Of a stretch of 64,000 nucleotides of DNA, positions 1 to 64,000 are shown piece after piece (positions within the stretch are counted from its first letter, which is position 1; each line of letters starts with the position of its first letter). The DNA is from Nitrosopumilus sp. (GTDB lineage: Archaea > Thermoproteota > Nitrososphaeria > Nitrososphaerales > Nitrosopumilaceae). A program made the position numbers and the translations under genes. The notes beneath the pieces are model-generated. The model made no database searches. It was not told the DNA's origin and saw only the letters and a list, made by a program, of their open reading frames with translations. The stretch lies in assembly GCA_965204345.1 (NCBI GenBank), contig OZ241981.1:992001-1056000 (forward strand), read 5' to 3'.

Positions 1-156
1 TTTCAGATCAACGTAAGCGGCAAAACAATTCCCCAGGTGGCAGAAAATCTCATAGGGGCAATTGCAAGAAATCTCAGAAATAATGAAGACAAAGAGGTTG
101 ACTGGCTGGAATTAGTACGAAAAAACAATGACTTGGAAAAATTTTTTGTTGATTGA
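1..156 (+). CDS. 3' end of a gene, probably archaeal adenylate kinase (AK6/Fap7-like); partial
   Basis: Frame 1 is open from the window start: FQINVSGKTIPQVAENL...EVDWLELV...FFVD*. A C-terminal VDWL is typical of this family. Confidence 0.5.
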   Translation, partial: FQINVSGKTIPQVAENLIGAIARNLRNNEDKEVDWLELVRKNNDLEKFFVD

Positions 157-187
157 TTAAATAGCACCCTTTGATTTGATTAATTGC

Positions 188-1705
188 TTGTTTGAGATTT
201 CTAAAACGGATTTGGCCGGCAGAATAGGTACGCTCTACACAAATCATGGCAAAATCCAGACCCCGGCATACGTTCCGGTAATCCATCCCGTTAAACAAAC
301 CATTCCATCCAAAAAAATCAGGGAGATGGGTTTTGATCTGGTAATTACCAATGCATACATTACTAGAAACAGTTACGGGGAGAATGCAGTCAAAAAAGGG
401 ATTCACAGGATAATTGATTTTGATGGCGCAGTTATGACAGACTCTGGCGGATATCAGGTTCTCGAATATGGGGATGTCGATGTATTGCCGCCGGATATGG
501 CAGACTTTGAGAGAGGCATAATGACGGACTTTGCAATTCCGCTTGACAAGCCGACAGGATATGGAATGCCAATTAAAAAGGCAGAGGCATATGTAAAACA
601 CACCCTAAGTGTCTGCAAGCAGACACTGAAGGACAGCAAAGACAATGGTCAGATTTGGATAGGTCCAATCCAGGGAGGGGAGCATTTTGATCTTGTTGGC
701 AGGTCTACAAAAGGTCTGATCAGCATGGGATTTCGGATGCTGGCACTGGGAAGTCCGGTTGAATTTATGGAATCATACGAATACAGACTGCTGGCACAGA
801 TGATTGTGGCAGCAAAAAAACAGATGCCACACTCGGTTCCTTTGCATCTGTTTGGTGCGGGGCATCCCCTTACCATACCATTTGCAATAGCTCTGGGATG
901 CGATACTTTTGATTCGGCATCATACATGCTATATGCCAAGCAGCTAAGATACATCACCGATGATGGGACGCGTTATTTGTCAGATATTGTGACATTTCCC
1001 TGTAACTGCCAGATATGTTCAAGATATACCCCAGATGAATTTCGCCAATTGCAAGATGTACAAAAAATCAACGAGCTGGCAATTCATAACCTGTATGCAA
1101 TAAAGCTTGAAGTCGACAGGGTAAAGCAGGCAATCTGCGAGGGAAGGCTGTGGGAATACGTAATCAAAAAGGCAAGGGCCCATCCAAAATTGTTTGAGAT
1201 GATTGAAGTAATGACTGAAAACTATGAGTTTCTAGGTCTGGGTACCCCCAAGTTCAAAGAAAGGGCAATCTTTTTGTTTGGCCAAGAGGATCAATACAGG
1301 CCAGAGGTTCAGTCGTTCCATAAAATGGTTAGAAGATTCAAATCAAAGAAAAAGAGACTAGTCGTCACTGGAGAATCAAGCACAAAGCCGGGATATCTCT
1401 CACGTCAGTATGCCGAACTAAAAAAGAGACTAGGAGGAGATTTTGAATTGTTTCAAATCTGCCAGTACAATCCAGTTCTGGGATTAATACCAATTGAAAT
1501 TTCAGACGTGTTTCCTGCTGCCCATCATGAGACATCTAGATTAGACTTTAGGCCAGAAGACTTTCCCGTGTTTGAGAAGACATGGAACAGTTTCTTTGCA
1601 AACAACAAATTCTCAGAGATACGCTATGACAAGGAGGACAAGTTTCTAAGATACTTTGTAAAGAGGCAGCTGCCAAAGCAGATCAAGAAAAAATCTTTTG
1701 CATAA
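188..1705 (+). CDS. tgtA: archaeosine tRNA-guanine(15) transglycosylase
   Basis: TGT motifs MTDSGGYQ, GPIQGG, HLFGAGHP, GCDTFDSA and Zn site CNCQIC...HN. TTG start at 188 inferred; ORF is open from 176. Confidence 0.93.
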   Translation: MFEISKTDLAGRIGTLYTNHGKIQTPAYVPVIHPVKQTIPSKKIREMGFDLVITNAYITRNSYGENAVKKGIHRIIDFDGAVMTDSGGYQVLEYGDVDVLPPDMADFERGIMTDFAIPLDKPTGYGMPIKKAEAYVKHTLSVCKQTLKDSKDNGQIWIGPIQGGEHFDLVGRSTKGLISMGFRMLALGSPVEFMESYEYRLLAQMIVAAKKQMPHSVPLHLFGAGHPLTIPFAIALGCDTFDSASYMLYAKQLRYITDDGTRYLSDIVTFPCNCQICSRYTPDEFRQLQDVQKINELAIHNLYAIKLEVDRVKQAICEGRLWEYVIKKARAHPKLFEMIEVMTENYEFLGLGTPKFKERAIFLFGQEDQYRPEVQSFHKMVRRFKSKKKRLVVTGESSTKPGYLSRQYAELKKRLGGDFELFQICQYNPVLGLIPIEISDVFPAAHHETSRLDFRPEDFPVFEKTWNSFFANNKFSEIRYDKEDKFLRYFVKRQLPKQIKKKSFA

Positions 1706-1743
1706 TCAAAAATAAGAAAAAAGAATGTGCTAAAGATGCCTGC

Positions 1744-2046
1744 TTATAATGCGGCGTCTTCTGCCCAACCTTTGATGAAGACACCGTTTTTGTGAAGAGG
1801 TACTGGTTGTCCAGCAGTGTAATTCATTGGTCTCATCCAAAAGATTGATTTTGTTGGGCATACACCGATGCATGCACCATCAGAAATACATCTTTCTGGG
1901 TAGAAAACAAATGCCTTACCTCTCTTCCAGCCTTCAACAGGTTTTACCCTAAGGACATCAGGACCAAGAGTTGTACAGATTTCTACACATAGTGCACATC
2001 CGATACATCTTTGCTCATCAATGTCTGGAAGTATTGCTATTGGCAT
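1744..2046 (-). CDS. 2x[4Fe-4S] ferredoxin
   Basis: CIGCALCVEIC and CISDGACIGVCP motifs. Confidence 0.92.
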   Translation of the reverse strand: MPIAILPDIDEQRCIGCALCVEICTTLGPDVLRVKPVEGWKRGKAFVFYPERCISDGACIGVCPTKSIFWMRPMNYTAGQPVPLHKNGVFIKGWAEDAAL

Positions 2047-2188
2047 TACAAATACGTTAATGCTTGGTGGCTATTTAAACCATGATTGAAATTCATAACC
2101 CTGTTATGAAAAAGATCGACAGCGAATTCATGCGCAGAATCTAGGCTAGGAAAATTTAAAAAACAAAAAGATAACGTGATGTGCACGT

Positions 2189-2401
2189 TTATTTTCTCAT
2201 TGCATCTATCTGACCAGAAGTTACCCAGTCAAGTAGTTCTGCTGAAGAAGGATTAAGGTCTGCTTTTTGATTCATCAGATTGTTAACCCAGATCCAGTTA
2301 ATTTGGTTTAGAAGTACTTTATTTCCTTCATCGCCTGCACGAGTTTTTGCTACGATAGCCTGATCTTGTTGAGCTATCCACTCATCATAGGTTCGTCCCA
2401 T
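2189..2401 (-). CDS. small conserved thaumarchaeal hypothetical protein
   Basis: Clean 70-aa ORF with a TATA-like box upstream; resembles a small AOA family. Confidence 0.75.
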   Translation of the reverse strand: MGRTYDEWIAQQDQAIVAKTRAGDEGNKVLLNQINWIWVNNLMNQKADLNPSSAELLDWVTSGQIDAMRK

Positions 2402-2514
2402 GAGGATCGAATCTTAGCTTACACTAATTAAAGCTTTTGTAGATTCCATGGTAAGCACAATGATCGGCTTGGATTTGAGAAGGTTTTAACGTAGATAAGT
2501 TTGGATTTTAATCC

Positions 2515-3780
2515 TTGGATGTTAAAGTTTTAGGTGCTGCAAACGAGGTTGGCAGATCAGGATTTCTGGTAAATTGCAACGGAACCAAGCTGCTGCTAGA
2601 TTATGGGGTAATGTTTGGCAGAAGAGGCACCCCCCCGCAATATCCACTGCATGTAAAACCAAAAGATTTGGATGCCATCATAATCACTCATGCCCACTTG
2701 GATCATTCAGGAAATGTTCCGTCTTTGTTTGTAAGTGGCAATACAGACGTGTATGCCACCCCCCCAACATTTGATCTTTCAAAATTATTAATTGAGGATA
2801 TGCTAAAAATTGAGAAAAATTCCCATTCCTTTGACTTGCCTGAGGTAAACAACATGATGAGAAATGCCAAAGAGATAGGGTTTGGACAGAAGGTTGCAAG
2901 GGGGGATGCGACCTTTGAGTTAAGGGAATCAGGACATGTGATTGGCGGAAGTACGGTATTAGTAGAGTCGGAGAGAAAACGTCTCTTCTATACTGGGGAT
3001 ATCAAGACAAATGGCTCCAGAATGCTCAGAGAGATGGATTTGGATATTGGGGAGATTGACTTGCTAATTACTGAGAGTACCTATGCAAAGACAGAACAGA
3101 AACCAAGAAAAGAGTCTGAAAACGAACTTATAGAATTTGCAAATGAGGTCATGGACAGAAAGGGAATTTTGTTTATTCCATCGTTTTCTGTTGAGCGCTC
3201 CCAGGAGATAGCATGTATTTTGAAAAGTTCAAACTTTAAGCATAAAATTATCATGGACGGAATGGCACTAAAGGTAAATGAGATAATGTTCAAGCATCCA
3301 GAATATCTGAGGGATCCCAAGGTATTTTCAGAGGCAATAAAAAGTGCAACAGCAGTAAGGGAACACGCTGAAAGAAAGAGAGCTATGGGAGAACCCTGTG
3401 TTGTGATTTCTCCGGCAGGAATGCTGGTGGGCGGAAATGCCGTTTATTATCTCCAACAGTTGTCTTTTGATAGCAAAAATGGGATTGCCCTGGTCTCATA
3501 TCAGGGTGAGGGTACGCCAGGCAAGAAACTGCTAGATACCGGAATGGTCTCCACCAGAGGAAAAGACCTTGCAGTCAAGGCCCAGGTAAAGCAATTCCAG
3601 TTTTCAGGACATGCAGACAGAAAGGAGCTCTTTGAGATGATCAGGCAGATAAAGGGAAATCCAAAAGTGTGCACCGTTCACGGGGATGCAGAGTCATGTG
3701 AGATGTTTGCCCAAGAGATTCACGAGAAGTTCGGCCTAGAGACGTTTTCACCTGCAGTAAATGATCAAATAACCATCTAA
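2515..3780 (+). CDS. beta-CASP metallo-beta-lactamase ribonuclease (aCPSF-like)
   Basis: LGAANEVGRS, THAHLDH, GHVIG, YTGD, ESTY and FSGHAD motifs. Confidence 0.92.
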   Translation: MDVKVLGAANEVGRSGFLVNCNGTKLLLDYGVMFGRRGTPPQYPLHVKPKDLDAIIITHAHLDHSGNVPSLFVSGNTDVYATPPTFDLSKLLIEDMLKIEKNSHSFDLPEVNNMMRNAKEIGFGQKVARGDATFELRESGHVIGGSTVLVESERKRLFYTGDIKTNGSRMLREMDLDIGEIDLLITESTYAKTEQKPRKESENELIEFANEVMDRKGILFIPSFSVERSQEIACILKSSNFKHKIIMDGMALKVNEIMFKHPEYLRDPKVFSEAIKSATAVREHAERKRAMGEPCVVISPAGMLVGGNAVYYLQQLSFDSKNGIALVSYQGEGTPGKKLLDTGMVSTRGKDLAVKAQVKQFQFSGHADRKELFEMIRQIKGNPKVCTVHGDAESCEMFAQEIHEKFGLETFSPAVNDQITI

Positions 3781-3781
3781 A

Positions 3782-4624
3782 ATGCGGAAAAACTGTGTCA
3801 TAGACGTAGAAAATTCAATTAACAGCGGCCAGGTGTTTCTTTGGAGAAAAAAAGGCAGGTACTGGTACGGGGTAAACGGCCAGGACATCCTAAAAATAAC
3901 TGGTTCTGGAGTCCTAAGATCCTATCAGAACAAAAAGACTGATTTTTTTCGAAGGAGGGACAATATTGAGAAAATAATCAGATCAATCTCAAGGGATGAG
4001 ATTACAAGAAAGGCAGTAAGGCGGTACTTGGGACTGAGAATACTTGAGCAGGATCCGTTTCAATGCCTGATTTCATTTATTGTGTCCTCAAACTCTAACA
4101 TTCAAAAAATTAAAAACAGCTTGGAAAAGATTTCAGAAAAGTTTGGAAGCCCAGTAAAGTTTGATGGCCAAAAGTTTTTCTTGTTTCCCAAACCATCTGA
4201 CCTTGCCGGGGCATCAATAGAGGACATAAAAGATTGCAGTGTCGGATACCGTGCCAGATTCATCAGGGAGGCCTCAGAGATGGTTTTATCAAAAAAGATT
4301 GATTTTGAGTCCTTGCAAAAAAGCAGTTACCAGAAAGCAAAGACTAAGATTTGCCAGATTCCAGGAGTCGGAAACAAGGTTGCTGACTGTGTCTTGTTAT
4401 TTTCACTAGACAAGCTGGAGGCCTTTCCTTTAGACAGGTGGATGATGAGAATACTGGCAAAATATTATGCCAGAGAATTACAGATTGATACTACTTCTAT
4501 TACAGAAAAACAGTACGGGGTCCTTCACCAAAAGATTGTGAGTCATTTTGGTCCGTTTGCAGGATACTCGCAGCAGTTTCTCTTCAAAATGGAAAGAGAA
4601 GACCATCAGAAAAAGTGGCTGTAA
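3782..4624 (+). CDS. ogg1: 8-oxoguanine DNA glycosylase (Ogg1-type, HhH-GPD)
   Basis: SGQVF, QDPFQCLISFIVSSNSNI, GYRA, HhH motif IPGVGNKVADCVLLF, FPLD, AGYSQQFLF. Confidence 0.9.
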   Translation: MRKNCVIDVENSINSGQVFLWRKKGRYWYGVNGQDILKITGSGVLRSYQNKKTDFFRRRDNIEKIIRSISRDEITRKAVRRYLGLRILEQDPFQCLISFIVSSNSNIQKIKNSLEKISEKFGSPVKFDGQKFFLFPKPSDLAGASIEDIKDCSVGYRARFIREASEMVLSKKIDFESLQKSSYQKAKTKICQIPGVGNKVADCVLLFSLDKLEAFPLDRWMMRILAKYYARELQIDTTSITEKQYGVLHQKIVSHFGPFAGYSQQFLFKMEREDHQKKWL

Positions 4625-4936
4625 ACCCCCAAGTGAACTTGGGATCTTATCATGGTAACGAAGAAATGAGTGTCATGTGTAAAAGACTTGGCATTACAAA
4701 AACTAGTCAGCAATAGTTTAGTCATAAAAAATAGTGATCTGATCATATATGGTTGACTTGGATAATCAAAGTTTTTCTAAATAGTAATTCTGTGGGATTT
4801 GAGTTTTTCAAAGAATCTTAATGAAAGACATTGTGTGATAAATTTGGGCGCAGGGATTTTAGTAATTACTAATCATAATCAAAGTAATCACATATTCAGC
4901 CAAAGATATTTAACTCCATTCTCGCATTGAGTAATC

Positions 4937-5242
4937 TTGCCAGTGAATAAAATGAAAGGAAGAAACAATCTAGTAAACGCTCACATATTGTTACAGTGTG
5001 CAGATCCAAGACACGAAGATATGTGTGAAAAGCTAAGAGATGCACTAGTTGACAATTTTAATGAAGTAAAAGAGGCAGATGTCATTACACAAATTACTGG
5101 CGATGCTGATTTTTGTGTAACTGGCATAGCTAAGATAAATCCAGATAAAGAGCGTCGATTTAAAGCTGCACTTGAAAAGCTGCAAGCAAACTCTAAAGAA
5201 AAATCCAAAGTGAAAAATGTTAGAATTTACATAGAAGCCTGA
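4937..5242 (+). CDS. hypothetical protein, possibly Lrp/AsnC ligand-binding-like fold
   Basis: 101-aa ORF; AHILLQC...VKEADVITQITGDADF pattern. Confidence 0.5.
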   Translation: MPVNKMKGRNNLVNAHILLQCADPRHEDMCEKLRDALVDNFNEVKEADVITQITGDADFCVTGIAKINPDKERRFKAALEKLQANSKEKSKVKNVRIYIEA

Positions 5243-5307
5243 TGAGTTAGCATTAGCAGATACAAGCCATGAACTTATTGCAGATATGATGATGCACTGC
5301 TACGTCT

Positions 5308-5856
5308 TTAGATCGTTTTGACTAATTTCAGCTGCTTGAAAAGTTCCACACCCTCATCAATATCGTCATGAGTGAGTTCCCAGCCTAATTTTTCTGCAGT
5401 TTTAATAGCAACATCATGATCCATTTGTTTTTCTTTGCCCGAATTGTTTTCCAACATAAAGTAGATTTTTGCAACATAAGAGAGTGGGGCAGTTTTTAGG
5501 CTGCAGAATTGCTTACAAGTAGACACCAGATACCTTATTTTTTGATATTCGGTAGGAAATGCCAATTTTATACGATTTGCCATATTTTTCCCATCAGATG
5601 TGAGCCTGTACTTGTATCCTTCATGCGTTCTTTCAGGAATTTTAATTTCCTCGATAAAGGAATACATCACCATTTTTTCTAAAGCCAAACTAAGATCTGG
5701 ACTATAGGGGCCATAATAATGAGGCTTGTAGATAGGCAGGGTGAGTCCCTAGATAGTTTTTTCAGCCAAGTACACCAATTTATGGATCGCTGTTCTTCCA
5801 ACAGTTTCACCTTTATTTGAATCAAGTATTGCTTCTACAGTTTCATAAACATCCAA
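5308..5856 (-). pseudogene. YwgA/SocA(Panacea)-like wHTH antitoxin with one in-frame TAG
   Basis: TTG at 5856 gives MDVYETVEAIL...GRTAIHKLVYLAEKTI*GLTLPIYKPHYYGPYS, in frame with ORF 5308-5688. The TAG is at 5749-5751. Confidence 0.7.
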
Positions 5857-6227
5857 AAAACATCACCCTTGACTTTATCAAGTCTTCAATACGTATGATG
5901 TTTTTAAAAATATCTCAGACCTAGATTGAACTGCTACTGATTTTAATTTGACATATTTGAAAGCAGAATTGTTCAAGGAAAATAATTTTACATCAATTCA
6001 ATAAAACATGGCGGTATTGCAGTATAACCTCTCTTAAGAAGTACAAAGAAGAAGAGGAAATACCAGATTGGAACATCAAAAACCAAACAGAGAACAAAGA
6101 GGTGTGAGACAGAAAAAATCTAAAAAATAATTATGCCTAGTTGATTGATAGTTTCAATCACTTAAATGCAAGAAAAGATGTTAAAAAAATATGATGCATG
6201 ATAAGGATATTGGAACTGGTGAGAATA

Positions 6228-6449
6228 ATGAAGTATGAATTGATTGTTGATTGTTTGAATAAGACAGGATGTACAAAGATCCGAGAGATAATGGCTGAAA
6301 ATGGATACAAATGCAATATGTTAAATGGCACGTTATTAGGTGATCATGTTGGAGTAAAGAATTTTAAAAACAAATCTTTTGCTAAAGAAGAAGCAAAGAT
6401 GTTATTGAAAAAACATGACAAAATTATAAATCAAATAACAATTAGATGA
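6228..6449 (+). CDS. hypothetical protein
   Basis: Clean ORF (MKYELIVDC...). Confidence 0.5.
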   Translation: MKYELIVDCLNKTGCTKIREIMAENGYKCNMLNGTLLGDHVGVKNFKNKSFAKEEAKMLLKKHDKIINQITIR

Positions 6450-6478
6450 TTCAGAAATCTTTATCGCGTGTATTGCCT

Positions 6479-6600
6479 GAAAAACACATATCTCCCGGAC
6501 ACATGGGTTCAAATAATCTCTGACAGGTTATGATACTATAGCTTAAATCAGCTAGTAAAATTTACCAATAATCTGATTCATGCCAGAAGCTAAACCCCTT
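6479..6600 (+). repeat. ~120-bp imperfect direct repeat, copy 1 (copy 2 at 12369-12493)
   Basis: gaaaaacacatatctcc...ctatagctt.aatcagcta.taaaatt...attcatg..agaagctaaacccc is shared by both copies. Confidence 0.85.
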
Positions 6601-6619
6601 TCTATATTATCTATTATTC

Positions 6620-6700
6620 AAACATGACTTTTCCATCTGACGTGAGAGCTGAAAATCAGAGCCATCAACAAGAATTTGTACTATTTTATTTTCTACAAGT
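6620..6700 (-). pseudogene. decayed HicA-like toxin remnant
   Basis: Directly downstream of hicB: KIVQILVDGSDFQLSRQM then frameshifted SHV, resembling HicA RQxGSH. Confidence 0.45.
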
Positions 6701-6910
6701 TTAGGGAATGTCGAGACTTGATATCCCAACCATATCCATGTTTTGCATGGTATTTTTTACATCTGGCATTTCTTCAAGATAAAGATGAATTGCTTCTTTG
6801 ATATTTTTTAGCGCCTCATCTATGTTACGACCCTGTGTTGTTACACCGGTGATAACCTCTTTTATGACATACATGTCATCTCCTTTCCAAAATACTGTTT
6901 GAAATTTCAT
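6701..6910 (-). CDS. hicB: HicB-family antitoxin (UPF0150)
   Basis: GVTTQGRNIDEALKNIKEAIHLYLEE signature. Confidence 0.88.
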   Translation of the reverse strand: MKFQTVFWKGDDMYVIKEVITGVTTQGRNIDEALKNIKEAIHLYLEEMPDVKNTMQNMDMVGISSLDIP

Positions 6911-7084
6911 ATTCTATTTTCAAGGTCAAATCATTTTAATCTCTTTGGTTTGAGTATTGTAAATCTAATTTGTTTCTATCTTAGAGATACGAGTAAATTC
7001 ATGTGATCTGGCCAAGATATTGGTAACTAATGATATGCAGATTTTCTCGGATTTTTCCTTCCGCTTTGATGAATGTTTTTTTGA

Positions 7085-7200
7085 AAAAGCCTGCAGAATA
7101 TTCTAGAATTAATTTATTTTCTCTTTTGCTCTTACTGAAAAATTATAATCATTGACTAGAATCTTAAATATTTTCGTCTAGTTTTGATTTTTTAGTTTTA
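7085..7200 (-). pseudogene. decayed HicA-like remnant, repeated at ~10930-10975 and 11128-11200
   Basis: Near-identical to 11128-11200; minus-strand translation KLKNQN*TKIFKILVNDYNFSVR. Confidence 0.45.
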
Positions 7201-7767
7201 CTATTGGATTACACTCTTTAATTCCATTAGTGTCTATGTTAGCAATCACATTTGGTTGGTTTATTGAATTCCATAATGAATGGGCAATACACATCGTTCT
7301 TTGGATAGATATGATGGGTGTTTTGTTTTTTATTTTTGGAATTTACATTTTATGAAATGTCTACAGGTGTCTAAAATAATCTTTTTAGCCAAACACTACT
7401 AGATGCAATTTGCAGAAGGTAGACCCGGATTATCTCTGATTTTTTTTATTGATGATTATGATCCCATGGTTTTACGAAATTAAGTTTCATATCAAATAGT
7501 CGGGTTCTCCTTACATCTAATCTTAATTTAGATTTATCAATTCCAGGAATTAAGGCAAACCAATCAAGAGTTTGGTTGTAATCATGCTCAATCTTTCTAG
7601 TATGATTTATTAACTGAAATATACTTTCTAAAACATGGTAAAAATCGGCTTTAAACCAAAATGGACTTCCCTTCATGACCAGAGAGCAGATGCGTTCCAA
7701 AAACTGTATTTTGAAAAAGATGAAAAAGATATCGTATCTGATCACAGTGATTTTATGAAGTGGGCTT

Positions 7768-8070
7768 ATGGCAAAAAAGCCTAAGCAATATTGGAAGCTG
7801 GGAAAAATTCCTAGCTTCAAAACCAATTTTCTAAAACTAACACCATATGGACAATGGATTGTTGGTAAAACAATCGAGAGTATGCTATGCATAAAAGAAC
7901 CTGAAAAAACATATCAATATACAACCTGTCATGAATGTATACCAGATCTGTATTTATTTGGTATATTGGATGATGGCATTGGAAACAAGGGTTTAGAATT
8001 ACAAATTTACTTGGACAAAAAAAGAAAAATTTTAGTTCCTATAACAGTACGTAAGGTAAATCGTAAATAA
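7768..8070 (+). CDS. hypothetical protein
   Basis: 100-aa ATG ORF in an AT-rich region. Confidence 0.45.
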   Translation: MAKKPKQYWKLGKIPSFKTNFLKLTPYGQWIVGKTIESMLCIKEPEKTYQYTTCHECIPDLYLFGILDDGIGNKGLELQIYLDKKRKILVPITVRKVNRK

Positions 8071-8667
8071 TTACTTTCATATATTCCCATCTATCTTCAT
8101 GAAATCATTTAAAATCAATAAAACATTTGTTGTTACTCCTGTAATAAAAAACGTACACTGTTCAATCTCATGATATTTTCATCTAGAGTTGTTATTTGAA
8201 ATCTGCATCATTGCTTTTGCAATTTCTAATCTAGTAATTGCAGTATGTTTGTTTGGTTACAAACGAAGTGATAGATAATGTTGAAGAATTTGCATAGGCA
8301 TCAGGCAACATAGAGATTAATCTTGCAAGTAGCACAAAATTCTTCAAAGTTTCACCAAGTTATTTTATAACCAGATGTATTTCCAAATAATGTAACACTT
8401 TTTCTTGTTTCATATTTCTTTACATATTTTCTCATTTAATGTAAAACTTGAAAATTTGCATAGAATGAGACATGAATTTTTTTATTTCTAACTATTAAAT
8501 AAGCTGATCCTTGATCTATTGTGTTTAAAATTATTTTACAATATTTTTGTCTAATTTCATTATGCCAAATATTGATTAAGATACTAAATCAAATGATACT
8601 TGATGAACCTATTAATGATTAAACTCTAACAAACAATAGTAATAATAGAGTAGTTTGTATCTTTTTC

Positions 8668-8931
8668 ATGGAGAAATTAAAAGCTAAACTTCCACAAAAG
8701 TGGATTCAAGCTATTGATGAACATGCACATATGATGAAGTGTTCCAAATCTGACTGGCTTAATTTTATGATAAAGTGTGGAATAACCGTCATTGCTCAAG
8801 AAATAAACTATAACAAAGCAGGTGATGAAATAGGAGTGGGGGTTTGTAATTCCATAAAGGGTGCAAAGCTGACATTAGATGTTAATGATATTGGTTCCGT
8901 ACTCTATTGTACGAAAATTATGTCCGCCTAA
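8668..8931 (+). pseudogene. RHH-domain protein truncated by IS481; paralog of 10101-10811
   Basis: KAKLPQKWIQAIDEHA...SKSDWLNFMIKCGI aligns with KIRFPVNFMNAIDIEA...TRSQYAEHMVRNGI; ORF runs into the IS left end at 8903. Confidence 0.6.
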
Positions 8932-9948
8932 GCTCAGGCTTCAGGCAAGGGATCATTACCGCATATACCGATCACGAATAATGAAGAGAACCAGACTAAA
9001 AGAAGATCAGACCAGATATATCATACGGCAGCGCCAAAAGGGCACAGCTGCATCTGTTCTGGCCCAAACCATGCAGGTCAGCGCAAGGCATATCAGACGC
9101 ATATGGGCAGCCTACCCCAAGACCAGAACAATACTCCCCCACAGAAAGCCAGGAAGACCCAGAAAGACAGTATCATCTGAGGATGTACGTCGTGTTCTTA
9201 AGATATATGATGATATTCATGCAGGAGTAGTGCGCACGGCTCGCCTCCTCAGAAAGTCATCTCATATAAGCTACCATACAGTATACCAAATAATGAAATC
9301 CAACGGACTGGCCAGACTGTCTCCTGAAAAATCCAAGAAGAGAAAGTACGTCAGATATGAGCGACTGTATTCCAATGCAATGTGGCATGTGGACTGGCAC
9401 GTAATGAAGGATCCACGCCTGAAAGGACTGCAACTTGTGGCATATCTGGATGATGCATCCAGGTGCATAACGGGATTTGGGCTGTTTGATAGTGCTACAA
9501 GTCAGAACACTGTAGCCGTTTTGCGCAAGGCTATCAAGTCATTTGGTACGCCAGACCAGATACTTTCAGACAACGGCGCCCAGTTCACATCCCGAAACCG
9601 CGGTATACCTGCCAAGGGATGAAAGCCCACCGCCCTGATTGAGGCAGAAGCCTCGGAGAGAGGTATTGCCCTGATTAACTCGTGCTCCCACCACTTGGCA
9701 GACCAACGGCAAGATTGAGAGATTCTTCAGGACACTGGAGGATGAGCTTGGACACTTTAAGACGGTGGGGGAGTTCATGGACTTTTACAATGAGGATAGG
9801 CTGCATTTTTCTCTGGACATAGAGAACTGCCAAGTGCCCCTGATGGCATTTAAGATCAAAAAGGTTTCCTGATGCGATCAGAAAAAGCAATCAAAAATGG
9901 ATGGAGGTGGACATGAATGACTAGCGAATATGATTTTCATATAATACA
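8903..9948 (+). mobile_element. IS481-family insertion sequence (1,046 bp, inactivated)
   Basis: Imperfect ~25-bp TIRs (tctattgtacgaaaattatgtccgc / gcgaatatgattttcatataataca); rve-type DDE transposase; no TSD visible. Confidence 0.85.
8981..9924 (+). pseudogene. IS481-family transposase with premature TGA and frameshifts
   Basis: HTH N-terminus, WHVD, LDDASR, LSDNGAQF; TGA at 9620-9622; QTNGKIERFFRTLEDE continues in a shifted frame. Confidence 0.88.
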
Positions 9949-10100
9949 CAATTGTATCTTATAACACAAAAGAGAAAAATGTCCAAAATATAGATATGCA
10001 AATTGATCGCTTGGTTGAATTTAGCTAAAATGATCCTATGTACAGCTTTAATTTTTGGCTTGAGAACGTTTTAATAGTTGACATAGTTAAAAAAACTACA

Positions 10101-10811
10101 ATGATCCCAATTAAAATCAGATTCCCAGTTAATTTCATGAATGCTATAGATATTGAAGCCCAAGCTCAAGAATCTACACGATCCCAATACGCCGAACATA
10201 TGGTACGAAATGGTATTGCAATATTTATGATGCTAGATGATTTTGTGAATAAAAAAGATAGAGTTGGTATTAATATTTGCAGCTCAATTATTCGTATTGG
10301 CATTAATGATTTAGTTGATAGTGATGCCAAAATAAGACCAACTGAAACTTTTGAAATGTCTTATGATCCTACACAAAGATGGAAAGAAATTGAGGAGAAT
10401 TTTTCTAAAATGGAAAAATATCCTACGACTGTGAATTTTACAGATAAATTAACAGAATGGCTTCAAGTGGCTGCAGACACAGTGAAACAACCTCTAAACT
10501 TAATGATATTCATGTACATACAGGCCAGCTTTGTGGGTTGGCTATATCGATCTACAAGAAGTGAAAATAATCCTCGAGAGGATTTGGAAAAAATGGATAA
10601 AATCCTTGAGGAAATTAGAGGGGTATACGTTATTTTTAATATTACTGAAAAAGGAATTTCGATTAATTTAAAAAAAAGGATTAAAGGAAAAAAGTCCATC
10701 AAAGATAAAGATTTGATCGGATTAATTACAAGCCCGTTAGTTGAACGACTAGGAACCACTAACGGGAAAATACAACCACAAGACAGAGAATCCGGAGGTT
10801 ATGTATTCTGA
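10101..10811 (+). CDS. putative DNA-binding protein with two RHH-like segments
   Basis: IKIRFPVNFMNAIDIEA...TRSQYAEHMVR and TTVNFTDKLTEWLQVAADTVKQPLNLMI patterns; start inferred. Confidence 0.55.
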   Translation: MIPIKIRFPVNFMNAIDIEAQAQESTRSQYAEHMVRNGIAIFMMLDDFVNKKDRVGINICSSIIRIGINDLVDSDAKIRPTETFEMSYDPTQRWKEIEENFSKMEKYPTTVNFTDKLTEWLQVAADTVKQPLNLMIFMYIQASFVGWLYRSTRSENNPREDLEKMDKILEEIRGVYVIFNITEKGISINLKKRIKGKKSIKDKDLIGLITSPLVERLGTTNGKIQPQDRESGGYVF

Positions 10812-11089
10812 TTAGATCAAGATTGTTTTATCTTAAAAGTATTTTGTTAAGATTTTTTGATCGCTTTAAGCATAATTCCGATCTAAAAAAAGCGTTGGTT
10901 TTAGCTGTTCTTACAGATATCAAAAACAAAAGTATGCAGCATATTCTGGAATTAATTTATTTTCTCTTGCTCTTTTTCTCAAATCCTTGATTTGAGTAAA
11001 ACCAATATGTTTTGTAGCTTATGTATCACCCAGATTATCTCTGATTTTTTATTGATAATTATAGCGTCCGTAATTGTAACTTATCTTAC

Positions 11090-11203
11090 ATCTTCGTACC
11101 CTAAAAGAATGGGTGACCCTTGGTATGTCTTACTGAAAAATTATAGTCATTGACTAGAATCTTAAATATTTTTCATCTAGTTTTGATTTTTTAGTTTTGT
11201 CAA
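11090..11203 (-). pseudogene. decayed HicA-like toxin downstream of hicB
   Basis: TTG-TKLKNQN*...KILVNDYNFSVRHTKGHPF with a stop and a frameshift. Confidence 0.5.
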
Positions 11204-11419
11204 TTATACAGTAATTTTTAGAATTTGTTTGTGTTTTGATTTCATCAGGTTTTCTTCTAAAACCAAATCAATTGCTTCTTTCATATTACTTTGTAATTCT
11301 TCTAATGTTTCTCCTTGGGATATTGCAGCAGGTAATTCAAGACAACTACCTGAAAAACCTCCTTCATCTTCTTTTTCTACCAAAATTGTATAACTTGAAA
11401 CTGTTTTATCTTCACTCAT
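11204..11419 (-). CDS. hicB: HicB-family antitoxin
   Basis: YTILVEKEDEGGFSGSCLELPAAISQGETLEELQSNMKEAIDLVLE. Confidence 0.9.
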   Translation of the reverse strand: MSEDKTVSSYTILVEKEDEGGFSGSCLELPAAISQGETLEELQSNMKEAIDLVLEENLMKSKHKQILKITV

Positions 11420-11489
11420 TTTTATCTGATTTAGATATGTCATTTTTCAATATTTAAACACAATTATTGTGATATACCCTGACATACAT

Positions 11490-11580
11490 TTTAATTGCAT
11501 TTTGAATTAATGTAATCCATTTGTTTATCTCTTCTATGAAGATATTGCATACGTCTGAAGTCTTTTCATTCAGGGATATA
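11490..11580 (-). pseudogene. IS6-like transposase 3' remnant
   Basis: Minus strand reads ...NKWITLIQNA, matching the C-terminus of the 35507-36652 transposase (NKWLTLMQNAS). Confidence 0.55.
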
Positions 11581-11585
11581 TGAGG

Positions 11586-12180
11586 ATGACAACCCTCAAG
11601 AGGCTGAGGGCAAAGAAAATTTCCGTATTGCTATTAACTAATTCCTCAAAGTATGATCTTGAGGATGCAAAAGAAACATTGGTAGTGGAAAACTTGCACA
11701 GAAACAAGATGAATACCAAAGATACGACTGCAGGATGTGTGTCTTCTTGACTGAAAAAACTGGCAAGTCAAAGGCCGCACAATCCCTTGGAATTTCATCC
11801 CAGACCCTAAAGAAATACCTTGGATTTGCAGCGGTTCCAGATAGATTAAGACAGCATGGCCCACAAGAAATTTCTCGTGATGATCTCACCAAACTATACC
11901 AAATAATTTCCAATATCCAAAAAATTGAAAACATTATACAAAAAAAATAGCCCCATTGGACACAAAGCTCCGAAAAGAATACCTCCGTGTATTGGCTCGC
12001 AGTCCAAAGTCATCCCATAAAAAATTATTAAAAATTGCAAAATCCCGCATGCTGCAACAAAAAATCAAACTTGAGTTGACAAAGGGTGCTGCAAGAAAAT
12101 TAAAAAAACACGCAAGCAAAAACAATGTGAATCCTGATCAGATGGCAAACAAGATTCTATCTGACTGGCTCAAAAAATAA
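11586..12180 (+). pseudogene. fragmented ParB/Spo0J-like HTH protein
   Basis: LKRLRAKKI, LVVENLHR and KSKAAQSLGISSQTLKKYLGF spread over several frames. Confidence 0.6.
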
Positions 12181-12368
12181 GCACACATGTGGTGTACCTA
12201 GTAAAAATTACACATGATGGAATTAATGATTTACAAAATAGAAAAAATTATTCGAGTAGGACGTTAAAAATTGTCTAATTGGATCTCGCAAATAATTAAT
12301 TCCTAAATCAGAAATTTTTGAGAATAGAACTCGTGATGGTTGCCAAGTATGGTATATGACATATGTCT

Positions 12369-12493
12369 GAAAAACACATATCTCCTCAGGATACATAGGT
12401 TCAAATCATTCCTAACGGATTGTGACTATAGCTTGAATCAGCTAATAAAATTCACTAATAATCTAATTCATGACTAGAAGCTAAACCCCCCAA
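12369..12493 (+). repeat. ~120-bp imperfect direct repeat, copy 2
   Basis: Matches 6479-6600; ends in taaacccccaag, identical to 4622-4633. Confidence 0.85.
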
Positions 12494-12586
12494 GATTTGT
12501 CCCTATTTTTTTAGTTGATCGTTTTTAGTAAAACTGTCATTGGAAATATGGGAAACCCTTATATTCAAATTTATTGATTCATCAAC

Positions 12587-12772
12587 ATGAATAAAACCAA
12601 TTCACAACGTGCAATCAAGCTTGTGTTTACACAAGAGCAAATTGAAGAACAGGTGAAATTCACACAAGACCTAGAACAAGGCAATGTCGAGACCGCTTTC
12701 GAAGGATCATTCTTAGAAGGTAAGGCGTTTTTAGAAGGAGTAAGCGAACTTGTGGAAAGTCGCATTCACTAA
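12587..12772 (+). CDS. putative antitoxin
   Basis: 61-aa acidic ORF overlapping the start of a RelE-like gene. Confidence 0.5.
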   Translation: MNKTNSQRAIKLVFTQEQIEEQVKFTQDLEQGNVETAFEGSFLEGKAFLEGVSELVESRIH

Positions 12773-13025
12773 AAAATTCTTCATCCAATTTATGAAGTTA
12801 GAAAATAACGCTAGAAAATTCGTAATGGAATATGTTGATTATATACTTGATAATGCAAACAACACAGAGAAATTCGAATATGACATAGTTGATGAATATG
12901 AAGATAGCGTTGAGACCATGCAAATGCCTGTTAACTACAAAGTCGTTACAGAAGAGGAAAAAGTGTACATTATTTCTGTTAATACTACTGGTCTAGAACA
13001 ACATAAAAAACATAGACAATTTTAA
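12750..13025 (+). CDS. RelE/ParE-like toxin (divergent)
   Basis: MWKVAFTKKFFIQFMKL N-terminus and YKVVTEEEKVYIISV C-terminus. Confidence 0.55.
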   Translation: MWKVAFTKKFFIQFMKLENNARKFVMEYVDYILDNANNTEKFEYDIVDEYEDSVETMQMPVNYKVVTEEEKVYIISVNTTGLEQHKKHRQF

Positions 13026-13230
13026 TTTTTTACTGGTGTTTTGAATTAATGTAATCCATGTATTGTCTCCTTTGGTTTCCGTTCCATATTTCTCATTAGA
13101 CGGTGTCATATTACCTAATGCACTATGAGGTCTAATGTAGTTATGAAACAACTGATAGCCTGTTAGTATAATAGAATCTTTTTTCTTTGTTTCTCTCATT
13201 ACTTTTTCTCTGTATCTAATTTCACAAAGA
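13020..13230 (-). pseudogene. IS6-like transposase C-terminal remnant
   Basis: RYREKVMRETKKKDS...YQLFHNYIRPHSALGNMTP...WITLIQN, homologous to 35507-36652. Confidence 0.75.
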
Positions 13231-13285
13231 ATCAAAAATAAATGTCCATATACATAACACCATATCACAGATAAGGAGTGTAATC

Positions 13286-13504
13286 ATGGTGAATGAATTA
13301 AAAGTAAAGTTAGAAAAATCAAAAGAGGGCATGATTGCTCAATCTCTGGACAATCCAGAGATTATCGTTACAGGTTCAAACAAGACGGAGATAAAATCTG
13401 AATTAAAAGAGATTCTCTTGGGATATGTAGAGGCATATCCTGAGACAAAGAAAGAGTTTTTTGTAAATAATAAAATGATTGATGTAAAATTCATTGATGT
13501 TTAA
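13286..13504 (+). CDS. HicB-like protein
   Basis: GMIAQSLDNPEIIVTGSNKTEIKSELKEILLGYVEAYPE fits the HicB fold pattern. Confidence 0.6.
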   Translation: MVNELKVKLEKSKEGMIAQSLDNPEIIVTGSNKTEIKSELKEILLGYVEAYPETKKEFFVNNKMIDVKFIDV

Positions 13505-14122
13505 CTGGCATTATTTTAAAAAAGTTTGAGACACATTTGAACATTACCAAGATGCTACATCTTCTCATGTCTTATAAGATAATAACTACAATACCCTTCT
13601 CTGCATTTTAGTAATTTTGTTTATTGCTTGGTTTTCTGTAATAGAGCACATATTTGTTGGTTTTTACAAATATGGTGATCTTTGTCTATGTGTATGGATT
13701 GTGATTATGAAGGTGTATGTTTTGGATCTAGAGATAATGTAGCTTATGATGAGTATTTACAATGCAATGCCATTTGAAACCTAAATAATAACTCAAAAAA
13801 TTTTGGAAATACACTGATTGCCATGAATTAATTATATCAAGATCACATCAGGTATGATTGAAAGCCGAGTCTTTTTCTAAACCAAGCATTTGAATTAATA
13901 CTGATAAGACTAAAGAGATAGGATCTTTCTTATCTTGATGTTAAAAAAGAAATTCAGATTTGATGTATAGATGAAAATCTTCAATGACAGCAGATCACCA
14001 GAATAATAAAAAATAAGTTTTCTCAATGCAGCTTTTCAGATTTGACTGACATCAAAAAAAATCAAAGCATATGAAAAAAAACTCTACAAACCCTTAAAAT
14101 GGTAATTAATTGCTAGGTGGTT

Positions 14123-14197
14123 GGGCCCATAGCTCAGCATGGATAGAGTGTTGGACTTCTAATCCAATGGTCAAGGGATCGAAGCCCTTTGGGCCCG
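14123..14197 (+). tRNA. tRNA-Arg (anticodon TCT)
   Basis: GGGCCCA acceptor stem, anticodon arm ttgga-cttctaa-tccaa, T-arm aaggg-atcgaag-ccctt; TATA-like ttaaaat upstream. Confidence 0.95.
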
Positions 14198-14237
14198 CTT
14201 GACAAAACTATTAACAGGATTTGATGTCAAGTTTTCT

Positions 14238-14591
14238 GTGGAAGATTTAGAATTTGAATTAAATTCAGCAGAGATTCATCCAGATTCTCAGATCAAAGGG
14301 ACAATTGCAGTTGCATATCCAGGTAGGTATGACGGGGTTGTGATAAACACGCAGATTTCAGATTCAAATGAGCACATTATCTACAAATCATATAATCAAA
14401 AGGCAATTTCACAAAATGTGTCGCGGTTGTTTATCAGCAAGGACGCAATGCCTGAGCACAGGGCAGAATTTACAGCAGTAATTAGTTTTGAGACAGAAAA
14501 AGAGCATGAGATCAAATTCAGGGTTTCAATTATCGAGCAGCACAAGGAGATTCAAAGCAAGATAATATTTGCAAGATATTCCAGCAGCTAG
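14238..14591 (+). CDS. conserved hypothetical protein (beta-sandwich-like)
   Basis: ORF 14199-14591; GTG start inferred. Confidence 0.7.
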   Translation: MEDLEFELNSAEIHPDSQIKGTIAVAYPGRYDGVVINTQISDSNEHIIYKSYNQKAISQNVSRLFISKDAMPEHRAEFTAVISFETEKEHEIKFRVSIIEQHKEIQSKIIFARYSSS

Positions 14592-15052
14592 AACCTGCTC
14601 TTTTCTACGGTAATCACACCAGTCATCCATGGATGAGGGGTACAGTGATATGAAACCTCCTGGGGTTCAGTAAACAAGAACTCGTACCTGTCACCGGGTT
14701 TTAAGACTCCAGTTGAGCCAAAATCGCCACTGTATCTATCTGCATGCCTGTGGTCAGGGGTAACTGTATGCGCAGTATCATCGTTGTTTACCCATACGAC
14801 GTTGTTGCTGATGGTCAGCAAAACCACAGGCTTGTTTGGCACGTAACTTTCATTTCCCTCAGTCACAGCACCTGGAACTATCTCGATGAGAAATTCTGCA
14901 TTATCAGGATGCAAGATGTGATCTGCCACAGAGGGCTTTGTCAGGGACTCGGGAAGATAAAACGACGTGTAAAAGATAAGAGATGCAGACATTCCAACAA
15001 TTAGTGCAATCATTCCAATACCATATGCGTGGCTTGATGTGGGTGCGCTCAT
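14588..15052 (-). CDS. membrane-anchored blue copper (plastocyanin-like) protein of complex III
   Basis: N-terminal TM helix; WVNNDDTAHTVT and YHCTPHPWM Cu ligands; in operon with cytochrome b. Confidence 0.92.
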   Translation of the reverse strand: MSAPTSSHAYGIGMIALIVGMSASLIFYTSFYLPESLTKPSVADHILHPDNAEFLIEIVPGAVTEGNESYVPNKPVVLLTISNNVVWVNNDDTAHTVTPDHRHADRYSGDFGSTGVLKPGDRYEFLFTEPQEVSYHCTPHPWMTGVITVEKSRF

Positions 15053-16716
15053 AATTTTTTCACTCCGTCAGGATGATTATCAGAAGCTGTGGCAGCATTT
15101 GAATCGTTGCTTGCAGCAGCAGTAGCAGCAGTAGTAGTAGCGCCTACGCCTCTTTCTCCCGAGTCTGTTGCTGTTGCAGCTTGGGTTTTAGGTACGGACA
15201 GCACTTCTGGTGCCAGCTCCTTTGGAGGCTGTTTTGCATCAGATGCAGGCTGTTTACCATTACTATCATCTGCAAGCTTGCCTGGCTCTGCAGGTGCCTC
15301 TGGTTCTGGAAGCTTTGGCTTTTCTTCAACCACAGGTACCGGAGATGGTGGGGGCATGTTCTTTTGCTGGCTCATCGCGTACCTGTACAGGTGGAAGAAT
15401 GCGGCAAACACCAGCAGTATAATACCTATAAAGAACAGCGAGATGTTCTTCATTCCAATCAGGGCGGCATTGTATGCTGCGATATTTAAGAACACCTGGA
15501 ATGCCAGCAATGCAACTAGCAGCCAGTTAATCCATTTTTCAGAGAGGTTGATTGTGGCGACCTTTTGCGGTCCGTTGCTCTTGGCAAGTTTGGATTTTCT
15601 TTCGGCCTCGTTTGCCAGCTTGATCATCATGTATGTAAACCCGAATCCCAGCGGAACCAGCAGTATCATCGTTGAGTAAAAGAAGATTGGATCAATTACC
15701 AGACGCTCAACTAGCGGAATCGTGGTGTCAGGCGATATATAGAATCCCCAATAGGTGGTAACCATGATTTGTGCAAGACTCGTAATACCAAATGCAGTGA
15801 TAATCGGTCTGTCTCTCCATGAGAACTTTTTGTACCTGTCAATGAACGGTATTAGCACAAAGGATATGATAAACAACAACGGCCACATCAGCCCTGTAAC
15901 AAACTTGTCATACTGCGTCCTCATAAAGGCATAGATTCCAGTCAGATACCACTCTGGAACAGTAACCCCCGGAGGCACCGTGGGCTCAAACTTGAATCCC
16001 AGATCAATGGGGAATACTCCTCCGGTAATCAGTATTGCGCCTCCAATTGCCATCACCATTGGCACATCAAAGACCAGAAACCTCGGAAAGTGGACTGCCA
16101 TTAACCCCAGCATTACAATGGGCAGCAAGAAGACATGCTGTGCATAGAATCTTAACACAAAGTCTGAGAATCCGCTGCCCAGCGCCGCATCACGTATTGT
16201 GGGTCCGACAACGGGTATGGAGGTAGTCAGCGATGCGGCAATGCTGATTGCAAGCTCTGCCCTCTCACTGAAGATGACATCATATCCGGTAAATGCCTCA
16301 AGAATTGTGACAGTCCCAAGAATGACTCCGGTCATCCACAGTACCTCGTTTCTGATCTTGTATCTTCCGCTAAAGTACTGATAATACATGTGAAGTACTG
16401 CCAAGAGCACCATGGCATTTGAGCCGTGATAGTGGATGTTCCTAATATGAAAACCAAATGGAACCTCGTCATTGATGTACTGGACGCTGTCCCAGGCCCT
16501 GTCAAGTATCGGCTGGTAATAAAACATCAGCAGGGCACCTGAGACGCCAAGAATAATAAAGACGATAAAGGTCAGCATTCCCAAGAATCCAAACGGGCTT
16601 ACAAACCTGGCTGGAAACGAGAACTTTATTGCAGTAAAGATTGTCCTGTCTACCCCGTCCCACAGCCAATAAAGCAGCGCTACGATCCCGGTTCTTCGCT
16701 TAAGCGAAACGGCCAT
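15049..16716 (-). CDS. petB: cytochrome b of the bc-type complex III
   Basis: RNIHYHG, LHM, FTGY, RFYAQH and PEWY motifs; extra TM helices and a low-complexity tail. Confidence 0.93.
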   Translation of the reverse strand: MAVSLKRRTGIVALLYWLWDGVDRTIFTAIKFSFPARFVSPFGFLGMLTFIVFIILGVSGALLMFYYQPILDRAWDSVQYINDEVPFGFHIRNIHYHGSNAMVLLAVLHMYYQYFSGRYKIRNEVLWMTGVILGTVTILEAFTGYDVIFSERAELAISIAASLTTSIPVVGPTIRDAALGSGFSDFVLRFYAQHVFLLPIVMLGLMAVHFPRFLVFDVPMVMAIGGAILITGGVFPIDLGFKFEPTVPPGVTVPEWYLTGIYAFMRTQYDKFVTGLMWPLLFIISFVLIPFIDRYKKFSWRDRPIITAFGITSLAQIMVTTYWGFYISPDTTIPLVERLVIDPIFFYSTMILLVPLGFGFTYMMIKLANEAERKSKLAKSNGPQKVATINLSEKWINWLLVALLAFQVFLNIAAYNAALIGMKNISLFFIGIILLVFAAFFHLYRYAMSQQKNMPPPSPVPVVEEKPKLPEPEAPAEPGKLADDSNGKQPASDAKQPPKELAPEVLSVPKTQAATATDSGERGVGATTTAATAAASNDSNAATASDNHPDGVKKL

Positions 16717-17305
16717 ATCCAATTACTCCATTTTCGTTTACGTTAAACTTTGGCGGCATGATAAACACAGAGCCGTCTGGATCAATGTCCAAAGTCAACT
16801 CAGGCAGAGTGTTTGAGGGTTCGGCCTGTACTGATGCGGGACCTTCAAACGCAGTCCCAGTTGTTGCATCATAGCTGCTTCCATGACACGGACACTCTCC
16901 GCGCTTTCTGTTATCATCAGGCCAGTACTTCCACAGACACCATAAATGTAAACAAATCATACTGTAAGCTCTAAAGGCAGTGGTATCCTTCTTTTGGCCG
17001 CCCAGTTCTTCAGGTAGCCTGATAAACTGCCACTTGCGAAAGGCCTCTGCATCAAGTGCTGCATCGCCGGTTGCAGGATACGTAATGACTTCGGCATGGT
17101 TGACCGGATAGGTGTTAATGTTGGCATGTGCCCCATCAGGCAGGATTACTGGAACCCTTTCAAGGGAGGCCTGGTTTGGGTTTGGCATAAAGTTGCCAAA
17201 CGGGACAAAAGGGGCAAAAGCTAATCCCGTGCCTGCCGCACCCATTAGTTTGAGAAAGTCTCTTCGGGATAATCCGCCAGACTTTTTTGTCCCCAGTTCT
17301 GACAT
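16700..17305 (-). CDS. Rieske 2Fe-2S protein with Tat signal
   Basis: SRRDFLK, CLHLWC, CPCHGS. Confidence 0.95.
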   Translation of the reverse strand: MSELGTKKSGGLSRRDFLKLMGAAGTGLAFAPFVPFGNFMPNPNQASLERVPVILPDGAHANINTYPVNHAEVITYPATGDAALDAEAFRKWQFIRLPEELGGQKKDTTAFRAYSMICLHLWCLWKYWPDDNRKRGECPCHGSSYDATTGTAFEGPASVQAEPSNTLPELTLDIDPDGSVFIMPPKFNVNENGVIGYGRFA

Positions 17306-17347
17306 TCAGCTCTCATGCTCGCCAAATTGCTTATAAACCTTATTCAA

Positions 17348-20300
17348 TTATTTAGGAAGTTTTTCCCTAATGATGAAAATAAAAATCACTCCGATCGCAA
17401 CCCCTGCCATTATGCCAATGGTGACTCCCACACCAAACGTATGGTCTGCAAGCACGTTGGTTTTGTTATTTGGTGTTACAGTTGTTGCTAGCTCTGAATC
17501 CTTTGTTTCTGATGGCATCATGACCGTAGAATTATTTTCTGAATCATTTGCAGGCAGATCAGACAAGACCTTATCATCATCATCATGCATCTGCATCTGC
17601 TGATTTGCATTAGCATCAGATGAGATGTTTGTAAATTTTGCTGCAAGCGAGATGGGCTCAGTAGGCAAGATGCCTCCAAACAGGGTAGAGTGTGCCAAAA
17701 GCGTGTAGGTGCCTGTATGATTAATTGGCACATAAAGTACTGTGGATGTGTCATCCTTGTTTTTGACGGGGAAAAAGCCGCCGCCCTGACTAAACAGTGA
17801 CCCGCCCAGCCAGTCAAGGGACGGCCATCCATAAAAGTAGTCAAAGACACCAGGGGGAACATTGGTTTGGACTATTTTTCCAGACGGGTCCATTACAAAG
17901 ACTGACAGGTTTGTATCATTGCTAATCCAGGAAAGCTCAATTGCTCCGGTATTGATTGACTCGTCTTGTATGTCAAAGTAGTACTGTCTCCAGTCGCCTG
18001 CCATGTAGCGGTTGGTCATGTCAAAGGCACCCTTGACGTATCCGTTGCCATAAAGTATGCTGTCATTGTCTTGTATGCCCTCAAGCAGAAACGAAGAATT
18101 GTTTTCAAGCACCGGCTGCTTGATTGCAAAGGATACCGGGGCATTTACCGTATGGTTGCTGCTGCTACTGCTGCCCTGAAAGGACAAAAACCCCTGATAG
18201 ACCCCTGTCCGAAGATCATTGGGGGTGATCAGTGTCACATCAACCTCAGATGTGTCCTCAGGTCCCACAGAGACTGTTTCAGATTCTGTCCACAGTACGG
18301 GCCATCTCTCCTTTTGATAGTGGCTTGCAGAGATTGTATAATCCATGGACGTTGAATTCAGATTTGTATCGCCAAACCAGTACGAGTATCTGGTGGGAAC
18401 CGGATATACGCCAACTAACGGAACGCCGTCAAACTTTTCGGCAGGTTCTGATACCCGTAGTTCCTGGACGGTTCCCCAGGAGCCGGACCTGTTTATCAGG
18501 GACAGCTCATCGCTGGTAATTTTTGTGTCATTGTTGTTATCAAGCCAGTCATAAAGATACAGCGAGGAGATTTTCAGGTCATCGGCATACACGTCTGAGG
18601 TCCTGTTCATAAAGTCATCAAAGAGAAAGTTGACTGTCAGCACCATCAGTGAGGAGTCATCAGGTATTGGGTTCTCCTCATTAAAAAAGGTCCCCAGCTC
18701 GGTACTGGAGTTTACATCAGATAGCTTGACATAGTTTGGGATAAACGCATCAGTCTTGTTTGCCAATGAAGAGGAGGAAGGATCCTCCTGGCGAAGAACC
18801 GTCGTGCCACTAAAGTTGCCGTGTGTTAGCAGTGAGAGGGTTTGGGGCTTTACATTTACCGTTATGGTCTCATTGGTTGGATTCTCAATGGTAAACGTAG
18901 TCATGGTCCTGTCTCCCGGAAGCAGCTGTCCTGCAAACCAGCCAGTCATCGGAAAGGACCGCGAGGGAAGATCAAACTGTTCAAATCCTGCTGCACTAAA
19001 GTTGAACTTTTGCATGGCAGGCTCCAAAGTGTCTTTTACGTTGTGATACGACATGTCATTATACACGATGAATACGCCGTTCTCACCATTGACGTAATCT
19101 AACGCGGCTTTAACATTTGCCAGGCCCGAGCCCTGAGTAAATGGATCATTGCCAAGATCAGTTGCAGTAGACATTAGGATATTTTTGATCATAAATGGAT
19201 CATAATCCTGTGACTGTTTTTTTAGTTCCTCAATTAGGATTGCAGCGCTGCCTGAGACAATGGGGGCTGCCATGCTGGTACCCCCAAACAGTGAGAAGGA
19301 TTCCAGCTTTGAATCCCTGTTTATCTTAAGTACGTTGGAGGGAACAAAGCCGTGGGCGCCTATGCTCATAAGATCAGGCTTTGGATCCCCAATGGGACTG
19401 GGACCCCTGCTTGAAAAGTCAACTATGTGATTATAATGATCAGTCGTGTTTCCAAACCTTGGCTGATCCTTAAACGGCCCGTAACCTACAAAGACATTGT
19501 TGTTTGTGGCCCCCACTGATATTCCAAACGGGGATGCGTTTGGCAGCCCGATGGTGCCATACCCGTGCCCGGAATTTCCGGCACTTGAGATGATTGTCAC
19601 CCCCGGATAGTCATCATCTATGGAATGGGGGGTTGCAAGCACGCTTAGAATCAGCGATAGCACGTCCATCCCAGGGGAGGACTCAAGGGAGGGAAAAGTC
19701 GAGATTCCCCAGCTATTGGAGATTATGTCGGCTCTTGGCTTGCCTGAAAACTTCCAGCCATTAGCACCACCACCACCATCATGGTTTTCAAATCCCGCAG
19801 ACCACAGCCACCCGTACACGGTATCGCCAAACCACAGTGCCTTTACAGGAATAATCTTTGCATCAGGTGCTACGCCTGCAATGGAGTATGCCTTTGAGTT
19901 GTTGTATATGTCATAGTGCTGCTGGCCCCTTGATGTGATGGACGCGGCACTTGATGTTCCATGTCCTGCAAAGTCAGTCATCATTCCAAAAAAGTTGCCG
20001 TCAGGATCTAGTGCCGGCAGCAGTGTCCCGTTAACTGCGTTTATGCTATCATTAATCTCAGCAGATGTGTTGTTGTTTATTGCGCCATACAAATCAAGCA
20101 CCCGTGCGCCCAAAGTACCCGCACTGTAGTCGTTTTTTCCATCATCATTTGAGTCATACACCAAAAACTCGTTTCCACTCCCAAGTGTGATTGGCTTTTC
20201 GTCAGTAAAGTCAAAGTCGTAAACTGGCATCTGGTCAGACTCTAGGTCAAAGCGCGTATAGTCCTCCCAGGAAGTGCTCATGTCAGGTATGACAGTATCA

Positions 20301-21295
20301 TATACCCCTGCAACAAAAGAGTCCACCACAAGGACCGGCACCACCTGAATCCTGGCAAACGGGCCCGAGGCTGCCCCCTGGTAGATTACCCCAAGGTGGT
20401 ATATCCCGCTCTTTGACTTTATGTAATTTCTGTTGTCATCGCCGATCTTCATGTCATTTGCAAGGGTTCCGTTAAATGTGACTGAGCTGCCAAGCTGGGG
20501 GAAAAACGAGTTGTAGATTGCAATGTCACTGCCGTCTCCTCCCTGGGAGACGTCAAGGAACACGCCGTCCCTAGTCACGTATGCCGAGGAGGTCATCTCA
20601 GGCGGGAGCGGGCTGCTGTAGTTTCTGATGATCTGGTTCTCATCAACATATGCAAAAAAGGTAGCATTTGTCAGGACTATCCCCTGGCCGTCAGGATCAA
20701 GCATGACTGGATGGTTCAGCTCGTCTCGTGCAAGCGAATGCCTTATGTCCAGATTCGAAAAGTCAACTCCGGTATCCACAACTGCAATTGTCGTGCCATT
20801 TCCGCTTGCACCATATCTTTGCAGCGCAGTATCAGACTTGCTAATCTTGGCAATTCTTGAGGCATCACTTATCTTTTCATCTGACGGGGAGTGAAAGTCA
20901 AGCTGAAAGTCTTCTATGACGCCGTATCCCAGCGAGGACAGACGGGATGCGTCACTATCGGAGAGCATTGTCACATAAAAGAACCCGTTATCAGAGTTGA
21001 TTCCAAACAGGGAGTTGTCTTTTAGGAGAGGATGCCCAGAGTTCCCCGAATCTGCTGCTCGTGGTGGTGCTGTCCCGAAGATCAGATATCGTTTAAAGTC
21101 ATTTTCAACAAAAAAATCAGAGTCAAACTCTATTATGCCAGAGCCAAACTCGACTGGTTTTTGCGTGTTACCTTGAAGGGATACATCGTCTCCGGATGAT
21201 GATGATGATAATGGTAATGATGATGCAAACCCATACGAATTTGCAGTTACAAGGGATAACAGCATAACACAAAAGAAGATAGCCACCTTGGGCAT
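17348..21295 (-). CDS. membrane-anchored subtilisin-like S8 serine protease
   Basis: Signal peptide; catalytic motifs VVDTG, GHGT, AGNSG, GTSMAAP; C-terminal TM. Confidence 0.92.
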   Translation of the reverse strand: MPKVAIFFCVMLLSLVTANSYGFASSLPLSSSSSGDDVSLQGNTQKPVEFGSGIIEFDSDFFVENDFKRYLIFGTAPPRAADSGNSGHPLLKDNSLFGINSDNGFFYVTMLSDSDASRLSSLGYGVIEDFQLDFHSPSDEKISDASRIAKISKSDTALQRYGASGNGTTIAVVDTGVDFSNLDIRHSLARDELNHPVMLDPDGQGIVLTNATFFAYVDENQIIRNYSSPLPPEMTSSAYVTRDGVFLDVSQGGDGSDIAIYNSFFPQLGSSVTFNGTLANDMKIGDDNRNYIKSKSGIYHLGVIYQGAASGPFARIQVVPVLVVDSFVAGVYDTVIPDMSTSWEDYTRFDLESDQMPVYDFDFTDEKPITLGSGNEFLVYDSNDDGKNDYSAGTLGARVLDLYGAINNNTSAEINDSINAVNGTLLPALDPDGNFFGMMTDFAGHGTSSAASITSRGQQHYDIYNNSKAYSIAGVAPDAKIIPVKALWFGDTVYGWLWSAGFENHDGGGGANGWKFSGKPRADIISNSWGISTFPSLESSPGMDVLSLILSVLATPHSIDDDYPGVTIISSAGNSGHGYGTIGLPNASPFGISVGATNNNVFVGYGPFKDQPRFGNTTDHYNHIVDFSSRGPSPIGDPKPDLMSIGAHGFVPSNVLKINRDSKLESFSLFGGTSMAAPIVSGSAAILIEELKKQSQDYDPFMIKNILMSTATDLGNDPFTQGSGLANVKAALDYVNGENGVFIVYNDMSYHNVKDTLEPAMQKFNFSAAGFEQFDLPSRSFPMTGWFAGQLLPGDRTMTTFTIENPTNETITVNVKPQTLSLLTHGNFSGTTVLRQEDPSSSSLANKTDAFIPNYVKLSDVNSSTELGTFFNEENPIPDDSSLMVLTVNFLFDDFMNRTSDVYADDLKISSLYLYDWLDNNNDTKITSDELSLINRSGSWGTVQELRVSEPAEKFDGVPLVGVYPVPTRYSYWFGDTNLNSTSMDYTISASHYQKERWPVLWTESETVSVGPEDTSEVDVTLITPNDLRTGVYQGFLSFQGSSSSSNHTVNAPVSFAIKQPVLENNSSFLLEGIQDNDSILYGNGYVKGAFDMTNRYMAGDWRQYYFDIQDESINTGAIELSWISNDTNLSVFVMDPSGKIVQTNVPPGVFDYFYGWPSLDWLGGSLFSQGGGFFPVKNKDDTSTVLYVPINHTGTYTLLAHSTLFGGILPTEPISLAAKFTNISSDANANQQMQMHDDDDKVLSDLPANDSENNSTVMMPSETKDSELATTVTPNNKTNVLADHTFGVGVTIGIMAGVAIGVIFIFIIREKLPK

Positions 21296-21326
21296 TAATC
21301 AGTCTGGTTGTTCTGTATTATTATAA

Positions 21327-22298
21327 CTATCTTCTTCGGGCTAAAATGGCAATCTGTAATGCAACAATCAGTCCAATTGAGGCAATGATGGGCAGCATCA
21401 ATGCGTTGAGCTGAGAGGACGCCTCAGTAATAAAGTGCACAGATGTCGAGATATCCCCAATGTTCTCATCAATCTGGTTGCTTGCATGATCCAGTGTACT
21501 GTCAAATCCCTGGATTTCAGACTTTAGGATATCAAGCTCGTCTGATGTCTCATGCAGTATAGAGTTTAGCGCGATTATTTGATCAGAGATTCCGCCAATG
21601 TCCTGGCTTAGCACGTTGGTTGCAGCAGAGCCGTGGGATGTGGTTCCCTGGCTAAATGCCACGACATGGAATATGTGGGTTCCCACCTCCTTTGGGGTAT
21701 AGTCTACATAGTATAGTCCCTGGTGCAGTGTCTTAAACGAGCCAGACAGCGGAACCAAGAGGCCCGAGGGCAGGTGCACGTGTGTCGTGTCTAGTAGCTC
21801 AGTAGGGTCGTTTCCTATCAAAAGGCCGTCACTGGTCGTCTGTACAAAGACCCGAATCGGCTGGTCTTTTGCCGCAGTCTCAGGGGCAAAGACCAAAGTG
21901 TTTACAAACCTCTCAACTGTCACATCAAGAAGATCAGTTGAGGATGAGAACTTTACGTCAATCTTTTGTGATATTCCGTCTTGCTCTGTACTGATTACCT
22001 CAACTGTGTACGTGCCGTATGGAAAGTCAGTTGATGGCTCTGGCCAGTTTAGCAGCCCGTAGTTAAAGGAGCCGTCAGGTTCGGTGGCAATCTGATCAAA
22101 CTTTGCAATGGTTTGATCCGGTGCAAAGATCCGTATGATCAGGTTCTCATTGGGTATGCCTGTGCCGTATATCTGCAAGTTGTGTGCAGGCGAATAGACC
22201 TTGCTGTTTGTAAATAGCTCAAGGTCTGCAAATGAGTTGTTAGGCGCATTTATGATTAGGAGTATGATGGCAAATGAGAGGAGAATCTTGAGTTTCAT
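21327..22298 (-). CDS. conserved secreted/membrane protein with coiled coil and C-terminal TM anchor
   Basis: Signal peptide, heptad region, TM followed by RRR. Confidence 0.8.
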   Translation of the reverse strand: MKLKILLSFAIILLIINAPNNSFADLELFTNSKVYSPAHNLQIYGTGIPNENLIIRIFAPDQTIAKFDQIATEPDGSFNYGLLNWPEPSTDFPYGTYTVEVISTEQDGISQKIDVKFSSSTDLLDVTVERFVNTLVFAPETAAKDQPIRVFVQTTSDGLLIGNDPTELLDTTHVHLPSGLLVPLSGSFKTLHQGLYYVDYTPKEVGTHIFHVVAFSQGTTSHGSAATNVLSQDIGGISDQIIALNSILHETSDELDILKSEIQGFDSTLDHASNQIDENIGDISTSVHFITEASSQLNALMLPIIASIGLIVALQIAILARRR

Positions 22299-22438
22299 TT
22301 TGTTTAGTTCTCAATGTTCTCCTAGATATTGCTTCTGGAAAAGTTGTCCACTCTCAAAACTTGCTAAAATCCATTTGGGATTGCCTGTTCCTAGATATGT
22401 TCCTAGAAAAGTTGTGCATAACTTACGTTAAGTGTGAT

Positions 22439-22453
22439 TCAAAAAAAGAAAAA
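22439..22453 (-). terminator. oligo-T terminator after the S-layer gene
   Basis: Long T run on the minus strand just past the stop codon. Confidence 0.55.
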
Positions 22454-22473
22454 AGGGGAAATTAGAACTAGTT

Positions 22474-25400
22474 TTAGCTTACACTTATAGTTGTGCTGAT
22501 TGGTGGTGATAAAGCCGTTGGACTATCAACGGATTCCCATACAAATGCAGATGCTTCGTAAGCTCCTGCCTCAGTTGGGGTCCATGATAGTGATGGGCTA
22601 AATGACTGACCAACAGATAGTGAACCTGTAATCCATGCTAGTGAAACGGTAACACCGTTACTATCTTGAATCTGTACCAAGTAAGCAAATTGCTGATCTC
22701 TCTCCTGACCATTCGTTAAATCGGCGCTGATTTGTATCTGTTGATCAACGGAAACAGTATCTAGACTGTTACCAAATGAATCAATTGCTCTCAAATTATC
22801 AGCTGGTGCCCTCGAAAGAGGTGGCACAACAGTACCGATGAAGGAAGTGGCAGTGATGTTCAGTTCTTGATTAGTTGTGTACGGATCTGGCAGTGTATTG
22901 TCCTCATATCTTGCGGTGACTGTATCACCTTCTGAGACTCTGAGTCTGTGACCGGATGATGAATCGTCAACTGTGAAATGCACAGTGCCTTCAAAAATTC
23001 CGGTTGCCTCATTAGTCTCAGTTACAGTAAGGTCAATACCTCCGGAATCGGAGTCAGACCATACATCGACATCAAGGTTATCTACTGCTTCTGGATTTAA
23101 GTTCATGTCTGGATCAATTATTCTTACAATACCTGCTCCGCTAGCTGGATAGCTTGCTTCAAGCCACTGAGCTTCACCGATGTTCCACCTGATTAATGCT
23201 GAACCGACTACGGTTTCATCCTCTGAGAACTCAAAGGATACTGAAAGACCCTCATCGTCAGAAGCTGGTAGCATTCCATCAGTTGGGCCGGTATTATCAC
23301 GAGATTCTGCACCGGTTGCATCCTCAATAGTACCATCGCCATCTGCATCATGGTTAGAGAATCCTGTAAGGATTACTTCGCCAGTGAAGATGCCTGTGTC
23401 AGTACCAGTTTCAACGAGTTGATAGTTGTCAATAGCGGCATCACGTGTAGAAATCCTTATTGGATTATTCGCTCCGCCGATCTCATCAACTAAATCAGTG
23501 TCAAAGTTGTGATCTGGTGCAACAATGGTAATGTAGACTTTGTCAGTCCAAGTGTATACTTTTTGGTCAAGCTCAACAGTTGCTCCGAAGTTAGAAGTGA
23601 ATACTATAACTTCTACATCTTCATCTTCATCTCCTACATAATCAGAACCTGATGGGCCCCAATCGGTGTACTCTAGTTTGATTTGTTCGCCTCTTTCAAG
23701 GGGATCATTACGCAACTCAGCAGGAATCTCGATGACAATCTGGAAGATACCAGTACTGTCACCTGTTTCTCTGAAATCGATTGGTTCTGGATCAAAAACA
23801 TCGCCGCCACCTTCATTACCCATAGTGATATCTGCGGCATCTGAATCCCATTCGATCAAGTCTAGATCAAATGTCTCAGTAGCATCATTGTCCAGATCAA
23901 AGTCTGGTTCAATGAGTGTCAAGATCATGTCAGAACCAATAATGTACACGTTTTTGTCAGCTTGTAATACACCGTTTCTTAGGTCAAATGTAGCAGAGTC
24001 TGTAACAGTATTTTCATCACCTGAAGCATCAGTAGGATCAGTGTATTCTACTTGGAGAATATCTCCTTGTAGGATACAATAATGACTATTATCACTATTA
24101 TCACTTGGTTCATTGAATCTGCTAAGCTCGCCCGTACCTAACGTACTATTAGTTGTAGATGGTGTGAAGACTGTTGTCTCTGGACAATTATTGCTTTCTG
24201 GACCATCAGTGTATCTAATTGTGAGATCGTATTCATAAATACCGGCATCTGGAGCAATTTCACTAATTGGACCAAATTGTATTGCATGAGCTGGATTCTG
24301 ATCACCGACGTCAATTAAGCCGCCTTGTGCTTCAGGACCACCTGCATAACCTAATACGACTACATCAGAACCTCTCATAACAGAGATCTTGACTGGGCCA
24401 ACATCATCACGTCCGACATTTTCGGCAATAATATCTGCACCAGATGGGTTTATGTCAAAGTCTGGGTCATTCACTCTAATGTGAACAGTTAGATCACCGT
24501 TAGTAATGAATTCTCCCTCATCTATCGCGTCTATTATTCCAGTTGAATGTATTGGGAAGATTGATCTTTCTCCAGGAAAGCTATCATTGTCAAAACCTGA
24601 ACCTACAAAGTTAGCTGGAACACCAAATGGTACCGGATAGACTGTACGATCAAGACTTACTGAACCTGTGTTAGCAGCTACTCCTGCTGAGTCACCAACT
24701 TCAATAATTTCACCAGATGCATCTCTATAGTCAACATAGTTGACTTCGATGTCGAGTCCGGTTACTGTTGCTGAAGTACCATTAACAGTAGGACACCAAT
24801 CGGATGGGATTTGGAAATCACCAACGAATGTGCCTGAATCTTTCTCGGTTTCTCTCAGAGTAAATCTAGTATCAGCAAGACCGCCATGAATACCACTATT
24901 TTCAAGCAATGCTTCACACAGACCACCTCTATTAGTCCATTTGGCATCATCAAAGGTAACATCAAGGAGTCTTCCTTGTGACCCAAATGACAATCCCTCT
25001 AAGTCAGAATGAACATCTTGACCTACTTGATCATTATCAACATCTGATAAATCATCAGTAGTAACAACAGTATAGATATCAATCAGATCGGAGTTTATGT
25101 TAAGATCCAAGTCTTCTAGAGTAATAACTACAGTATCAGCAACCTTGTATGAATCTTGGTTTAGAGATACAATGCCTGAATGACTTATAGCTGCTTCTTG
25201 ATCAGATATTGGAGTAACCGCACCATCTCTACCTAGATCAGCATATGTTACTCTAGGTGCATCTTCGTCAGTCAAATCCTCAATTGCAACAAATGAGGCA
25301 GTGTCTGAGATTGGGCTAATACCTGCAAAGGTACCATCCTCTATGATGTTTAGTTGGTTAACCATGATATATTCAAGTGAACCGTTGAAGGTACTTGTGT

Positions 25401-27639
25401 TATCACCTGATTCTTCAGCTTCAATTCTGATGATTTGGTTTGCAATCCTTTCGGATGCTTGCACACCATCCTCAATGAAACCGAATGAGAAGAAGTCTAC
25501 TACAATTGGTTTATCACCGTCTACAGAAACATCACCATCTGTGAATTGGATTAAGAGTCCAGCTCTATTGGATGAATCTGCGGCAAAGACGGCACTCATT
25601 GCATCATCAATGTTTACATAACCTGCTGGGCCACCTCCTATTATAAGAGGTATGATACTAGTATCACCCTGCAATGATGGAAGTCCATTATCTTGGTTAA
25701 GTATATCAGAGGTGCTGTCGAGCAAAGCGATGTTTACTGAATTAGCCGATGGTGCTAAGCTTCTAAAGTCATAGTTAATGAAATTAGCAGCAAAACCATC
25801 ATCAGTCGTATCAGTTAAATCACTTTGTTCAGTGCCTGTTAAGTGGCCAAAGGTTGCTTCTAAGTCAATTATTATCAAGTCTGCACTAGTTGTAGATGCA
25901 GTACCTTGGATTGTACCAATTTGGCTTACGGAATCAATTGACATTACTGCGCTGTTTGCGTTCACACTACCTGACGGAGTGCCAATATCTAATGATATGA
26001 CATCGCCTACTTCTGTACCGAATTCTTGAACAGTATTTGGATCAGGGGTACGTAGATAAACAAATAAGCTGTCATCACCTTGACGTAAACCTTCACCTAA
26101 TGTGAATGGATCGCCAGTTGATAATGTTGGAACTATAACATCAGGGTTGTAGACATCCAAGTCTTCATCTACCCTAGAGTTTGTGTTCATATCACCATCA
26201 ACTAAGACTAGTGGAATCTCTATACCAGAGTTCCACTTGTCATCGACAGGTCCAATATCAATAGTTGCAAAGTCATAGCCTACAAGAACTGTTTTTGGAG
26301 TTTCGTTGTAATCAATTGAAGCTGAAACACCTCTTCGTGGATTTTCATCAACAATTTGAATTACTGAAACATCTGATTCATCATATGTACTAAATATGCC
26401 AGACTTTACGGTTTGTTCAGTAATTGTTACTGGTTGAGAACCAGCGTCTAAGGTTTGTGTATATGCGTCTCGAGGATCTCCTGGATTTGTCAATACGGAA
26501 TCATCGTTGTCATTTAATGTGACAACTGGATTACCAGTGCTTTGTGCATCAATATCTAATACAAGATAGCAATTATCTTCACACATCAAGTCACGTCTTT
26601 GATCAAAAATATTGCCATAACCATCCACATAATCGTCATCACCCTGTACACTACCATTCTCATCAAAGAGCTGATAGTATATTGCTGGATTATTTGGATC
26701 TGTACCGAATGTCCAAGAATCTTCATCAGTTGGGTCAATGTTTAACCACAAATCAGTGATTGTAGCATGTACTTGTGAGGATGGAGGATAAGTATCTCTA
26801 TCCAACTCTAAACCTGCAAAGTCAGTAACTGAATCAAAGGTTAGTGTTACTGATTGTGCACCACCACCTTTGTTGTATTGGATATTGACATTGCCAGTTG
26901 GGTTTAATTCATAGAGTTGAACAAATGGCCAAAGATTATTTTCGTCTACTCCCGGATATTCAGGGCTATCAAATGCGAATCCGATCTGACCAACACCATC
27001 ATTACCAGGAGCATTTCTGTTTATGTCCTTTGCTTCTCTGACGACATTCATTTTATCGGCTTCATTACGATCGCCTGTAAAGAGATCATCAGGAGTACAT
27101 GAAGGAACTGTATCTGAAGGAATTGTACCTTTACCACTTGTACCAATACTTAATGATGCGTTAGTGCTTGTAACAACAGTTGGAATTGCAAATCCTACTG
27201 TGTCAGGAGTACCAAAGCCGAGAACATCATCACCAGACGCTGCATTACAGAAAGTACCAAAGTCTAACCCAGTTCCGGGTGGACTTGCACCTACTGTAAA
27301 GTCTGCTAGTTGTGCTTGAGCTCGGTCTGCAAAGTAACCATACCAGTTACCGTCTACGGCTTGAGCCATTCTCAGGATCTTTCCGTTTACTGTAACGTCT
27401 GGTTCACCTTTTGACTCATCTGTATCATTGATATCACGATCGATTACGACTACCTCAATTACTTGAGGGCCAGACATGTAGTTGTCAAACTGTGAGTTTT
27501 CTGCGGAGACAAATAGGTTGGCATTGGAAGCAGCATGTGCTACTGGCATTACGCCAGGAATAGCAAATGTCATACCACCAGCAACCATAATTGTCATTAG
27601 TGTAAGACTAGTTATTTTACGTCCTATTTCGTTATTCAT
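22474..27639 (-). CDS. S-layer protein (AOA hexameric S-layer type)
   Basis: 1721 aa, very acidic; signal MNNEIGRKITSLTLMTIM; repeated ETGxxTGIFxG Ig-like motifs; C-terminal SLAWITG...WTP. Confidence 0.9.
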   Translation of the reverse strand: MNNEIGRKITSLTLMTIMVAGGMTFAIPGVMPVAHAASNANLFVSAENSQFDNYMSGPQVIEVVVIDRDINDTDESKGEPDVTVNGKILRMAQAVDGNWYGYFADRAQAQLADFTVGASPPGTGLDFGTFCNAASGDDVLGFGTPDTVGFAIPTVVTSTNASLSIGTSGKGTIPSDTVPSCTPDDLFTGDRNEADKMNVVREAKDINRNAPGNDGVGQIGFAFDSPEYPGVDENNLWPFVQLYELNPTGNVNIQYNKGGGAQSVTLTFDSVTDFAGLELDRDTYPPSSQVHATITDLWLNIDPTDEDSWTFGTDPNNPAIYYQLFDENGSVQGDDDYVDGYGNIFDQRRDLMCEDNCYLVLDIDAQSTGNPVVTLNDNDDSVLTNPGDPRDAYTQTLDAGSQPVTITEQTVKSGIFSTYDESDVSVIQIVDENPRRGVSASIDYNETPKTVLVGYDFATIDIGPVDDKWNSGIEIPLVLVDGDMNTNSRVDEDLDVYNPDVIVPTLSTGDPFTLGEGLRQGDDSLFVYLRTPDPNTVQEFGTEVGDVISLDIGTPSGSVNANSAVMSIDSVSQIGTIQGTASTTSADLIIIDLEATFGHLTGTEQSDLTDTTDDGFAANFINYDFRSLAPSANSVNIALLDSTSDILNQDNGLPSLQGDTSIIPLIIGGGPAGYVNIDDAMSAVFAADSSNRAGLLIQFTDGDVSVDGDKPIVVDFFSFGFIEDGVQASERIANQIIRIEAEESGDNTSTFNGSLEYIMVNQLNIIEDGTFAGISPISDTASFVAIEDLTDEDAPRVTYADLGRDGAVTPISDQEAAISHSGIVSLNQDSYKVADTVVITLEDLDLNINSDLIDIYTVVTTDDLSDVDNDQVGQDVHSDLEGLSFGSQGRLLDVTFDDAKWTNRGGLCEALLENSGIHGGLADTRFTLRETEKDSGTFVGDFQIPSDWCPTVNGTSATVTGLDIEVNYVDYRDASGEIIEVGDSAGVAANTGSVSLDRTVYPVPFGVPANFVGSGFDNDSFPGERSIFPIHSTGIIDAIDEGEFITNGDLTVHIRVNDPDFDINPSGADIIAENVGRDDVGPVKISVMRGSDVVVLGYAGGPEAQGGLIDVGDQNPAHAIQFGPISEIAPDAGIYEYDLTIRYTDGPESNNCPETTVFTPSTTNSTLGTGELSRFNEPSDNSDNSHYCILQGDILQVEYTDPTDASGDENTVTDSATFDLRNGVLQADKNVYIIGSDMILTLIEPDFDLDNDATETFDLDLIEWDSDAADITMGNEGGGDVFDPEPIDFRETGDSTGIFQIVIEIPAELRNDPLERGEQIKLEYTDWGPSGSDYVGDEDEDVEVIVFTSNFGATVELDQKVYTWTDKVYITIVAPDHNFDTDLVDEIGGANNPIRISTRDAAIDNYQLVETGTDTGIFTGEVILTGFSNHDADGDGTIEDATGAESRDNTGPTDGMLPASDDEGLSVSFEFSEDETVVGSALIRWNIGEAQWLEASYPASGAGIVRIIDPDMNLNPEAVDNLDVDVWSDSDSGGIDLTVTETNEATGIFEGTVHFTVDDSSSGHRLRVSEGDTVTARYEDNTLPDPYTTNQELNITATSFIGTVVPPLSRAPADNLRAIDSFGNSLDTVSVDQQIQISADLTNGQERDQQFAYLVQIQDSNGVTVSLAWITGSLSVGQSFSPSLSWTPTEAGAYEASAFVWESVDSPTALSPPISTTISVS

Positions 27640-27739
27640 GTTATTGATTGTTTTCTTAAAAGTTAGTATAAAAGCCTAATGGATGAATTGTCCACAGTTA
27701 TCACATTTTTTGTAATTTTTTTCTCAAATATTGAAATTG

Positions 27740-29420
27740 AGTATAATTTCTGGATCATTGGATCATATTATTTACAGTTAATTTGACAAAGAAGCACTTG
27801 ATCGTCATATATTGTATGCTTTGCGTATAATTTATGAAAAATTTGTAGGCTAGCTTGTGTGCTGATCTCTTTTTCTGACTTGCTAGAATCTTGCAGCTTG
27901 CCATAAAATCTTCTGTGTCAACATCGTTGCCTTTGGGAAATAACGCAAAGTTCCTCAAGCCGTTTATTGTATGCTCCAAAATATTAAAACATCTTTGGTC
28001 GGACTTGCCGATGCCAGTTGCAACTCCCCCTCCCCCCACACATCTTATCAGTTCTGGTAAATTTTGGTGTTCTGTGCCACAGATTACAGATTTAGAAAAT
28101 CTCTGAATTGTACCTTGGGAATTTTTTGATGATTACATTTTGGCAATTTAAGAGAATCATCTCTTGCAATTTGCTGTCAAATTCCGGTGATCAGAATTTG
28201 ACAGAACTCCTTGGCATTAATTAAAACACAGCTGAGCCATAGACAAGTCATCTTTGCAGACAAATTATTCTATTACACACAAAATAAAACGATCAGATAC
28301 ATTTTATGCTTTAACAGCTTTGTGTTTTTTTACTTTTGTTAAACTATGAAATAATAATTTATGATCTGCTTTTTATGTAGACTTACTACAGTGATGCTTA
28401 ATGTATTTTCTATATTGGGATGCATTTGATAATACAAGATTAAGAAAAAAAAGTGTAAACAACGGTTGGTATGTCTTTAGTGTAGCATATCAAAGATATT
28501 GGAAAACCATCAGAGAGCAATCAACTGTATTAAAGAGAGAATTACTTTCACAGTTGATCCCACATGATTGGAAATTACATGCATCAGAGATATGAAATAA
28601 TAGAGAATTTTTTTCCAAGGTTTAACGCTAGTTGCTAATCTTGATTAAAAGAATTTTTTTTCCCAAGGTTTTAGATTTTATTTGCAGTGCAGGCTAGCAA
28701 CTAATCAACATAGAATACTCAAAGACAAGCTTAACGCAAAGCACACCAAAGGCAATGAAATATTCACAGACTTTGTTAGTGGAGCGTTTTGAGCAATCCA
28801 TTTAGAAGAGAGCAGAAGAAACAGACAGTGGATTATTGTTTGCTGATTCAGATCAGGGAATTGCAGAAAAAGAGATCAAGGATTTTGATCTGAAAACCAG
28901 TAGGAAGGGAGTAACGCCATGCAAAGTGCATATATGTTATTGAAGATTCCCATACTTGCCAAATCTCATTTATGGAATCTGATTAAACTTGCAGATTGGC
29001 TGGCATGTGTCATTGATAGACACTACAAGAAAAGATGAAAAATTCAAAAGTTGGTTTGAGAGATTAAAACCAAGGTTGTATCAGCCAGAAGATCAGCTTG
29101 AAGGGTTTGGATTCAAAGAACTTTCAGATTATAAAAAATAATATCGGAAAGAGGATCCGCACAGATGCAGATTACGTCATCCCCTAAAATCGCACAGGTG
29201 CGATCTTACTATGCTAACGCTGATTTACTATATACGACCTTGGATAGTCACGCTTTAACTCAAGAGTTTCAGGCTAGTGACAAGCTTGGAGGCTGTAATC
29301 GTCAAAAAATCTCAAAGTGCAATTCATAGATTTTCTAAATCTATGATTTATGGCATGGAACATCAAAATTTGCCAGAACACATATTGGATGAGTTATGCA
29401 ACAGAGCACTAAAATCTACC
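27740..29420. pseudogene. decayed accessory region with two divergent remnants of the same gene family
   Basis: No long ORF; an ~84-bp segment occurs at 28051-28134 (-) and 29297-29379 (+), and again at 47941-48023. Confidence 0.5.
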
Positions 29421-29453
29421 ACACATCCTTTATGACAACAGGATTTACGACAA

Positions 29454-30836
29454 CTAACAGATCTCTTTTCCCAGCAAAGACTTGTACAGTGATATTGCAT
29501 CAGACTCGTCTTTTGGACCCACGACCACAGCAGAGCCCCTCTTCATAAAGTTTACAGACGCGTCATTTGTCCTCAGAGACAGTCCAAGCTCGCCCTGATT
29601 CTCAACTGTAAATCCCTTTTCTTCTCCTGCTGCAGTAACGACGCCAACATCAAGGTCAAATGTCTGGGTTGGCGTAATGGCAAAGGTTCTCTTGCCGCCG
29701 TTGCGTCCGCACAGTTCCTCTAAAATCAGCTCTTCTTCTTTTGTGTCATCTTTCTCTTTTTGTACAGCGTCAATCTTTGCTGTACCACATATGGGACACT
29801 CTTCGGCCCGGAACGTTCTGGTGCTGTTAAAGTCAAGATTCTCCAGATCAATGTGCAGTATTCTTGCAGAAAGGTTGGGGGTTTTGCCAAGAATTATTTT
29901 GACAGCTTCTGCAACCTCGACTGCGCCGACAATTGAGAGTATGGGGGGATGAACGCCCTCTATGCTGCATGTGGGCATCGAGTCCTCATCAAGGGAGGGA
30001 AACATGCAATAGTAGCATGCGGACTTTTTTGGCAAAACCGTAAATGCCTGCCCGGATGTTCCAACTGCAGCTCCTGTAACAAAGGGGATCTCATGATTAA
30101 CACACGCCTTGTTTAGTGCGTATCTTGCATTGACACTGTCTAGGGCATCAACTATGACATCGCATCCATTGATTACCTCAGGTGCTGTGTGATCATTGAC
30201 AGATACGGCCAGAGACTCTATCTTGCAATCAGGATTTAGTTTCCGCAGTTTCTTTGCAGCAGCTTCGACTTTGACCTGTCCTACGTCATCCTCATCAAAC
30301 ATCATCTGCCTGTGCAGGTTGGATAGCTCAACTACGTCCCGGTCAACGATACGCAGTGTCCCAACTCCCATCGTAGCCAATCTGGATATAATTGGGTGTC
30401 CCAGACCGCCTGTTCCAACAACGCAGACCTTGGCGTTTTTTAGCTTTAATTGTCCTCCGTATCCTATTTCCTCAAGCATTACCTGCCTTGAGAACCTGTC
30501 AAGCTCCTTTGCAGATAGTTCTTGGGAGCTATTACCATCAGCTGTGCCACCACTACTCCCACCTGCAACTGCAGGCAATATGTAGACCACATCACCGTCA
30601 TTTAGTACAGTATCCATTCCATCAGAAAACTTTGCATTCTTGCCATTGATATAGATGTTAATCAGCGAGCGGGGGGTGCCGCTGTCATCCTCCAATACCC
30701 TGCGCTTAAAGTCATCTCCCATCATCTCAGATACCTTGAGAAACGCATCTGCAAGGGAATCAGCAGAGACGTCTGCCTTCTTCTCGCCGCCGCCATGATT
30801 CAGTACGGATGGAATGGTAAATACGATATCTGCCAT
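29454..30836 (-). CDS. MoaD/SAMP ubiquitin-like domain fused to ThiF/MoeB (E1-like) adenylyltransferase
   Basis: N-terminal INIYING...DGDVVYILPAVAGG; then RFSRQ, GTGGLG, DVVELSNLHRQ, CYYC...CPIC. Confidence 0.9.
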   Translation of the reverse strand: MADIVFTIPSVLNHGGGEKKADVSADSLADAFLKVSEMMGDDFKRRVLEDDSGTPRSLINIYINGKNAKFSDGMDTVLNDGDVVYILPAVAGGSSGGTADGNSSQELSAKELDRFSRQVMLEEIGYGGQLKLKNAKVCVVGTGGLGHPIISRLATMGVGTLRIVDRDVVELSNLHRQMMFDEDDVGQVKVEAAAKKLRKLNPDCKIESLAVSVNDHTAPEVINGCDVIVDALDSVNARYALNKACVNHEIPFVTGAAVGTSGQAFTVLPKKSACYYCMFPSLDEDSMPTCSIEGVHPPILSIVGAVEVAEAVKIILGKTPNLSARILHIDLENLDFNSTRTFRAEECPICGTAKIDAVQKEKDDTKEEELILEELCGRNGGKRTFAITPTQTFDLDVGVVTAAGEEKGFTVENQGELGLSLRTNDASVNFMKRGSAVVVGPKDESDAISLYKSLLGKEIC

Positions 30837-30838
30837 TA

Positions 30839-32050
30839 TCAAACTACCGCCGAGATCTCAGATATGTCTGCCTTCATGGTCTGGGGCTTTTCCAATACCT
30901 GCATTACTGATTCAGTTGCCTTTAGACCGTTACCGGTAACATAGCATACGACCCTTTCATTTGCGTCAATCCTTCCCTGCTCTGCCATCTTCTGAAGGAC
31001 AGATACGGACACGCCTCCTGCAGGCTCTGTAAATATACCCTCAGTCTGTGCAAGTAATAGTATGGCATCAAGAATTTCCTGGTTGCTTGATTCCTCTGCA
31101 AACCCGTTGTACTGCTGCAGGCGCCTTAGAACGTATCTGCCATCGCCAGGATCGCCTATTGCTAAGCTTTTTGCAACAGTATCAGGATTTTCAACCGGAG
31201 TTACCTCCTTGCTATTATTTTTGAATGCCTCAACTACTGGCGCACATCCCTGCGGCTGTGCTGCAGTCATGTGTATGTTTGAAATATCATCAAATAGTGA
31301 AACGCTTTGTAACTCCTCAAATCCCTTGCATATGGCATTTAGCATCGCGCCGCTGCCGACTGGAACTATCACATGGTCTGGAACCTGCCAGCCAAGCTGC
31401 TCGGATACCTCAAATGCAAAGGTTTTGGAGCCTTCCACATAGTGGGAGCGCAGGTTGATGTTTACTATGCCGATTCCCCTGCTGTCACCGATTTGTGCGG
31501 CAATCCTGTTTGCATCATCGTACGTTCCATCAATTGCAATGTAATTTGCGCCATAGGATAATGCCTGTGCGATCTTTGCCATCTCAATGTTGCTTGGGGC
31601 AAACACGTGGCAGGGCAGTCCTGCCTTGGCTGCATGCGCAGCAGTTGCAGAAGCTAAATTGCCAGTGGATGCGCATCCCACAGCAGATAGTCCCAGTTCC
31701 TTTGCCTTTGATATTGCAACGCCTGCAGGCCTGTCCTTAAATGAAAATGTCGGGTTTACAGAGTCATTTTTGATGTAAAGGTTCTTCAGTCCCAGCTTTT
31801 CTCCCAAGGTATCAGCCTTGATGAGGGGAGTCATGCCCGCCCCAATGCTTACGATATTGGACTTGCTCTCTATTGGCAATAGTTCAAAGTATCTCCAGTA
31901 GGTCTGCTGACGATTTGCAAAGGTATCCCTAGTTATTGGTGTATAGTCATACTTTACGTCTAGTGGTCCAAAACACTCATCACATACATATCTAAAGTCA
32001 GCATCATACTCTTTTTTGCACTCTCTGCATTGCAATGATGTTCTAGTCAA
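30839..32050 (-). CDS. thrC: threonine synthase-family PLP enzyme
   Basis: N-terminal CxxC...CxxC, NPTFSFKDR, ASTGN, EGSKT, VPVGSG, EPAG, TGNGLK. Confidence 0.85.
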   Translation of the reverse strand: MTRTSLQCRECKKEYDADFRYVCDECFGPLDVKYDYTPITRDTFANRQQTYWRYFELLPIESKSNIVSIGAGMTPLIKADTLGEKLGLKNLYIKNDSVNPTFSFKDRPAGVAISKAKELGLSAVGCASTGNLASATAAHAAKAGLPCHVFAPSNIEMAKIAQALSYGANYIAIDGTYDDANRIAAQIGDSRGIGIVNINLRSHYVEGSKTFAFEVSEQLGWQVPDHVIVPVGSGAMLNAICKGFEELQSVSLFDDISNIHMTAAQPQGCAPVVEAFKNNSKEVTPVENPDTVAKSLAIGDPGDGRYVLRRLQQYNGFAEESSNQEILDAILLLAQTEGIFTEPAGGVSVSVLQKMAEQGRIDANERVVCYVTGNGLKATESVMQVLEKPQTMKADISEISAVV

Positions 32051-32153
32051 GATCAGTATTTCCCTGTATAGTATAGATAAAAAATCCTAATATCAAGTTA
32101 AGTATTACTTAATTTTAACGAATAAAAATATAATGAAAAGTTACGCTGGCACA

Positions 32154-32214
32154 TTAAGGATGTTTTAGTGGATTATGAGGTCTTGATTGGCTGTAAGGTG
32201 ACAGGTAGATGATA
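32154..32214 (+). repeat. 61-bp perfect direct repeat, copy 1
   Basis: ttaaggatgttttagtggattatgaggtcttgattggctgtaaggtgacaggtagatgata, identical at 33918-33978. Confidence 0.95.
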
Positions 32215-32270
32215 TGACCAATGCAAAAATATCTAGGCACAATGCAATTTTTATAAAAAATAACGATCTT

Positions 32271-32672
32271 TCAATGTTTAGTATCTTCAGGATTTGTTGA
32301 CCAGGGTTCTATAGTGTATGTTTCATTTTTTCCATCTATTTGCAAATTCCATAAGTTGATTAGATCTCTTCCCAAAAGAACATAGTTCCTTGGCATTGCC
32401 ACAACTTCAAAACTATCAAATTTTATATTTCCTATTTGAATACTTACAAAATAATTGAGATGGGTTGTTAGGATTCCATTTACACCTTGTACAGTTGATT
32501 CCCTTGTCTTTTTTAGCTTTAGAGTATTTACAAGATAATCTGGAATTACTGTGCGATCTGCACCTGTATCTATTTTTCCTTTTTCAGGAAAATGATCTCC
32601 AAATTTGCTCCATACAAAAAGATCTACAACCAATGAACTAGGATTCTCTGTTTTACTGTGATTGAATTTCAA
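32271..32672 (-). CDS. retropepsin-like (clan AA) aspartic protease
   Basis: IDTGA catalytic motif, VQGVNG flap, LLGRDLI. Confidence 0.88.
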   Translation of the reverse strand: MKFNHSKTENPSSLVVDLFVWSKFGDHFPEKGKIDTGADRTVIPDYLVNTLKLKKTRESTVQGVNGILTTHLNYFVSIQIGNIKFDSFEVVAMPRNYVLLGRDLINLWNLQIDGKNETYTIEPWSTNPEDTKH

Positions 32673-32674
32673 TG

Positions 32675-33127
32675 TTAATTAAACTCTGGTGTATCAATTA
32701 TAACAATTTCTTTTTCATCTGTAACTTTATCTACATACATATCCACATTGCCAAATTTATCATACATTTTACCAATCAACGCATTTCTCTTATCTCCTAC
32801 ACCCTGAAATTTTCCATTAACAAATGCTACAAAGTGGTTCTTGTATTCTGAGTTATTTAGATTAATCTTAACAAAGTCTTCAAATGCTTTTTTGTTTATT
32901 GTATTTTCATCGTTTTTAGAATGTGAGTAAGTACGTATAGTTTTCAAGTCATTATCAAATATTTTAAAAAATTCACAAAAACAAATGCTTTTTTTATTAT
33001 CTCCAGTCCAAGAATTCAGATCATGTAAATTAATTTCTTTATTTTCTAAATTATATGATTCAATATAGATATTTTTTTGTTCAAATCTTGTTTTTTCTTT
33101 GAACTCATACAAATTATTCTCAATCAA
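32675..33127 (-). CDS. protein with C-terminal DUF5678-like domain
   Basis: YKNHFVAFVNGKFQGVGDKRNALIGKMYDKFG...MYVDKV, directly upstream of the protease. Confidence 0.65.
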   Translation of the reverse strand: MIENNLYEFKEKTRFEQKNIYIESYNLENKEINLHDLNSWTGDNKKSICFCEFFKIFDNDLKTIRTYSHSKNDENTINKKAFEDFVKINLNNSEYKNHFVAFVNGKFQGVGDKRNALIGKMYDKFGNVDMYVDKVTDEKEIVIIDTPEFN

Positions 33128-33740
33128 TTATATCATCCCCAAATTTTTTACGGAAATCTTGTATTTCAATTTTTAATGAATTTGCCCCATTATTTAATTC
33201 ATCAATTAGTTCTTTGGCATCTTTCAGACTTAATTGAAGATTAATAGTATGATCAACATCATTGTCTGATTCGTGTGTATTTATACTCAGAATTAAAGAA
33301 GGGATAATTTTTTTAATTCCTTCCTCTGCGTTGGAAATTGGTCTAAATTCTGTAATTGTCTTAAAACCATGTGTGTGTGCAAATCCAAATTCTTTAAGAA
33401 AGCTAGATGTCATGCTGGTCGATATTTTATCTAAATCCGTTTTATCATGAATTTTTTGAACTATTTCTTTTAATATTCTCTTTTTGTCTTCCTCTAATTT
33501 AGAGGTAGAAATAATTTCAAAAATCTTATCAGGATTACGTTTACCTATAGTAAAGTTGTAAAATATTGGTACGAGTTCTCTGATGTCATTTATGTCAAAA
33601 CCACTACCCAAAATTTCCTCTAATTTGGATAAATTTGGAAGTTGAGTTAAAATGGTCTCATCAAAAAAATTGCCTAACTCAATAATTTTTTCCGTAGATA
33701 TTTTATTAAAAATATCTAGTTTTGGCTGGAGATCGGACAC
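33120..33740 (-). CDS. hypothetical protein, candidate COMMD-like (helical N-domain plus COMM-like C-domain)
   Basis: 206 aa; C-terminal three-strand plus helix pattern FKTITEFRP...IPSLILSINT...INLQLSLKDAKELIDEL. Confidence 0.5.
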   Translation of the reverse strand: MSDLQPKLDIFNKISTEKIIELGNFFDETILTQLPNLSKLEEILGSGFDINDIRELVPIFYNFTIGKRNPDKIFEIISTSKLEEDKKRILKEIVQKIHDKTDLDKISTSMTSSFLKEFGFAHTHGFKTITEFRPISNAEEGIKKIIPSLILSINTHESDNDVDHTINLQLSLKDAKELIDELNNGANSLKIEIQDFRKKFGDDIID

Positions 33741-33917
33741 ATTTTTAAACTAGTATATTCATTTTAATATTTTACTCATATTTCAGATTCAGAGAAGGAT
33801 TTGTGTAGAACGATTCTAGTACTCGCCTGTCTTTACAACCAATCAAAATCTTCACTATTCAATCTTAGAGTGTTTTCATCGATTTCAAATGAATGTTAAG
33901 ATGGGGTGCTGACAAAT

Positions 33918-33978
33918 TTAAGGATGTTTTAGTGGATTATGAGGTCTTGATTGGCTGTAAGGTGACAGGTAGATGATA
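33918..33978 (+). repeat. 61-bp perfect direct repeat, copy 2
   Basis: Identical to 32154-32214; weaker similarity continues ~40 bp downstream. Confidence 0.95.
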
Positions 33979-34098
33979 CCAACGCAAAAAATCCTGACAC
34001 TAATTTTTTATAAAAAATCTGTTGCTTTGGATTTAGAACAAGCTTTTGCATGAACATTTGCTTTACAAAACATATCGGTTTTTGATTGATTTAATCTC

Positions 34099-34377
34099 TC
34101 AAACACACTTGACAGAGAATTTTTCGATTCCCACAACTATGCCCATATCAGATGTACTAAGTGTAGATATGAGTTCTCTTTTTTGTGCTTGATAGTGTAT
34201 GCTGTCGTTTGAATCTAAGTAATCTTTAGTAGCAATCACTACCTCATCTTTCATTTTTTCTAAATCAACACCTCCAATAATTATCCCAGGAATTTCCATT
34301 ACCTCAAAGGTATTATTTTTCCCATATTTTTTGTGGAGATAGGAAAACTCATGTTGTTGGTGACACAGCATTGCCAT
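34099..34377 (-). CDS. HicB-like protein
   Basis: EVMEIPGIIIGGVDLEKMKDEVVIATKDYL resembles the HicB core. Confidence 0.5.
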   Translation of the reverse strand: MAMLCHQQHEFSYLHKKYGKNNTFEVMEIPGIIIGGVDLEKMKDEVVIATKDYLDSNDSIHYQAQKRELISTLSTSDMGIVVGIEKFSVKCV

Positions 34378-34561
34378 ACTGTATGATACAAATGTATACT
34401 AATTAAAACTATAGTCAATATTCAGTACGAACACATAATATCATTTTCACGTCTGTAGAGTTTTCATATGATTCACCTTTGATTTTTTCATGAGTCAGCA
34501 TGTTTACTTAGAATACCTTTGTTGATTCACATTTTAATACATTTAAAATCATAGTATTACT

Positions 34562-34906
34562 ATGAAAAACCAATCACTACTTCTGCAGTACATGGGATAC
34601 ACTCCCAAACTCAGAATAATGGATTTCTTTTTGGATAACAAAGAGAGTGACTATTCTAAAAAAGAGATTATAGAGTATGTCGGTATTTCTAAAACAACAT
34701 TTTACAAGGTTTGGGATGAAATTTTAAAATTTGAATTTTTAAAAGCTACGAGAAAGTATGACAGGGCACAACTGTATGCACTAAATCCAGATAGTGTACT
34801 TGTTCAGAAATTCAAAGATCTGGATGATGAGCTTGGGAGACAAGCTATAGAAAAAGCAACAGCAAAAGAATCAATTTCTGCCAACCTATCAAAAACCATG
34901 AAATAA
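34562..34906 (+). CDS. winged-helix DNA-binding protein
   Basis: MGYTPKLRIMDFFL...YSKKEIIEYVGISKTTFYKVW...RAQLYALN. Confidence 0.8.
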   Translation: MKNQSLLLQYMGYTPKLRIMDFFLDNKESDYSKKEIIEYVGISKTTFYKVWDEILKFEFLKATRKYDRAQLYALNPDSVLVQKFKDLDDELGRQAIEKATAKESISANLSKTMK

Positions 34907-35159
34907 TTTCTCATTTTAGCATACGGAAAATATTTGAGTCTCTAAATTCCACATTCAATCTCATGTCTTTAGATCTTAAAAAAGAGAACAACACAAAAAT
35001 CAAAATGCTGTGACATCTTTTCAGGAATGCATGCAGAGCAGATCAAGATGTTCATTTAGATGAGACAATAACACTAAGAATGTAACAACCAGAATAGAAC
35101 ATCATAAAGATCCTAAATTGGAACGCTTCTAATCCAGATGAATTTTACATTAAGTTTTT

Positions 35160-35167
35160 GACTGTTA
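35160..35167 (+). repeat. 8-bp target-site duplication GACTGTTA (also 41427-41434)
   Basis: The same 8-mer lies immediately outside both TIRs. Confidence 0.92.
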
Positions 35168-35199
35168 GGTACTGTTGCGTTCACGAGGGATAGGCACGA
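35168..35199 (+). repeat. left TIR, 32 bp
   Basis: ggtactgttgcgttcacgagggataggcacga is the exact reverse complement of 41395-41426. Confidence 0.96.
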
Positions 35200-35247
35200 A
35201 TCTGTCTGGTAACACACGTTTTAATCAAGACCTGCAAACACACCAGC

Positions 35248-35520
35248 CTACAAGTACCTGGGATCGTTTCTCTGTTCCTTGGCTTCTTTTCTGCATCTAT
35301 CACAGAGCAATACTTTGAGATCATCTTCCACATACTCTTTGAGATCATCACGCTTTTCATCACAAAATTCACAACAGATAGTGTTTCTCTTTGTATTGCC
35401 TGTTCTTTTACATTGCTTGCGCATGTGAGTCAAAATGCCCATGAACAGCACCCTGTCTGCCTTTTGATTATCATCATCATCATAGTTCAAAAAACAGACT
35501 CTGCATCTAAAGCCCGACAT
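35248..35520 (-). CDS. small Cys-rich putative Zn-finger protein (transposon cargo)
   Basis: CRVC...HMRKQC...CEFC...CDRC; overlaps the transposase stop. Confidence 0.6.
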   Translation of the reverse strand: MSGFRCRVCFLNYDDDDNQKADRVLFMGILTHMRKQCKRTGNTKRNTICCEFCDEKRDDLKEYVEDDLKVLLCDRCRKEAKEQRNDPRYL

Positions 35521-36652
35521 TTCTACTCCTCTCCAAACTTGCATTTTGCATTAGTGTGAGCCACTTGTTATCACCTGATACGAAAATCATGGATTCTTCG
35601 GCAGGCGTTTTATTATTTATGCCACTGTGATTTTTGACAAAGTTATAGTATATTCTAAATTGCCTGAACATTGAACCGTCCTCTTTTTTCAGTCCACGTC
35701 TAACTGTCTCCCAATCCCTCATGGTTCCGTTAAGACGCTCCATCTTGTTATTGTTCATGTCTCTTGCTATGTGGGTATGACGAATGTGGGAAGTCAGTTT
35801 CATGTTTGGATTTCTTTGCCTCCATTCTGCCTTCCATGCATCATGGAAGTTTGGGGCTGAATCTGAGATCAAAGTATGAGGAATCATGCCTGCCTGCTTT
35901 TCTGACATCCTAAACATTGGTCTTATGTTTTCAGTATATTTCTTATCGGATATTTGCTGTGCAATCATGAATCTTGTTTCATCATCCATCATGGTATAGA
36001 CCCATTTTGGCATACCGCTAAACTTGACATGCAGTTCATCAGTTCTCCATCTGTTAGACACCCTTGGGGTTATGGCATTTGTGTATTCGGATATCATATC
36101 AGTATATTTGACCAGCCAGCGATATATCGTGGAATGATTTACAGTCTTGCCTTCTTGCCTGAAATTATCCTTTATGCTTCTAAATGACATCTTTGAACCA
36201 GACATATTCATTGAACGTGTAATGAGTGCAGGGTCATGCTTTATTCGCTCAACCCCCAGATTGTCACTGAATTTCTTTTTGCAACTCTTACAGTAATATT
36301 TTTGAACCGTTATCATTCTGCTCTTGTTATGGCGTGTTCCATCCTTGACAATGTTGCCTGAATCACAATGTCTGCACAACCTTACCTCATTTCTCTCCAT
36401 TATGCGATAGCCCATGGATTCATCAGCCCTGTTTTTCTTGATGTTTTCTAGTGCCACTTTGATGTGTTTGCAGTCTGCCTTTCTGTCTCTATGATCAGGG
36501 CACTCACACACCAGGCCCAGGCCCGTTCTTTTGACAACATATGATGAATTGTGATTGGTCTGGGATCTTACCTGATACACACCGTCTTTGATCACTTTGA
36601 AGGCATTTGGCAGGGACATGATCTCCTTTGCCCTTTTCTGACGTCTGTTCAC
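35507..36652 (-). CDS. IS6-family DDE transposase with N-terminal SWIM and Zn-ribbon domains
   Basis: SWIM YVV...CECPD...CKH; CRHC...CKSC; HTH STIYRW; catalytic WRTDE, ISDS, NNKMER; YNFVKNHSGI..KTPAE. Confidence 0.88.
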   Translation of the reverse strand: MNRRQKRAKEIMSLPNAFKVIKDGVYQVRSQTNHNSSYVVKRTGLGLVCECPDHRDRKADCKHIKVALENIKKNRADESMGYRIMERNEVRLCRHCDSGNIVKDGTRHNKSRMITVQKYYCKSCKKKFSDNLGVERIKHDPALITRSMNMSGSKMSFRSIKDNFRQEGKTVNHSTIYRWLVKYTDMISEYTNAITPRVSNRWRTDELHVKFSGMPKWVYTMMDDETRFMIAQQISDKKYTENIRPMFRMSEKQAGMIPHTLISDSAPNFHDAWKAEWRQRNPNMKLTSHIRHTHIARDMNNNKMERLNGTMRDWETVRRGLKKEDGSMFRQFRIYYNFVKNHSGINNKTPAEESMIFVSGDNKWLTLMQNASLERSRNVGL

Positions 36653-36653
36653 A

Positions 36654-36702
36654 TTTACTTAATAAGTAAAAGCACTATAAGAGTTTTACTTAATAGGTAA
36701 AA
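36654..36702. promoter_or_regulatory. two palindromic operator-like sites in the divergent promoter
   Basis: tttacttaataagtaaa (36654-36670) and ttttacttaataggtaaaa (36684-36702). Confidence 0.6.
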
Positions 36703-36721
36703 TCTTATTAATGGTTGCAGT

Positions 36722-36889
36722 ATGATACAGGTATTGGCAACTTTTAATCTTGCAGGCTATATTTGTGACAAATGTGGACACCGATGGCCTCCCAGGTCCC
36801 TGGATAATCCAATGCCTAGGATCTGCCCAAGATGCAAGAATCCTAATTGGAATGACCAGGGAAAATCAGGCAAAAAGAAACATAAATGA
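36722..36889 (+). CDS. 55-aa Zn-ribbon protein (below the ORF-track cutoff)
   Basis: MIQVLATFNLAGYICDKCGHRWPPRSLDNPMPRICPRCKNPNWNDQGKSGKKKHK*. Confidence 0.75.
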   Translation: MIQVLATFNLAGYICDKCGHRWPPRSLDNPMPRICPRCKNPNWNDQGKSGKKKHK

Positions 36890-36961
36890 AATAAAGCAAG
36901 TACCAAAGTGGCCTCAAAGACTATGCACTCATCATCATCCACAATCAAGACAGATAAACAA

Positions 36962-39093
36962 ATGACAGATGATTATGCCAAATTTGATAAAAATCAACTA
37001 ATTGATAAGATCAAATCACGAGATAATGAAATCAAATCATTAGATAATAAAATCAAGAAACTCAAAAAGAGAAAAAAATACGGGTTGGTCTGGGATGAAG
37101 AAAAGACCGAGGAAAAATTTGATGAGCAACTCAAAAACAAACTGCCAATACTAAAGGAAGTCAAAAGTAACAGTATCTCTCTGAAAAAGGCCGGATTAAC
37201 CCAAGAATCGTCAATAGACGGGGGGGGGGTCGGCCAAAAAATACACCTTGTGACCCCACCAACATACTAATCGAAGGCGACAACTATCACGCGCTTTCAG
37301 TTTTGAATTATACGCATGAAGGTCAAATTGATGTGATCTACATTGATCCGCCGTACAATACTGGTGGAACACTCATGTATAACAATAATTATGTAGATCA
37401 GGATGATCCATACAGACATTCTAAATTTTTATCATTTTTACATAAGAGATTAAAACTAGCAAAAAATGTTTTAAAGAAAAATGGTGTGATTTGTTGTACT
37501 ATTGATGATTATGAATTGATATCTGTCTTAGGAATATTGGAAAAACTCCATGCAAAAATACTGAATATTGTTGTAATTGTGATAAAACCAGAAGGTCGTG
37601 GGCAAGACCATCATATTATGGGTTCTCATGAATATGCAATTTTTGCAACTTGGGGAGATCCAATTTCAAGAAAAATATTGCCTAGAGTTGAAATAAAACA
37701 AAATTATGATGAGGTATCCTCAGATGGCAGACAATATAGATGGGATACATTTTATCGCAGAGGAGACAAAAAGCCAAATCCGGAAAAGGAATCTAGATGG
37801 TATCCAATTTATGTTGATAGCAAAACTCTGAAAATATCTGCTAGTAAGAAAAAAGGTTACAAAAATGTATTTCCTATTGACACAAAAGGTACTAAATGGA
37901 TTTGGGATATGCTGCCTGAGGATTTTGAAGAAGAAATTAAAAATATGGATAGAAATGATCCAGAAATCATTGCAAAGAAAAATAAAAAAACAGATCAAAT
38001 AACAATTCATATTAGACGATACAAAAAATATTTTTCAAAGCCTGTATCATATTGGAAACATGAAGATTATTCTCCACAGGCATATGGCTCAAAACTTGTG
38101 CCTAGAATTATAGGTAAAGATATAAAATTTGATTATCCAAAAAGCGTTTTTGCAGTCTATGATTGTATAGATATTTTTTTACCTGAAAATGGAATATTGT
38201 TGGATTTTTTTGCAGGTTCTGGCACATCAGCACATGCAGTACAGTTACTTAATTTACGAGATATAGATATGGACAATACATTTGTTAGAAAATATGGCCA
38301 AAACTATCATACAAATACAAAATTCCTTGATCATGACGCAAAATTGTATTTGTCTAGTAATGCATTTGGTCGCAAGGAATTATCTCACGATGAACTATCA
38401 AAAAAATGGGCTTTATGGAGAAAAAATCATGGACAGAGGCAATTCATCATATGCACAAATAATGAAATTCCTGAAAAAATTCTTACTAAACTAAGGAAGC
38501 AAAAATCATGGACTAGAAAAAAAGAATTAAAACACCCAGAAGGAATATGTAAAAAAATAACATATCCAAGAATGATAGGCATTTCAAAAGGATACGGGTG
38601 GAACGAATCTCAAGCGAGAAAACTTGTCCATCCAATAAGCTCTCAAGGAGATATACTGCCATATGAAAAATCACTCACGGATAAAATTCCAAAAATCCCA
38701 TTTAGAATGAAATATTTCAAGACAGATTTCATAGAGTCTAAACGAACTGATTCAAACAGACGCAAAATAATGAAATGTATAACTGAGACATTATGCATAA
38801 AGGAAGATTGTTTCAAACTAATTCATAACCAATATCCAAAATATCATGTGTTTGCCAACAACTCACAGAGTAGATACCTGGGTATCTTATATGATAACAA
38901 AGGCGATACTATTTCTGAATTTACAAAATATGTGAAAAAAAACACCAGTCTCAAAAAAATATGCACATATGTAATGTCCTATTCTTCATACATAGACCCT
39001 GATGATTTTCAATCCATAAACAAACGTGTGGAATTACATCCAGTTCCAGACGCATTATTGGATGCATATATGAAACAACGTGGTAAGCTATGA
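36962..39093 (+). CDS. mod: Type III R-M methyltransferase (Mod), out of frame at a G10 tract
   Basis: The 5' ORF has KKYGLVWDE...LPILKEV. The next frame has NILIEGDNYHALSVL, IYIDPPYNTG, FDYPKS, LDFFAGSGTSAHAV and RQFIICTNNE. G11 or G8 joins the two frames. Confidence 0.88.
37220..37229 (+). repeat. G10 homopolymer tract inside mod
   Basis: gac-GGGGGGGGGG-tcggcc. Confidence 0.95.
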
Positions 39094-41381
39094 TCCTGTT
39101 TGAACTAAAAGACTATCAAAAAAGAGCAGCAGAAGAATTGTTGAATGAAACATCCACTGTATTATCCAAGCCCAAAAATGATGTCAGGAAGTTTGTGTTA
39201 GAGTCACCAACAGGTTCGGGTAAAACAGTCATGATGGCAGCATACATGCGAGATCTTGTTGATAAATTCACCAATATTGCGTTTATTTGGTTTGCACCAC
39301 ATACTCTCCATATACAGAGTAAGGAAAGCCTTGAAGAAAAACTTGCAGATATTAGACAGATATCCTGTAGGTACTGGGATGATCTCAATGATAACATGCT
39401 GAATTCTGGAGATATTTTGTTCATAAATTGGGCCAACCTGAATAAAGACATCAATAGAATAATTCGAGAAAATGAACAGGGTAAAAACTTTGAAAATGTA
39501 ATGTCAAACACCCGTGAGAATGGTCGAAAAATTGTACTTGTTATAGATGAATCTCATTTTGGTGCAGGAACAAATATCGCAGAACAAATCTATGACACTA
39601 TAAAACCAAATATAATCATCAATGTCTCTGCGACACCAAAGACCATTGGTGTAGGAATTAAGCGTGTTTCGGTTGAACAGCAAGAAGTTGCAGATGAAGG
39701 AATGATAAAAAAAGACATACAATATAACATGGATCTAGATGATAAAAAACCTGAAAAATTTGGAATAAGTGATGTTATAGAAAAGGCACTAAACAAGCGA
39801 AAAGAATTAAAGGAAATATTTGAGCAATTAGACGATGTTGACTCATCCAAGATTAATCCTCTGGTATTAATTCAATCACCTACTAAATCTAATCTAATAA
39901 AGGAAGATTATGTGACAGAAATTACACGCATATTAAAAATAGATCATGGCATAACAACAGACAATCAAAGATTTGCAATATGGTTATCAGATAAGAAGAT
40001 CAACACTGATAAGGATTTATTAATAGATAATGACGGTCCTGTGGAAGTATTGTTGTTCAAACAAGCAATTGCATTGGGCTGGGATTGTCCACGAGCGCAA
40101 ATACTTGCATCATTTAGAGAATGGCACGATAAGACCACACTTCCCATACAAACATTGGGCAGAATAATGCGTATGCCTGAAAGAAAACATTATGAAAATG
40201 ATGAACTCAATAGAGCCTATGTGTATTCAAATGTTAATGATATTCAAAAGGAAAAACCTGCTTATAGTGAACGTTTTTTCACTAAGACGATAAAAAGAAA
40301 GAAACAATTTGAGACTGTAAACCTTGTTCTGCCTGCGCATTACAAGAAACCTGATCGTCATAAAGAAATACTTGATCAGAAAAAATATTACGAATATTTC
40401 ATAAATCAAATAGAAAAAAATGGCATTAAAGATATCATATCAAAAGGAGAAAGTAATCCCAGTAATCCTAAAAAGGAGGTAATCAAAGGCAAAATTGAAA
40501 AACTAGATCAGGGAAATATGAGCAACGCTGTGGGAATAGATGTTCTTGTAGATGATGAAGATATAACAAAGGAATTTGATTCTGAACTAGAAAAAATTGC
40601 TGTTAAATTTGATACGCACAGCGTAATTGCAAAAATAAAACAATCCCTATACCAATATGCACATGATATCGGTTATGATAAAAATGATGATTATGAAGAC
40701 AAGTTACAAAAAATATTATTGGATGATAAAAATAAGCCTACATTTCAAGCCACAATTCAGGAGTCGTTGGAGGATTACCTAGATGAACATAGTCAAGCAC
40801 AGGTGAATAAGCCGATATCATTTGATTGGAACTTCCCTTCAAAAATTAGAGTGACATTAGATAGTAAGGCCATTCCTGTAAGTTTAGATAAATATTTGAT
40901 GGAAAAATTGGAAGAATCAAGTAAACCTCCCAGTACAGAGATTGGATTCATGAATTATCTGAACAACCAATGTTCAGGTGTAAAATGGTGGTACAAGAAT
41001 GGTAGTGCAAATTCTAGGGAAAATTTTGCTGTAAAATATACTGAACCACTAGAGGATGATTCAAAAGGTGTCAAAGAAAATTGTTTCTATGTGGACTTTA
41101 TAGTCTGTTGTAAAGACGGTTCAATTGGACTCTTTGATACCAAGGGTGGAATACACATCGAAGTGGGTAATACAAAACACAAATCTGACGGTCTTCAAAA
41201 ATACATACAAGAGATGAATAAATCATACAAAGATAATGATCTGTTATCTGGTGGTAAAAGAGTTAGATTTTGGGGCGGCATTGTTAAAAAAGAGGGCGAA
41301 ATATGGAAGTACAATCCTAGTAAAAAATATCATTACGAAAAGGGCTGGGAATCATTGCTGATATGTGAAAAACCAAGTTAA
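39090..41381 (+). CDS. res: Type III R-M restriction subunit (SF2 helicase plus PD-(D/E)XK nuclease)
   Basis: SPTGSGKT, IDESH, SATP, GWDCPRAQ, QTLGRIMR, FYVDFIV...LFDTKG; ATGA overlap with mod. Confidence 0.92.
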   Translation: MILFELKDYQKRAAEELLNETSTVLSKPKNDVRKFVLESPTGSGKTVMMAAYMRDLVDKFTNIAFIWFAPHTLHIQSKESLEEKLADIRQISCRYWDDLNDNMLNSGDILFINWANLNKDINRIIRENEQGKNFENVMSNTRENGRKIVLVIDESHFGAGTNIAEQIYDTIKPNIIINVSATPKTIGVGIKRVSVEQQEVADEGMIKKDIQYNMDLDDKKPEKFGISDVIEKALNKRKELKEIFEQLDDVDSSKINPLVLIQSPTKSNLIKEDYVTEITRILKIDHGITTDNQRFAIWLSDKKINTDKDLLIDNDGPVEVLLFKQAIALGWDCPRAQILASFREWHDKTTLPIQTLGRIMRMPERKHYENDELNRAYVYSNVNDIQKEKPAYSERFFTKTIKRKKQFETVNLVLPAHYKKPDRHKEILDQKKYYEYFINQIEKNGIKDIISKGESNPSNPKKEVIKGKIEKLDQGNMSNAVGIDVLVDDEDITKEFDSELEKIAVKFDTHSVIAKIKQSLYQYAHDIGYDKNDDYEDKLQKILLDDKNKPTFQATIQESLEDYLDEHSQAQVNKPISFDWNFPSKIRVTLDSKAIPVSLDKYLMEKLEESSKPPSTEIGFMNYLNNQCSGVKWWYKNGSANSRENFAVKYTEPLEDDSKGVKENCFYVDFIVCCKDGSIGLFDTKGGIHIEVGNTKHKSDGLQKYIQEMNKSYKDNDLLSGGKRVRFWGGIVKKEGEIWKYNPSKKYHYEKGWESLLICEKPS

Positions 41382-41394
41382 CCTGATTTAGCTC

Positions 41395-41426
41395 TCGTGC
41401 CTATCCCTCGTGAACGCAACAGTACC
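41395..41426 (-). repeat. right TIR, 32 bp
   Basis: tcgtgcctatccctcgtgaacgcaacagtacc. Confidence 0.96.
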
Positions 41427-41457
41427 GACTGTTAAGATAGGCACGTAAAGTATCAAG

Positions 41458-41691
41458 TTAGGGAGATTTGTTTATACAACATTGAGCACGTTTTACACCC
41501 AATGTACCATATTTTCTATAAAGTTCATTTGCTCTAATTTTGGCAGATTCTAAATCAGACACAATTTCCCATCGTGTGTTCTGTGTCACTCTAGTAAGAT
41601 GCCTTTGATAGTGTCCACAGGATGTAACATGTATGTTTGTGGTATTGCATCTTGGCACTCTCCAATCTACAAAAACAACATAGGGACACAC
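41458..41691 (-). CDS. small hypothetical protein, probable metal binder
   Basis: IHVTSC...W...AQCC pattern. Confidence 0.55.
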   Translation of the reverse strand: MCPYVVFVDWRVPRCNTTNIHVTSCGHYQRHLTRVTQNTRWEIVSDLESAKIRANELYRKYGTLGVKRAQCCINKSP

Positions 41692-41750
41692 ATAGATAAC
41701 ATACAGGTATTCCTCGAAAACTTTATGACATATTTAGTCAAATACTGAGT

Positions 41751-43415
41751 ATGAATTTGCCTGAACCCATGAATAAGCAATTTTCAAGCTTGATGGATGA
41801 TGTGTCTTCGGGCAGATTAAAAATACCACAGTTTCAGCGGGATTTTGTTTGGGACATAAAAAAATCAGCAAGTTTGTTAGACAGTATCATAAAAGGATAT
41901 CCGGTTGGAACTTTTATTTTCTGGAAGACAAGAGAACGACTTCGATCTGTAAAAGACATAGGGAATTTGAATTTGCCTGAACCTGAGAAAGGGGATTATG
42001 TGAATTTTGTACTTGATGGCCAACAAAGAATAACAAGTCTATTTGCAGCACTAAAAGGTGAAACCATCAGACGAAGCAATGGAAAGGAGGAAGATTTTTC
42101 AAAAATCTTCATCGATCTAGAAGCCAAAGAAGATGAGAAGATCATAACAACAGAAATACACAATAAAAATGAGGGGCAAATAATCAAGTTAGAAACTCTT
42201 CTGTATGGAGGCCTGACAGTATTGTCAGATTATGATTCCAGATATCATCAAAGGTTAGACGAATACAAAAAGAGAATACAGTCATACAACTATTCAGTTA
42301 TTCAAGTAAATAATGTGCCTATTGATGTAGCTACAGAGATTTTTACGAGGATAAACGTAGGAGGTAGACCCCTTTCATTATTTGAGATAATGGTAGCCAA
42401 GACCTATGATTATGATAAGAATTTTGATTTATCAGAGAAATTCGATGCCATGATAGAAAAGCTAGATGATGTAAATTATGAAACGTTATCAGATGCAACC
42501 ATACTGCAGGTCATTTCTCTCATACTAACAAAGGAATGTAAGCGTAAAGTCATTTTATCACTAAAAAAAGAGGACATAATTGAAATCTGGGAGGAGGTCA
42601 TGGATGCTATAGAAAGAACAGTAGATTATTTTAGAAATTATTACCGAATTCCTGTTTCTAATTTGTTACCCTATAACGCTCTGATAGTGCCTTTTGCTTA
42701 TTTCTTCTACAACCATAAAGACAAACCAATAGGAAATATGCAGAAATATCTAGAAGACTTTTTCTGGAGAATTTCATTATCTGGCAGATATTCTTCTGCT
42801 GTAGAAAGCAAGCTTGCCCAAGACACAAAGCGAATTGATAAAATTCTAAATGCAGAATTGCCTGAATATGATTGGGCAATAGATAGATCTGCAGAATACA
42901 TCAAACATAATGGATGGTTCAGTGCCGGAAGAAGCTACATCAAAGCGATTCTTTGCATTTATACATATTATCAACCCAAGTCTTTTGTTGACAATTCTCT
43001 TGTTAACATAAACAATGATTGGCTCAAACAAGCAAATAGCAAAAATTATCATCATTTTTTCCCAAAAGCATATTTAAAGAAATTAAATGAAAGTGAAGAA
43101 AAGATCAACCACATTTTGAACATTACTATTGTGGACGACTTTCTAAATAAGAGAAAAATCAAGCAGAATCCTCCTTCAACATATATGGAGGATTTCAGAA
43201 AAAACAATCCTCAGCTTTCTGAAACTATGAAGACACATCTAATAGACGACTTGGATAATTTTGGAATATGGATAAATGATTATCAAAGGTTCATAGACAA
43301 ACGAGCAAGAAGAATATCCGAAGAAATTGAAAAAAGAATCATCAGGCAGGAGATCGATAAACAGCCTCAACCAGAATTGTTGGAAGATTATTCAGAAGTA
43401 ATAGAAATAGAATGA
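41751..43415 (+). CDS. GmrSD-like (DUF262 plus HNH-type) modification-dependent restriction protein
   Basis: IPQFQRDFVW, LDGQQRITS, IFTRIN, HHFFPK...NITIV...N. Confidence 0.85.
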   Translation: MNLPEPMNKQFSSLMDDVSSGRLKIPQFQRDFVWDIKKSASLLDSIIKGYPVGTFIFWKTRERLRSVKDIGNLNLPEPEKGDYVNFVLDGQQRITSLFAALKGETIRRSNGKEEDFSKIFIDLEAKEDEKIITTEIHNKNEGQIIKLETLLYGGLTVLSDYDSRYHQRLDEYKKRIQSYNYSVIQVNNVPIDVATEIFTRINVGGRPLSLFEIMVAKTYDYDKNFDLSEKFDAMIEKLDDVNYETLSDATILQVISLILTKECKRKVILSLKKEDIIEIWEEVMDAIERTVDYFRNYYRIPVSNLLPYNALIVPFAYFFYNHKDKPIGNMQKYLEDFFWRISLSGRYSSAVESKLAQDTKRIDKILNAELPEYDWAIDRSAEYIKHNGWFSAGRSYIKAILCIYTYYQPKSFVDNSLVNINNDWLKQANSKNYHHFFPKAYLKKLNESEEKINHILNITIVDDFLNKRKIKQNPPSTYMEDFRKNNPQLSETMKTHLIDDLDNFGIWINDYQRFIDKRARRISEEIEKRIIRQEIDKQPQPELLEDYSEVIEIE

Positions 43416-43842
43416 TCTAATCTCAGGCAAATACAATTCCAAGGTACGTACATTAGATCATTTCAAGTTAGTCATGATGATAATTAAATTATATTTTCAG
43501 AAATCCAGTTAACGATGTGGAGAAGACCTGAATCATATCAATAATGAATTACGTAGAAAAAATATTATGATAAAGATAATTTTTGATAGCATTTTATCTA
43601 TGAGCAAATATTCCAAGAGGAATTTCGTATTGTCCATTCTATGCTAACTGTCTCAATAGTTATTGCAGAACAAATAATTTACAATATGTTCTATCCTTGA
43701 ATTATTTTTATCAAAGATTTAGTTTTATTGCTGAATGGATAAATTTCTCATAAATAGATTTTTTGAGATATACTTGTAGGTCTAGTGTGATGAATATGAA
43801 AGATAAATTAGAATTGAAAAATCAATATTTTCAATTAATGTT

Positions 43843-43932
43843 TTATTTCTTTGGAGGATTATTTCCTCTGCCGCCACCAGATGGTTTGCCTGTTTGACTG
43901 GGTCCATTTGATGGTCCTTTGCTTTTGCCCAT
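43843..43932 (-). CDS. 29-aa Gly/Pro-rich micropeptide
   Basis: MGKSKGPSNGPSQTGKPSGGGRGNNPPKK*; TATA-like ttaaat ends 22 nt before the ATG. Confidence 0.6.
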   Translation of the reverse strand: MGKSKGPSNGPSQTGKPSGGGRGNNPPKK

Positions 43933-44306
43933 GTATTCTAATTGGTATGAAACGATTTAAGTGTTCAGTACAAATGGTCTAGAATCATGCCATAAAGCAT
44001 ACAAAAAAAGTCAATTATTATTTTTGCTCATGCAACCAACTCTCCAATTCATTTACGGTTTCAAAACGTACAGGTGTGAGGGTCACATACTTGACCTTCA
44101 AAATGGGTAACTAGCATCTAGATTTTGTTCCTAGGTTCAAATAGCAATCATGAGTAAAATTATTACGCCGCTGAATCTTGGGATGGTTTGCCAATTTTTA
44201 TTTCTAAAAAGCCAAGCCACCTAAAATTCAAGTGTAAAAAGAGATGTTGGGAGAGATAGGGCATATGCTTCTCCTCGCCCAAAGTAGAAGAGAACTAGCC
44301 TCAGTT

Positions 44307-44400
44307 TGTATATTTTATGTAATTAATCCCTCTTTAGAAGAAAGAACACATACATAAATTATGTATATTTTATGTAACTAATCTCTCTTTAGAGGAGAGA
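44307..44400 (+). promoter_or_regulatory. tandem ~39-bp direct repeats upstream of abiEi
   Basis: tgtatattttatgtaa.taatc.ctctttaga.g at 44307 and 44362. Confidence 0.65.
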
Positions 44401-44403
44401 AAG

Positions 44404-45228
44404 GTGACACAAAATATACGATTAGGATCACAAGAAAATAAGCTACTATTCAGCTTGGAAACGAAGAAAATAAGCGTCTTTACCTTCAGTGATGCCCGAA
44501 ATATTCTTCAAGGAACCGATTCTGCAACATGGAATGTAATTGGAAGGCTGAAAAAAAAGAAGAGATTACAAGAGATAGAAGGCGGAAAATATCTTCTAGT
44601 ACCAGCTAGAGCTGGTCTTGAAGGATATTGGTCTGAGGATCCTTGGCTAATCGTACCTCAGCTAATTGATGAATATTATGTAGCATTTTGGACTGCAATG
44701 AACTTTTGGGGCATGACAGAGCAGATACCATACACTGTTTTTGTTGCAACTCCAAAAAGAAAGAAAAAACGAATCTTAGAATTTGGAAATCAAAAATTCC
44801 AATTTGTAACTATATCAAAAAAGAAATTTTTTGGGCATGTTGAACAAAAAATAGGAAAAAATAATCATTTTTACATTTCCTCTAGAGAAAAAACAATTGT
44901 GGATGGATTAACTCATCCAGAATATTGTAGTGGAATAGTGGAGGTAACAAAAGCAATGTGGAATTCACGAAGAGAAGCTGATTGGAAAACCATTCTTGCA
45001 ATGGCAAAGAAAGTAGAGATTAACGTGGTTTTACGCAGATTGGGATACCTATTAACGGTTCTTAACATAGAGAAAAATATCTCCTCAAAAATTAAAAAAG
45101 AGATAGTTTGTTATCCTTATAATTTTCTTGATCCTACAACGGCCAAAATCAGAATTTCGTATTCAAAGGATTTTGGATTAATATTGAATAGAACTAGAGA
45201 CGAACTAACAAGCTGGATGGAGTATTAG
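44404..45228 (+). CDS. type IV TA AbiEi-family antitoxin
   Basis: wHTH N-terminus, GKYLLVP, YYVAFWTAMNFWGMTEQIP, FFG, SREKTIVD, RRLGYLL. Confidence 0.88.
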   Translation: MTQNIRLGSQENKLLFSLETKKISVFTFSDARNILQGTDSATWNVIGRLKKKKRLQEIEGGKYLLVPARAGLEGYWSEDPWLIVPQLIDEYYVAFWTAMNFWGMTEQIPYTVFVATPKRKKKRILEFGNQKFQFVTISKKKFFGHVEQKIGKNNHFYISSREKTIVDGLTHPEYCSGIVEVTKAMWNSRREADWKTILAMAKKVEINVVLRRLGYLLTVLNIEKNISSKIKKEIVCYPYNFLDPTTAKIRISYSKDFGLILNRTRDELTSWMEY

Positions 45229-45230
45229 AT

Positions 45231-45326
45231 ATGGATGTTGATGAAATGAAATTATTAGCTCTTTGCAAGTTTGCATGGATGTCTATTGGAAAAGATATCT
45301 GTTGGCTCAAGCTGATTAATTCATAG
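45231..45326 (+). pseudogene. truncated stub of a probable AbiEii toxin
   Basis: ATG 2 nt after the abiEi stop: MDVDEMKLLA..., with LLEK(D) in a shifted frame, then a stop. Confidence 0.45.
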
Positions 45327-45789
45327 TTTTTTGCAAATAATATCTATCATAATTTTTTCCACTAGAAAGTACTTCATGACACTCATTACACCAATCTTGT
45401 TCTCTTTTTTTGGATGATCCGCATAAACATTTTTTCCGGTCCTTATTTATCACATCATCCATATTCGTAATTTATCATACTAGTATCTAAATTATATTAG
45501 ATTCCGGTTTTGTTAACTTATTGGTATCTACCTGAAAAATTTTCTTCGTATTAACTGTCGGGACCTAGAAATAAAAAACTGGTTTTTACACCAGAACTAA
45601 AATAATCTGTCTATTACTTTGCTGATTACTAGTAAGATTATTCTAGCTATTACTGCATATGTTATTGCATTCATTCTTTAAACCTCCTTTTTTACAACAT
45701 TTGCCATTTAGACAATTTTTTAACAGTCAAACTACAAAAAGTAGTTTGAATCACACATAATTTATTGCTCTATCATTTTTTCATAATTA

Positions 45790-45970
45790 ACTACCACTTA
45801 GACGCATTTTCTATTAAAGTTATCCATTTGTTATTTCCAGTAATTTTAATTCCAGCTCGATCAGCTGGGGTATCGCCATCTAAACTCATGTGTTCTTTAA
45901 TGTAATTATGGTAAATTGAATACCTGTAATTGCTGGGGAATCATCTTTTTTTAAAAAATCTCTAACAATA
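45790..45970 (-). pseudogene. IS6-like transposase C-terminal remnant
   Basis: YHNYIKEHMSLDGDTPADRAGIKITGNNKWITLIENASKW*. Confidence 0.8.
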
Positions 45971-46128
45971 CATTCAACTTCAATTTCACGTAATAAAACC
46001 ATGATGTGCACAGAGAATTAACGTGGTATTGGATAAAGATTTCAATGATGCCTAAATGCAGTTACAATTATCCTAAACCATTCAAGAGAAAAACCATCGA
46101 GTCATGTAAAGACGGATTGCCAGTCTTT

Positions 46129-46818
46129 CTAATGAGCGGCCTCATATTGCAACAAGTCCTCCTGAACTTTTAGTATGGTGTCACCTGCAAACCGGACTCT
46201 GGTTTTTACCATGTCCCTGTGGGTCAGCATGATTGCTGCAGCATCCAGAAAACTTCTGCCGCCGTTTGCCACACAGTCAAGGAAGACCCTCTCAACGGGA
46301 TTTTCAAAAGAGCCAATCTTTGGAAGAAGTACAATGTTTCCTCTTTTTCCCTCCCTAAACCCGTGGCTTTTCAAAAGCTGAGATACATTTTCTGCATTAT
46401 CAACATACACATACAAGCTAAGAGGAATCTGAAACTTTGTTAGCTCATGAGCTTTGTGATCAAGTGTTATGATTGAGTCTTTTGGGAGATGTTTTTTCAT
46501 AAAGTTAACATCAGTTGGTTTGTAATGCCGTCCAAACCTTCTGGCTTTTTTGAGTGCAATTAGTGAAGGAATGATATTTTGCAAGACAGTATAGGGTTGG
46601 GAAATCACTTCTCTTTTTATTGTAAATTTTCCACGATTGTAATCTGCCAGCCCCAACTCTTCTAGGCAAACCAGCCTTCTTTTGATGGTCTTGGCCGATA
46701 CGCTGAGGGTATCTCCCAGGTTCTTTAGATCATAGATTGGACTGGGGGGCAGCTCCTGTGCAAATCTGATTGCATCCTTTGCCTTTTCAAGTATGGGTGT
46801 GTATTGCTGCATATTCAT
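46129..46818 (-). CDS. wHTH-containing hypothetical protein, possibly AbiEi-like
   Basis: VSAKTIKRRLVCLEELGL HTH; C-terminal ERVFLDC; higher GC than its flanks. Confidence 0.6.
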   Translation of the reverse strand: MNMQQYTPILEKAKDAIRFAQELPPSPIYDLKNLGDTLSVSAKTIKRRLVCLEELGLADYNRGKFTIKREVISQPYTVLQNIIPSLIALKKARRFGRHYKPTDVNFMKKHLPKDSIITLDHKAHELTKFQIPLSLYVYVDNAENVSQLLKSHGFREGKRGNIVLLPKIGSFENPVERVFLDCVANGGRSFLDAAAIMLTHRDMVKTRVRFAGDTILKVQEDLLQYEAAH

Positions 46819-47275
46819 ACAGTAATAATAACATGTGCAATATATTTATACTTTGGACAAATCTGTCTCTTTGTATATATACTCACACATAAAAAATATC
46901 TCTTATGAATATGATGTAAAATACACAACAAGCATGATGAATAGTCTGAAACACCTCTTCATTACAAATATTTCTTGAATCTTTCTAGTTGGAATTGCAT
47001 TTACTGAACGTCTCTTTTCTCTAGACTGAGATTGAATTATCCATTTCTTTTGGATTGAGAATACTAGTTGATCTAGTGCTATGAGGAATTGCAATGATTA
47101 TGAAATGAATAAAAAATCAAAACAAGTCAAAAAACTTCCTAAAGTAACTAACAATGCAAGAACTGCTAGAAAAAGGGGTTAGGATGAGGAGAAGATTTTT
47201 CATTCAATCTTGTCCTCAAAAGAATTGCTGGTGGATGATTCAAACAAAGACAAATGAAAACTAGATTGTTGAGAA

Positions 47276-47707
47276 TTATTGTACAGAGATTTCTTTGATC
47301 ATATTTTTGGTTAATCTAAGTTCCTCACTGAGAAGTTTTTTTCTAGCATTTAGTGCTTTTGCGTTTGGTTGTGCTTTGATTGATAATGTGATGTCTTTTT
47401 GTGTAGTTTGTCTGCCTGCAATCTGTTCACTTTGATAACTTACAGACTTTTGCATTACTTTGATCAATGGATTTTTCAGGTCAATTTTGTAAGTGAGAGA
47501 TTTTCCAACTTTGCCTGATTGTACAATCATGCCATTATCCAACAATTTTGATATTTCCCTAAATGCAGTCGTACGACTCATACCTACTGCTTGTACTATC
47601 TCTCCGACTGTAAACTCGTTTTTTGGAAAAACCATAAAGTACTCTAGTACCCTCATGCGTGGAGAGTTCCCATAAAGTGCAACAAGTCCTGATTCTGCTT
47701 CTTTCAC
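47276..47707 (-). CDS. winged-helix DNA-binding protein
   Basis: YGNSPRMRVLEYF...GMSRTTAFREISKLLDNG...GKSLTYKID. Confidence 0.82.
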   Translation of the reverse strand: MKEAESGLVALYGNSPRMRVLEYFMVFPKNEFTVGEIVQAVGMSRTTAFREISKLLDNGMIVQSGKVGKSLTYKIDLKNPLIKVMQKSVSYQSEQIAGRQTTQKDITLSIKAQPNAKALNARKKLLSEELRLTKNMIKEISVQ

Positions 47708-48109
47708 AACTAATAATTATGAATAATCGACTTAAAGACTATGTCAAAACAGTATCATTTGAGTACTATGGGTGAAAAGCACCTTGGGGAATCTGCAATA
47801 TTGGTAATCAGTCAACATTAGGCACCTTTCATTCCCGATGAAATCGTGAGAGGGGGAGTTTGGTAAATTTTAATGATCTGATCACTGGAATTTAACAGCA
47901 AGATTGCAAGGGATGATTTTCTTAAAAATTACCTAGTTCTAATCATCAAAAAATCTCATAGTGCAATTCAAAAATTACTAAATCTGTGAATTTATGGCAT
48001 AGATCATCAAAATTTACCGTAACCTGCAAGAACAAGTGGAAAGCCATAATCCAAAACGTCTTACTGCACAAGACTACAGAATGAAGTCTCAAAGATGTTA
48101 CATAACCCG

Positions 48110-48235
48110 ATGTCTTTAGATCTTGAAGTTATAAAATGGATTGAGGATCAAGTAAAAAATCGCAAGTTTAGAAATAGATCATATGGTTTTGAATATTGTA
48201 CAAGAATTGTAAGAGAACAAAAATTAATTTTCTAA
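48110..48235 (+). pseudogene. RHH/CopG-like fragment
   Basis: MSLDLEVIKWIEDQVKNRKFRNRSYGFEYC; upstream part appears frameshifted. Confidence 0.45.
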
Positions 48236-48433
48236 TTTATCTACTCTTTTGCTTAATTCTTCATGGTTATTACCATTAGCTTGAACCAACTCAAGAATTT
48301 GTGGTAATAACTGGGTATCTTCCTTTATGCTTTTTACATCAACTGTCAAATCATTAATTTTGGTACAGTTTTGACTAACCTGATCCTTTAGCCCTTTTAT
48401 TTCACCTATCAACATATCTAGTTTGTCTGTCAT
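48224..48433 (-). CDS. small coiled-coil protein
   Basis: 69-aa ORF with a heptad pattern. Confidence 0.55.
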   Translation of the reverse strand: MTDKLDMLIGEIKGLKDQVSQNCTKINDLTVDVKSIKEDTQLLPQILELVQANGNNHEELSKRVDKLEN

Positions 48434-48636
48434 AGTGTATACAATTCTGTAACACCTTATTTAAAAATTCTGTAATAGCCAGACCTTTCCTCAATAGCCT
48501 TTATTCGTGCCTTTTTCCAAATCTTTATCCATTCTGATTGATGATATGAAATCTTGTTATAATTATACCAAAAAACACGCTGGACTAAATGTAAAGGATA
48601 GTTGTTGGTTAAAATTACCTTGCTGATTAATTTGTG

Positions 48637-48852
48637 TCAGATTCTCCGTACAACTTGAATTGTTTGTATCTGTTTTCTATTTCTCGTGTTGCGTGGCCTT
48701 GTTCTTAACACATAACTACAACATGGACAGTGCTTGCCATCTCACCATACAAAAATATCACATACTGAGCATATCTTTTGACCTTGGATGTATCGATTAA
48801 TTCCGTTAACTCTTTTTGCCTTGTGTTGGGTACAGATTCCTTTGCATGTCAT
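48637..48852 (-). pseudogene. small Cys-rich thaumarchaeal protein with an in-frame TGA
   Basis: MTCKGICTQHKA...RYIQGQKICSVCDIFVW*DGKHCPCCSYVLRTRPRN; TGA at 48742-48744. Confidence 0.7.
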
Positions 48853-49168
48853 AATGGAATTATTCAAAAAAATGAAATTCTTGATTCTGTATATTTTTCG
48901 TATTATAGAGCTCTGAAAAGAAAAAGAAGAGAACTTGTAAGATTAGGATTATTTGAAGAAGAGAAAAAACGTCTCAATAGACTAGGAAAGCAGAAAAAAC
49001 TTCCTAGACGAGAAAAATACAAAAAAGAACTGATCAATATAATTAAAAAAAAGATCTCAGTAGATTGTTCAGTAAGTTAGCCTATTTTTTACTCTTTAAT
49101 TCAAAAGGCATTCAATTAATTGCAACTACTTCAAAAAAGTTTATGTTATTGAACTGCCTCTCATAATT

Positions 49169-49582
49169 GTGTCAAAAGCAATTCTATCAGTATCCCTCAA
49201 GTGTTATGAGCCTAAAACTTGTGCTAACAGTGATCTAGAACGGAAAAAAGAACTCCGTGACTTAATTTTGTTAAAAATAGACAATGTTTCTGAAATCCAG
49301 AAAAGATGCAGGGGAAAACTACTTTCATTTGATGTTTGTTTCAATCTCTATTCAAATACTGATGTTGAGGGCAGAAAAACCAAAGATCTTGATAATATGT
49401 TGAAAATATTCTGCGATGTCTTTCCAGATTTTATAGATCGTGCCAAAACAGTGAAGGGTTTAGGATTGATTGAGGATGATAGGGATGATTTGATTTTTGA
49501 AATTAATTGTAAGAAGAGGCTTGTAAAATTTGAATCAGACGAAGGAATTGATTTTAGTATTTACGAATATCCAAAACTATAA
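49169..49582 (+). CDS. RusA-like nuclease/resolvase (putative)
   Basis: KDLDNMLKIFCDV...GLIEDD..LIFEI. Confidence 0.55.
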   Translation: MSKAILSVSLKCYEPKTCANSDLERKKELRDLILLKIDNVSEIQKRCRGKLLSFDVCFNLYSNTDVEGRKTKDLDNMLKIFCDVFPDFIDRAKTVKGLGLIEDDRDDLIFEINCKKRLVKFESDEGIDFSIYEYPKL

Positions 49583-49949
49583 TGCTTTCTGGTTTGTCTT
49601 GATTATCACATTATTAGCAATTTGTTTATCATAATTTTCAACTATGATTGCTGACTATATCAAAAACATACAAACTCGATAATCTCATACTGAAAAATAA
49701 AAAATAGAAGAGGAAGTATCTATTAGACAAAAAACAATCTTGGAATACAGAGGACAAATTTTTGAAAAATATCGTATCAGGGATTGTTGAAAGTCTTGAT
49801 AATGATACAGAATGGATAAAAGCAACTTCCTCCTCTGTCAAAATACAAACATCCAAAACAAATGCGCAACAAATGCGATGGCCAGTTATATTGTATGGAT
49901 TGTAATGAAGATCTTTAACTAATATAGAAATGAGTGTTGGTAGTGAAAA

Positions 49950-50686
49950 TCAAATAATTAAACCCCAATTATTTTTGAAATATGTTGCATCGTTTTTGAG
50001 ATTTCCAAGATATATGTTGCCATCTCTCAGTGTAAAGTTGACTCTGTATCTTTTGCCATGATCAATAACTCGAATATTTTTTTGATCGATGTTTTTCTGT
50101 ACTTCCACGTAAGGCAGAATCAAAAAATTTTCTTCCTTGCCCCTAAGGACAAAGATGTAAAATGTGTTCGAAGAGTTGTGTTTTTGATAGGAGCTTATAT
50201 TGATATCAGCTACATACTTTTCATATTTTTCGTTTGCAGTTTTAACTTGAATGTTGTATAGTCTGTCTTTCCTTGTGGCAACGATGTCTATTCCTTCGTC
50301 AACACTCATGACATTTGCATTGAATTCTTGGAAGAGTAGTTTGCTCACCACAAGATGTTCACCTGCTTTTCCAATGAATCGAGAATGTTTGGTTTCAATT
50401 TCTTTTTCTTCAATTTCTCTGATTTCTTGTTTCTCTTTTTGCTTTTGCTCTTCTTTAGAATATTTTGGATTTAATTGAAATATGCCTGGTTTTATTCGGA
50501 TAAAAGCAGATTTGTCTTTTTCGTGCTTAATACTGATGTAATCCGTGAGTTCATAGTGGCATCAGGTGTTGCACCGGACGTCACAATAAGATCTTGCTCT
50601 ATTGCACGTTTTGTGATTTCGTCATAGTGTAGCGGTTCTTTTGATTTTCTTAAGACTTTGATTGCAGCAATCTTAAAAGAACACAT
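49950..50686 (-). pseudogene. HARE-HTH fused to a PD-(D/E)XK nuclease, frameshifted near 50532
   Basis: SFKIAAIKVL...PLHYDEIT...GATPDATM in one frame; IKHEKDKSAFIRIKPGIF...GKAGEHLV...DEGIDIVA...IQVKT in the next. Confidence 0.8.
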
Positions 50687-50780
50687 ATTGGTTATCCATA
50701 GTCCAGTATTATAATAATAATATTAGCAAGTAATCTATCAAGATTCTTTTAATATAATGCACCATTCTTGAGCTTACAGA

Positions 50781-51629
50781 ATGCAAAATACGATTGCTAT
50801 AATATGTGACTGTGATGAGACACTTGCGCCAGATACAACAAATTTCTTACTAGAACAAAATGATATCAAAGTAAAACAATTTTGGAAAAATATTACTAAA
50901 ATGGTCTCTCAAGGCTGGGATCCTCCTATTGCATGGATGACTGAAATATACAAAATGATGCAATCCGGAGAAATACAGCAAGACACTAACAAAAAACTTG
51001 CACAGCTAGGAAAGAAAATAGTCCCATACGATGGCGTACCAGATTTCATTCCACAACTAAACTCACTTCTAAATAGAGACAAAGATTTTGTGGAGGCAGG
51101 TGTCAGCATAGAGTTTTACATAATCTCTTCAGGCTTTGAAGATTTGATTAAAGGAAGCGTCTTATCAGAACATTTCACAGATATTTTTGCAGGAAGGTTC
51201 AATGAGGATCTTAAAACTAAAAAGATCAACGGAATAAAATCGGCAGTTACATTCACAGAGAAAACAAAATTCCTTTATGCAATCAACAAGGGAATTACAG
51301 GAAAAGAACTCAGACGGTGTCCATTCAGTGTCAATGATTCAATAAAAAATGAAGATAGGCGTATTCCTTTTGAGTACATGGTTTACTTGGGAGACAGTCC
51401 AGGAGACATTCCCTGCTTTTCTACTGTAAAAGGATACGGTGGAAATTGTATTGGAATAGTAGGAAAAGATTCAGTCAGCAAAGGATATCAGCTTGCTCGT
51501 GGAAAAAGAACCACAGTAGGTCCGTATTCTGGAAACTATAGAAAAGGAAGTGATCTACGAAATGTGCTAGATGCTATTGTGAAAAAAATAGGCTACGACA
51601 TGGTAGATAAAAAGAAGAGACACCTATAA
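50781..51629 (+). CDS. HAD-superfamily hydrolase
   Basis: DCDETL, IISSG, EKTK, YLGDSPGDIP. Confidence 0.85.
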   Translation: MQNTIAIICDCDETLAPDTTNFLLEQNDIKVKQFWKNITKMVSQGWDPPIAWMTEIYKMMQSGEIQQDTNKKLAQLGKKIVPYDGVPDFIPQLNSLLNRDKDFVEAGVSIEFYIISSGFEDLIKGSVLSEHFTDIFAGRFNEDLKTKKINGIKSAVTFTEKTKFLYAINKGITGKELRRCPFSVNDSIKNEDRRIPFEYMVYLGDSPGDIPCFSTVKGYGGNCIGIVGKDSVSKGYQLARGKRTTVGPYSGNYRKGSDLRNVLDAIVKKIGYDMVDKKKRHL

Positions 51630-51956
51630 CAAATAGGTTAAAATGTAATTTTTTACATTTTAGAAAACTCTCAAAGTGCAACAGATGCTATTCCCTCTGT
51701 TTCTATTTTCACCATGTTCTCAGAATTTTCTTTTACTGTTAGCACATATGGCAGGGCCTCCTTTACATCCCCCACATGGGTATTGATTAGAATTTGTTTG
51801 AAATGTCTCATTTATTATTTTTTAAAAAATAAAATGTTTCTAACCATTACAATCCTATGTATCTGTGACTTGTAAGAGATGTACACTGGTAATCAAACTT
51901 GTGTGATTCAGATTATTTTTTTGTAAAAAAATAGAATAATTTTTGATTATCTAGGT

Positions 51957-52440
51957 TCAAACAAAGACAAATGAAAACTAGGTTGTTGAGAATTATTGTA
52001 CAGAGATTTCTTTGATCATATTTTTGGTTAATCTGAGTTCCTCACTGAGAAGTTTTTTTCTAGCATTTAGTGCTTTTGCGTTTGGTTGTGCTTTGATTGA
52101 TAATGAGATGTCTTTTTGCAATCTGTTCACTCCGATAACTTACAGACTTTTGCATTACTTTGATCAGTGGGTTTTTCAGGTCAATTTTGCAAGTGGGAGA
52201 TTTTCCAACTTTACCTGATTGTATAATCATGCCATTATCCAACAATTTTGATATTTCCCTAAATGCAGTTGGACGGCTCATACTTACTCCTTCTACTATC
52301 TCTCCGACTGTAAACTCGTTTTTTGGGAAAACCATAAAGTATTCTAGTACCCTCATGCGTGGAGAGTTCCCATAAAGTGCAATAATTCCGGATTCTGCTT
52401 CTTTCATAACTAATAATTATGAATAATCTACTTAAAGACT
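51957..52440 (-). pseudogene. duplicate of the 47238-47740 wHTH locus with a frameshifting deletion (ORF 52060-52407)
   Basis: Near-identical sequence including flanks; C-terminus altered by deletions. Confidence 0.8.
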
Positions 52441-52486
52441 TGGCTTGTCTTTCATGAATTACATAAACCAGATACAAAATATCTAT

Positions 52487-53254
52487 TTATGCTATTAAAC
52501 CAATATAGGGTCTTACAAGATCCCAAAATTCGAATGGTCTTATCAAAGTTATGCCCGTAAAATTCTTGACTTGGTTCTTGTTCTTCATTAGTTTTTCATC
52601 CATAGTCATAAAATAATTACATTGAAACCTTATTGCATCAAATATCAATTTCTTATCATCATTACTTAGAAATCCAATTTTTGAATTAAATTGTTCTAGT
52701 ATTTGCTGGTTTTTATCATGGAATGTTGCGAGAGTACCATCATATTCGTTTATCATATCACAATAATCTTTCAAGTCATAGACATATTGCTCATAACGAA
52801 CGTTATCTTTTTCTGTTACCTCTTTGATTACATTTGGAGAAATTACCAGTCGAAAATTGCTTCGCGAAAATCCGAATAAATTCCTTAGCGATTCAACATT
52901 TTGTGTTCCATCCTTATTTCTAGATAGTGTATCACATAGAAGAACATCCTGATTATCAAATATCTCTTCACCATATCGTACCAAGCAATGAACTATGTTT
53001 GTATCTAGAAAAACCCTCTGGGAAATTCTTTCATAGTCTGATAATGATGAATTTGACAATATTCTACTTTGGAATAATGCTATATAAAAAAAATTATTTA
53101 AATGCAATTTTGTTTGTTTTGAAGATATTTCAGATGATTTTATGAATTTTGTAAAAGGTAACATCAAAGATCTTGATGTAGAATTCACAGAAATATTGTA
53201 TATGGAAAAGAAGAAAAGAAATTTCAAATTCAAAGTAAAGTACAACCAATCCAC
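52487..53254 (-). CDS. PIN-domain protein (true start probably downstream of the ORF start)
   Basis: VFLDTNIV, ISPNVIKEV, DDKKLIFDAI, FMTMDEKL. Confidence 0.7.
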   Translation of the reverse strand: MDWLYFTLNLKFLFFFSIYNISVNSTSRSLMLPFTKFIKSSEISSKQTKLHLNNFFYIALFQSRILSNSSLSDYERISQRVFLDTNIVHCLVRYGEEIFDNQDVLLCDTLSRNKDGTQNVESLRNLFGFSRSNFRLVISPNVIKEVTEKDNVRYEQYVYDLKDYCDMINEYDGTLATFHDKNQQILEQFNSKIGFLSNDDKKLIFDAIRFQCNYFMTMDEKLMKNKNQVKNFTGITLIRPFEFWDLVRPYIGLIA

Positions 53255-53266
53255 TGAATGTGCTAT

Positions 53267-53748
53267 TCTCTTGTACGAAAATTATGTCCGCCTAAGCTCA
53301 GGCTTCAGGTAAGGGATTATTACCGCATATACCGATCATGAATAATGAAGAGGACTAGACTAAAGGAGGACCAGATCAGATACATCATACGGCAACGTCA
53401 GAAGGGCACAGGTGCAGCAATTCTGGCCTGGACCATGCAGATCAGCGCAAGACACGTCAGATACATATGGGCAGCTTACCACAAGACCAGAACAATACGC
53501 CCCCACAGAAGATCAGGAAGATCCAGAAATACAATATTGTGGTTGAATATCTTTACTATTGCATCCTCCCACGCCCACAGAAGATCAGGAAGATCCAGAA
53601 ATACAATATTGCCTGAGGATGTATGTCGTGTTCTTAAGACACCTGATGGCTCTGGGCCAAAAAGGTTCCTGATGCGATCAGGAAAAGCAATCAAAAATGG
53701 ATGGAGGCGGACATAAATGACTAGCGGATATGATTTTCATATAATACA
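53267..53748 (+). mobile_element. internally deleted IS481 derivative (482 bp, non-autonomous)
   Basis: Both ends match 8903-9948; the DDE core is missing; internal ~35-bp duplication. Confidence 0.88.
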
Positions 53749-53889
53749 ACAGTGTCGATAAATGAAAGGCTATAATAAAGAACGTAAGTAAATTGTACTG
53801 TACTGTACTGTAATGTTATTTACTCCGTACCGTACTATAGCTCAGGCGAGAAGGAAATTATTATATTATCATTTTGTAAGTTATAAATT

Positions 53890-53994
53890 ATGAATAAAAC
53901 ATCCCCAAAAGATTGGACAGATGACCAAATTAAAAAAGCATCAGAGATTAAAAAGAAATTCCAAGAAGGAAAAGTCAAAGTATTAGCAAAATAA
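53890..53994 (+). CDS. 34-aa hypothetical peptide
   Basis: MNKTSPKDWTDDQIKKASEIKKKFQEGKVKVLAK*, 13 nt before the next ORF. Confidence 0.4.
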   Translation: MNKTSPKDWTDDQIKKASEIKKKFQEGKVKVLAK

Positions 53995-54007
53995 TTGTAC
54001 TAAGGAT

Positions 54008-54238
54008 ATGCCTGACGACTACGATATATTTGATACATGTATTATTGATGATCCTTCTAAAGATATTAAAGTAATTATCAAAAAATATGTTGAAAATGAA
54101 TTTAATTATGCTGATCCCAATATTTGCAAAAATGAGCATGAAATTGGTAAAAATTACATCCCTGAGGAGAACATAACTTTATTTTGGATTAATTTGGACA
54201 AAAGATATTTCTTTGATGTTCAAAAAGGTAATCAATAA
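54008..54238 (+). CDS. hypothetical protein
   Basis: 76-aa ATG ORF. Confidence 0.4.
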   Translation: MPDDYDIFDTCIIDDPSKDIKVIIKKYVENEFNYADPNICKNEHEIGKNYIPEENITLFWINLDKRYFFDVQKGNQ

Positions 54239-54347
54239 TTCACGACTATAACCCGACTGAAAACACTAAGAATTTTGTTCCCATAAACTACATAGAATCG
54301 TTTGAATTATGAGCAAGGTTTTTAGTGATTTTAGAGATAACATTTTT

Positions 54348-54923
54348 GTGAATAGCAGGATTGTGATTCTGGTTTTGGTTGGAATTGCAGTAGCAACATC
54401 AGTAGCAATAGCAGCAACAACAAGCACAACCACTAAAGAGCCTCCAGCAGAGAATCCAGATGACAAGTCAGTGCCAGAACAGCCCGTACCGCCAGATATC
54501 CAAAAAAAGCTAGACGATGTGACAAAAACAAAGTTGGAAAACAAGTATTCCCCAAAACAGAGGGACTGGCCCACATCCGGACCGTTTCAGATTGACAGAA
54601 GTGAGTATATTCTAGGTGAGAAAATTTTTCTCATAATCGGCCAGTTAGACCCTAATGAAAAGGGAGAAGTTGTGTTTCTTAGGCCATCAAACAGCACACA
54701 CTATGCAGTTTATTGGAAGATCCCTTTTGATGGTGCAGATAATGCAGTATTCAACAATTATTTACAGCCACAACTCTCAAAATCCCAAGGGTACTGTACA
54801 GCAGATGCCTTCATCGGGGATTGGAGGGTTGTGTTTTCACAAACAAACTATGCCAATCTAGAATTCAAAATTACCGGAGACATTCTTCCCGGAGATGAGG
54901 AAAACTATGAGCCAGTCTGCTAG
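54348..54923 (+). CDS. conserved membrane-anchored hypothetical protein
   Basis: N-terminal TM; SGPFQIDRSEYILGEKIF; start inferred. Confidence 0.75.
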   Translation: MNSRIVILVLVGIAVATSVAIAATTSTTTKEPPAENPDDKSVPEQPVPPDIQKKLDDVTKTKLENKYSPKQRDWPTSGPFQIDRSEYILGEKIFLIIGQLDPNEKGEVVFLRPSNSTHYAVYWKIPFDGADNAVFNNYLQPQLSKSQGYCTADAFIGDWRVVFSQTNYANLEFKITGDILPGDEENYEPVC

Positions 54924-55250
54924 TTATCTCAAAGAGTTGTGAAAGCAGACTTTATTGCCCAGATGGCAGGCAGGACCGGAGGGTTCAACAAGGTAGATAA
55001 CTGCATCTGAATCACAGTCAACTAGGATTTCCCTGATTTTTTGAGTGTTGCCAGACTCTTCACCCTTCATCCAGAGTTTGTTTCTAGAGCGACTCCAAAA
55101 CCAAGAGTTTCCAGTCTTTTTTGCAAGTTCCAGTGATTCCTTGTTTGTGTAGGCTAGGGTCAGAACGTCTTTTGTGTTTGCATCCTGAACAATCACAGGT
55201 ACAAGGCCCCCACTCTTTTCAAAGTCTATATCGCCAACTGATTTGTCCAC
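54924..55250 (-). CDS. hisI: phosphoribosyl-AMP cyclohydrolase
   Basis: WSRSR..LWMKGEESG, DCDSD, ACHLG..CF. Confidence 0.95.
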   Translation of the reverse strand: MDKSVGDIDFEKSGGLVPVIVQDANTKDVLTLAYTNKESLELAKKTGNSWFWSRSRNKLWMKGEESGNTQKIREILVDCDSDAVIYLVEPSGPACHLGNKVCFHNSLR

Positions 55251-55273
55251 AAGAAAAATCTGTAAAATAGCTA

Positions 55274-56077
55274 TTATAACCTTACAGGGATTTGTCGGTT
55301 TTTCAGATATGACTTTACGCTGTTTACCCCGTGGGTTTCATAGTGAAAGATTGAGGCGGCAAGTGCGGCATCAACGTCTGATTCTGTAAAAACGTCAACC
55401 ATGTCATCAGGCCTCCCACAGCCTCCTGAGGCAATAACAGGTATGGAGAGTGACTCAACAACCTTTTGTGTCAGCAAGATATCATACCCGTCTTTTGTTC
55501 CATCATTGTCAATGCTGGTAAGAAGAATTTCCCCGGCTCCCAGTCTTTCGGCATTCTGAACCCAGTCAATCACGTCAATTCCGGTACCCTCTTTGCCGCC
55601 ATAAATGAAGACCTCAAACCAGAATTGCCTGTTGTTTTCAGCAAAGACATTTTTTTTCTCTGCAATGTCGTAATTGCGTTTTGCATCTACTGCCACCACA
55701 ACGCATTGGCGTCCAAACAACTCCATTAGTTCCGTGATAACCCCGGGATTTTTTATCGCACCGGTATTAATTCCGACCTTGTCTGCGCCGTTTAGCAAGA
55801 TGTTTCTTGCATCATCCAAAGAGTTTACCCCGCCGCCTACCGTAAACGGTATGTCAATTACAGAGGCCACCCTTCTAACCAAATCCTGAATCGTCTTTCG
55901 CCGCTCATCAGATGCAGTAATATCAAGAAAAACCAGCTCGTCTGCACCCTCGTTGCTGTACCTTTCTGCCAGTTCCACGGGATCCCCTGCATCCCTGATG
56001 GACTCAAAGTGCAGTCCCTTAACCACCCTGCCGTTTTTTACATCCAAGCATGGAATGATTCGCTTAGTCAGAGTCAT
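55274..56077 (-). CDS. hisF: imidazole glycerol phosphate synthase, cyclase subunit
   Basis: KRIIPCLDV, DELVFLDITAS, GAGEILLTSID. Confidence 0.96.
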   Translation of the reverse strand: MTLTKRIIPCLDVKNGRVVKGLHFESIRDAGDPVELAERYSNEGADELVFLDITASDERRKTIQDLVRRVASVIDIPFTVGGGVNSLDDARNILLNGADKVGINTGAIKNPGVITELMELFGRQCVVVAVDAKRNYDIAEKKNVFAENNRQFWFEVFIYGGKEGTGIDVIDWVQNAERLGAGEILLTSIDNDGTKDGYDILLTQKVVESLSIPVIASGGCGRPDDMVDVFTESDVDAALAASIFHYETHGVNSVKSYLKNRQIPVRL

Positions 56078-56781
56078 GATAACCCTTTTGCGCCTTTTAT
56101 TGAAATTCTGTTCTCATAGAGTGCCTTTCCAAGTATTACGCCAAACGCGTTTTTTTCCTTTACAGACTTGACATCATTACTATTAGAGATCCCCCCGCTT
56201 GCAATTACATTGGCATTTGGCAGTGCACATGCCTGCCCCAGAAATTCCAAGTCAGGTCCCTCAAGTGTTCCATCACGGCCAACATCAGTTAGTAAAAATT
56301 CAGTAAATCCCATATCAAGGAATTCCCTGATTGCAGGTATTAACTTAATTCCGGTGCCGGCCTGCCAGCCATGTATTACAATCTCATTATCCTTATGATC
56401 AACTGATATTACAATTTTTTGCGGCCCAAGTTCTGACAAGAGTGCCTGCAGGAGGGGCCTGTCCTTAAATGCCAGGGTCCCAAGTACAATCCGCTCTGAA
56501 AGACGGGCCATCTCAAGGGCAAGTGATCTGCTTCGTAGTCCTCCTGCCACCTGCACAGGTATGGATATGACTCTGAGAATTTTTTTAATCATGTCTAGGT
56601 TAGAGCCTATGCCAAGAGTCGCATCCAAGTCCACCAGGTGAAGAATGTCAGCCCCTGCTGATTCCCACCGTTTTGCCATCTCTACAGGATTGTCACTGTA
56701 CACTGTCTTTTGGGCGGGATCGCCCTTGTACAGTCTGACTACTTGGCCACCCATTAAATCAATAGCAGGTATGACTTTCAT
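56074..56781 (-). CDS. hisA: ProFAR isomerase
   Basis: IPAIDL, HLVDLD, TDVGRDGTLEGPD. Confidence 0.95.
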   Translation of the reverse strand: MKVIPAIDLMGGQVVRLYKGDPAQKTVYSDNPVEMAKRWESAGADILHLVDLDATLGIGSNLDMIKKILRVISIPVQVAGGLRSRSLALEMARLSERIVLGTLAFKDRPLLQALLSELGPQKIVISVDHKDNEIVIHGWQAGTGIKLIPAIREFLDMGFTEFLLTDVGRDGTLEGPDLEFLGQACALPNANVIASGGISNSNDVKSVKEKNAFGVILGKALYENRISIKGAKGLS

Positions 56782-57383
56782 TTCTTACACTCTTTTAGGA
56801 AATTATTTAGCATTATCTTCCCTGCCGCACTTGACTTTTCAGGATGAAACTGCGTGCCAAAAAAATTCCCATGCTCAACAACTGCCGGAACTTTGATTCC
56901 GTAATCAGATTCGGCAGTAATCACATCAGGGGAGTCAGGCTTGACTCTGTATGAGTGGACAAAATAGGCCCAAGAGCCATCTTTTACTCCCTCAAGGATT
57001 TTGCCGGGTTTTTTGATTTCAAGGCTGTTCCATCCCATGTGGGGCACTTTCATAGAGGCAGGCAGCACTATGACTTGGCCGTCAATTACATTGAGGCCCT
57101 CCTGTACACCTTCCTCACTCTTTGCAAAAAACATCTCCATCCCAAGACAGATTCCAAGAACGGGCATGTCTCCCACGTAATCTTGGAACTGTGTTTTGGA
57201 AAAATTCCTGATGCTGTTCATGGCAGGATCAAAGTTTCCCACGCCCGGAAGCAACAGGCCAGAGTATACGTTTGCACTATCAAAATTAGTTATCACATCA
57301 ACTGTGGCACCAACTTTTTGAAGGGAATTTTTCAGGCTAAAGATATTTCCGGCACCATAGTCAAAAATTGCAACGCTGACCAT
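56778..57383 (-). CDS. hisH: imidazole glycerol phosphate synthase, glutaminase subunit
   Basis: PGVG, GICLGM, PHMGWN, QFHPEKS. Confidence 0.96.
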   Translation of the reverse strand: MVSVAIFDYGAGNIFSLKNSLQKVGATVDVITNFDSANVYSGLLLPGVGNFDPAMNSIRNFSKTQFQDYVGDMPVLGICLGMEMFFAKSEEGVQEGLNVIDGQVIVLPASMKVPHMGWNSLEIKKPGKILEGVKDGSWAYFVHSYRVKPDSPDVITAESDYGIKVPAVVEHGNFFGTQFHPEKSSAAGKIMLNNFLKECKK

Positions 57384-57973
57384 TACATCGAGCCCTTTGT
57401 GCTTGGAATCCCCTTTTGTTTTTTGTCTATGGCAGATGCATGTCTTAGTGCGACTGCAAGTGATTTTATTGCAGCTTCGACCTTGTGGTGATCATTGTCC
57501 CCATACTTTACGGTAAGGTGGATGCAGCTGTTGAGATTCTGCAGCAGCGACTGGAAAAAATGCTCGAGATCCTCTTTTGATACGCCCTCAATCTTGTTAC
57601 GCTTGACATGCAGGCTCAGCTTTGAGAATGGCCGCTTTACCAGATCAATGGAGGCCTCAGCAAGGGATTCGTCCATCGGGACAGAGGCATAACTGAATCT
57701 TGCAATTCCACCCCTAGAGCCCAGTGCCTTGTCAATGGTTTGGCCCAGTGCAATTGCAGTGTCCTCAATTAGATGGTGCTCAATGCCGTCATTTGACTTT
57801 GCCTCGACCCTGAGATCCATCATGGCATGCTTGCCAAAAGACACAATCAGGTGATCCAGGAAGTTTATTCCGGTCTTAATTGATGTCTTTCCAGTTCCGT
57901 CCAGGTTTGCAGACACGCAAATGCTGGTTTCCTTGGTGTCCCGTTTAGTTGATGCCTTTCTTGGTGTTGCCAT
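57383..57973 (-). CDS. hisB: imidazoleglycerol-phosphate dehydratase
   Basis: [23 protein letters not shown]. Confidence 0.96.
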
Positions 57974-58000
57974 GTTATCACAGATATGATGTATTATGCA

Positions 58001-58987
58001 TCACTCTAAATTTAATACCTTTGGCAGCAGGTGGATTGAATCCAATGCCAGGATGGCACCGTTTTGCTCAAATAGCTGTAATTTTTCTTGTGGATTTGTG
58101 CTAGTACCCACAATGCCACAAAAGACAGTCTTGTGACCCAATTCAGTGGCCTTTTTTGCCATGATAAAGTCCTCCATAGAATCACCAACATACAAAGTGA
58201 ACTTGCCATCCATTCCACAGATTGAATCCACAAGAGGCTGTGGGTTGGGCTTTGCAAGCTCGCGCGGTTCATCCTCAAGAAACACAGAGTTGCCAAGATT
58301 GAACTTGTTGAGCAGGGATTTTAGGGAATATCTGACTGATTCCTGGCCTCTGCCTGTAACCATGGATATCCTTGAGGGAAATTTTTTTAATAGCCGATCA
58401 AGTAATGCGTCATTTAGAATTACGTCGTCCTGCTCGATTAGGCCGGGTTTGGAAAAAACTAAAGGTTTTTTTTGAAATAATTTTTCATACAGTGCAGGGC
58501 CGTAAAAAATCTGATCAAAGATCTGATACAGTATACTTTGATGATGCGCTATTCCAGGATAAGACAGTTGTCTTTTGATCTCACTGATATCAACTAGACT
58601 CTCAACATATCTTTGTGCAGAAACAATGCCGTCAGAGTCAGAGTTCTCAATTACATCACAGATAAAGCTGGCCTGATCTTTTTCTAGTTTTGCTGCACCG
58701 ACAATAGAAATTATTGCAGCATATGTCAGATCAACCTCGTCATTAAAGCCGCCCGTAGACTTGAACCCGTCAATAATTTTAAAAAAATCAAAGTCAACTG
58801 CATCATCAATTTTTGCAAGGTTCTTTAAGACATATCGAGTCGTTTTGATAATTGTCAGATCATAGGATTTTGTAATATCAATTAGTACCCCATCGCAGTC
58901 AAAGACCACAGTATCTATCTGGTGCAGTGCCGCATCAATTTTGGAGGAGTTCACATAGATTCCGTCAGATTTTTTGCTCAGAGTCAT
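58001..58987 (-). CDS. HAD-family phosphatase in the his operon
   Basis: FDCDGVL, VTGR, KPNP, YVGDSMED. Confidence 0.85.
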   Translation of the reverse strand: MTLSKKSDGIYVNSSKIDAALHQIDTVVFDCDGVLIDITKSYDLTIIKTTRYVLKNLAKIDDAVDFDFFKIIDGFKSTGGFNDEVDLTYAAIISIVGAAKLEKDQASFICDVIENSDSDGIVSAQRYVESLVDISEIKRQLSYPGIAHHQSILYQIFDQIFYGPALYEKLFQKKPLVFSKPGLIEQDDVILNDALLDRLLKKFPSRISMVTGRGQESVRYSLKSLLNKFNLGNSVFLEDEPRELAKPNPQPLVDSICGMDGKFTLYVGDSMEDFIMAKKATELGHKTVFCGIVGTSTNPQEKLQLFEQNGAILALDSIHLLPKVLNLE

Positions 58988-60054
58988 CCCAACAAGTCAC
59001 GAATTGCCAATAAGAATTTTGAGTTCATCTCTTTTGTTCCAACAGTTACTCTAAGACAGCCATTGTGATTGCCGATTTTGCCCAGCTTGCGAATCGAGAT
59101 TCCCTGTTCTACAAGTGCCGAATAGACGCGCTTGTAGGCACCGTGGGCATCAAAAAGGACAAAGTTGGCCTCAGAGTCAAACACCTCAAAGGCATCATAT
59201 CTTTGCAAGGTTTCAATGATTCTGGTCCTTTCAGTTCTGACATTACTGATGGCCTCCCTTACGATATGAGATTTCTCCAAGGATTCAATTCCGGATTCAA
59301 TTGTAATAGTGCCAAGGGGATACGGATACTGCAAGACATTCATGAAGGCCTCGGTGAATTTTTTATTGGCAACAAAGTAACCCAGTCTCAGTCCTGCCAG
59401 GCCAAATGACTTTGAGAGCGTATGTACAACAACCAGGTTGTTTTGGGTCTTGGCCATGCTTGAAAGGGAATACCTGCCAAATTCCCCGTATGCCTCATCA
59501 ATTATTACAAGGCCGGCAAAGGATCTCACAAGCTTTTGTAGCTCGCTTTTTGGGAATTGAAATCCCGTAGGATTGTTGGGAGAATCAAGATAAAGGATGC
59601 TGGCCTTTCTGGATTGTCTTATGAAATCCTCAATATCCAACTTCATATCATCAGAAAAGGGGATTGCAAGTAACGGAATGCCATATAGCTTGCAGCGTTC
59701 CTCAAAAAATCCAAACGTAGGATTGGAGGTCAAGACCTTGGTCTTTTTGGATGCAAAGTTAGAAAGAATCAGATCCAAAATTTGATCCGAACCGTTGCCT
59801 ACGCCAATCATTGAGGCAGGCATCTTGGCAAGCTTTGATATGGCAAGTACCAGTCTCTCAACGCCGCCAAGGGGGTACTCTCGTATGTCAGAATTTTTTC
59901 TTGCAGATGAGATTACATCGTTTTGAAATTGTTTTGGCACAACGTAATTTTCATTTGAATCAAGCTTTACTGAATCCTGGATGAGATCAGGCTTTTGGTA
60001 TCCGCCTATGGAGTCAAGCCTCTTGATCCTATCCTCAAGCCAATTCTTTTTCAA
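58984..60054 (-). CDS. hisC: histidinol-phosphate aminotransferase
   Basis: GNGSD, PNNPTG, DEAY, TLSKSFGLAGLRLG. Confidence 0.95.
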   Translation of the reverse strand: MKKNWLEDRIKRLDSIGGYQKPDLIQDSVKLDSNENYVVPKQFQNDVISSARKNSDIREYPLGGVERLVLAISKLAKMPASMIGVGNGSDQILDLILSNFASKKTKVLTSNPTFGFFEERCKLYGIPLLAIPFSDDMKLDIEDFIRQSRKASILYLDSPNNPTGFQFPKSELQKLVRSFAGLVIIDEAYGEFGRYSLSSMAKTQNNLVVVHTLSKSFGLAGLRLGYFVANKKFTEAFMNVLQYPYPLGTITIESGIESLEKSHIVREAISNVRTERTRIIETLQRYDAFEVFDSEANFVLFDAHGAYKRVYSALVEQGISIRKLGKIGNHNGCLRVTVGTKEMNSKFLLAIRDLLG

Positions 60055-61325
60055 TCCAGTCTACCTCTTACTGCCTCATAGTGGTTGGGTAAGCCCTCGG
60101 CATCTGTTAGGGCTTTGAGATGTCTTGATATTTTTGATAGTGACTTTTTTGACGAGGTAACGCAGGTGTTTACCTTGACAAAGTCCAAAACGGAGAGCGG
60201 ACCTCGGATTCTTCCAAATCCGTTTGTGGGAAGAATGTGATTTGAGCCTAAAACATAGTCACTGGCAGATGAGGGCGTGTTATTTCCAATTAGGATCAGT
60301 CCAGGAGAGGTAATTTTTGCAGACATGGATTGCGCATTTTTGGTCATTACTTGCAGGTGTTCTGGTGCCAAGATATTTGCAAGTTTTATCATATCAGAAT
60401 TGGTTTTACAGATTCCAATAAATCCATTATTTTTGAGGCTGGAGGAGGCGATGTCTCTGCGTTGGACCGTAGAAATCAGTTCTGAGATTATACTCTCAAC
60501 TGATCGTGCAAGTTTTAACGAGGTGGTAAGCAGATAGCAAAAGGTATCACTGCTGTGTTCTGCCTGAGAGATTAGATCCAATGCGACAAACTTTGGATTT
60601 GCAGACGCATCTGCAATGATTCCCAACTCGGTGGGACCTGCAAGCATGTCAATTCCTGTCTGGTTGCTGACCAGGGATTTTGCAGCAGTAACAAACGCGT
60701 TACCTGGGCCGACTATCTTATCAACCCTCAAGATAGATTTTGTCCCATAAGCTAGTGCGGCAATGGATTGCACGCCGCCTGTCTTGTAGATTTCATTGGC
60801 GCCGCAGATATCGGCAGCAACAACTGTCAGGGGGTCAATCTTTCCATCAGGGTCTGGTGGGGATACAACAACTATCCTCTTGACACCTGCAATTTTAGCC
60901 GGGGTTACAGACATGACTACGGAGCTGGGATATCTTGCCAGCCCGCCGGGAATATAGCATCCCACGCTCTGAATGGGGGTAAAGGTCTTTGAAATTTTTA
61001 CTCCGTCATGGCTAATCGTCTTGCCCCCTAGAAGCGATTTAACAGCAGATTCCTCCGTCTTGGCAAGCCTGGCTTTTGCCAGTCTTAATGCAACAAGTTG
61101 AGTCTTTGAAACTTTAGAGTATGCACCTCTGATCTCGTTTTGGGATACGCGCAAAGACGAGATGACTGCCTTGCTGAACTTTTTCTCATACCTTTTAACG
61201 GCATCATCGCCATTTTTTTTGACGTTCCTTAGGATGGATTCAACTATCGCCTTGTTGTCTTGGGGCTGTCTTGGCGTGATTTTTTCTGCAAACTTTTCAA
61301 CATTGGATACTTTGATTATTCTCAT
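60051..61325 (-). CDS. hisD: histidinol dehydrogenase
   Basis: YIPGG, DKIVGPGN, DMLAGPTE, QAEH, APEH, NHILPT. Confidence 0.96.
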   Translation of the reverse strand: MRIIKVSNVEKFAEKITPRQPQDNKAIVESILRNVKKNGDDAVKRYEKKFSKAVISSLRVSQNEIRGAYSKVSKTQLVALRLAKARLAKTEESAVKSLLGGKTISHDGVKISKTFTPIQSVGCYIPGGLARYPSSVVMSVTPAKIAGVKRIVVVSPPDPDGKIDPLTVVAADICGANEIYKTGGVQSIAALAYGTKSILRVDKIVGPGNAFVTAAKSLVSNQTGIDMLAGPTELGIIADASANPKFVALDLISQAEHSSDTFCYLLTTSLKLARSVESIISELISTVQRRDIASSSLKNNGFIGICKTNSDMIKLANILAPEHLQVMTKNAQSMSAKITSPGLILIGNNTPSSASDYVLGSNHILPTNGFGRIRGPLSVLDFVKVNTCVTSSKKSLSKISRHLKALTDAEGLPNHYEAVRGRLD

Positions 61326-62302
61326 CAATTTTCTTCGTCACGCTTTATCTCCTCAAGTTCAAGTATTTGTCTTGGTTCATGAACCACAAGACCCTGAGCA
61401 ATCTTCCTTAGCTTGGGAATGAGTTTATGGAACTCTTCTTTTTTAATCACCGTGTTTACGCCAAACCACCCTTCCTCGCTTAGCGGGCTGATGGTGGGCT
61501 TTTTTAAAGACGGCATCTGTGTCAAGAGCTTTTTTAGGTTCTTCTCCTCCACATTCAGATAGATGTGCAGGAATTTTCTGCCATAGACTGCACCCCTCAT
61601 CAACGTAATGATATCAAATATTTTTTCCCTCTTTTTGGAATCCTTTAACGACTTTTTGTTTGCAATCAGGTGTGCAGTGGAGGTCAGCACTTGATCAACA
61701 ATCTTGAGTTTGTTTTGTTTAAGGGTGGTTCCAGTCTCAGTGACGTCCATAATTGCATCAACGTCTTCGGGGGGTTTTGCCTCAGTTGCGCCAAATGATA
61801 AGTGAATCTGGACGCTTTTGTTATCTCCCAATCTGACCCAGGGAGTGACAATTAGCGGATCTTGGGATCCATAATATTTTTTGTAAGACTGAGACTGCTT
61901 TAGAAATTTGGAAGCAGTGGTAAGATACTCTGATGAGATTCGAAGCGTCTTTTTCTTTTTGCCATAGTCTGCAATCATTTCATCAAGATTTTTGTAACGA
62001 TACTTGTCAGGAAAGGCAATCACTAGCTTGATTTTTCCATATTCCAAATCCAAGACAGGCTCAACATCAGAGTTTGTCTCCTTTACCCAGTCCTTGCCTG
62101 TAATTCCCACATCATACAGTCCCTCTGCAACCAGCGTGGGGATTTCTTGGGGGCGCAGCATCTTTACAATAATGCTGGGATCATCCAGATAAACCCGATA
62201 TGTTCTGCTTTTTCTGTTTACCCTAGTCCAAGACTTTTCTAGCAATTTGAAAGTGGCATCCTCAAGACTGCCCTTTGGAATAGCAAATTTTACTTCAGAC
62301 AT
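61325..62302 (-). CDS. hisG: ATP phosphoribosyltransferase (long form)
   Basis: AIPKGSL, RPQEIP, GATE, DVTETGTTL, PTISPL. Confidence 0.95.
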   Translation of the reverse strand: MSEVKFAIPKGSLEDATFKLLEKSWTRVNRKSRTYRVYLDDPSIIVKMLRPQEIPTLVAEGLYDVGITGKDWVKETNSDVEPVLDLEYGKIKLVIAFPDKYRYKNLDEMIADYGKKKKTLRISSEYLTTASKFLKQSQSYKKYYGSQDPLIVTPWVRLGDNKSVQIHLSFGATEAKPPEDVDAIMDVTETGTTLKQNKLKIVDQVLTSTAHLIANKKSLKDSKKREKIFDIITLMRGAVYGRKFLHIYLNVEEKNLKKLLTQMPSLKKPTISPLSEEGWFGVNTVIKKEEFHKLIPKLRKIAQGLVVHEPRQILELEEIKRDEEN

Positions 62303-62340
62303 TCTCAATTTTTTGACTTTTTAGGTATATAATCGCATGT

Positions 62341-63606
62341 TTAGATTTGCTCAAGCAGCTCTTTGGCCCTCTCAAGTGAGATGTTCTTTTCTTCAATCAT
62401 TTTTTGAACGATTTGATCTATTTGATCAGGTGTGGCACCATCACCGGCAGCTGCTGCGGCCAGGTTTCTTGCATGAAGGCGCATGTGTCCTTTTTGTATT
62501 CCTTCAGTTGAAAGGGCCCTGATTGCACTGTAGTTTTGGGCCAGCCCGGTGGCTGCCATGACACATGCAAGTTCTTGTGCAGAACCGACCCCCAAAATTT
62601 TGGCACATACCTTTGCCACAGGATGGACGTTTGCAATCCCGCCAACAATGCCAACAGAAAGAGGAATCTCCAAGGTTCCAACCAGATCTCCATTACCATC
62701 CTTGCTCCATCTGCTTAGGGAACGGTATCTTCCGGATTGTGCAGCATATGCATTTGCTGCAGCCTCAATAGCCCTGCTGTCCTGACCGACGGCATTTGCA
62801 ACAGCTATGGTTCCATTCATGATACCCTTGTTATGAGTCACTGCCCTGTACACGTCATTGTCTGCAAATTCAAACGCAGAGACAATATTATCAACTACAT
62901 CCTCACCCCCCACGGCCTCTTTTTCAAACACAGCTCTTGCCTTTGCCATTCTTCTGGTGGAATAGTTTGAGAGTATGCGCAGCAGTGCTCGCCCGCCGGT
63001 AATCTTTTCAATTAGCGGAGAGACTGCCTCACACATGGTATTAGTTACGTTTGCACCCATTGCATCGCCTACATCAATTAGCAGTTCGACAATCAGCATT
63101 GTCCCGGACGGGGCATTGATTTCTTTGCAGGAAACTTTTTTGGCGCCCTTGCCCATCTTTGATAGTGTGTTGCTTTTGGAATTTGCCAGCTGTAGAATGT
63201 CATTTGCGGAATTTTTTATCTGTGAAATTGCCAAGGATGAGTCAGCGTCTAGAATCTGTATTTGGCCAATGCTAAAGGACTCATCGGCTGTTGCCTCAAA
63301 GCCGCCCTTGATTCGTGCTATCTTTGCTCCCTTGGATGCAGCAGCTATTACAGAGGGCTCCTCAATTACCATCGGAACCACATAGTCCTTTCCGTTGATT
63401 CTAAAGTTGGTGGCAACTCCCAGTGGAAGTGAAAATGTTCCAATGGCATTCTCTACCATCCTGTCAGCTTTTTCAAAGGAGATTCCGCCATTATCGCCCT
63501 GTAAAATCTTTAGTTCTTCAGGCGTAAGGCTTGCAAAGTCTGCGACAATGTCTAGCCTCTCCTTTCTGGACTTTTCAAAAAACTTTGAAACTGATGAATC
63601 AGGCAT
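62341..63606 (-). CDS. class II HMG-CoA reductase
   Basis: ENAIG, EEPSVIAA, DAMGAN, THNKG, GHMRLH. Confidence 0.94.
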   Translation of the reverse strand: MPDSSVSKFFEKSRKERLDIVADFASLTPEELKILQGDNGGISFEKADRMVENAIGTFSLPLGVATNFRINGKDYVVPMVIEEPSVIAAASKGAKIARIKGGFEATADESFSIGQIQILDADSSLAISQIKNSANDILQLANSKSNTLSKMGKGAKKVSCKEINAPSGTMLIVELLIDVGDAMGANVTNTMCEAVSPLIEKITGGRALLRILSNYSTRRMAKARAVFEKEAVGGEDVVDNIVSAFEFADNDVYRAVTHNKGIMNGTIAVANAVGQDSRAIEAAANAYAAQSGRYRSLSRWSKDGNGDLVGTLEIPLSVGIVGGIANVHPVAKVCAKILGVGSAQELACVMAATGLAQNYSAIRALSTEGIQKGHMRLHARNLAAAAAGDGATPDQIDQIVQKMIEEKNISLERAKELLEQI

Positions 63607-63607
63607 T

Positions 63608-64000
63608 TTATTTTAATATCCTCAACAGTTTATCATCCATGCTGTCTGGAAAACCTTTTCCATCCGTATTTGAAGTAATTACATAAAGGCTGCCGTCCTG
63701 GCCTTCTGCCACATCCCTGACCCTGCCTATGCCACTGAGTATTGACTTTTGGGAGCTTAGGCCCTCATCAAAGTCTAATTGGTATAGGTTGGCAGCCCGC
63801 AGAGAGGCCATAATAAATGAGGACTCAAAATCCAGAGAGTCCCCCGAGTAGTGTAGGATACCGCCAGGTTCAATACTTGGATCATAGCAAAGAATGGCCC
63901 CTTCAAAATTCTCATCTCCGGAACATTGCTGTTCAGGCCATCCATAGTTCTTACCTGCTTGAACTAGGTTGATCTCATCGTTTTTTTCTGGTCCAAACTC
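63608..64000 (-). CDS. PQQ-dependent glucose/sorbosone dehydrogenase family, 3' part (partial)
   Basis: EFGPEKNDEINL...GKNYGWP...GRVRDV...DGSLYVITSNTDG. Confidence 0.88.
   Translation of the reverse strand, partial: EFGPEKNDEINLVQAGKNYGWPEQQCSGDENFEGAILCYDPSIEPGGILHYSGDSLDFESSFIMASLRAANLYQLDFDEGLSSQKSILSGIGRVRDVAEGQDGSLYVITSNTDGKGFPDSMDDKLLRILK

Follow-up and report, generated by a model that had tools for sequence, protein, structure and literature searches.

Repeat-driven switching of methylases is a bet-hedging device of host-adapted bacteria, and bacterial phasevarions that depend on modA, modH and other such genes are well established in Haemophilus, Neisseria and Helicobacter. In Type III restriction-modification (R-M) systems the Res protein depends on Mod for the recognition of DNA. 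Simple repeats were found in 662 of the 3805 mod genes surveyed by Atack et al. (2018, PMC5909438). In the parts of this survey covered here the text refers to the bacterial domain, and none of the terms searched in the text or in one supplement named an archaeon. A mod or methylase switch with a repeat in an archaeon, of which the sequence-only reading of this DNA knew no example, did not turn up in the passages of the open full-text literature that were searched (including PMC10609329, PMC13076061, PMC11033074, PMC3315296 and PMC2831843). The archaeal R-M surveys among the searched texts bring up phase-variable systems just in the introduction or the reference list. A homopolymer study from 2010 included 18 archaeal genomes, with mostly poly-A/T, and leaves methylases unmentioned in the portions covered. 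A phase-variation review from 2025 leaves the distribution across archaeal phylogenies to future work (PMC11868660), and a preprint (bioRxiv 10.1101/2025.10.21.683753) states that there are studies of contingency loci in archaea. On/off switching of methylases in archaea is apparently undescribed so far.

We analysed a window of 64,000 nucleotides, positions 992,001 to 1,056,000 of contig OZ241981.1 in the Nitrosopumilus sp. assembly GCA_965204345.1, which harbors a Type III mod gene split into two frames at a run of ten G. As in the bacterial phasevarion mods, the repeat is located within a Type III mod ORF, in its 5' part, where frameshifts would turn expression ON or OFF, a res gene with a Mod-dependent product follows downstream, and several methylase genes per genome bear repeats. 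Unlike the bacterial genes, this one has an archaeal host and lies inside an IS6-like transposon. The bacterial genes switch and control a regulon through methylation; the archaeal gene is a candidate switch, which might act on such a regulon or simply turn a defence system ON and OFF. Our preferred reading, to which we assign a probability of about 0.6, is a slippage-driven, phase-variable mod gene caught in the OFF state.

A mod gene split at a poly-G tract

The mod-res region comprises the following features:

36962..37270, + strand: mod upstream frame, with 86 N-terminal residues of Mod followed by 16 out-of-frame residues and a stop codon
37220..37229, + strand: G10 homopolymer, where G11 or G8 restores a single frame
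37228..39093, + strand: mod downstream frame, with the catalytic DPPY motif, the target-recognition region, the FAGSGT motif and the C-terminus
39090..41381, + strand: res, 763 aa, matching ResIII (2.2e-21) and PADLOC REase_III (4.8e-18)

The G10 homopolymer is the site of the frameshift, at codon 87 of mod. Frame A runs from the ATG at 36962 to a stop codon at 37268-37270 and encodes 102 aa with the C-terminus SSIDGGGVGQKIHLVTPPTY. Frame B is open from 37171, stops at 39091-39093 and holds the DPPY motif and a match to PF01555 (N6_N4_Mtase, 2e-22). The starts of the two frames have remainders of 2 (A) and 1 (B) modulo 3, and a change of +1 (G11) or -2 (G8) fuses both. The G11 version of mod gives a product of 710 aa; the read-through equivalent to G8, made by reference with GGGG read as G in two four-base steps, comprises 709 aa and contains no other stop. 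Besides the frameshift no second lesion was found over 2.1 kb of mod. The sequence-only reading had placed the G10 run at exactly these coordinates in the overlap of the two frames and had predicted fusion to a protein of about 710 aa by G11 or G8, and both the position and the frame arithmetic were recovered. It had also described the tract as the sole long G run in the element and the res and transposase genes as undamaged. In the list of every G/C run in the genome, no other run of at least 7 falls within 35168-41426, and both genes are uninterrupted ORFs. A G10 run is expected about 1e-4 times in a gene of 2.1 kb with about 19% G (the GC content of mod is about 36%), and this tract is not attributable to chance.

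The two frames represent one broken gene and not two genes, since both align to parts of intact Mods. The upstream frame matches the N-termini of intact homologues (KYGLVWDEE...KLPILKE; KLPVL), which bears out the earlier assignment of the frameshift to the poly-G run, and the downstream frame matches homologues from NILIEGDNYHAL onward with 39-63% identity. When residues 1-300 of the read-through were used as query, thousands of methylases were found, and intact proteins of 549-713 aa covered 90-100% of the query. The read-through aligns over its full length with Mods of about 550-713 aa (39-63% identity) and retains the catalytic motifs in an alignment with 13 homologues. The read-through and the alignment have the motif order of the beta class, with DPPY followed by FxGxG (FAGSGT) and the recognition region in between. 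In the PADLOC ranking the top 12 models were MTase_III models (best 1.7e-49), and MTase_II followed only at 2.3e-16. Among solved structures Mod matched 7dsu (3.6e-23), 6k0w (1.6e-18) and 4zcf (6.9e-13). By these matches to profiles and to solved Mods, the gene is a genuine Type III mod, as had been claimed from the sequence.

The tract codes for Gly-Gly-Gly within an insert of about 20 residues (GLTQESSIDGGGRPKNTPCD) that is missing from 12 of the 13 aligned homologues. Among 105 proteins with the anchoring motif, GGG in the linker was seen only in the query and in P0009. The latter (57% identity) shows GGG in frame in the corresponding linker (...IRGGGVESKT...), and its poly-G, like that of P0246, P0261 and P0305 discussed below, is deduced from GGG in the protein. 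The stop codon of mod and the start codon of res overlap in the sequence ATGA (39090-39093). Past residue 385 of Res, where a C-terminal endonuclease motif would be expected, neither Pfam nor PADLOC gave a domain match.

The stretch was present in sponge metagenomes from three studies and in four further runs that are possibly the source of the assembly. Among the contig pieces listed, the tract was covered in two of four runs, and both had G10 in unbranched contigs at full local depth; the pieces listed for the other two, X1 and X2, did not extend over 36986-37335. The Logan contig of run X8 (36101-37346, depth 131) and that of run X11 (36101-37365, depth 58) span the tract without a single difference or gap. 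These contigs were assembled separately from two samples, which may include the sample of the assembly, and as run contigs drop rare variants, they report the majority state only. A signature of frameshifting was found at 4 of 553 A/T runs of at least 8 (0.7%) and at 156 of 20,000 random positions (0.8%). General errors at homopolymers are not apparent in the assembly. An assembly error at the tract is unlikely, because separate contigs of two runs read G10 and because A/T runs do not split extra genes.

These data bear on the alternative that the tract was under-called by one G, so that the true length is G11 and mod is simply intact. Long single-contig assemblies often derive from long reads, and runs X8-X11 are possibly the same data as the assembly, both of which would leave room for such an error. 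Against it stand the de Bruijn contigs from two runs and two samples, with G10 at full local depth and no branch, and the lack of an excess of split genes at A/T runs of at least 8. We consider an under-call very improbable.

The ON form of the protein was also searched for in databases. The best non-self match in a full-length search had 65% identity among the 120 matches listed, and the best match in a search of short proteins had 63% identity, also among 120 matches listed. That G10 is the sole state among the contigs covering the tract, and that no ON allele is among the database matches listed, would both be expected if mod were a plain pseudogene, in which one slippage deletion in an existing G tract killed the gene on a decaying transposon, leaving it permanently useless. 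The absence of a second lesion over 2.1 kb speaks against such a pseudogene. Since the transposon is young, this absence of further lesions says little. Taken with the evidence on the transposon and on other methylase genes given below, we regard the pseudogene as unlikely.

The transposon with mod and res as cargo

An element of 6,259 bp (35168-41426) encloses mod and res and forms a single unit. Besides these two genes it is delimited or formed by the following features:

35160..35167, no strand: left target-site duplication, 8 bp (GACTGTTA), identical to 41427-41434
35168..35199, + strand: left terminal inverted repeat, 32 bp, with a 100% reverse-complement match to 41395-41426
35507..36652, - strand: transposase, DDE type, IS6-like, 381 aa, matching Pfam DDE_Tnp_IS240 (3.2e-8) and rve (1.2e-6)
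36722..36889, + strand: small ORF between transposase and mod, 55 aa, with two CxxC pairs in its translation (zinc-ribbon-like)
41395..41426, - strand: right terminal inverted repeat, 32 bp, reverse complement of the left repeat
41427..41434, no strand: right target-site duplication, 8 bp (GACTGTTA), identical to the left copy

The best NCBIfam match of the transposase was transpos_IS6 (2.5e-22) with 79.6 bits, which is below the cut-off of 125 bits, and models of IS481 and IS1 matched as well. Zinc-binding models matched residues 92-129, indicating an N-terminal zinc-binding domain. Target duplications of 8 bp are typical of IS6. No additional copy of the inverted repeat was found between transposase and mod, and therefore transposase, small ORF, mod and res belong to one element.

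An allele with an empty site was present in contigs of all four runs, with a joint from 35159 to 41427 at which 8 letters fit both sides. The empty site was robust in run X1, where a contig of 2,413 nt extended 216 nt on the shorter side and had a depth of 155, compared to about 12 for mod-res. The shorter side comprised 54 nt in X2; support was weaker in X8 and X11, with 22 nt. Loose ends of other insertions begin at 35167/35168 in the run contigs. The mod-res pair is thus passenger cargo of a single transposon that is polymorphic in nature. Carriage by a transposon had been proposed from the sequence and is supported by the inverted repeats, the target-site duplication and the empty-site allele.

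Run contigs also revealed an internally deleted derivative with the joints 37365 to 40144 and 40205 to 41321. This derivative was the majority form in X1, with a depth of 87 versus 12 for the intact cargo. The genome carries a truncated copy of the element at C1:1061226-1062348 as well as numerous short, MITE-like copies of the element ends. Since the deleted derivative outnumbers the intact cargo in X1, the cargo is also simply decaying in the population. The dominance of deleted derivatives in this run and the truncated copy count in favor of the pseudogene, as do the clearly dead MTase loci of this genome (see below). Against it, the tract must predate any loss of function, and with MutS and NucS not found, this implies that ON/OFF changes were already frequent.

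Long G/C runs in the genome and in methylase genes of relatives

On the main contig, G/C runs of lengths 6, 7, 8, 9, 10 and 11 numbered 136, 41, 7, 3, 6 and 2; the corresponding numbers for the whole genome were 143, 42, 7, 3, 6 and 2. The 8 runs of at least 10 compare to expected numbers between 0 (order-3 Markov model) and 0.67 (order-5), and runs of length 9 were not over-represented in the Markov simulation. Long G/C runs are in excess in this genome. The 18 G/C runs of at least 8 all lie outside long intact frames. Two of the 8 runs of at least 10 are in methylase genes, namely the mod tract and a run at C1:722756-722765. A G9 run comes immediately after the start codon (ATG) of a gene for a secreted Ig-repeat protein longer than 1,300 aa, whose frame it leaves intact, and the remaining long tracts are intergenic. 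MutS_V and NucS_C were not detected by profile search of this 99.7%-complete genome, while the controls were positive. Other MTase loci in the genome have clearly lost their function; the one at C1:275230-276537, for instance, contains 5 in-frame stops.

An intergenic G11 tract after the stop codon of TFB belongs to a conserved G-rich element that was present in all 12 genomes compared (this one and 11 relatives of the same genus). The length of the TFB-adjacent tract ranged from G4 to G11 across these genomes, and some tracts were interrupted. Tract lengths thus drift in the lineage, and not all tracts are gene switches. For a G9 run at C1:1539993, located between two direct repeats of 33 nt, an assignment to CRISPR was dropped, as no array was detected.

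The G10 run at C1:722756-722765 splits a second PF01555 gene. The upstream ORF corresponds to profile positions 2-35 and the downstream ORF to positions 39-220. The read-through of 289 aa matched PADLOC MTase_II at positions 6-271 of 292 (4.5e-93) and is Type II-like. Homologues of the second methylase were found in 4 of 400 genomes of the host family. The two closest of them, which both belong to other genera, are split at the same W-G-G-G codon site and have open flanks: G080 (78% identity) carries G9, and G071 (66% identity) carries G10 in a locus with 68% GC. G080 and G071 need -1 or +2 to restore the frame, while the copy in this genome needs +1 or -2. An intact WGGGI form was found in P0246 (77% identity), and the homologues P0261 and P0305 start at the tract, just ahead of GGG. 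More distant homologues of the second methylase have just W-G-x at this site. Judged from these sequences, the second methylase tract is the strongest case for switching: it is kept across three genera, in the ON and both OFF phases and with preserved coding sequence. A tract with such a history would be expected under reversible switching and likewise under slippage decoding, but not for a one-way pseudogene. The persistence of this frameshifted tract with intact flanks in three genera also argues against the mod locus being a pseudogene.

Homologues of the transposon-borne Mod were found in 14 of 400 genomes of the host family. All were intact, with at most 46% identity over long matches, and the mod tract was absent from all 14. 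Among 32 related loci of other genomes, no member of this Mod subfamily had a G/C run of at least 7 inside the gene. Public genome contigs yielded 4 Mod loci with at most 42% identity and metagenome contigs 10 loci with at most 43%; viral contigs gave 0 matches to the flank of the tract. By these comparisons the mod tract is specific to this lineage, which counts against a switch. One genome, G291, had a partial PF01555 match, but the methylase behind it is unrelated and lacks a tract.

Two genomes of the same genus, G303 and G347, encode a longer subfamily of Type III Mod with res downstream. G303 has an in-frame G11 inside an intact ORF of 946 aa, and G347 has an out-of-frame G16 at the junction of two frames. 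As the two tracts are at different positions of homologous proteins, they are of independent origin. Tracts in related mod homologues, where the sequence-only reading had suggested looking for them, were thus found in the longer Mod subfamily and not in the subfamily of this Mod. Counting this genome, 3 of the 15 genomes of the family that have a Mod homologue carry poly-G of at least 10 in it. In another genome of the same genus, G195, which was chosen for its abundant poly-G runs and not for methylases, a G10 run splits a Type II methylase, whose catalytic frame lacks a start codon before SPPY. Its read-through of 408 aa matched PADLOC MTase_II at positions 23-399 of 404. A further G11 tract in this genome (L046) was ambiguous and was not counted; it is located about 50 nt before the start of a methylase, within the 3' part of the preceding ORF of 419 aa. 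The recurrence of G runs in methylase genes of relatives, both in and out of frame, points to on/off switching of the bacterial style.

One additional G would mend each of four out-of-frame methylase tracts, three of G10 and one of G16, and this uniformity speaks for an under-call. The tracts of G080 and G071, which are off in the opposite phase, and the tracts that are in frame (G9 after the ATG; G11 in G303) speak against it. A common need for +1 is also compatible with a rescue during decoding, in which slippage of RNA polymerase or ribosomal frameshifting on the G run would let G10 DNA constantly yield a little full-length Mod. The conservation, in three genera, of out-of-frame tracts whose flanks are intact also corresponds to the pattern of slippage-rescued genes described in the parts of PMC3711429 covered here; according to the same source, however, productive sites of transcriptional slippage are mostly A/T runs. 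Moreover, the frame is restored by -1 or +2 in G080 and G071, and other forms are in frame as they stand (G303 with G11; P0246), which argues against a single fixed recoding rule. We consider a rescue during decoding improbable.

A switching model and its known counterparts

Phase-variable expression of mod, the reading that we prefer, would work as follows. The host is an archaeon of the ammonia-oxidiser type from sponge metagenomes, in which mod and then res form a putative translationally coupled operon on the IS6-like transposon. The poly-G tract, about 87 codons into mod and within a linker that is probably dispensable, would be hypermutable, and replication slippage would alter its length one G at a time. 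Full-length Mod (ON) would be produced from G11 or G8, and the OFF state would result from G10, which is the assembled state, from G9 and from G12; at G10, translation would end after 102 residues. The OFF state would silence methylation and restriction together and would be harmless to the cell, because Res needs Mod and the start of res overlaps the stop of mod. It may be speculated that the transposon could arrive silently, in the OFF state, in a new and unmethylated genome. Reversible switching at the mod tract itself we infer by analogy with the other methylase genes, and any benefit from it would be a further inference.

More tentatively, the switching may be family-wide and involve multiple loci. 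Several Type II and Type III methylases per lineage would then flip by slippage in the absence of MutS and NucS, which would create mixed methylomes and defence states, and selection would keep some of the tracts across genera. The IS6-like transposon would spread the Type III system, landing in the OFF state and turning ON later. This extension of the model is possible but doubtful.

Such a family-wide system, if real, would represent the first counterpart in archaea of bacterial phasevarions or contingency loci, in nitrifiers that are non-pathogenic and partly host-associated. If the tracts switch, the device would be compatible with the archaeal replication machinery, would be present in ecologically important nitrifiers including sponge associates, and could account for strain-level variation of methylomes and virus resistance in metagenomes. 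For practical work this calls for caution: genes of this kind are labelled in annotations as truncated genes or pseudogenes.

The proteins of the locus resemble Type III enzymes of the EcoP15I type (4zcf; also 7dsu of Mbo45V and 6k0w) in the matches to the catalytic core and in the motif order of the beta class. Differences to these enzymes are the shorter Res (763 aa), which has no sequence match among solved structures, and the lineage-specific linker insert with the tract in Mod. The transposon shares the best family match of its transposase, the target duplication of 8 bp and the terminal inverted repeats with IS6/IS26 insertion sequences. Unlike in IS6/IS26, the score of the transposase is below the NCBIfam cut-off, the inverted repeats comprise 32 bp, and passengers of 4.7 kb are located between the element's own ends instead of being cargo between two IS copies. 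Compared to the poly-G contingency loci of Campylobacter and Helicobacter, this genome has just 8 tracts of at least 10, which are mostly intergenic, and at least one of them is a conserved element and not a switch. In common with these bacteria, the length distribution of its G/C runs has two modes, with lengths of 10-11 in excess, no mismatch-repair protein among those searched for was detected, and tracts occur in methylase genes as well as at the start of a surface-protein gene.

Surroundings and derivatives of the transposon

The transposon was inserted in a defence island. Two genes lie just to its right in the window:

41751-43415, plus strand, GmrSD_N-domain protein (PADLOC PDC-M55C/HEC-05)
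44404-45228, plus strand, AbiEi antitoxin-like gene

Just left of the transposon, the contigs of all four sequencing runs contained a joint from 33570 to 34443, by which 872 bases of the window were skipped and 47 other letters were present instead. This joint is a further structural polymorphism beside the transposon. Also in this neighbourhood, a 133-aa ORF on the minus strand (window 32271-32672) harbors an aspartyl protease domain of the retroviral type (Asp_protease_2, 3.5e-10).

Within the transposon, an ORF of 55 aa (window 36722-36889, plus strand) is located between the transposase gene and mod; it contains two CxxC pairs, and its product may be a small zinc-ribbon regulator. Comparison of the run contigs to the window also revealed an internally deleted derivative, defined by the joints 37365 to 40144 and 40205 to 41321. 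Most of mod and res was lost from this derivative, while the tract-bearing 5' end was retained. In run X1 this derivative predominated (depth 87 versus 12), and in runs X8 and X11 it was rare, at a depth of about 4.

Short MITE-like elements, each some 320 bp long and built from both ends of the IS (window 35168-35240 and 41374-41426), were dispersed through the genome. These elements and a truncated IS copy were located on the main contig (C1) as follows:

C1:187524-187844, 1199516-1199838, 1701047-1701358, 1711378-1711694 and 1436992-1437331, MITE-like copies
C1:1061226-1062348, truncated IS copy

Homopolymer runs in the genome and the genus

Runs of G10 or longer were distributed very unevenly across the genus: none was present in 47 of the 101 genomes, and tens of matches occurred in several of the larger ones (1.9-2.6 Mb). 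Some of the matches located at the end of a contig could be sequencing artefacts.

In the source genome (G000), an intergenic G11 run (G000:C1:1807483-1807493, loci L045/L050) lies 17 nt past the stop codon of the TFB gene and is followed by a T-rich stretch. A G-rich tract of G4 to G11 was found at the same place in all 12 genomes examined (G000 and 11 relatives of the same genus); the tract may belong to a terminator or to a regulatory element. An A8 run at G000:C1:1547176-1547183 lies where two very long frames meet, the upstream one of 1,100 aa and the downstream one of 1,075 aa, and this junction may represent a frameshifted or recoded giant gene.

Poly-G tracts in a second methylase gene and a secreted-protein gene

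Outside the window, a G10 run interrupts a second DNA methylase gene, which is adjoined by a Dsr1-like sirtuin defence gene:

L043:2395-3266 (G000:C1:722150-723021), minus strand, Type II-like methylase with SPPY motif

Two other genera have kept the tract at the identical codon site (G9 in locus L063 and G10 in L064), and both of these copies were out of frame.

A gene for a secreted protein that exceeds 1,300 aa and contains Big_12 Ig-like repeats has a G9 run directly after its ATG (G000:C1:14401-14412, L036:1998-2009). The run was in frame, reading M-G-G-G with the signal peptide next. A poly-G tract just after the ATG of a secreted protein is the classic arrangement for a switchable surface protein.
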